This document shows positions 1 through 32,041 of a stretch of 32,041 nucleotides of DNA, piece by piece. The notes under the pieces were generated by a model, which was given only the letters and a program-made list of their open reading frames with translations, searched no databases and was not told the origin of the DNA. Positions within the stretch are counted from its first letter, which is position 1. Each line of letters starts with the position of its first letter. This stretch comes from a virus (lineage: Duplodnaviria > Caudoviricetes). The translations under genes and the position numbers were made by a program. The stretch is taken from positions 1-32,041 of IMG/VR virus record IMGVR_UViG_3300042868_003415; one strand, written 5' to 3'.

Positions 1-133
1 ACTTCCGAGTCGCGGCTAGTTTGCGTTCTAGCCTTCTGCATACCATCGCTAGATCGCCTACGCTATGCGGAGTGCTGTCTGAGATGGGCGTGTCGCTGAT
101 CATTTTCGTGAGGTCAGGAATATGATCGTTCAT
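1..133 (-). CDS. Small phage protein, truncated by window edge (MNDHIPDLTKMISDTPISD...VCRRLERKLAATRK)
   Basis: Hand-translated. ATG at 133 overlaps the upstream TGA (ATGA). The SDTPxxD...RxLERxL pattern is typical of small phage coiled-coil proteins. Confidence 0.7.
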   Translation of the reverse strand, partial: MNDHIPDLTKMISDTPISDSTPHSVGDLAMVCRRLERKLAATRK

Positions 134-237
134 TTCGATTCCTCCCATTTTCCAACCGGATTTAAAACCTGTAGTTCCTTCCCATGCACAAATGCCTGCA
201 TGATACGGATGGCTTCTATTGTTTGTTCTATATTCAT
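130..237 (-). CDS. 35-aa hypothetical protein (MNIEQTIEAIRIMQAFVHGKELQVLNPVGKWEESK)
   Basis: Hand-translated. Fills the gap exactly and is coupled to the next gene by ATGA. IMQAFxxGKExQ...W resembles the N-terminal half of a common small phage protein. Confidence 0.6.
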   Translation of the reverse strand: MNIEQTIEAIRIMQAFVHGKELQVLNPVGKWEESK

Positions 238-242
238 CGTGA

Positions 243-641
243 TTACTCCAGTTGCTTGATGCGTTGCTTCTGTTCCTCTGCGCCTTTGTAGAGCTGCTTC
301 ACTTTCTTGGTTAGCCGTTCGTTCTTTTTTCTGTATAGATCAGCAGTGTCAGAATATCTCCGCAAGCGTTCGGTAAGCTCTGACAGCATTAAGATCTGAT
401 CGCTGTAATTCTTCACACGTTGATTCAGCTCTTGGATCAGTTGCTTCGCCTCCTCAGCATCTTTACGGAGCTCTAGGTTTGATTTGCTGAGACGCTCAAT
501 CTCAAATTCTGCTTCTTGCAGCTCGGTTTCCAATTCTATTGCAAATCCAACCCATTGTTTTGGGCAGTTTCGTTGATTTACCAATCCCTGAGAGTTGCCA
601 ATTGCATCCAATAGCTTGTCGGTTCTGTATGTGTAACTCAC
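243..641 (-). CDS. Coiled-coil hypothetical protein, 132 aa
   Basis: ORF track. GTG start, E/K/L-rich heptad pattern. Confidence 0.8.
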   Translation of the reverse strand: MSYTYRTDKLLDAIGNSQGLVNQRNCPKQWVGFAIELETELQEAEFEIERLSKSNLELRKDAEEAKQLIQELNQRVKNYSDQILMLSELTERLRRYSDTADLYRKKNERLTKKVKQLYKGAEEQKQRIKQLE

Positions 642-691
642 CGGCTGTTCCTCCCGTGCTCAATCACAGCCTTGCCCATGTCGATGTTCAT
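638..691 (-). CDS. 17-aa minigene (MNIDMGKAVIEHGRNSR)
   Basis: ATG overlaps the resolvase TGA (ATGA) and its own TGA overlaps the next GTG start (GTGA). Confidence 0.4.
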   Translation of the reverse strand: MNIDMGKAVIEHGRNSR

Positions 692-1143
692 TTAACTCCC
701 TCCGCTATTAGAGCGTGTTCAAGTATCAACAAAGCATCCGCGGTCTTGAGTGTGATTGATAGGCGAGGATGGCGCTGCTGGGCTATCTGTTTGAGGTGGC
801 CCTTCCAGCCAGTGCCGTAGGTGGCTTTAACGCCGCATTGGAGAGTCTTTTGCCAGCGTTGGGGTGGCACTTCGATCAGCCTTGTTTTGGTGCTGGCGAT
901 GAGCCCCAACAGGAAGCCCACGTTGCGACCGAAGTTAAACATCGCGCTCCCAGGTGCGCCTTTGCCGCCGGCGTATCCACCCACCTTTTCAAGGTACACC
1001 ACATCCGAGATCCCAAGGCGGTCGATGATCAGCGTGCATATATCCTGATCGGTGGTAGGCATGGAATCTAGGATGATGCCCCCGTGCCCGTGGTAGGCGA
1101 TACCGCCGGACATCCCTGGGTCGATGGCCAAGATCCGTTTCAC
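688..1143 (-). CDS. RuvC-like Holliday junction resolvase
   Basis: ILAIDPG (catalytic D), VVYLEKV (E), SAMFNFG, EVPPQRWQK, TADALLI (C-terminal D). Confidence 0.9.
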   Translation of the reverse strand: MKRILAIDPGMSGGIAYHGHGGIILDSMPTTDQDICTLIIDRLGISDVVYLEKVGGYAGGKGAPGSAMFNFGRNVGFLLGLIASTKTRLIEVPPQRWQKTLQCGVKATYGTGWKGHLKQIAQQRHPRLSITLKTADALLILEHALIAEGVK

Positions 1144-1274
1144 TTAGCAGCCTTTCGTAGCCAGGCCTGAATGGCCTTGTCGGCTACCGCCTGCATTTTT
1201 AGGCCGGCGGCCAGGCAGTAGGCTCGCAGGGTTTTGTGTGTGTCGGTGGTCACGTTGATGGTCTTTGGTTTCAT
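1140..1274 (-). CDS. Ribbon-helix-helix DNA-binding protein, 44 aa
   Basis: MKPKTINVTTDTHKTLRAYCLAAGLKMQAVADKAIQAWL fits a beta-alpha-alpha pattern. Start set at the TAATG overlap (1274). Confidence 0.75.
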   Translation of the reverse strand: MKPKTINVTTDTHKTLRAYCLAAGLKMQAVADKAIQAWLRKAAK

Positions 1275-1606
1275 TACAGATGCTTGCGGACTTTGTTCCA
1301 ATAAGCCTCGGTGGCTTGCTTCTTCTCGCCCCTGGGACCGCCTCCGTTCCACTTACGGGCTAACTGTTCGGTAGTGCAGCCCTTGCCGTAGTGCCGGAGG
1401 TAGGCCTCGCACACCGCCCGGGCCTGCACTCGGTTGGTCATAGCCTCCCAGCGGTAATGCGACCCTGTGAATCGGTTCACATCCTGCACCACACCGCGGT
1501 GGATCTGCAGGGGGCCTACAGCGCGTCCGTTGTCGCCGATGGCCTGATCGTTGCCCGAGGACTCTACGATGATCAGGGCCGAGATGAGGTTGGAGAGAGT
1601 GGTCAT
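1274..1606 (-). CDS. Lysozyme-like muramidase/transglycosylase (SLT / i-type destabilase-like)
   Basis: LIIVESSG (catalytic E), GPLQI, ARKWNGG motifs. ATG at 1606 preferred over the track start, which lies inside a hairpin. Confidence 0.85.
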   Translation of the reverse strand: MTTLSNLISALIIVESSGNDQAIGDNGRAVGPLQIHRGVVQDVNRFTGSHYRWEAMTNRVQARAVCEAYLRHYGKGCTTEQLARKWNGGGPRGEKKQATEAYWNKVRKHL

Positions 1607-1620
1607 GGTTTGGAAAGTGT

Positions 1621-1670
1621 GCGCGTTAACCAGTCGCGCCCCTAGGGGTGGTATTTGCCCCACCCGGGGC
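1621..1670 (-). promoter_or_regulatory. GC-rich double hairpin in intergenic spacer
   Basis: GCCCC-GGGTGG...CCACCC-CTA-GGGGC (1670-1638), followed by and overlapping GCGCG-N9-CGCGC (1639-1621). No U-tract. Confidence 0.5.
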
Positions 1671-1674
1671 TAAA

Positions 1675-1977
1675 TTACTTTTTCTTTCTGATGCTTTTTA
1701 CCGGTATGTGCTCACCCAACAGGTTGTGCCTTCCGCATCCTGGGCACTTGCGGTAATGCCACCACTTATCTCCAATCTTAACTCCATGGTTATTGTTCAT
1801 GATAAGAGTTAAGCCTTTCGCAATCATTCCACATACGCATTTGATTTTTGGAGTGTTGATTAATGTTGCCAAATCGACGCCCGGGAAGTCGCTGTCGGCC
1901 CTGGTAGGTTGAAGATTATCGACGTCCTGCAGGCATTTGGTATCGGCTGCAATGTTTAACAAGTCGCTGTCGGTCAT
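1675..1977 (-). CDS. Hypothetical protein with Zn-ribbon (CVC...CPGC), 100 aa
   Basis: ORF track. Two Cys pairs and a basic C-terminus; first gene after the predicted promoter. Confidence 0.75.
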   Translation of the reverse strand: MTDSDLLNIAADTKCLQDVDNLQPTRADSDFPGVDLATLINTPKIKCVCGMIAKGLTLIMNNNHGVKIGDKWWHYRKCPGCGRHNLLGEHIPVKSIRKKK

Positions 1978-1983
1978 GGGTTG

Positions 1984-2036
1984 AAGATGACCCAGACCAT
2001 GATTACCGTCTACAGCAATTTACTCTTTTCTGTAGA
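1984..2036 (-). promoter_or_regulatory. Putative sigma70-type promoter (TAGACG-N17-CATCTT) with overlapping inverted repeat TCTACAG-N14-CTGTAGA
   Basis: -35 at 2012-2007 and -10 at 1989-1984, 6 nt from ATG 1977 (leaderless geometry). Inverted-repeat arms at 2009-2015 and 2030-2036, with an AT-rich upstream tract. Confidence 0.55.
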
Positions 2037-2047
2037 TTTGAAAGAAA

Positions 2048-2061
2048 ACCCAATGTTTACG
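2048..2061. repeat. 14-bp motif ACCCAATGTTTACG, second exact copy at 31253-31266
   Basis: Exact match read from the sequence; both copies are intergenic. Confidence 0.8.
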
Positions 2062-2076
2062 CGGGTCAAACAGGGG

Positions 2077-2250
2077 TTACTCGGAAACGAACTTGGCCTC
2101 AAACTCCGCCTTCGGGCGCACGTAGATCTTGCCGGTGTCAACGCGTCGGTAGACCACCACCGGCCACTTGATCTCACCCATCCGTAGCTCCGCAGTATCG
2201 GCCAAAATTTCGACCACTATCGACCGGTTGGTGCGATTGTGGTGATTCAC
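2077..2250 (-). CDS. DUF1653-like small protein, 57 aa (not in ORF track)
   Basis: Hand-translated from a GTGA overlap: ...WPVVVYRRVDTGKIYVRPKAEFEAKFVSE. VVY...YVRP..EF matches the DUF1653 pattern. Confidence 0.75.
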   Translation of the reverse strand: MNHHNRTNRSIVVEILADTAELRMGEIKWPVVVYRRVDTGKIYVRPKAEFEAKFVSE

Positions 2251-2507
2251 GGCCAGATGGGGTAAACCACGGTGCCCTGGCCATTGCTGTCGGTCAGTTC
2301 GACAGCGTTGACTCCCTTGAGTTTGGCCAGTGAAGACAGGAGCAGAGTGTCGTTGTTTGCCTGGGCAATGCAGGTCGAAACGATATCGGCATCGTCGTAC
2401 GAGGCAGCCAGGAGCTCGGTGGTACGGTCGCGCCAGACTCGGATTACTCGGCCATTGCTGAGAGGGACGCGCCGCATTGATTCGACGCAGGGGAAGGTGT
2501 GTTTCAT
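2247..2507 (-). CDS. Hypothetical protein, 86 aa (MKHTFPCVES...)
   Basis: C-terminal half of track ORF 2247-2762. The ATG at 2507 lies just after the tail-fibre stop. Confidence 0.75.
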   Translation of the reverse strand: MKHTFPCVESMRRVPLSNGRVIRVWRDRTTELLAASYDDADIVSTCIAQANNDTLLLSSLAKLKGVNAVELTDSNGQGTVVYPIWP

Positions 2508-2523
2508 GGGGGTAGGCAAAAGC

Positions 2524-5500
2524 TCAGACTGGTTTCCATGTCGAGCTAGTGTAGACGTAGAGTGTCTCACTGTTCGTGTCGTAGTAAAGCGGAACACGTC
2601 CGGTGAGCGTTCCTGCCTGCGATACAACTCCGGTGGGCGCACCTGAGGCAGCCGGAATCCACGCAAATCCGAACTGCATCGTTGTTGCTCCAGCCGTTCC
2701 ATAAAAGTCGGTGGAGTCATCTGACCAAGCACCGGGTCCGATCTCTGTTCCGGTAGTATCAACGAACCTAGCGATCCTGTTTATGCCGGACGAGGATGGC
2801 CCCACCACGTTGCCTGAGCCCGTACCAACAGCGTTTAGCACGCCGCCACTCAGCGACAGGCCTGACCCTAGCGTAAGCTGCTCCACACTGCCTGTGCCTG
2901 CCGTGCTGCGCCCAAGCACCCGGGCGGTTGCACAGGTTATCCCGGTGTTTTGAATGGCTACAGGGAAGGTGCAGTTGGTCAGTGTGCCTGAGGAAGGTGT
3001 CCCAAGGACCGGTGTCACAAGCGTTGGGGACGTTGCACGCACCAAGTTACCGGTGCCCGTAGTCGTGCCCACTTTGATGATCTTGCCAGTGGTGCCGTTA
3101 AAAACAGCTACATCCCCATCGACCGATACGCTGGGCCCAACCACGTCGCCTGATCCTGATCCTGTCGCCGCAATCGTAATTGATCCCTGGCCATTGGTGA
3201 TCGTGATTCCGGTGCCTGCGGTCAGTGTGGCCTTATCCCATTCCTCATCAACCGCATCGCCGATGAGCAACAGCCCGTTCACGGTTGGTGCGGTGTGTCC
3301 GGTCCCACCAGAGTCGGCATTCAACGTGCCGTTCATTATCAGCGTACCAGAGCCAGTGATTGGTCCGCCAGTGAATGAAAGGCCGGTGGTCCCACCCGAT
3401 GCAGCGACAGATGTCACGCTGGCACCTGCAGCTATGCCATCCAGCTTGGAAGCATAGGCGATGCTCATAAACCCATCGTTTACACTGGATGCAGCACTTT
3501 GTGAAATGACCGGAGTCGTGTTCGGGTTGGTCACACCTAAGCCAGCCCCGGACACGCCCACACTCGTCACCGTTCCACCACCTCCACCACCAGCCGCATT
3601 CAGTGTGCTGCCTGTCATTGACAGGTTCGTGCCCAGGGTAATTTCTGCCACCGCTGTACCGGATGCAGTGCTGCCCAGTAGCTTTGATGAAGCAGCGACC
3701 GCCTGGATCTTGCCGTAGGTGACCGCGTTCGCCGCAATGGTCGCAGCGAATGACCCGGTGCCAGACCCACCGACATCACCGGTGAGCGTAATCGTCTGGT
3801 CACCAGTGTTGGTGCCCGAGGACGTGCCGCTCAAGTTGCTTCCAGTGACCGTGCCTGATGCAGCCACCGAGGTGGGCACGATGGCCCCCAGAACAATCGT
3901 GATAGCCGGGGTAGTAGTGTCATTGGCCACCGTACCGCTGACTCCGTTTGCTGTAACTACCGAGGTCGTGGTGACCGTGCCGGCGTTGCTGGTGTACCCA
4001 CTGGGGTTGGCCGCGGGATAGGCTCCCAACGAAGTAAGGGCTGTAGCCGCGCTGGTTGCTCCTGTACCGCCATTGGTGAGCGCCAAAGTGCCGCCGAGGG
4101 TAAGAGTGCCCGAAGTGGTTATCGGGCCGCCTGTGAAGCTCATTCCCGTGGTCGAGCCATCGGCATTGACGCTGGTCACCGTGCCCGTGCCTGGCGCCGA
4201 GGCTGACAGCGTGTTGCCTGTCATCGAGAGGTTTGAGCCCAAGATGATTTCCTGAACGCTGTTGCCCGTATCATCGGAGCCGAGCAAGCGCTTGATAGCA
4301 GAAGTCGACTGGATCTTGTCGTAGGTCACCGCGCCATTGGTGATCGTGGTAGCGAAGGAGCCTGTTCCGCTGCCTGTCACCGGCCCGGTCAGCGTGATGG
4401 TCTGGTCACCGGTGTTAGTGCCTGAGGATGTGCCTGTGTGCGTACCGCTAAGGTTGGTGCCGGTCACCGTACCGGTGGAGGCTACCGAGGTGGGCGTGAT
4501 TGCTCCCAGGCCTAGCGAGATGGCCGGGGTCGTTGTTGAAGTGCCTACCGAGGCTGTGATGCCATCGGAAGGAGTCACCGTGAGGTTGGTCACCGTTCCC
4601 CCGGTGCCTGTGGCCGAGAGCACTGTGCCGGCAAACGAGATCCCGGTGCCGAGACTGATCTCCTCCACTGCTCCCGCACTGTTAACCCTACCCAGCAGGC
4701 GGTTAGCGGTGACCACCGTGAGGCCCGAGGTCGTGATCGGCCCCACTGGGACAGCCCCAAGTGTGGTTCGTTGATCTGCAGCACTAGCGTCGTCCAGGAT
4801 AGCCCGGCCTGCCGCGGTGCAGGTGATCTCTTCGATCAGCCCTGGCCCTGCAGATTGACGGCCCAACAGCCTGTCGGTAGCGCTCACATACTGCATTTTG
4901 TCGTACGTGACAGCCTGCGGGGTGATCACAGCCGGGATGCGGCCTGTGCCCTGCCCGGTCACGTCACCTGTCTCCAGGATGTAGTCGCCGGACTCGGTGA
5001 TCAGGAAGTCGCTGCCCTCGGTCAGCATCCGGTCGCCGCTCAGGATGATCACCTGGTCGCCGGTGTTGACGCCTGAAAGGTTGGAGCCCGTGACCGTAGC
5101 ACCGGCAGATATTGCACCTGATGCAGTCACACTGGTGGGAGTGATTGCTCCCAGGGTTAGAGTGATGGCCGGGGTCGTTGTGGACGTTGCTACGGAGCCC
5201 GACACGCCGTTTGCCGTGACCACAGATACCTGCGTAACCGTTCCGCCTCCAGCCGGTCCCGGGGGTCCAGCAGGGCCTACAGGTCCAGCCGGGCCAGGTG
5301 CGCCTTGGATGCCCGATCCACCGGAGGGCTTGGTCAGGCCGGTGTCTAGCCTGGTGATCTCGCAGATGGCGAAGATTTCCGGGATACCTGTGAGGCCAGC
5401 AGCAACACCGAGGTGATCAGCGCCTGCTGCCGAGATGTAGTATTCAAGCCTATAGACATTGTCCTTGTGGGGCTGTACTCGGACATTTATGTCGTTGTAG

Positions 5501-5892
5501 GTGTTTGACTGATTGCTCACATCTACCGACACGCCGTAACCAATGATCACATCGACCGGTGACCCAGCACTAGCAGTGGCCTCTGCACTGGCTGTGACGT
5601 CGTAGATCCGAATCCTGGTGTGCCCAGTGTGCAGGAAGGCAGCCATGGCCCGGATCTGGTAGGCTCCCGCCGCCAACTTAAACTGGTTGGCAGTCAGGTC
5701 GAGGATGAGCCCGTTGGGATCGACGGCAATGGTGTTGAGCGTCCTGGTCGACCAGGTAGTCGCCACACCGTTGCCACCACTAGTGCCCGAGGTCTTGCTG
5801 TCAGTGAGGACAGCCACCTTGAGAGTCAGGCTGTCGACGTCCTTCCTGAGCCTGTTGATCAGGGTGGTGCTGGTCTGGGAATCGTAGCTCAT
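2524..5892 (-). CDS. Long tail fibre, 1122 aa, with collagen-like segment and internal repeats
   Basis: G/T/S-rich. (Gly-X-Y)7 near 5251-5313, several GTVTxV repeats, and three NTGDQ...AVTYxKxQ...LLG repeats. Confidence 0.9.
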   Translation of the reverse strand: MSYDSQTSTTLINRLRKDVDSLTLKVAVLTDSKTSGTSGGNGVATTWSTRTLNTIAVDPNGLILDLTANQFKLAAGAYQIRAMAAFLHTGHTRIRIYDVTASAEATASAGSPVDVIIGYGVSVDVSNQSNTYNDINVRVQPHKDNVYRLEYYISAAGADHLGVAAGLTGIPEIFAICEITRLDTGLTKPSGGSGIQGAPGPAGPVGPAGPPGPAGGGTVTQVSVVTANGVSGSVATSTTTPAITLTLGAITPTSVTASGAISAGATVTGSNLSGVNTGDQVIILSGDRMLTEGSDFLITESGDYILETGDVTGQGTGRIPAVITPQAVTYDKMQYVSATDRLLGRQSAGPGLIEEITCTAAGRAILDDASAADQRTTLGAVPVGPITTSGLTVVTANRLLGRVNSAGAVEEISLGTGISFAGTVLSATGTGGTVTNLTVTPSDGITASVGTSTTTPAISLGLGAITPTSVASTGTVTGTNLSGTHTGTSSGTNTGDQTITLTGPVTGSGTGSFATTITNGAVTYDKIQSTSAIKRLLGSDDTGNSVQEIILGSNLSMTGNTLSASAPGTGTVTSVNADGSTTGMSFTGGPITTSGTLTLGGTLALTNGGTGATSAATALTSLGAYPAANPSGYTSNAGTVTTTSVVTANGVSGTVANDTTTPAITIVLGAIVPTSVAASGTVTGSNLSGTSSGTNTGDQTITLTGDVGGSGTGSFAATIAANAVTYGKIQAVAASSKLLGSTASGTAVAEITLGTNLSMTGSTLNAAGGGGGGTVTSVGVSGAGLGVTNPNTTPVISQSAASSVNDGFMSIAYASKLDGIAAGASVTSVAASGGTTGLSFTGGPITGSGTLIMNGTLNADSGGTGHTAPTVNGLLLIGDAVDEEWDKATLTAGTGITITNGQGSITIAATGSGSGDVVGPSVSVDGDVAVFNGTTGKIIKVGTTTGTGNLVRATSPTLVTPVLGTPSSGTLTNCTFPVAIQNTGITCATARVLGRSTAGTGSVEQLTLGSGLSLSGGVLNAVGTGSGNVVGPSSSGINRIARFVDTTGTEIGPGAWSDDSTDFYGTAGATTMQFGFAWIPAASGAPTGVVSQAGTLTGRVPLYYDTNSETLYVYTSSTWKPV

Positions 5893-8800
5893 TTGTTCTT
5901 ACGTCGAAGGATGCGCTGGGCTTCGTCAAGGCTGCTGGCGATGCCTATGAGGCTGCCTGCGGGGCCGTAGAGGCGAAGTGAGCCCTTGGCCTTGCCTGGG
6001 AGGGCACGGTAGCCACCGGGGAACGAGTAGGCACCGGGCATGGCGGAGTCGGGGGAGGGCATATAGCGGAAGTCCTCGGGCTTACCGTACACCGGGTTCT
6101 TCACAAACACCGTGTTGCCTACGCTCACAGCCTCAGAGCCACCGATGACAGGCTGGTCGGTGCGCTTGTCGTAGAAGAAGGCGTGTTCCTTCGGGTCCAT
6201 TCCAACTGCCACATAGTTCTCCAAGTCATCCGGTATGGATCGGTCAGCCATGATCTTGCCGTCGACCGTTGCCACCGGGAACTTGGCGGACTTGCCCTCG
6301 TAAATCCGCTGCACGCCTGGCTTGACCACAAACTTCGGGTTCTGCAAACGGGTCACGGTATCGTACCCAATGACCTTGCCTGGGCCACCTGCAGCGCCAT
6401 CGGGCTCATGCACAGCAACCACATATTTGCCCGTTCTAAGGAAGGCCGGGATGTCGATGCGTGCGGCCACCTGTGTGCCCGGCTTGATGCTTCTAGCAGC
6501 ACCAAACTTTGCCTTCTTCTCCGAGCTCAAAGCATCGACAGCCTCGGTGTCTGTAGGCGGGTTGGCGAAGTCCTGATTGCGGCCTACATCACGCTGGATT
6601 GTCTCCGGCATATAGCGCTGGCCCTCAACAGAAGCCCCCTCGTCCGGTGCTAGGCCTTCGGTCCAAGTCCAATCCGGCATGAGTCCGGTCTTCTGCGGAG
6701 AAAACACAGTGTCCTCAAGTTTTGCTGTTCGATTACGTTCGCCATGAGGACCGTAATTTAACCAACTGTTTTGACCGCGGGTTTCGCTGGTAATTGCTGC
6801 TATGGCCGGCCCGGTAAATAACCGGACATGAGCTTGCCATGCATTTTCCTCGCCTCGCGCTCGGAAACTTGCGCCTTCTAATCCATGTCCAAACGCATCG
6901 TGAACAGCTCGGAACAGATCGTTTGCCACTACAGGATGCATGACGCCACGCTGATCTGGCCAGGTGAGCCCGGTTGGCTCTAGCATTGGGTTGCCTTTAA
7001 TCTCCGCTCCTGTAATGCCTTCCGTTCCGTAGCCGTCATAAGTGCCATATACAGCCATGCGTTTATTCGCACGAAGGTCACGCATGGCTGCTGATGGATT
7101 CCCCTTATACGGGTCGCTGGAACTATCAAAAAAACTAAACTCGTACCCAGCGTCAACAAGTGCCTGATACTGATCTTTTGTCTGGCGGATCATATCCGCG
7201 TATGCCTCTTGGACCTTAGGGTCTTGAGGTGCGTGCTTCATCTCCGCATACGCATCGGCAAGACGCCGAGCTCGGGCCTCGTCTACTTCGACGTAGACGG
7301 CTTGTCGCCGGTGGGAAATCCCGGCGGCAGCGGCATAAGATCTCGCAACATCCACGAGTCCTGGCGCTGGTCCGGTCGCACCCGCGACATTCGGAGCACC
7401 ATCAAGCGGCGTATAGCTTCCGCGCGGTAGCCGTCCTCCTCGGTCTCCTCCCTGTTCGGGTCGTCCTTGTTCATAAAGTTTTTCTCCCTCGCCTGCTGGC
7501 ATGAAATACGCCAGTCGAGAGGGGGAGTCAATTTGCTTTCGTTTCCATTTCTCGCCTGCCTCCGGCGTGCTTCCGTATCCGGCAGCCTTGTTTGCTTTCT
7601 GCGCTTCGCCCAGTTGCCGGTCGTTCAAGGCAGGCAATTTGTCGAGCCCAGGGAACATGACCTCATGCGGCTCAACCCGTCCCCGAATGCGATCCCAGAG
7701 GGTCCATTGAGCCGGGAAGACAGCAACGCCAAGCTCGTTTGCCCGGCGCTCGTTGATCTCAAGTGCTGAGCGGTAGGAATCCGACATTACCTGGAAGTCT
7801 TTTGGAGTCTCAACCCACTCCACCGACTTAATGTTCGCCGGAGCATTCGGGTTGATGCCGCCTTTCTTGGCTATCAGCGTTGCCTTGCGGCTGCCCATGG
7901 CAGCAAACACGGCCTCATTGACGAATTTCTGGACGCGATCAGCACCGTAGATTTGCGCTTGACCTAGAACGTCATCAATAGTTTTTGCCCGAGTTGCCGT
8001 TGGGTCTGGCAACGAATCCAAGGTGGATGCCATTTCGGCTTTGATGCTCTTGATGCGTTTATCGTTTTTGGCCTTTAGCGTCTTGAGCGTTTTCGGGTCG
8101 TCCTTGTTGATCTCCTCAATGCGCTTACCTTTTTCCTCGGCATTTTTGAGCCGGCGATTGAAAGCCGATGTGGCTTCCTTTGACTTCTTCAGCATCGAAT
8201 TGAAACGGTCGACAACGATGCCTTCAAACCGTTTGCGGAGCTCTGGGTTTCCAAGCAGCTCCTGGCCAAAGATGCGAGCCATGTGGCGGTCCATGGCCGA
8301 TATGGATGCCTTGAGCGGATCTTGCCACACAGATCCAAATGATCCTGTCTTGGTGCCAAACCCTTTGATTTGAGTTGTCAGCTTGTCGACAAAGTCTGCC
8401 CAAGATTCGTTGGATTTTTTGACGAAGAAGTCTGGGTTCTTGGTGAACAACCGAGCGGCATTTACGATGTTCGATATGTCCGCGGTGATTGCAATGCCAA
8501 GGCCACCCTTGCCAGCGGAGATGAACCCTAGCTCCTTTTTGAGTCGTTGGTTCAGCTCCTTCAGGTTTTCTTTAGTCGGGTTCTCTGGGTATAGACTGGC
8601 AAATTTGCGCACATCTTCCATCGAACCAAACCGCAACCGTGCCATCCCCATTTCATTGGGAAGCAACGGAGCATTCGGGGAGAGCATCCCGAAGACAATG
8701 GAGTTGAAGCTGGAAACCTTGTCACCAGGTGTGGGAGCCATTGTCGCCGCCAGCTTGGCTGTCAGCTTGGCGTGCGTGGTCTCTGGCAGGTTTGCTACGT

Positions 8801-11800
8801 CGACCGGATTGGTTTTGAGCCAGAGGAGATCGTAGTACGTGAACTTGCCCTCAAGGCCGCCGGGTATTCTCGCAGGATCTCCAGCCACGTCCGAGGGGAT
8901 GTTTGTGATTTCTGAAAGAGGTCCAAGGTTTTCGACGCCGAATGCTTTGCCGTATTCCTCAAACTCCTTTGGAGTCCAGTCTTTCGGTTCTTTGCCTTTG
9001 AAGTAGATGTTTCCATTTTGATCCCTTGAAACTCCTGGAGCTTCAAAAGATGCACGCCGGGGAAGACCTTCCGCAACTTGTTTTCTGGCCGCCTCCTCTT
9101 CAGCCGGCATGAACCTTACATCCCCCGCTTGTCGTACCGCCCCGCTTTCGACTTGGCCTTCTTGGCCACCGACAGCGCGATTGCGACCGCCTGCTTCTGC
9201 GGCTTGCCGGCCTTCATCTCCGAGCGGACGTTGCTGCTGACGGACTTCTGGCTGTAGCCTTGTTTGAGTGGCATAATCTTTTTCTGCTTTGAGTTTGGCT
9301 TGTTCCTGAGTGTCGAAGATCCCAACGGTTGATCCATCGGGGCCGTACAGGCGGAACTTTCCGTTCTTCGACAAGATTCGATAACCGCCATTCTCATCGG
9401 TGCTGACCCTGGTCTCACCAATGGCCTCTGCAGGCATGAAGTTGAGCTGAGTGCGGCGGTAGCTCGACTGCTCGCCCATGTCGCCTGTCCAGGGGATCTG
9501 AGCCTTAGTGGAGTCGGCATTCTGGATGCGCTCAAGACGCAGATCCTGATAGACCGATCCTCCCTTGCGGTTGGCGACGTAGCCGGCAGTCGGGAAGTTG
9601 ACCATGACGTCCCCCTTCTTGGGAACTGCACCCATGATCTCGTTGAACATATTGCGCTTCTTAGCGCCATCGATGCCTCCACCCAGCGCCTCAGCGGAAG
9701 GCACAGCACCGGTCTCAGCAATGTTCTTCAGGTACACGTCACGCATCGTGGACATGGCCTGGTCGTAGTTGTTGAACAGGCTCTTGTAGGCCGGCTTGGT
9801 GAGAGCCTTGTACATCCGGGCCTGCACCTTGCCCCAGTCGACCACCTTGACGTTGACGCCGCCCTTGCTGTTGATCGAGATGCCGTAGGGCAGGAACAGC
9901 TTCTGGGACTCGTCAAACACGCCAGACTTCCCGGTGGATCCGTAGACCTTCCAGTAGTTTCCTTCCATCAACGTGCCATCCCGGATTGCGGTGGCGATGT
10001 CGATCAGTGTCCTAGAAGAGGATGGTCCGAATATACCGCTCTTTGATACTGCATCGGCCTCGGCCAGGCTAAGTCTTCCTTCGATGACCGGGTTTCCGTA
10101 GGCATCCATGCCCGAGATGCTGGTGCGTTCAGCCTGAGGAACAGACTCGACGACACGCATCGTGCGGTTAGCTATGTCAGCAGTTTTGGCTGCGAGTTCA
10201 GCCTTAGACAACGGCCTGACGATACTGCCATCTGGGGCAGTCATAAACAGGTCCGAGTAGCCTCGGGCCATGATGACCGCATTCTGCTGCGCCTGGGTCA
10301 TCTTGTTGATGTCGACCCGCTGCTCGGTGGGCTCATAGCCCTCCTTCGGAGTCACCAGGTTCTTGATGGCATCCTCCATCCAGTCGAGCTTGATGCGCCG
10401 TCCGTTGGCGTCGTAGAAGGTACGGGCAACAGGGTCGAAACCAGCCTGCAATGCACGCCTAGTGAACCGTTCCGAAACAGCCTCCTTGGCGTTGTTCAGC
10501 GCCATCTCAATGAAGGAAGGAATGCGACCCGGAAGCATCGTCTTCGGGTCTTTGCCTTTGAGCATTTCCTGCGTGTAGTACGCGGCAAACTCATCGGTGA
10601 TGCGTTTAAGAGACTCAACCTTTTGAGCCCGTTGTTGAGCAGGATCAAAAGCATCCCGGAGCTCAGTGCGGATGCGGTCAGCAACCACGCGCCCACCAGC
10701 CGATTGTAGTTTGTCGGCGTACTTGTTAGCGAAGTCGGTGAATTGCCTCTGGAAGTTGGGATCAGCAGAGGCAGTGTCGATGGCTTTAGCCCCAAGCTGA
10801 CTCACCATGTCCTGCGTGATGCGTGCGTGCAGGATCTCATGCGGGAGTGCTTCGGGGCTGGCCTTGTCGACATTAATCAGGATCGTCGGCTTTCCGCTCT
10901 TGATGTTGTCGGGACCGATTGCAACACCGGCATAATTCACGTTCTGCAGTCCAGCAGGGACCGTGTCTGCATCGGTGTGGAAGATGACATCGACTCCAGC
11001 GCCTTCAGCACCTGCAACCTCGGACAGCGCCTTAGTGAGCTGCTTGTTGTTGAGGCGTCCGTACAGGGTGGCGCGTGCCTCGGAATCCTTGATGGTCGCA
11101 GTCTGCTCACCGGCCACCGGGTCAATGTAGGTGAACTGCACGTCGGTGGGACGAGTGTTGAGATCATCCACCGCGGTCTGTCGGACACGCCCACCATTGA
11201 ATGCGTTGGCTTGAACAGCCTTAGCGAGCGTGAACCCACCGTCAAAAACGCCAAAGCCAGCACCGCTGCCAATAGCCGCGGCAACAGCATCGCCTTCTTC
11301 TCCGGTCAATGCAGCGAGGGCACCGCCGGCAACGCCAGCACCTGCCATGGGCAAAAGAATCGTTGCTGCTCCCCTTATCGGAGTCTCAAGGCCGCTCCTG
11401 GCGAGAGCGGTGCCTAAGGCCCGAGCCCTAGATGATGCGCCTTCAGCCGCGGCAATACGCTCGCCAGCCCCCAGAAGGCCGCGCTGGGTCGCCGTAAGGC
11501 TTGGACCACCGGATACAGTTCCAGCCTCACCAACGGTCTCCATGGTCCCTCCTAGGCCCTTGGTTGCAGTGATTGTCTTAGCAACAGTTCCTAGACCAGG
11601 AACATTCATGGTAAGCGGGATGCCAGCAGCCTCACCCAAGGTGATTCCTGTGGTTCCTTTGGCGATGCCTTCCTGCACCGCTTGACCCATCTGCTCGGAT
11701 CCAGTGACTCCGGCAGTGATTCTGCCTGCTATGTTTTCGGGGCCGCGGCCTAGGTTTGAAATGCGTTCGCCAGTGCGTTGGAGAATCTGCCCTGCCCGAG

Positions 11801-12530
11801 GGATTAGCGGGATAGCACGCTGCGCCAATGCAGACGCCAGCTTTCCACCGCCGGCAAAAGCAATGGATGACGGGTCAGCAAGGAATCCACCGACATCAAG
11901 GCCCTCCTGGCTGATTGCTTCCTCGGGAATGCCATAGGCCTGCAAGACATCCTGAGAGGCAGGAACACGCTGGTCTCCTGGTGCATTGGCACGGGCCAAC
12001 TGCCGCTTGATCTCAGCAGCAGCAAGGAAGGCCTCGTACTTGTCGTCGTCGTTGCGGAGCTTTCCGGTAATGTCCGACAGCTTGTTCAGCGCGGTGTCGA
12101 TCAGTCCGCGGCCCATGTTCTCGGCCTTGAGTCTGGATTGGACTGCGATTTCTGCAGCGGTTCCACCGGCAAGCTGCATCGGTGTGACGCCTTCAGGAGG
12201 GTCCATGTACTGCCCAATGGCCTCGCCCAGCTTGTAAGGCATTGAGGCAATGTCCTCCACCGTTTGGACGGCAGCGGTGCCAATGGTTTCCAGTGGCTTC
12301 TCGCCCAGCAGTGGCTTGGTCTTGGATACCTTCAGGTAGTCGAGAAACTCTTGCTTGCTCGGGGTGTAGTCGGTCTGCGCTCCTTGAAACTGCAGCACCT
12401 TGTTATAAGAGTCCTCAGGCGTGGGATCGACTTCGATTCCTCCCTGCACAAAACCGCCTTGCGCCATCTGAGGCGAGGCCTGTTGCTGTGGCTCTTCATC
12501 GACAACAATTCCGCCTTCAACGAATGGCAT
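5889..12530 (-). CDS. Large polyvalent internal virion (ejection) protein, 2213 aa
   Basis: Last and largest gene of the ejection block. A/G-rich hydrophobic N-terminal region, HEILH zincin motif (residue 564), HhH-GPD-like module, HDAFGH module, five [RNY][FY]MP junctions. Confidence 0.9.
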   Translation of the reverse strand: MPFVEGGIVVDEEPQQQASPQMAQGGFVQGGIEVDPTPEDSYNKVLQFQGAQTDYTPSKQEFLDYLKVSKTKPLLGEKPLETIGTAAVQTVEDIASMPYKLGEAIGQYMDPPEGVTPMQLAGGTAAEIAVQSRLKAENMGRGLIDTALNKLSDITGKLRNDDDKYEAFLAAAEIKRQLARANAPGDQRVPASQDVLQAYGIPEEAISQEGLDVGGFLADPSSIAFAGGGKLASALAQRAIPLIPRAGQILQRTGERISNLGRGPENIAGRITAGVTGSEQMGQAVQEGIAKGTTGITLGEAAGIPLTMNVPGLGTVAKTITATKGLGGTMETVGEAGTVSGGPSLTATQRGLLGAGERIAAAEGASSRARALGTALARSGLETPIRGAATILLPMAGAGVAGGALAALTGEEGDAVAAAIGSGAGFGVFDGGFTLAKAVQANAFNGGRVRQTAVDDLNTRPTDVQFTYIDPVAGEQTATIKDSEARATLYGRLNNKQLTKALSEVAGAEGAGVDVIFHTDADTVPAGLQNVNYAGVAIGPDNIKSGKPTILINVDKASPEALPHEILHARITQDMVSQLGAKAIDTASADPNFQRQFTDFANKYADKLQSAGGRVVADRIRTELRDAFDPAQQRAQKVESLKRITDEFAAYYTQEMLKGKDPKTMLPGRIPSFIEMALNNAKEAVSERFTRRALQAGFDPVARTFYDANGRRIKLDWMEDAIKNLVTPKEGYEPTEQRVDINKMTQAQQNAVIMARGYSDLFMTAPDGSIVRPLSKAELAAKTADIANRTMRVVESVPQAERTSISGMDAYGNPVIEGRLSLAEADAVSKSGIFGPSSSRTLIDIATAIRDGTLMEGNYWKVYGSTGKSGVFDESQKLFLPYGISINSKGGVNVKVVDWGKVQARMYKALTKPAYKSLFNNYDQAMSTMRDVYLKNIAETGAVPSAEALGGGIDGAKKRNMFNEIMGAVPKKGDVMVNFPTAGYVANRKGGSVYQDLRLERIQNADSTKAQIPWTGDMGEQSSYRRTQLNFMPAEAIGETRVSTDENGGYRILSKNGKFRLYGPDGSTVGIFDTQEQAKLKAEKDYATQTRLQPEVRQQQRPLGDEGRQAAEAGGRNRAVGGQEGQVESGAVRQAGDVRFMPAEEEAARKQVAEGLPRRASFEAPGVSRDQNGNIYFKGKEPKDWTPKEFEEYGKAFGVENLGPLSEITNIPSDVAGDPARIPGGLEGKFTYYDLLWLKTNPVDVANLPETTHAKLTAKLAATMAPTPGDKVSSFNSIVFGMLSPNAPLLPNEMGMARLRFGSMEDVRKFASLYPENPTKENLKELNQRLKKELGFISAGKGGLGIAITADISNIVNAARLFTKNPDFFVKKSNESWADFVDKLTTQIKGFGTKTGSFGSVWQDPLKASISAMDRHMARIFGQELLGNPELRKRFEGIVVDRFNSMLKKSKEATSAFNRRLKNAEEKGKRIEEINKDDPKTLKTLKAKNDKRIKSIKAEMASTLDSLPDPTATRAKTIDDVLGQAQIYGADRVQKFVNEAVFAAMGSRKATLIAKKGGINPNAPANIKSVEWVETPKDFQVMSDSYRSALEINERRANELGVAVFPAQWTLWDRIRGRVEPHEVMFPGLDKLPALNDRQLGEAQKANKAAGYGSTPEAGEKWKRKQIDSPSRLAYFMPAGEGEKLYEQGRPEQGGDRGGRLPRGSYTPLDGAPNVAGATGPAPGLVDVARSYAAAAGISHRRQAVYVEVDEARARRLADAYAEMKHAPQDPKVQEAYADMIRQTKDQYQALVDAGYEFSFFDSSSDPYKGNPSAAMRDLRANKRMAVYGTYDGYGTEGITGAEIKGNPMLEPTGLTWPDQRGVMHPVVANDLFRAVHDAFGHGLEGASFRARGEENAWQAHVRLFTGPAIAAITSETRGQNSWLNYGPHGERNRTAKLEDTVFSPQKTGLMPDWTWTEGLAPDEGASVEGQRYMPETIQRDVGRNQDFANPPTDTEAVDALSSEKKAKFGAARSIKPGTQVAARIDIPAFLRTGKYVVAVHEPDGAAGGPGKVIGYDTVTRLQNPKFVVKPGVQRIYEGKSAKFPVATVDGKIMADRSIPDDLENYVAVGMDPKEHAFFYDKRTDQPVIGGSEAVSVGNTVFVKNPVYGKPEDFRYMPSPDSAMPGAYSFPGGYRALPGKAKGSLRLYGPAGSLIGIASSLDEAQRILRRKNK
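7283..7474 (-). CDS. Putative nested gene, 63 aa (MNKDDPNREETEEDGYRAEAIRRLMVLRMSRV...), +1 frame inside the ejection gene
   Basis: Start context AGAAAAACTTTATG mirrors the 9274 nested gene. It overlays a low-complexity linker and has TTGACT-N17-TATTTC upstream. Confidence 0.5.
   Translation of the reverse strand: MNKDDPNREETEEDGYRAEAIRRLMVLRMSRVRPDQRQDSWMLRDLMPLPPGFPTGDKPSTSK
7503..7531 (-). promoter_or_regulatory. Possible internal promoter TTGACT-N17-TATTTC
   Basis: -35 at 7531-7526 (5/6 consensus), -10 at 7508-7503 (imperfect), 28 nt upstream of nested ATG 7474. Confidence 0.3.
9116..9274 (-). CDS. Nested gene, 52-aa basic protein (MPLKQGYSQKSVSSNVRSEMKAGKPQKQAVAIALSVAKKAK...), +1 frame inside the ejection gene
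   Basis: Matches the widespread small phage protein pattern MPLKKGxSxKxISxNIxxExxxGKPQKQAVAIALS. Start context AGAAAAAGATTATG. Confidence 0.85.
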   Translation of the reverse strand: MPLKQGYSQKSVSSNVRSEMKAGKPQKQAVAIALSVAKKAKSKAGRYDKRGM

Positions 12531-12533
12531 AGG

Positions 12534-14012
12534 TCAGTCTTGAAATTCTTGGTATTTCCCGGTGGCAGGATTGAAAACAAGGCCGCGCTTAATGCCTTGA
12601 GCACGCATATCTTCGGGCGATTGGAAACGCTGCATAGATTCCGCAGCGCTTTGAGCAGACATTGACCTCCACGCCTTCAATGAGCTCTCAGGAAGGATTA
12701 GCATTTCAGGCACTCCACGATACTTCGCCTGACTTACAGTATCACTAATCGTCGACTCAACAGCTTTGAGCGAACCACGCACGATTGAGTCAGCAGACTT
12801 TTTGATATCTCTCCGGATTTCAGGGGTCAGCTTGTTTCCGGTGGTGTAGCTGTTGTAGATGTTTTGAATTTGAGTAGGAAGACCTCCAGCGTTTCCTACG
12901 GTTTGGAATTCGTTGTCACGGACAACGCTAGTGGGATCTAGCGTCTTCATGTACTTGAAGATCAGCGCAATATCATCGGAAGGGGTTGTTCCCAGTTCCT
13001 TTATCTCCATCAGATTCTTGAACTGTTCTCCAACTGCCTTGATTTGCGGGTTCTTATTAATATCGCTAAGTGTATCGTTTGCCCATTTCTGCTGGGCTTC
13101 AGGAAGTTTATCAATTTCGGCCTGAATCTTTGGTTGAGCTTTAATTGGTGCGCCGGCTGCCTTCCCTGAAATCATTGGCTGAACGTAGTCAGTGCCTGGG
13201 ACAGGCATAGAGGTGACCGTAGCCGGCAATCCGTATTCCACTTTGGTCCCCTCGGGTCCGATAGTCGCACCGAGCGCAGTCATGTTTGCAGGAATAGTCT
13301 GCCCCATCCTGCGCATCATTGGAATCAACGACTGCATCTGGGTCGGAGTCAGTTTGTCGCCGTACTTTCCAAGCATCTCCTGCGTCACGTTGGAGTACGG
13401 AACGGAAGGAGCCTGACCGGGCTGCATTGACATGACGTCGGAAAGCGCCTGCGTGAAAAACGGAGCGGCAGTTGCCTCTCTTTGAGCCTGTCCCAACTGC
13501 AACGCACCTATCGCCAACTGCTGCCTAGTCGCCTCGTTCTTGAAATCGTCCTGCTGGTTGTTCCGATACTGGTTGAGCATCGTCACGGTATCACCGAGCG
13601 CAGCCTTCTTCTTGGTCAGGCTCATGTCCGCCCATTTGGCGCTGCTTCCAACCAAGTTGCTGATCATCCCGGCATCACGCTTCATCTGAGCCTCGTAGGA
13701 CTTCAGCGTCGTCTCATCCACACCTGCGGGAAGTTGGCCGGTGTCCTCAAAGTATCGCACAGCCTGCACCTTTGGATCAGCCTCCATCTGCTGCAGGAAC
13801 ATCTGCGTCACCGCGGTATTCGTTTGATCAGCAGCCTCATGCGCCTTCTTGTTCTCGGTGTAGCGTTCCAGCGCCTTGCCCAGGCCTTGACCGATGGCGG
13901 TGATGCCCATCGCCAGATTGCGGCCGGAAGCCGTAGCAGCCTCCATGTAGCCCGGAGGCAATGGCGCAACCTGTTGACCGCTGTAAGGTGTTGAGTAGCC
14001 GTATTGTGCCAT
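12534..14012 (-). CDS. Internal virion/ejection protein, 492 aa
   Basis: Precedes the giant ejection gene; Q/A/M-rich and helical. DIALIFKYMKTLDPTSVVRDNEF resembles a motif seen in phage ejection proteins. Confidence 0.8.
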   Translation of the reverse strand: MAQYGYSTPYSGQQVAPLPPGYMEAATASGRNLAMGITAIGQGLGKALERYTENKKAHEAADQTNTAVTQMFLQQMEADPKVQAVRYFEDTGQLPAGVDETTLKSYEAQMKRDAGMISNLVGSSAKWADMSLTKKKAALGDTVTMLNQYRNNQQDDFKNEATRQQLAIGALQLGQAQREATAAPFFTQALSDVMSMQPGQAPSVPYSNVTQEMLGKYGDKLTPTQMQSLIPMMRRMGQTIPANMTALGATIGPEGTKVEYGLPATVTSMPVPGTDYVQPMISGKAAGAPIKAQPKIQAEIDKLPEAQQKWANDTLSDINKNPQIKAVGEQFKNLMEIKELGTTPSDDIALIFKYMKTLDPTSVVRDNEFQTVGNAGGLPTQIQNIYNSYTTGNKLTPEIRRDIKKSADSIVRGSLKAVESTISDTVSQAKYRGVPEMLILPESSLKAWRSMSAQSAAESMQRFQSPEDMRAQGIKRGLVFNPATGKYQEFQD

Positions 14013-14016
14013 AGAT

Positions 14017-14439
14017 TTAGCTGTGTTGAGAATGGTATGCGAACTCCCGCAACTTCAAGCTGATAGCCCTCATGTGCTTGTAACCACCGATTATCCAAGC
14101 CACTTGTAGAATCATGTCGTTGCCACAGAGCCGTAGGACATCGGCTGTCTGACGCTTCCACTCCTCATCGGCTTTTTCCCAAGCAACGGAATCTGCGTAG
14201 GTGCTGGTGATCATGGCTATCACGGGCTGCAGCCGGAACCAGTTGTCGATGTAGAACGGGGTCGAGTAGAGGCTGTTGGCCTGCATCAAGATATCCAGGA
14301 ATGCCTCAGGGCTAAAAGTCACATCCCCATCAATCAGGTCGTCGATGGAATGGCAATAGGCATGGAAGGCAGTGATGAACACCACTGCGTTGTGGTTGCC
14401 TCCTGCTGCGTCAAAGTAGAGCTGGCCGAGCTTGTTCAT
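14017..14439 (-). CDS. Isoprenoid-synthase-fold-like (DDxxD) small all-helical protein, 140 aa
   Basis: HAYCHSIDDLIDGD aspartate-rich motif at the end of a predicted helix. Start set at the ATGA overlap with the cupin stop. Confidence 0.7.
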   Translation of the reverse strand: MNKLGQLYFDAAGGNHNAVVFITAFHAYCHSIDDLIDGDVTFSPEAFLDILMQANSLYSTPFYIDNWFRLQPVIAMITSTYADSVAWEKADEEWKRQTADVLRLCGNDMILQVAWIIGGYKHMRAISLKLREFAYHSQHS

Positions 14440-14765
14440 GCTGGATGAAAGTCGATTGCAGCAGATGTCGGCTTGGATTGCCACCGTTCAAGGTTCAGGA
14501 ACACCGAGAAAGTGTCTGCAACCGCTGAATGACTCACACCGGCAGGCACCGGCTTAGACCAGCCACAGTGCCAGGTGGTGACGTGCTTCGACTTGTTGCC
14601 CATCGTCCAACGCATCCTCCCTAGGACATGGATGATCCGGGAGCTGAATGACTGGTGTGTGTGCGACGGGATAACCTCGCCAGCAGGGCAGCACCAGGCC
14701 TCAAGCTGCCAGGATCTGAACCTGAAGAGCTTGAGTCCAATGCATCGCTGGTATCGTTGGATCAA
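14436..14765 (-). CDS. Cupin-fold protein, 109 aa
   Basis: PAGEVIPSHTH (motif 1, HxH) and VPAGVSHS (motif 2, PxGxxH). TTG start overlaps the previous TGA. Confidence 0.85.
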   Translation of the reverse strand: MIQRYQRCIGLKLFRFRSWQLEAWCCPAGEVIPSHTHQSFSSRIIHVLGRMRWTMGNKSKHVTTWHCGWSKPVPAGVSHSAVADTFSVFLNLERWQSKPTSAAIDFHPA

Positions 14766-15124
14766 AGTGAAGATGCTAGTCCAGCCAATCCAGAGCCAGC
14801 AGAAGAGGCGGCGCTTGCAATGCCACTGCCGGCGCTTTTGAGACCGCTTCCAATAGCCTCCAGGGCTTGGCCCTTCATCTCATCCCGCTTCTCAAACATC
14901 CCCTGCTTCATCTCAAAAGCATCGTCAATGAACGAATCGTCCAGGCCAAGTGCCTTGAGCCGTTTGCGCTGTTCCTCGACATCCGCAACGGTGTTCATGG
15001 GGTTCATCTGCTGCATCGGGGCACCATAACCGGTGCCGGGCTGCATTGCAGGCATCTGGGGGGCAAACTGACTCATGCCACCGCCCTGGCCGTAGGGCAT
15101 GGATCCTTGGTATCCGTAGTTCAT
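14762..15124 (-). CDS. Small M/G/Q-rich putative ejection protein, 120 aa
   Basis: ATGA-coupled. G/S/A-rich C-terminal helix ending ASSL. Confidence 0.75.
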   Translation of the reverse strand: MNYGYQGSMPYGQGGGMSQFAPQMPAMQPGTGYGAPMQQMNPMNTVADVEEQRKRLKALGLDDSFIDDAFEMKQGMFEKRDEMKGQALEAIGSGLKSAGSGIASAASSAGSGLAGLASSL

Positions 15125-15918
15125 AGGCTAGAGGCCGCTGACATACCGGCACCAATGAGTGCGGTGGAGTTGGCTGCAGAAGCAGTACGGGCAGCAAGCT
15201 GTTGCTGCTGGTTACCACCGATCAAGTTGGCGGCGTACTGCGACTCGGGGTTGAACAACTGCCCAGGGTTGAATCCTTGGGCCTGGCCTAGGAAGCCTTG
15301 AGACCCGGCAAATGCTTGGGACGGCCTGCCCAACACCTGTTGGAACACGTCGCCATACACACCTTGGGATGCCCCGAGGGCTCCCATGGCCTGCTGGGAG
15401 CGTTGTTGCTGCATTCCGGCTCCAGATAGCTGGGAGCGCACAGCCTCCTGTAGGCCGGCTGTGGGGCTTCCTGCTAGGCCTCGGGCAGCAAAGGAGCCTC
15501 GGGTCTGCTGCTCGACCTGGCGCTGCTGCTCGGGCGTTAGCCGGGAGCCAGCGTTGAGACCGGATTGAGCTTGGGCGGTAAGACTGTCAGCTAGTGCTGC
15601 CTGCTGTGGCGAGGCAGCCTTGATTGCAGCACGCGCCTGGGGACCGAGAGTTGAGATGTCGGCAATGTCGCCAGCTCGGGAACGGGAGCGTGCGGCGGCC
15701 TCGACCTCGCCCATGGCCGGCGCGATCTGGTCCCGGTAGAGCTGTAGCAGCTCCGGGGTCGCCGACTTCAGCATATCTAGCTGCAGCCGTTGATACTGCG
15801 GGGCATACTTAGCCTCGGCAGCATACTTCTCGGGCGCTAGGGCAAGCTGAGATCGGAGTGTGTCAGCGGTTTCCTTGCCGTAATCCCGTGGTGTTGGTGC
15901 TTCAACTGAGGTTCCCAT
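15121..15918 (-). CDS. Internal virion/ejection (pilot-like) protein, 265 aa
   Basis: MG...AP.P.DY N-terminus, Q/A-rich body and small-residue hydrophobic C-terminus. Position equivalent to T7 gp14 / P22 gp7. Confidence 0.8.
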   Translation of the reverse strand: MGTSVEAPTPRDYGKETADTLRSQLALAPEKYAAEAKYAPQYQRLQLDMLKSATPELLQLYRDQIAPAMGEVEAAARSRSRAGDIADISTLGPQARAAIKAASPQQAALADSLTAQAQSGLNAGSRLTPEQQRQVEQQTRGSFAARGLAGSPTAGLQEAVRSQLSGAGMQQQRSQQAMGALGASQGVYGDVFQQVLGRPSQAFAGSQGFLGQAQGFNPGQLFNPESQYAANLIGGNQQQQLAARTASAANSTALIGAGMSAASSL

Positions 15919-16318
15919 ATTTTTTGTCTGCCATCCTATAGATCGGCATCGAGCCTTTCTTGTAGGTGGTTAGTTTACCGTTGCGATAACCGATAGCCGG
16001 GAGGATTGCCGACTCCGGTGCGTCGTGAAAGAACTTAGCCGCCACCGCCATCGCGAATAGTGCGCAGTCGGCAGCGAACTGGTGCCAGTACCAATGGTCG
16101 CCATTGGGATCGGACTTCTGCCAGGTCCACTCCTTAGGCTCCGGCCCCATCTGCCTCCAGCCTACAAGCACAGCGACAACGTGCCCGTCCTGCAGGGCCA
16201 CCTTGAGCGTGTTCTGCTCGGCATGAAACATCACATAGTCCTCCACAGCCTCACGGGTCCAGCCTCGAAAGCTGTCCGGGAGCTTGTGCAGCAGGTAGTC
16301 TGTGATCAGGGGAATCAA
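15902..16318 (-). CDS. Hypothetical protein, possibly GNAT-fold (T7 gp13 position), 138 aa
   Basis: Lies between the tail and ejection genes. VALQDGHVVAVLVGW beta-hairpin resembles the GNAT core; no acetyl-CoA motif confirmed. Confidence 0.55.
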   Translation of the reverse strand: MIPLITDYLLHKLPDSFRGWTREAVEDYVMFHAEQNTLKVALQDGHVVAVLVGWRQMGPEPKEWTWQKSDPNGDHWYWHQFAADCALFAMAVAAKFFHDAPESAILPAIGYRNGKLTTYKKGSMPIYRMADKKYGNLS

Positions 16319-17280
16319 GGCAGGATCTCTTGGAGGATTACTTGGGAGGTGGCGCGGGTAGCGTAAGCTAAATTTCCGTCAGCGCTGGTTCTGTTTAGGA
16401 AAAACCCAGTGGTTGAAGCTAATGTGATTTGAGTGCTGCCATAAATCTTTAGTTTATATGTTACGGATGCAGCAGCTCCTGGTGAATCTAAAAACTGGAT
16501 GCAATCAAACACCTGTTGGTAGTCGTAAAAGCTCATGCCGACAGGTTTAATTCCGTAAACCTGAAGGGCTTGAGGACTTGTAGGTATTGCAAGTTCTGTT
16601 TCAACGCTTGCAACAGTGCGTGTTAATATGAATGCGTATTTTGTAGAGTTTGCTCCAAGAGCGGAAAGCGCATACGATATATTAAACGTAACAAGCACCT
16701 TTGACGTAGCTGTCTGAGTGGTTATTGACGTTGTAAGTGGGGTGATTTCCTGAGGAGTAGCCCTTGTGGTTGGAACACCATAACCAGATTGTGCAAGTAC
16801 AGTTGTTGAAGCAACCGCCGGCCTCAACGCATTCAGCGTACTCCCAGTCGTAGTAAGGTTAGATCCAACGCTTAGGTTGGTCTCAATGTTTCCGACTGCC
16901 GTGGTAAATCTTCCCAGTATCTTTGGGGTGGTTCCATCAATTTGCAGCAGCTTATCGGCAGTGATCGTGTTAGTGGCTATTTTAGCCGCAGTAACAGCCC
17001 CATCCTTAATATTGACGGTCGTTGCCGTCAGCACTAAGTCGGTCGTCGTAAGCGCTACCGGGCTTGCACCTGTTCCTAACCCGTTGCCAACTATTGTCTG
17101 ATCGTTCTGAGCGAATAACGAAGGAAGTGGTACAGACTGAGATCCGAGCGTTATCGACCCACCATCTACCGTACCGGTGACGTCGACACTGGGCGTGCCT
17201 AGCAGGTTGAGAGTGGACGCATCCAGCGTGGTGGAGCTGGTGACGGTGGTTCCTGGCGTGACGGTTACAAAGAGTGGCAT
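16315..17280 (-). CDS. Short tail fibre/spike protein, 321 aa
   Basis: IKDGAVTAAKIATNTITADKL trimer repeat; C-terminal beta-sandwich (TSKVLVTFNIS...FLDSPG..SVTYKL...LQEI). Confidence 0.8.
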   Translation of the reverse strand: MPLFVTVTPGTTVTSSTTLDASTLNLLGTPSVDVTGTVDGGSITLGSQSVPLPSLFAQNDQTIVGNGLGTGASPVALTTTDLVLTATTVNIKDGAVTAAKIATNTITADKLLQIDGTTPKILGRFTTAVGNIETNLSVGSNLTTTGSTLNALRPAVASTTVLAQSGYGVPTTRATPQEITPLTTSITTQTATSKVLVTFNISYALSALGANSTKYAFILTRTVASVETELAIPTSPQALQVYGIKPVGMSFYDYQQVFDCIQFLDSPGAAASVTYKLKIYGSTQITLASTTGFFLNRTSADGNLAYATRATSQVILQEILP

Positions 17281-17283
17281 AGG

Positions 17284-20200
17284 TTAGACGTCGGTTTTGC
17301 CGTAGAGTCGGAAAGGGATTGCGATGGATTTGACGCTGTAGATATTCAACGCACCGGTGGTAGTGGTAACCACAGGCTGCATGGTAATGGAGTGGCGGCG
17401 CAAGCGAGCCTTCTGCGAGAACGATTGTACAAGCCCCGCTTGGAATCCGGCAGTGTTACATCGAATACCCGGCAATGTAGAGTAATCCTCGCGATATGGG
17501 TCGAGGAAGTTGTTCCCGGAGTTGTTGGTGACGTAGGTTCCGCTGCCATAGATGTAGTAGGCCGTGCGGCTCTTGGTCTCGTTAGTGGCAATCGGGTAGG
17601 ACTCATTCACACCATCAAAGTTGGCAGTGATTGAATAAGTCGGATTCCATGAGGCAAACTCAAACTGCAGGTTGGTCCACTGCTTGTGTTCGACGCTGTT
17701 GTTTGTTGGGCTGCCTTGAGAATAGGGGTTTTTGTCACCGCTATGGCCCCGGAAGGAGACCGAGGTGGCGATCTGTTGGATCGTGCCTACACGATTGCGA
17801 TCCTGCAGCGCCTGATAGTCGAAGTTGTGGATAAACCCGCTGTTGTCAGCCCAGCAGAGCGTGTCGGTGCCAGCGACCACCAGCCGAGTGTAATACCGTG
17901 GAACAAGCAGCAAGCCTTCCCAGTATCCTTCCCACGCTTGGTTGAGGAAGTTGTAGACTAGGGTGCGTTGGTTTGTCCCGTCGCCACCTTCCACCGGGAC
18001 GCTCAGGATGTACCGGTTGTTGAAATAGGCCCCACATGACTTTTCCCAGTTGGCTTGGTCGATCTCTTCAATGACATCCTGAATCGGATCCGACAGCGGC
18101 AGCACCACCGACTGGCTGATGCCAAACTCGGTCTGCTTGAGGCTGATTACACCGCGCTGACTAAGGAAGACAATGTCTGACCCGGTAGACGCAATAGACG
18201 CCTGGCTGATGCATCCAAACTCCCTGGTAACCTCAGTGAGCCGGGTAGTCGACAGGTCGCCGTAGAGGTTCTCTACAGCCAAGATAGACCGTTCCTTGAA
18301 GACTATCAGCGTGGTCGTGTTGAACGGGTACAGGGCCACCACAGCGTCATTGGCACCGGTGTTGAGCTTAAACTCATTCAGGATCGGGCTGTAGTGCAGC
18401 GGATCCAGCACGTCGGACACTGCCAGGTAGTCGGGACCGTAGAGAAGCAGCAGGCGGTTCTGGAAGTACAGGCCCTCACGGCCAGCAGGGACGTTGGCAC
18501 CGGAGGCAGAGGACTTCTTGATCGTGCCAGTAATAGTGTCGGACGTGATCTCCGTAAGAGTCGACGGTTTGGGTACGGTCACAACCACTGACGTAGCGGT
18601 ATGCCCCGGGTTGGTGATAGTGACCGCGGTGACCTTGCCGTCAGTGATGGTAGTGGTTGCGGTTGCACCTGTTACGCCAGTTATTACCGGGACTGGTGCG
18701 GTCACGTAACCAGCGCCCTGATTGACGATGGTCAAGGCAGTTACACCAGGGCCAGCAGGAGCAACAACTGTTACCGTTGGAGGCGTAGTGTACCCTGATC
18801 CAGGTGTTGTCACGGTAAACCCGGTGACTTTACCGCCAGAGACGGTTGCTGTAGCCACAGCACCGCTTCCACCGCCGCCTGAAAATGAAACACCTGGAGC
18901 AGTGGCGTAACCAGCACCACCGATTCCCAGAGTGATTGAGCCAACCGTTGCCCCTGAAAGCACTGCTGTCCCAGTGGCAGTAACTGCGCTGGCTGTTGCG
19001 GTTATGTTAGCGACTGCCGCCGTGTTGAGAGAATCAAGCTCCTCGGAAGATCCGCTAAACAACTTTAGCGAGTTCTTGTCAGTAGGGAATACGTAGTAGA
19101 TTCCGTTCGAAACACCTGCAGATACATTACTGATGGTCACCTGATCACCGGCAACAAACGGATGGTTCGGGACCGTGATCGTGTCGTCCGTAATTGATGA
19201 CGCTACGATAGCATTGACCGATGCAATCCGGTTGAAACCGTTATCCAGCGCCGATATAGGCACGCCAGCATTGTAGGAGGCCTCCATTATCAACGGTAAG
19301 CCGTCGTTGTAGAAGTCGCTGACGCCCTGCGTTACGTCGTACCCGGTGGTGTTGTTTGACAGCTCAAAGTAGTACCGGTTGGCACTAGTGAGACCGGACG
19401 TAAGTTCAACCGGAGATGATCCGGTTTGAGCGGCTCCTTGAGCTAGGTGCAACGTGCAGACTCCTCCGCCCTTCACGTTTACGAACATCGCGAAGCCTTG
19501 TCCGGCTGTGGTCGATGCTACTTTCCACAGGTTTGGAGCCACACCAACCTGAACAACCTCAATCCGATCACCGGACTCCATGTCAGGTGGGACGTTTAGA
19601 GTCACCGTACTGTTGGCCACATTGACATCAGCGCCGGTGAAGTAATACCGGGCATTGCCAGGCCTCAACATCACCACCGCATTGGTCGCCTGCATCAAAC
19701 GCACCGGGCTGTAGATGTCGTGCCCGTTTAGCGGTATCTCCAGGTCCGACTGGTTGGGTCGTACCAGATACATCCGGCCCTGACCGCCATCTTCTGTTGC
19801 CAATGTACGGGCCTCGTTGGTGGCTACAACTAGGGCTTGGTAGCCGGTGTCAGGATCGCGGAAAGGCAGCACACCGAGGATGTCGGTGAATGCATTAGTT
19901 CCAGAATAGAACTGGATGTTGCTGTTAATCGGAGCAGTTGCAAAAGAGATGGCCGCCGAGGACATCACGCAGTTGGTGTTGTCATCAAACAAGCAGCGCG
20001 TGCCATTAGGAAACACCAACGAGTTTGCGCTAGAGTCCGAGCAGATTATCGTGTTGTTGGGGATCTGTGTTCCGCTGACGACAATCGTTGTCTGTGAGTT
20101 TGAGGTTACCGTGACATTGCGCGTGGAGGTGCTCCATTTACCGCCCCACTTGGGCTGCACAATGCCCCACCTGTTCGTGATGAGCTGATTCTGGAAGATT

Positions 20201-20310
20201 CGGTTGATCGCCTGGCTGACGTACTGCGCCGGCACCTGGGCAGGATCTAAGCGCGAGATGACTCCCTTGAAGCCATCGTCGACCGACATTATCTCGGGTA
20301 AGTCGGGCAT
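17284..20310 (-). CDS. Tail nozzle / tubular protein B (P22 gp10 / T7 gp12-like) with inserted domains, ~1008 aa
   Basis: Beta-propeller-like motifs (YFQNRLL, LIVFKERSI, FGCISQASI, IVFLSQRGV, LVYNFLNQAWEG); follows the adaptor gene. Start at TAA-T-ATG 20310. Confidence 0.85.
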   Translation of the reverse strand: MPDLPEIMSVDDGFKGVISRLDPAQVPAQYVSQAINRIFQNQLITNRWGIVQPKWGGKWSTSTRNVTVTSNSQTTIVVSGTQIPNNTIICSDSSANSLVFPNGTRCLFDDNTNCVMSSAAISFATAPINSNIQFYSGTNAFTDILGVLPFRDPDTGYQALVVATNEARTLATEDGGQGRMYLVRPNQSDLEIPLNGHDIYSPVRLMQATNAVVMLRPGNARYYFTGADVNVANSTVTLNVPPDMESGDRIEVVQVGVAPNLWKVASTTAGQGFAMFVNVKGGGVCTLHLAQGAAQTGSSPVELTSGLTSANRYYFELSNNTTGYDVTQGVSDFYNDGLPLIMEASYNAGVPISALDNGFNRIASVNAIVASSITDDTITVPNHPFVAGDQVTISNVSAGVSNGIYYVFPTDKNSLKLFSGSSEELDSLNTAAVANITATASAVTATGTAVLSGATVGSITLGIGGAGYATAPGVSFSGGGGSGAVATATVSGGKVTGFTVTTPGSGYTTPPTVTVVAPAGPGVTALTIVNQGAGYVTAPVPVITGVTGATATTTITDGKVTAVTITNPGHTATSVVVTVPKPSTLTEITSDTITGTIKKSSASGANVPAGREGLYFQNRLLLLYGPDYLAVSDVLDPLHYSPILNEFKLNTGANDAVVALYPFNTTTLIVFKERSILAVENLYGDLSTTRLTEVTREFGCISQASIASTGSDIVFLSQRGVISLKQTEFGISQSVVLPLSDPIQDVIEEIDQANWEKSCGAYFNNRYILSVPVEGGDGTNQRTLVYNFLNQAWEGYWEGLLLVPRYYTRLVVAGTDTLCWADNSGFIHNFDYQALQDRNRVGTIQQIATSVSFRGHSGDKNPYSQGSPTNNSVEHKQWTNLQFEFASWNPTYSITANFDGVNESYPIATNETKSRTAYYIYGSGTYVTNNSGNNFLDPYREDYSTLPGIRCNTAGFQAGLVQSFSQKARLRRHSITMQPVVTTTTGALNIYSVKSIAIPFRLYGKTDV

Positions 20311-20311
20311 A

Positions 20312-21235
20312 TTAGCGACCTGGGACAATTATCTGGCGCACATACTTCTCTTGAAGAGCTACCTTGTCGATCTCCTTGGTCAGCTCGACTTCACCAAGCT
20401 CAAGGAAGGTGTTCCCGAGGTCGACCTTGCCATCTACCCGGAGCATCTGGCCGGCTGCCTTGAGACTGCACACCTCGCAGAACCTGTATGGGAAAGCATA
20501 GGCGGTCGCCTCACCAGCGGTCGACAGCAGGGGAGGGCTCTTACGAAACTCAATCCAGACAAACGGGAGCTGCTCACCCACCAGGATGCCATCGTCGGTG
20601 AGCGTGTAGGCTGGCTCCTGCTGCCTCCAGGTGATCCGAGGATCGGCAGGCCATACCGAGAAGGTCTCGCCGATCTGAACAGCCCGGGTAGTCCCATCTG
20701 GGTTGGTCTGCTGGTTGACGTATCGAAGGAACTTGTTCAGTTGTCCCCAGAAGGAAGCGTTGGTGGGAACAGTTCCGGCGGAAGCAGTCGCAAAGAGCTG
20801 GTAGTATTCCTGGTCCTCGGGATACAGGACGATGTCGCCGATGTTGTAGACGGTCGTCGTGTCCCAGGTCGCAGTGCTGCCGTAGCTCGGCTGTGCCATC
20901 CCCCAGTATTGGGAGTTCAGTGTACCTCCAGGTCCGTTGAGAGTCGGAGGGTTGTTGGAGTTGATGGCCCCAACGTACTGGTAGTATTTCTGCTCGGTGG
21001 GGTAGTAGACCACCATGCCACCGGAGTAGACCTGCGCCGCGCTGTAGTTGGCCGCAAAAAACTCCTGTTGATACACGGTCTGCTCGGGCCAGTTGAAACA
21101 CTCCCAAGCGCTCCTCAGTGACATGGAGATGAACGTGCGGAAGAGATTGGACTCCTCGGTCGTTAGCGATGAGAAAACGCGCCCAGTGAGCTCACAGGCA
21201 CGTTGCAGGACATAGTCGTAGGTGACGGTTCTCAT
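20312..21235 (-). CDS. Head-tail adaptor / tubular protein A with two CBM5/12-like inserts, 307 aa
   Basis: Helical termini with AWECFNWP. Inserts YSAAQVYSGGMVVYY...YYQ and WDTTTVYNIGDIVLY...YYQ. Confidence 0.75.
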   Translation of the reverse strand: MRTVTYDYVLQRACELTGRVFSSLTTEESNLFRTFISMSLRSAWECFNWPEQTVYQQEFFAANYSAAQVYSGGMVVYYPTEQKYYQYVGAINSNNPPTLNGPGGTLNSQYWGMAQPSYGSTATWDTTTVYNIGDIVLYPEDQEYYQLFATASAGTVPTNASFWGQLNKFLRYVNQQTNPDGTTRAVQIGETFSVWPADPRITWRQQEPAYTLTDDGILVGEQLPFVWIEFRKSPPLLSTAGEATAYAFPYRFCEVCSLKAAGQMLRVDGKVDLGNTFLELGEVELTKEIDKVALQEKYVRQIIVPGR

Positions 21236-21238
21236 TGG

Positions 21239-21487
21239 TTACTTCCAGGATTTGCAGGCCCAGTACTTGGCGGAGAGTTTGGTGCCGGGGTTGTCGCAGC
21301 CGTGACGGGCGTTGAAGCTCTTCTTGTTATCCGGGATGTGCTTCTTGATGGTCATGCCCGGGTCGCCGAAACGCACCAGGGCAACCTTGCCGTTTTCCTT
21401 AGCGAGCACCGCGGACTTCTTGCTTTCGCCGGGGGTGGCCTTGGGCTTGTTATAGCCCGAGAACTTGTTTCCCTTGTAGTTGATCAT
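21239..21487 (-). CDS. Conserved basic phage protein, 82 aa (VRFGDP...SFNARHGC...SAKYWACKSW)
   Basis: Familiar FG..ARH.C..YW.C..W pattern of unknown function; ATGA-coupled start at 21487. Confidence 0.85.
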   Translation of the reverse strand: MINYKGNKFSGYNKPKATPGESKKSAVLAKENGKVALVRFGDPGMTIKKHIPDNKKSFNARHGCDNPGTKLSAKYWACKSWK

Positions 21488-21717
21488 TGGCTCTTCGGTA
21501 AAACATACCAACCTGCCGGCAGAGTGACGGTGGATGGCCCGACCAGCTTCTTATCGGCATCGAAAGCATAGACGCTGGCCGTTGTAGGCTTGGCCAGCAT
21601 TACCGGATCACCGCTTGGAACCAGGACCACCCTGGTCATCTGGCAACCCAGGCAGATCGGCAACACGAGCAGCCAGATCATCCTTGAGGGGTTGAGGCGC
21701 TTGGCCGTGTTGAACAT
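21484..21717 (-). CDS. Lipoprotein, putative o-spanin
   Basis: Basic n-region, hydrophobic IWLLVLPI and lipobox-like CLGC; starts within the upstream ORF in another frame. Confidence 0.65.
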   Translation of the reverse strand: MFNTAKRLNPSRMIWLLVLPICLGCQMTRVVLVPSGDPVMLAKPTTASVYAFDADKKLVGPSTVTLPAGWYVLPKSQ

Positions 21718-21781
21718 CGGTAGGTGGTGTTTCTCGGATCCAGTCGAGCAGAGCCTTGAGGATCTGGTAGACCCAATTCAC
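21608..21781 (-). CDS. 57-aa protein, putative i-spanin-like partner (MNWVYQILKALLDWIRETPP...)
   Basis: Hand-translated from a GTGA overlap. Amphipathic N-terminal helix; overlaps the lipoprotein gene by 110 nt. Confidence 0.55.
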   Translation of the reverse strand: MNWVYQILKALLDWIRETPPTDVQHGQAPQPLKDDLAARVADLPGLPDDQGGPGSKR

Positions 21782-21978
21782 GGTTTAGTTTCGATCACCA
21801 GAGGCTTCTCGGTGGCATCCTTAGCCAGGATGAGGCCGATACCAGCGGTCACCGCGGCGATGGTCGAAGCGATGTCGATGTTGGTGCTTGCGTCACCGTC
21901 GAAGGCAGCCCGAAGGGCACCACCAACAGCGACGAGGATTGCACCAACACCAGCGAGAGTTGTTTTTGTGTTTTTCAT
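21778..21978 (-). CDS. Holin-like membrane protein, 66 aa
   Basis: Two hydrophobic segments, KTTLAG...GLILAKD pattern. Confidence 0.7.
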   Translation of the reverse strand: MKNTKTTLAGVGAILVAVGGALRAAFDGDASTNIDIASTIAAVTAGIGLILAKDATEKPLVIETKP

Positions 21979-22145
21979 TTGGATTTGAACAGCCTATAGG
22001 CTCCGTAGATGGCGCACAAGAGACCAACCACAGCGGTCACCAGTCGCACCCAATCGGTTAGGATTGGCAGGAATGATGCAGCAGTCGCCCCTGCTGCTGC
22101 TGCTAGGCTGAGTCCAGGGCTGGTGCTGCTGTTCGTTGGTTCCAT
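21975..22145 (-). CDS. Holin-like membrane protein, 56 aa (not in ORF track)
   Basis: Hand-translated: MEPTNSSTSPGLSLAAAAGATAASFLPILTDWVRLVTAVVGLLCAIYGAYRLFKSK. TAATG and ATGA overlaps at its two ends. Confidence 0.75.
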   Translation of the reverse strand: MEPTNSSTSPGLSLAAAAGATAASFLPILTDWVRLVTAVVGLLCAIYGAYRLFKSK

Positions 22146-22294
22146 TACTCGGATTTAGGCTGTGCTGCGTTGAGGATGAGGTCCACAAGCGGAAGGGCTG
22201 CACGGGCGTTAGCAACGCCACCAGCCTTAACCGCGATGTCGATGAGTTGCAGGAGGCTATTGGCCTGCTCCTGCGTGAGTTCGATCTTGATCAT
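22145..22294 (-). CDS. 49-aa fibre-associated small protein (MIKIELTQEQANSLLQLIDIAVKAGG...)
   Basis: Hand-translated; ATGA and TAATG overlaps at its two ends. Confidence 0.75.
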   Translation of the reverse strand: MIKIELTQEQANSLLQLIDIAVKAGGVANARAALPLVDLILNAAQPKSE

Positions 22295-22662
22295 ACGACG
22301 GGAGCGTCAGCGATAACCACAGGCTCCGCAACCACAACCGGAGGCGGCACCGGCACCCACGGCAACGGAGGAGCAATCACAGGAGGATTGATCTGATTCT
22401 CGATCTGCATTGAGACGTTCACCTCAATAGCCGCTTGATCGACTCCGTTGGCGTAGCACCAACCAAGCACCTGTTCCTGCGTCAGATCAGGATATGGCGT
22501 GAACTCACCAGACGGCGGCTGGAACGAGCAGGAGCCGTAGCAAGTGCCGTTGTAGGTTTCGTCGGTGCCGTTGCATCGCCAATCGGCGGTGATTACGACA
22601 TTTGTTTCAGAGCCTTCGATGGGCTTAACGAGAAGGCGTTCGATGATCCAGAGGATAATCAT
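22291..22662 (-). CDS. Conserved fibre-associated protein, 123 aa
   Basis: NVV..ADWRC...FTPYPDLTQEQVLGW...INPP...PLPW pattern, typically found after S74 fibres. Confidence 0.8.
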   Translation of the reverse strand: MIILWIIERLLVKPIEGSETNVVITADWRCNGTDETYNGTCYGSCSFQPPSGEFTPYPDLTQEQVLGWCYANGVDQAAIEVNVSMQIENQINPPVIAPPLPWVPVPPPVVVAEPVVIADAPVV

Positions 22663-22665
22663 AAA

Positions 22666-23952
22666 TTAGCGGGCTTCGAGGGTTTGGACGCGGGCGGTGA
22701 GTTCCTGAATGGCTTTCACAAGCACCGGAATAAGGTCTTGGCGAACGGACTTGTAGGGAGCTTCGCCTTCGGGCGCAGCGTCCTTCCACTCGTCGATGAG
22801 GTTCGGGAACACGGTTTCAAACTCCTGAGCGATGAAGCCTCTGTCTCCCTTAATGTTCTTACCCTTACCGGCCTTCCAATCAAACTTGCGCGGCTTGAGA
22901 GCGAGAATCGCACCGAGTCCAACGTCAATATCCTGCACGTTCTCCTTAAAGCGAGCATCGGAGATGGCAGAGATGGTCGTGTTGGTGGCGAAGATGGTTC
23001 CAGCAGCATTGACATAGAACCTGTATGCAGCAGCAGTCGTATTGTAAATGTTGAGATTGTCAGCGTTAGCTGATGCACCGTTAATTACGCCGGTTGCTGT
23101 AAGCTCGCAACCGAGAGTCGTTCCGCTGGGCGCAGTCTTAGCAACTAGCAAATTACCAGTCGTATCGATTGTAGCAGCGATCATGCTGCTTCCACCCGGA
23201 TCTAAAACAAACTGGAGTTTGTTGCTATTCGCAGCGGAAGAACCAACTCTAATGCCCCAATTATTTCCGCTTGCTGCAAGATTGATTTCAGAATAAGCAG
23301 CAGCATTGACCGATTGATTCTGAACTCGGGCAATAGTTGCGGCGGACTGGTCTTTTCTTACATCCAAATTGCGATTAGGTGAATCACCAATCCCCAACCC
23401 CGTAGAGTTGAGGGTCATGGCGGTGGTGCCAGCTACGGACCAAGTGGCAGTACCATCGGAAGCGATAGTATATTTATTAGAATAACTAGAGCCGGAAGTC
23501 TGAATTGCAAAAGTTCCGCTGGTAACTCCAAGATATGCTAATCCAGAACCAGAACCGTCTTCTAGTCCAATAAATGCACCGTTTGATCCTGTTCGCTTAA
23601 AAACAGCGAGGGTTCCTGAGGTTGAAGTAACGTCAAACGGATTTACGGGACTCGCCGTACCAATACCCACCCGATTGTTCGTCGAATCAACCTTCAGCGT
23701 ACTCGTGTCCACCGTCAGATCGCCGGTAATGGTGGCGGAGGCGAGGGTAGAAGCTCCAGTCACACCCAGCGTCGTACCCACCGTAGCCGCGCCGGTGATG
23801 GTGGCGGAGGCGAGGGTGGCGGGGCCGCCGGAGCCTAGGATCTGGTTGGGGGTGATTTTATACGTTGTTCCACCTTGAACCACGGGCAACACATCGGTTG
23901 CCGGGACAACGGTGACTATTGAACCAAGTTGTGAAATCTTAAGGTCTGCCAT
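22666..23952 (-). CDS. Fibre protein with C-terminal peptidase S74 intramolecular chaperone, 428 aa
   Basis: MADLKISQL N-terminus, RVGIGTASP repeats, SDARFKENV cleavage motif, GFIAQE, and terminal coiled coil LVKAIQELTARVQTLE. Confidence 0.92.
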   Translation of the reverse strand: MADLKISQLGSIVTVVPATDVLPVVQGGTTYKITPNQILGSGGPATLASATITGAATVGTTLGVTGASTLASATITGDLTVDTSTLKVDSTNNRVGIGTASPVNPFDVTSTSGTLAVFKRTGSNGAFIGLEDGSGSGLAYLGVTSGTFAIQTSGSSYSNKYTIASDGTATWSVAGTTAMTLNSTGLGIGDSPNRNLDVRKDQSAATIARVQNQSVNAAAYSEINLAASGNNWGIRVGSSAANSNKLQFVLDPGGSSMIAATIDTTGNLLVAKTAPSGTTLGCELTATGVINGASANADNLNIYNTTAAAYRFYVNAAGTIFATNTTISAISDARFKENVQDIDVGLGAILALKPRKFDWKAGKGKNIKGDRGFIAQEFETVFPNLIDEWKDAAPEGEAPYKSVRQDLIPVLVKAIQELTARVQTLEAR

Positions 23953-23953
23953 A

Positions 23954-24193
23954 TTAGTAAATTGCTAAAACGAGTTTACCGAGATCCTCCTGCACCAAAA
24001 ACTCACCGCTTTCAGCCAGGAGAGAATCGAATGTTCCAAAAGTGATGACCAGGTGACCGCCGTCTTCTTGCACCAGGTAGTCGCCGTTCTCGCAAAGGAT
24101 GTCGCGCCGCTCGATGGGAGGATCAGGCGGAACTCCACCAGCGCCAATGCGCCGGTAGGATCCTAGTCCTAGTCCTAGTCCAAGGCGTGCCAT
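23954..24193 (-). CDS. Putative head-spike anchor/adaptor, 79 aa
   Basis: N-terminal MARLGLGLGLG and two LxxExG[DE]xLVQE motifs. Confidence 0.65.
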   Translation of the reverse strand: MARLGLGLGLGSYRRIGAGGVPPDPPIERRDILCENGDYLVQEDGGHLVITFGTFDSLLAESGEFLVQEDLGKLVLAIY

Positions 24194-24195
24194 TA

Positions 24196-24450
24196 TCAGC
24201 CGTACTTACGGTTGTAGGCCACCACAGAGCCGCTTGAAATCGCAATTGAGGTCCACACACCCGGAAGCTCATCGCCAGCCTGTATCGTCACGCCAGCGGG
24301 AAAGTTGGTGATGTTGGACACGGTAGCGCCGAGGATGGTGATCTCAAGCGCGTGGATGGACTGGAAGTTACCGGTCACAGTGCCGGATGCACTGGAGATG
24401 TACTTGCCACCGTATTCGCCGGCGAGCTGACGATTAGATCCAACATTCAT
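24196..24450 (-). CDS. Putative head-spike base / capsid decoration protein, 84 aa
   Basis: Small beta-rich protein (VTIQAGDELPGVWTSIAISSGSVVAY) shortly after the capsid gene and before a GLGLGL protein, as recalled for RcGTA Rcc01079/Rcc01080. Confidence 0.6.
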   Translation of the reverse strand: MNVGSNRQLAGEYGGKYISSASGTVTGNFQSIHALEITILGATVSNITNFPAGVTIQAGDELPGVWTSIAISSGSVVAYNRKYG

Positions 24451-24824
24451 AATGGAAATTTCTGACTGCTTCTTTTGGCTCCTTCAAACCCAACTTGCAA
24501 GCGAGTACCTCCCGATTTTACACGCACCTCGGGATTGTCGCGCTCGACCTCTCGCAGGAACTGGCCATCCCTCCAGCAATCGTACCCGAGGCGAGTGCCC
24601 CAGGCGTGGTAGAGGGTTGGGTCAATACGCATCCGCAATCGTCCGATGCCATCAATAGACCGTATGTCTCGTTGAGAATCCTTGGCGATGCGCTTCTGGT
24701 CTATTCCAGCCTTCACCCAGTCCTTCTGGATGCCTTTCTGGAACTCTTTGATGACTGCAATGCGGAGTTCTCCGGGAAGATCGTCCAGAGCGTTTGCGAT
24801 GACTGAAGATGCGGTTGGTTTCAT
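24447..24824 (-). CDS. Conserved hypothetical protein after major capsid, 125 aa
   Basis: G.L.MRID...Y..W...GYDCWRD..FLR...RDNPE pattern. Start moved to ATG 24824, downstream of the terminator. Confidence 0.8.
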   Translation of the reverse strand: MKPTASSVIANALDDLPGELRIAVIKEFQKGIQKDWVKAGIDQKRIAKDSQRDIRSIDGIGRLRMRIDPTLYHAWGTRLGYDCWRDGQFLREVERDNPEVRVKSGGTRLQVGFEGAKRSSQKFPL

Positions 24825-24827
24825 TCT

Positions 24828-24870
24828 AAAAAAGAAGGGAGGCCCCCGGAAATTTCCAGTAGCCTCCCCC
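24828..24870 (-). terminator. Rho-independent terminator after major capsid gene
   Basis: GGGAGGC-TACTGGAAATTTCCGGGG-GCCTCCC followed by TTCTTTTTT. Confidence 0.85.
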
Positions 24871-24886
24871 AATTTGCAACCAAAGA

Positions 24887-25954
24887 TTAGGTTGTACCGT
24901 TGAACATACCGAAGCCAGACGGGTTCTTACAAACCAGACCAGCGATAGCTTCAACCAAACGAGCAGGACCGCCGCCGGCGTCAGGCAGCGTCTTAACCTG
25001 GGGCAACTTGGCATAGCGCACCTCGACCATGTCCATGGGGATGATGTAGCCCTTGGTGGCTTGAGCAACAAACGTGGTTCCATCTTTACCACCCACAAAA
25101 GTAGACGGATGCAAAATAAGCCGTCCAAAGTCGCCCTCGAAAATGTCGATTGAAGACTTGAATGTGTCGCTAGCCAGGTCTTGGTTGAAGGTGCGGACGC
25201 TGGTCTGCGTGTAGGTATTAGTGGTTCCACTACCGTTTGCAACAGAACCAGAAGCCGTCAGGTTGGTGAACGCACGCTTGAGCGTGGAACCCAAGATACA
25301 GTCGTAGTCGCGGAAGGTGCCGGTGTTGCCGTAGATGGCAGTCAGCACGTTCTGGATGACGGCTTCGGTGATCGAAGCCGTAGCAGTGTCGATAACAGCG
25401 CCGGAGGCCGGCTTAAACTGTGATCCACTAGCCACCGCGCCGATATTGGCCGCAGAATCGGCGGTCAACCAGTTACCCAGCGATCCGGTCTGATAGGGAT
25501 TGGAGCTGCTAACCTCACTCTGGGCAGCTTGATTGCTGCACATGAAGGTCGCCTCCATTGAGCGCTTCAACTCAACCAATCGTTTAGCAATACCGTTGGC
25601 CAACTCATCGGTCACACCAGCGACGTTCTGGGTCTCAGCAATAAAGCCGACACGCAAGTCTTTACGGAACACCTGGCCGTAGTTGTTGAGGCGGGTTCGG
25701 TTCTCCACCGGGTTTCCGGCGGTAGACACAGTCACATCAGCACCGTCAACAACGCCACCCATAGTCGGGACAGCGTAATTATCTACGAGCCAAGAAAATT
25801 GCATATTTCCGATGTCTTTTCCTTTCGGAGACATTGAAACAAACGGGGTCGATTTCGCATCGACAATGGCAATGTAGTCCGCCAGATCCTCACGAACTGA
25901 CGAAGTGGAAGCGAGCGGCGTTGTACCGGCTTGGTTTTCTTGTAGCAGTGGCAT
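24887..25954 (-). CDS. Major capsid protein (DUF5309 / SU10-type, HK97 fold), 355 aa
   Basis: REDLADYI...TPFVS, FSWLVD, NYGQVFRK, ELKRSME, FEGDFG motifs; follows the scaffold and precedes a terminator. Confidence 0.92.
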   Translation of the reverse strand: MPLLQENQAGTTPLASTSSVREDLADYIAIVDAKSTPFVSMSPKGKDIGNMQFSWLVDNYAVPTMGGVVDGADVTVSTAGNPVENRTRLNNYGQVFRKDLRVGFIAETQNVAGVTDELANGIAKRLVELKRSMEATFMCSNQAAQSEVSSSNPYQTGSLGNWLTADSAANIGAVASGSQFKPASGAVIDTATASITEAVIQNVLTAIYGNTGTFRDYDCILGSTLKRAFTNLTASGSVANGSGTTNTYTQTSVRTFNQDLASDTFKSSIDIFEGDFGRLILHPSTFVGGKDGTTFVAQATKGYIIPMDMVEVRYAKLPQVKTLPDAGGGPARLVEAIAGLVCKNPSGFGMFNGTT

Positions 25955-25957
25955 AAA

Positions 25958-26971
25958 TCAGAGCATCCTTTTCAATACTTGAGCCAATTCAGACGTACCT
26001 CCTGATTTCTGAAACCGGGACTTAGCAAACTGCAGGTTGGCTTTGGCTGCATCCTTTTTCACGGGAGCAGCAGTGGGCTTTCCTGGCTGGCTTGGAGCTT
26101 TTGCAGGAACACGGACTGGGGTTTTACTTTTCATTTCACGTTCCATTCGCAACCTTCTTCCTTCTAGGAAATCTCCAACAAGCACTTGGTGCTCCGGTAA
26201 CGCAGAGAGCTGTGGCAACTGCCGCAACACTGCCTGCGCCTCGGTGTACTGAGCGCTCTTTCGATCCTTCCAGAAGGGATAGATCTGCTCTGCGATAGGC
26301 TGGATCTGCTTGTAGTTGTTCAGGAACCGGGCTCTCGACGGGATGTGCATATCCAGTGCGTCTTCTACGCGCCGCTTGATCTGCTTGATCTCGCTAGAAC
26401 TGTATTCCTTGTCACCTATTTCGCAGCCATCGATGTTATCCTCGCACCAGCGTTTGAGATCTCGGGCCTTGTTCCACTCTTCATCGAGTTTCTTCGCGTC
26501 CCAGACATCAGCAAACGGATCGGCTTGATTCACCACCGGCACCGGCCTATCCGACTGATTTTGCTCCAGCTTAGTTTTGGTCTCGTTCAGCTCCCGCTCT
26601 AATGCATCGGCTTTTTCTAAAGCCTCCCGCTTTTGACGGGTCAGCTTGTCGATGCGTTTACGGTAGCCAGACGGTTCCTCTTCAGCTTGGTCTTCGGTCT
26701 TATTATCAGAAAGAACATCCTCAGGCGACTCGGCCTGATTATCCTCTTGTTCAGCGGTAGGATCCGCTTCCTCGGCCTGAGACTCCGCATCCGCGGACTC
26801 GGGCTCTGTGTTTTCCTCGATTTGCTGCTTTGGCGTTTCTTCCTCCCCACTGAATCGTGTCTTCAGTAGCTTTGCCAGCGCCCCCTCATCGAAGTTGATT
26901 GGGTTCGGCAATTGGGATCGTACCGTGTTTTCTCCAGGTGTCGCTTCCTGCTTAGTATTGATTGAATCCAT
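25958..26971 (-). CDS. Capsid scaffolding protein, ~337 aa
   Basis: Acidic N-terminus, KRIDKLTRQKREA coiled coil, and Pro-rich linker with a basic C-terminal helix pair. Confidence 0.85.
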   Translation of the reverse strand: MDSINTKQEATPGENTVRSQLPNPINFDEGALAKLLKTRFSGEEETPKQQIEENTEPESADAESQAEEADPTAEQEDNQAESPEDVLSDNKTEDQAEEEPSGYRKRIDKLTRQKREALEKADALERELNETKTKLEQNQSDRPVPVVNQADPFADVWDAKKLDEEWNKARDLKRWCEDNIDGCEIGDKEYSSSEIKQIKRRVEDALDMHIPSRARFLNNYKQIQPIAEQIYPFWKDRKSAQYTEAQAVLRQLPQLSALPEHQVLVGDFLEGRRLRMEREMKSKTPVRVPAKAPSQPGKPTAAPVKKDAAKANLQFAKSRFQKSGGTSELAQVLKRML

Positions 26972-27050
26972 GCTGTTTAGACCCTGCAAGCTGGGTATTG
27001 TGCGCCATGGTTGTTAAGGTCAACCAAGAAACCGTTGTGGTAAAGAGGTA

Positions 27051-27296
27051 CTACTTGGATTGATCCGTCAAACCATTAGCTGCCCTCAAATTGTCAATGT
27101 AGCTCGATAAATCCTTGAGTGAAGAAGCTCTACCACAGTTGTAAGCCCTTCCTGAGTCCGTTAAATCGGACTGCACGCAACTCAACACCTCGGACTCAAT
27201 CATGTCCGACAGCATTTGAAGCAATGCAGCCATTAGCGGTGAATTGTCCCCCGCTGAAACGAAGGCCTCTTGGATTTTAGCTTCTGAAAGTCTCAT
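27051..27296 (-). CDS. Small conserved protein after portal, 81 aa
   Basis: ATGA-coupled to the portal gene; RAYNCGRASSL pattern and position are typical of the post-portal small gene. Confidence 0.8.
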   Translation of the reverse strand: MRLSEAKIQEAFVSAGDNSPLMAALLQMLSDMIESEVLSCVQSDLTDSGRAYNCGRASSLKDLSSYIDNLRAANGLTDQSK

Positions 27297-29380
27297 TGTT
27301 GAACTCCTAGGCGTCCGGTCACAGCGTTTTGCTGCTGTTGAACCGAGAATTGCAGATTTTCGATGTATTTCTGCAGGTTAGCTTGGAACAACTGGTCCTG
27401 CTGGAGCTGTTGCTGGTACTTCGGATTGCTTTGGAGCACCTGCTGACTGAATTGCAGCCGCATTGCTGCCGTAGGGTCGTTCTCGCGCAATTGCGGAGGG
27501 TTACCGAGGCTTATCAACGCCAACTCATCGTTGGTTTCGTTGAACATTTTCTGGCTTGCAGGCCCCTGTTGCATCACCAGCTCGCTTGCAAGGTTCGGAT
27601 CAATGGCCCGGAGCGCCACAGAGATCAACTTAGCCCGGTCAATGACGCCGGCAGTGTCCAAAGGCAGCACCAGGGTGCTGATAGCCTTCAGCTTCTCGGT
27701 GACCAAGTCGGTCGAGAGCTCCCGGACATCGAACTTCAGCATCACATCGAAGTCTTGGATGTCTTGAGGCAATGCAGTTTGTGACGCGGTCACGCGCTGG
27801 ATCTCTTCGGGCCCCACATATTGCAGGGTCAACGTCAGCACCTGGCGGAAGGCCTCGGTCCAACCATGCAGCCAGTTGTTGATGATGCGCTGCTGACGCA
27901 TCTGGGTCACAGCAGGAGCCACCTTCTCGGTGGGCCTGCCGAAGTACCTGTCGGTCTGCGCCATCACCGCTTCAATGAGCTGGAAGGCCACTCCAGGCTC
28001 ACGGGCAGGCGGTTGTAGGAACCCAATCTCGCCGCGGCGTAGCACCGGGATCTGGATGGCCGGCCCGATCTTCAAATTACCGCCCCTAGTTTTGGGCACC
28101 TCGATGGGGGGCAGTGTGGCCAGGCTGGTGTAATCGAAGATACTATCGCGCTGGGCCTTCACTTCCTCCTGCCAGGTCATGCACACCTCGGGCACACCGC
28201 GGCTCTCGCAGATCTGCCGATGGATCATCTCGGAGCGCCAGATAACAAACGGATACTGCCCGTGCCCGTAGTCCAAGGCCTCAAAGTAGCCCCACTTGTC
28301 GCCTACCTGGGGACTGAACACCGTGTAGAACACTCCAGGAACACCGTCTTCATCAATCGACTTCTGATAGGCGTACACGATCTCAATCAGGTTCTCACGA
28401 TCCATGACCGAGTTGTTGGCCAGGCCGCTCGTGTAGGAATAGTCCGCGTAGTTGGAGAACCGGCCCATCGTGTTGATGGCTTCCTGCGCCCACTCCTCAT
28501 CCCAGTCGTCGGTCTTCACCTTGTTCAGCAACTGGGCCTCGGTCATGTAGTAGCGCCGGAACACCACCCGGGCACTCTGGATGTCGGTGGTCTCCGGGGG
28601 GAACGCCAGCTCATCCCAGGGGGCTAACGCGGCCACCATCGGCTTGTTGGTGACCATGGTGGGCACCGGGAAGTCGCACTCGCCCTCGTCACGCAACTCG
28701 CGCACAGCCTTCAGTGCCCGGCGCTTTTTTAAGTTCGGGAAGGCGGCCATGATCAGTTCCGCGGACTGGTCATCGGCCTCGGGGTTGGCAATGAGGTTAG
28801 GGAAGTCTGCTAGGACCGAGCCCTCGGGGGACTGGGCGGCCAGTGCCATCACCTGGTCCATGGTGAGGTACTGCTCCTTCTGCCCCATCTCCTGCTGCCA
28901 GGTGATGTGGACGCCGGCCCAGCCGTAGGTCCACAGGTACTGCGATAGCAACTCAACGTCCCGGGTTAGGTCGTTGTACATCTTCGCATTCACAGTCCAA
29001 TCCATCAGGTTGTGGGCGGTCACAGCCTGATCGAGCTGGCTGACGTTGGTGGGCGATACCCGGAGCATCGAGCGCCAGAAGGCAGTCGAGCAGAGATCCA
29101 CCATCCCGTTGATTACCTCATCGGCGAGCGGGATGCGCGTGTCGGATGCACCGTCCCAGGGGAACGCAGGCTTATTACGGCCACTGTCGTTCCACTTCTT
29201 GCCGTCGTCGGTTTGTCCTGGCCACTGGCAAAACCTCGTATTCTGAACACGTTCAGAGCGGGATGTTTGACCGAAGTCGGTTGCACTACGACGCAACTCC
29301 TCGGTGAGAGCTGACACATTGGGCTCGGGTCCAACCCGGGCCATCACATCCGTTGCCGTCTTGTATGAATCGCCTTGCAT
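27293..29380 (-). CDS. Portal protein (P22-like), 695 aa
   Basis: Follows TerL. FPWDGASD, GQYPFV...SRGVPE, Q-rich C-terminal barrel. Confidence 0.9.
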   Translation of the reverse strand: MQGDSYKTATDVMARVGPEPNVSALTEELRRSATDFGQTSRSERVQNTRFCQWPGQTDDGKKWNDSGRNKPAFPWDGASDTRIPLADEVINGMVDLCSTAFWRSMLRVSPTNVSQLDQAVTAHNLMDWTVNAKMYNDLTRDVELLSQYLWTYGWAGVHITWQQEMGQKEQYLTMDQVMALAAQSPEGSVLADFPNLIANPEADDQSAELIMAAFPNLKKRRALKAVRELRDEGECDFPVPTMVTNKPMVAALAPWDELAFPPETTDIQSARVVFRRYYMTEAQLLNKVKTDDWDEEWAQEAINTMGRFSNYADYSYTSGLANNSVMDRENLIEIVYAYQKSIDEDGVPGVFYTVFSPQVGDKWGYFEALDYGHGQYPFVIWRSEMIHRQICESRGVPEVCMTWQEEVKAQRDSIFDYTSLATLPPIEVPKTRGGNLKIGPAIQIPVLRRGEIGFLQPPAREPGVAFQLIEAVMAQTDRYFGRPTEKVAPAVTQMRQQRIINNWLHGWTEAFRQVLTLTLQYVGPEEIQRVTASQTALPQDIQDFDVMLKFDVRELSTDLVTEKLKAISTLVLPLDTAGVIDRAKLISVALRAIDPNLASELVMQQGPASQKMFNETNDELALISLGNPPQLRENDPTAAMRLQFSQQVLQSNPKYQQQLQQDQLFQANLQKYIENLQFSVQQQQNAVTGRLGVQQ

Positions 29381-29391
29381 AGGTTCAGAGA

Positions 29392-31098
29392 TTAGTATCC
29401 ACCGCCGCCGCGGGAATTGAAGCCCCCATTGCCTACGTAAGCAAGGCCCGAGACCAAAAGCATACCGATGCAGTCAATAGGATCCTTGCTAGCCCCCTTC
29501 TGACCATCCCTGCCTGTGTGCTCGCTCAAAGCATAGATCAGGTTGCTGCAGGTCTTGACCACATACAGCGCCGGCTCGTTTAACGGGGTGAGCGCCTGCG
29601 TAGCATCGTAGGACAGCAGGCTGTTGATGGCGCTCGTCCGCTGGTCCACAGGCACGCCTGGCGCCGGGATGAAGGCCATCCCCTCGTCCAGTGGGTTGTC
29701 TGATTCAGCCAGTAGGTCGATGAGTGTGGTGCCCCCTTGTTCCGATAGTGCCGGGCTACCGCCGGCCTTGGGGTCGATCAATCGCATCACGGGCTCCCCA
29801 TAGCCTAGCTCCGCCTCAATGGTCCGAAACATGGTCCGATACTCCGATATCGACCGGCCTGCATCCAGTGTCTGTGCTGGGCCTGCCTTGCCGTCGTGCT
29901 TCTCCGATGGGAAGGTCCACTCGCCGTAGTTGGCGTAGTCGGGGAACTCACGCACCACGATCCGCCGGCCATTCTCATAGACCAGCATCCACATACAGAA
30001 CCAATTCCGCGCTCCGGCAGGGTCGCACACCATATAAAGCGTCCCCCCAGGAGGCACGGCCTCGGGCTCGATGCAGTGGATGTCGACTCTGAACCTAGCG
30101 AAGGCCTTGCCGATGTTGTCACTGGCCCACCCATAGGCCCGGGTCAATATCTGTCCCATAGGTGCCGTGATTAACTTCAACTTCATCTCGTCGAACGGGT
30201 TGTATGGGTTGTCCTCGCTAAAGAAGAACACCGTCCGCCTATTGGTCTGGGCCTGCACCATTGTCCTGGCCGCCTTACCCACAGGCCATGTAGGCAGCGC
30301 CTGCTTGCCCTTAAGCAACTCGGCCTCATCGAACCTAGTGATAGCAGAGCCGGCGGTAAATTCCTTATATACACTGGCAACGCCCTCCAGTGGAGTCTGG
30401 GTCACCAGTAGCTTGCCGCGGCGTGTAATGAGCCGGTAGCGCAGTGTCTCAACCCATGACTGTGGCACCAGCTCGTCGCACCAGATCATGTCCGCCTCCC
30501 GCCCCTCAATCGTGTTCTCCGATTGCGTGTAGTTCAAAAAGTCGCACCGAGAGCCATTAGGGAGAATGAATGAACCATCCGTAAAACCATTCTTCCGGCT
30601 GTAGTTGAGATAGTGGATCCTGCCCTTCTTGGTGCCTCGTAGTGCTACAGGCAGGTAGTTATATATAGCGGGTTGCTGCACTGTTACACTAGTGGCATGG
30701 CTGGTATGACAACACAGTACCGCGGCGTTCTCCTTCTCCAACAGCGTCTGCACCACTCGCCGGGCTGCCCATAGCGTTTTACCAGCCCGGTTGCCGCCGG
30801 ATACCAACAGCTCCTGGGTGAGTGCGTACTCGGTGTTGCCGATCTCCCAGTGGTCAGGAATGTAGCCGTAGGTATACGGGTCGGCTTTTTCTAAGGTTAC
30901 GAGCTGGGTCCGCTTGAGGCGCAACTCAACAGCACGGGGGTGCGCGGCGTCTACCCGGGGTATAACAGGGTGCTGTGGCTGCTCGTTCCACCAGGCTGTG
31001 TTGCACGCCTCGGTGCAGAAGCGCTTTTGTTTAGGGCCGGTGTGGTGCTTGAGGATAACGAATGGCTTGGAGCAGAGGAGGCAGAGGGGGGTGGACAT
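29392..31098 (-). CDS. terL: Terminase large subunit, 568 aa
   Basis: Walker A GGNRAGKT, Walker B MIWCDE, coupling motif TQTP, nuclease CDPAG...KDPIDC. Confidence 0.96.
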   Translation of the reverse strand: MSTPLCLLCSKPFVILKHHTGPKQKRFCTEACNTAWWNEQPQHPVIPRVDAAHPRAVELRLKRTQLVTLEKADPYTYGYIPDHWEIGNTEYALTQELLVSGGNRAGKTLWAARRVVQTLLEKENAAVLCCHTSHATSVTVQQPAIYNYLPVALRGTKKGRIHYLNYSRKNGFTDGSFILPNGSRCDFLNYTQSENTIEGREADMIWCDELVPQSWVETLRYRLITRRGKLLVTQTPLEGVASVYKEFTAGSAITRFDEAELLKGKQALPTWPVGKAARTMVQAQTNRRTVFFFSEDNPYNPFDEMKLKLITAPMGQILTRAYGWASDNIGKAFARFRVDIHCIEPEAVPPGGTLYMVCDPAGARNWFCMWMLVYENGRRIVVREFPDYANYGEWTFPSEKHDGKAGPAQTLDAGRSISEYRTMFRTIEAELGYGEPVMRLIDPKAGGSPALSEQGGTTLIDLLAESDNPLDEGMAFIPAPGVPVDQRTSAINSLLSYDATQALTPLNEPALYVVKTCSNLIYALSEHTGRDGQKGASKDPIDCIGMLLVSGLAYVGNGGFNSRGGGGY

Positions 31099-31207
31099 TT
31101 GTTAATATTTTTCGCTTTGGTTTACCCGTCGCCTTTTGGCGCTGCAGCCGATGGCCTGACCCCCTCCCCCCATCCTGCCTGGGCCTGCTTGGTGCCGGCC
31201 TTGGCGG

Positions 31208-31395
31208 AGGGGTAGGACATTGGCCTTTTGAACGGTGGCTAATGTGCGTTTGACCCAATGTTTACGGGCTATTGCTGCGTGATTTTGTGTCGAAGTGAAT
31301 ATAACTGCTATTGTGCATCTGACTGCCATAAACAGGCCTAAATGCGTGGTTTCTGCGTGGTCACTTGTGGTAGGGGTAGGACATTTCGGGACATT
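31208..31395. repeat. Direct repeat AGGGGTAGGACATT (31208-31221, 31372-31385) plus partial copies and TGCGTGGT iterations
   Basis: Exact 14-bp copies. Partial GGACATT at 31389-31395; related GGGGGTGGACATT covers the TerL start codon. Confidence 0.8.
31294..31321 (-). promoter_or_regulatory. dif-like XerC/XerD site CAGATGCACAA-TAGCAG-TTATATTCACT
   Basis: 11-6-11 layout. Right arm matches E. coli XerD arm TTATGTTAAAT at 8/11; left inner GCACAA compares with GCATAA. Confidence 0.55.
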
Positions 31396-31397
31396 AC

Positions 31398-32030
31398 CTA
31401 AACCAAGTCATGGGTCTGCTCGTCGTTGACTGGGGTCACATCACGGTCCTTTAGGTCAGCCATTAGGTCGCGGTGGCTGATCGAGGCTGTCATAGATAGG
31501 TGTATGCTATTAGGCTGGCCCTTCAGTGTGGATAATTTGTCCAAAGTGATTCCTATCGCTACGGGTAAAGTGCGATCATCAATGAATTCAATTGCTGATT
31601 CAGCAAGACGTTTAGTGCCTTTCCATATAGCAACCTCCATGAATCCGACAACATCTTTGCGCCACTCTTCTTCAGTCTCTGGGTAGTCATGCGGAACCTT
31701 AACACCTCTAACATACTTGAACACTGTGCTTTCTATGAACCCTGTCTCTTTCGCTATAGTCTCAAGTGTCTTGTTGAGTATTACTCCTTCTACAATCTTA
31801 TCTGCCTTGTCTTGTGTAAGTGTTGATTTGTGATGTTGTGTTGGGTTGTGCGTCTTCTCGTATCCAAGATCACTAGCCGTCTTCAACACCTTGTCGATCA
31901 TCTCTTGCTTGAAATTGCCTTTGCCATTCAAGATCTGATTAACACGCACTACATTTACGCCACAGGTCTTTGAGATAGTTTCCTGTGATACACGTCCTAC
32001 TGGTATTCTGCCATCAGGCTTACCCGACAT
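31398..32030 (-). CDS. Putative terminase small subunit with N-terminal LacI-type HTH, 210 aa
   Basis: SQETISKTCGVNVVRVNQILNG...KVLKTASDLGY (LacI HTH plus hinge), second HTH TLETIAKETGFIESTVFKY, and VAIGITLDK helix; directly upstream of TerL. Confidence 0.7.
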   Translation of the reverse strand: MSGKPDGRIPVGRVSQETISKTCGVNVVRVNQILNGKGNFKQEMIDKVLKTASDLGYEKTHNPTQHHKSTLTQDKADKIVEGVILNKTLETIAKETGFIESTVFKYVRGVKVPHDYPETEEEWRKDVVGFMEVAIWKGTKRLAESAIEFIDDRTLPVAIGITLDKLSTLKGQPNSIHLSMTASISHRDLMADLKDRDVTPVNDEQTHDLV

Positions 32031-32041
32031 ACGGTTTAAAC

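Follow-up and report, generated by a model that had tools for sequence, protein, structure and literature searches.

A conserved small phage gene nested in the +1 frame of a giant polyvalent-protein gene

Can a stretch of DNA that a giant phage protein reads as a linker also be a gene in its own right, and if so, how did one gene come to enclose the other? The question is raised by a 32,041-nucleotide stretch (hereafter the window), a 32-kb virus record rated 86% complete, in which an open reading frame (ORF) running from ATG 9274 to TAA 9116 on the minus strand (9116..9274) is contained entirely within a 2,213-aa ORF at 5889..12530 (-), in the +1 frame over host residues 1086-1139. Our answer, in which we have good confidence, is that the ORF is a small phage gene of old standing, whose likely product, begun at its own internal start codon, is a basic protein of 52 aa with a probable place inside the head; in the giant polyvalent protein, the same DNA encodes what is predicted to be a disordered linker.

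A small phage gene within a giant one

In the window, genes for terminase, an SU10-type major capsid protein, scaffold and tail lie on the same strand and in the same run as the giant gene, and the sequencing runs containing the stretch are mostly lake and freshwater metagenomes. A search of the GenBank phage set found no cultured or annotated close relative and only short matches to the small gene. Two matches came from bacterial genome bins, labelled Verrucomicrobiota and Gammaproteobacteria, and both loci are nested; the two labels disagree, and the bins may contain binned phage contigs.

Translation of the nested ORF gives exactly the 52-aa peptide reported in an earlier sequence-only reading of this DNA, and the peptide is basic (pI 10.7; 13 K/R, 2 D/E). 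That reading had also assigned it to a family of stand-alone phage genes, and homology searches bore this out. In a profile search, residues 1-45 of 52 matched PHROG 2423 with most of the model covered (E = 2.9e-19), and 2,543 of 2,632 candidates, 28-91 aa long, were homologues of this type, stand-alone phage proteins among them. The nested peptide has the MPL..G...GKPQKQAVAIA pattern common to PHROG 2423 proteins, and differs from them in a C-terminal extension that reaches the host cassette junction and in its setting, since among the best 80 viral loci with the family (a scan of 7 of 64 parts) 73 are un-nested and 7 are nested in a long host frame. When loci were fetched by the upstream host domain alone, and not by the peptide, the nested ORF was intact in 17 of 17; this, together with the PHROG 2423 match and the 2,543 homologues, marks the ORF as more than a chance occurrence. 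The expectation that standard annotation would miss the gene mostly held, although near-identical peptides were called on some short contigs (P0002-P0014).

Neither Pfam nor NCBIfam gave a match to the nested peptide. Weak matches to DUF6496 (PF20106) were found by Pfam in 26 of 80 homologues (best E = 8e-4) and not in the nested peptide itself, and the atlas cluster with the nested-peptide family is 11% DUF6496. An AlphaFold model of the peptide contains two predicted helices (residues 9-22 and 24-51; mean pLDDT 79); fold searches with this model returned no structural match, the best (Z 4.8) being to generic helices, which is not proof of a new fold.

The PHROG 2423 domain also occurs within 544 longer proteins and is N-terminal in most of the 31 scanned. 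It forms the N-terminus of P0201, P0205, P0211, P0228, P0144, P0153 and P0193 (187-995 aa), which have variable low-complexity middles and a common C-terminal domain. In longer proteins the domain gives a weak match to the N-terminus of the head maturation protease family phrog_3778, and it might act there as a head-targeting tag. Around stand-alone homologues, 30 of 55 loci have a capsid, terminase, portal, adaptor or virion-protein gene as neighbour (84 of 118 flanking ORFs scanned). A second small basic gene, of about 80-90 aa, lies at 21239-21511 (-) in the window and has homologues in 18 of the 73 stand-alone PHROG 2423 loci, and the pair suggests a set of small basic head-region genes. 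As for the nested product, the function that we propose on charge and neighbours only is that of a DNA- or capsid-binding internal head protein, made along with the giant protein, and we regard the chances of this as roughly balanced.

Conservation of the two frames and their relative age

Wider searches yielded 216 redundant locus rows with the host core, the window included. The gene is nested in 200, always in the +1 frame, lies past the host stop in 10 and is missing from 6, of which 3 are cut by contig ends. After exclusion of two loci cut inside the gene, the nested rows represent 100 distinct variants. All 100 start with ATG; one row tallied as a CAG start reflects an anchor placed one codon early on a 45-aa deletion type. 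The stop stands at the same place throughout, as TAA in 42 variants, TGA in 34 and TAG in 24, and the peptide is 52 or 56 aa long in 97. In the 45-aa type (L212, L213, L219), in-frame deletions remove part of the conserved second helix and leave start and stop in place. A host stop within the overlap was seen in 0 of 100 variants.

Substitutions follow the nested frame. For 91 distinct sequences, compared over their first 38 codons, the nested frame had a pN/pS of 0.21 and the host frame one of 2.4; an upstream control of 36 host codons gave 0.13 in the host frame. Variable columns numbered 10, 8 and 27 at the successive nested codon positions. Alleles silent in the peptide but not in the host were seen in 50 of 70 cases and those silent only in the host in 23 of 87 (p = 3e-8), and peptide-silent alleles creating a host stop in 0 of 8 (p = 1e-4), although the sequences are related and these p-values overstate their independence. 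One nested-stop allele was also counted, most likely an artefact of the offset row. When the host gene was scanned over its full length, only 3 of 146 segments had, with enough data, more first-position than third-position variation, and all 3 cover residues 1081-1140, that is, the nested gene. Purifying selection acts on the nested frame, on its start and stop as well as its amino acids; the host frame is maintained as an open one, with no conservation of its sequence. The earlier reading had proposed testing related genes for suppressed synonymous variation and for an ATG and stop conserved in the +1 frame; both ATG and stop are conserved, and the +1 frame is unbroken in all 100 variants. 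Among stand-alone homologues, 14 of 73 have an open -1 frame; the family tolerates being read through, but an open host frame in every nested variant requires selection.

Of 32 near-complete nested genomes, 31 have no copy besides the nested one, and the other has two, both nested. In one 44-kb record (G020; L001 and L128), two giant-gene segments that differ in their cassettes each contain a nested copy, for which terminal redundancy, duplication and chimerism are candidate readings. At 7283-7474 (-), a 63-aa ATG ORF occupies the +1 frame where the host protein is rich in Gly and Arg; as a candidate second nested gene it is unsupported, with no inverted codon pattern (2-5 sequences per segment) and no PHROG match.

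Which of the two frames came first can be judged from their homologues. The host-frame reading (9111..9275, minus strand; residues 1086-1140) is a linker, as the earlier reading had described it, and is predicted in the model to be disordered coil (pLDDT about 27-45). As a peptide it has no PHROG match; among longer proteins it had 149 hits, of which those listed (120) are long proteins or fragments 66-94% identical to it, and it was found only in the giant-protein family. Because the nested frame has 2,543 homologues and the host-frame peptide is limited to one family, the distribution of homologues shows the small gene to be the older frame and, by this measure, the host linker to be de novo. 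Classical overprinting, in which the small inner frame would be the de novo one, was rejected, since it is the host frame that is restricted.

The host gene and expression of the nested gene

The giant gene encodes a phage-type polyvalent protein with a conserved core, swappable cassettes and a terminal module. Its core contains a HEILH (HExxH) zinc-metallopeptidase-like motif at 10827..10841 (-; residues 564-568), in which H, E and H, together with a later E, are invariant in 74 aligned rows, and which at motif level only points to a zincin-like metallopeptidase domain. The 55-residue terminal module occurs twice, with 47% identity over 34 aa: the first copy, TM1 (9276..9443, minus strand; residues 1030-1085, NFMP...RLYGPDG), lies immediately 5' of the nested ATG, and the second, TM2 (5892..6068, minus strand; residues 2155-2213), is at the C-terminus. 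Between the nested gene and TM2 lie three cargo cassettes on the same strand, the first at 7509..9104 (residues about 1143-1674), which in L265 stands directly after TM1 with no nested gene, the second at 6618..7508 (from YFMP, residue 1675; phrog_3170 at residues 1868-1961), and the third at 6069..6617 (from RYMP, residue 1972; a weak phrog_586 / PF25735 match under the curated cut-off). Junction motifs of the form [RNY][FY]MP are found at residues 1030, 1139, 1675, 1972 and 2155 (window 9443, 9116, 7508, 6617 and 6068, minus strand) and read RFQP in a sister clade; such a motif could be a site at which the giant protein is cleaved by its own HExxH peptidase, or a joint left by recombination. 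The RFMP junction at 9105..9116 (-; residues 1139-1142) contains ATG 9110, and the cassette that follows it is variable among relatives, with 39 different 12-residue strings, some differing slightly, past the nested gene in the 100 variants.

Polyvalent effector cassettes scored above cut-off in 5 of 20 relatives scanned (ART-PolyVal in L007, L117 and L212; PBECR5 in L082 and L139), and the window's own giant protein has no Pfam polyvalent domain above cut-off. The best viral structural matches to the giant-protein model are large polyvalent proteins; a host fragment searched against solved structures gave nothing at E <= 0.001, and no significant match to solved ejection proteins. The host resembles the polyvalent proteins described in PMC5512222 in its giant multi-domain build, its place among late structural genes, its HExxH motif and, in its relatives, the ART-PolyVal and PBECR5 cassettes. 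Polyvalent proteins have been predicted to be packaged and injected (Iyer et al., 2017; PMC5512222), and by analogy with that prediction and from the position of its gene, the giant protein is likely packaged in the virion and ejected. The words 'linker' and 'overlap' are absent from the main text of that paper, which does not describe nested genes.

The predicted initiation region of the nested gene, at 9275..9304 (-), is A-rich and weakly folded, with no Shine-Dalgarno motif seen. Within it, 7 of 9 host codons are rare A-ending synonyms (1.8 expected), and the same enrichment was seen in each of the 6 variants tested, which came from both core clades. The 25 nt upstream of the nested ATG are 52% A, above all 117 other ATGs in the host gene, and folding at the start (-4.9 kcal/mol) is weaker than at all but 1 of the host-gene internal ATGs (median -12.0). 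The 20 real starts in the window fold mostly at -3 to -8 and have no obvious Shine-Dalgarno motif. Gene starts in the window stand in weakly folded sequence, a few bases past the upstream stop. The host codon under the nested ATG is always GAT or TAT and never the commoner GAC or TAC. A search for sigma-70 promoters across 8800-9900 found none, and in each of 4 runs parts of the region are covered by contigs from RNA libraries, which show neither frame, strand nor level and may contain DNA. From the start region we infer that the nested product is made by internal initiation on late mRNA, with ribosomes starting at ATG 9274 in A-rich, unstructured sequence that has no Shine-Dalgarno motif, as at other starts in the window.

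The sequence-only reading had gone further and suggested that ribosomes finishing at the nested TAA re-initiate at ATG 9110, an in-frame codon for Met1141 of the giant protein, and so release the C-terminal cassettes as a separate protein. We consider this unlikely. The 5-nt gap does resemble intergenic spacing in the window genome, and 73 of 100 variants have an in-frame ATG at +5 or +11 nt; however, the ATG stands 5 nt past the nested stop in only 58, and in the 27 with none at either position the next in-frame ATG is mostly at least 47 nt away. Folding at 9110 (-11.2) is near the internal-ATG median of -12.0, so that the site is structured, and Met1141 belongs to a junction motif that occurs five times, mostly without a preceding nested stop, and that reads RFQP in the sister clade. 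Re-initiation at 9110 was therefore rejected as a conserved feature.

Alternatively, a programmed +1 frameshift from the host frame could produce a short form of the giant protein, consisting of the core and TM1 with a basic tail, in place of a free 52-aa protein. In the window genome the +1 frame is open for ~150 codons upstream of 9274 (201 aa from TTG 9721), A runs are abundant in this upstream tract, and a few longer predicted proteins have the PHROG 2423 domain C-terminally (P0139, P0237, P0142, P0131, P0124). Among relatives, however, this upstream open stretch is anywhere from <10 to about 150 codons long, its codon pattern is not inverted, the domain begins at residue 1 in most longer homologues scanned, the start region is like that of real starts, and the ATG is kept in 100 of 100 variants, even at the host-silent base. 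We regard frameshifting as improbable, and internal initiation at 9274 as the preferred reading.

Separate, nested and absent states

In 10 of 11 loci of a sister clade, whose core is 28% identical, the small gene stands alone behind TM2, 4-31 nt past the giant gene's stop. The giant genes of L265, L273 and L287 lack it; two of these records, rated 100% complete, have no family match anywhere in the record, so that the gene is dispensable in some lineages. The sister-clade arrangement directly supports the proposal that the giant gene absorbed a former downstream neighbour; the order of events is less clear-cut, since the data fit a lost stop with read-through as well as an insertion into a linker. 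Because the gene follows a copy of the terminal module in both arrangements, we favour a route in which a gene once located downstream was enclosed, perhaps when the terminal module had been duplicated; insertion into the linker and an ancestrally nested state are the less favoured alternatives. On the favoured route, the gene would once have stood just behind a terminal module that ended the giant gene, and would have been enclosed when cargo cassettes were joined downstream by read-through, for example after module duplication. No relative was found whose giant gene stops at TM1 and is followed by the small gene, and a terminal-module tree did not separate TM1 from TM2 (support 19).

On the host-core tree, the stand-alone clade groups with the window's clade, and the gene-less clade groups with the other nested clade. 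A single clade of all nested carriers was rejected (p-AU 4e-8; 14 rows, in a tree where long branches meet). Nested DNA is 85% identical between two distant core clades and 85-87% within them, which points to sideways exchange, and the nested segment may have spread by recombination among distant core lineages after its enclosure. The tree is fitted equally well by a gene that was ancestrally nested and later lost or moved out as by one origin with sideways spread. The shared nested stretch may possibly give rise to chimeric assemblies instead; assembly graphs branch in the nested gene, and some of the core-cassette mosaics may for this reason be chimeras.

This equal identity, and the change of cassettes directly past the nested gene, would also be expected if the gene were a silent remnant, its DNA alike only as a shared recombination anchor for cassette swaps. 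Homogenisation would not favour nested third positions, yet these hold 27 of the variable columns against 10 and 8, and neither a pN/pS of 0.21 nor three different stop codons at one place speaks for silence; we hold this reading to be highly improbable. An error of assembly or sequencing that fused separate genes, a doubt raised in the earlier reading, is suggested by the branching graphs and by a frameshift just 3' of the nested gene in L193, but we give it next to no credence, since both frames are kept in 100 distinct variants with two junction types and length changes in multiples of three only, and contigs from other studies span both the ATG junction (X3 record 14, X16 record 9) and the stop junction (X15 record 1, X18 record 15). 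In L193 itself (6316-6336), the host frame stops 6 codons past the nested stop and a partial cassette goes on in another frame; this is a single contig, with either an error or a broken gene.

Scanning the giant genes of 30 relatives, we found other segments in which the codon pattern inverts at cassette tails, with +1 ORFs that end just before the junction. Candidates in cargo cassettes are L168:9315-9557, L272:9402-9689, L191:8898-9176 and L188:9954-10175. Among cassette-tail candidates, two had lower pN/pS in the nested frame than in the host frame (0.15 vs 0.91 in 7 sequences; 0.24 vs 0.76 in 2 sequences), and two others were unsupported in the stretch tested (0.88 nested vs 0.22 host; 1.25 vs 0.66). 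Because a +1 stop can arise simply from a Val codon of the host frame with a purine after it, these ORFs are only leads. They allow a broader view, which we offer tentatively and think slightly more apt to fail than to hold: the giant gene would be a hidden operon whose linkers are engulfed small genes, in which cassettes can travel with their own +1 passenger ending at RFMP, and in which the PHROG 2423 gene is fixed at the hinge between core and cargo and also serves as shared DNA for cassette exchange. The engulfment of one gene by another would then be directly on record in the family, where a single pair of genes is kept in separate, nested and lost states.

Among known systems, Rz1 of lambda likewise lies wholly in the +1 frame of a larger gene, Rz, over a flexible linker, as described in PMC6139136. 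According to that account, separated and embedded layouts both exist among spanins, stop-loss extension has been proposed as one route between them, and the survey reports no family with both embedded and separated members. The giant-gene family, in contrast, is not composed of lysis genes, has no known partnership between the two products, and presents nested, separate and absent states. An embedded spanin was rejected, as inspection of sequence and context by eye found no membrane anchor with a lipoprotein signal in a lysis cassette. The spacer of the hepatitis B virus (HBV) polymerase is similar in that a de novo frame across an older short gene became a linker joining domains into one protein (Pavesi, 2021; PMC8227390). 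The history of the spacer, as presented there, is inferred from codon usage, whereas here the un-nested state is seen in relatives, the virus is a dsDNA phage and the downstream modules are swappable. ShiLan, as described in PMC11855218, is also a member of a known family lying out of frame in a phage gene, over an in-frame poorly structured loop, and present or absent among relatives. It is a homing endonuclease with its own means of spread, whereas the nested peptide lacks a nuclease motif and persists throughout whole clades; a ShiLan-type homing element was rejected, the ORF encoding a 52-aa helical basic peptide that has no Pfam or NCBIfam match and is not an endonuclease. In the open-licence literature we found no description of the PHROG 2423-type family or of genes nested in the linkers of polyvalent proteins.

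The nested gene is real; this kind of arrangement is known, and the variant is new. Most described nested viral genes are new inner frames on old genes, whereas here the inner gene is old and the outer frame new. The separate, nested and absent states in this family likely record how one gene came to enclose another, and such relatives make the route from separated to embedded testable by comparison. Low-complexity 'linkers' of giant phage virion proteins can be shifted readings of real genes that are dropped by gene callers, so that conserved small proteins go missing from counts of phage genes and escape searches of virion proteomes.
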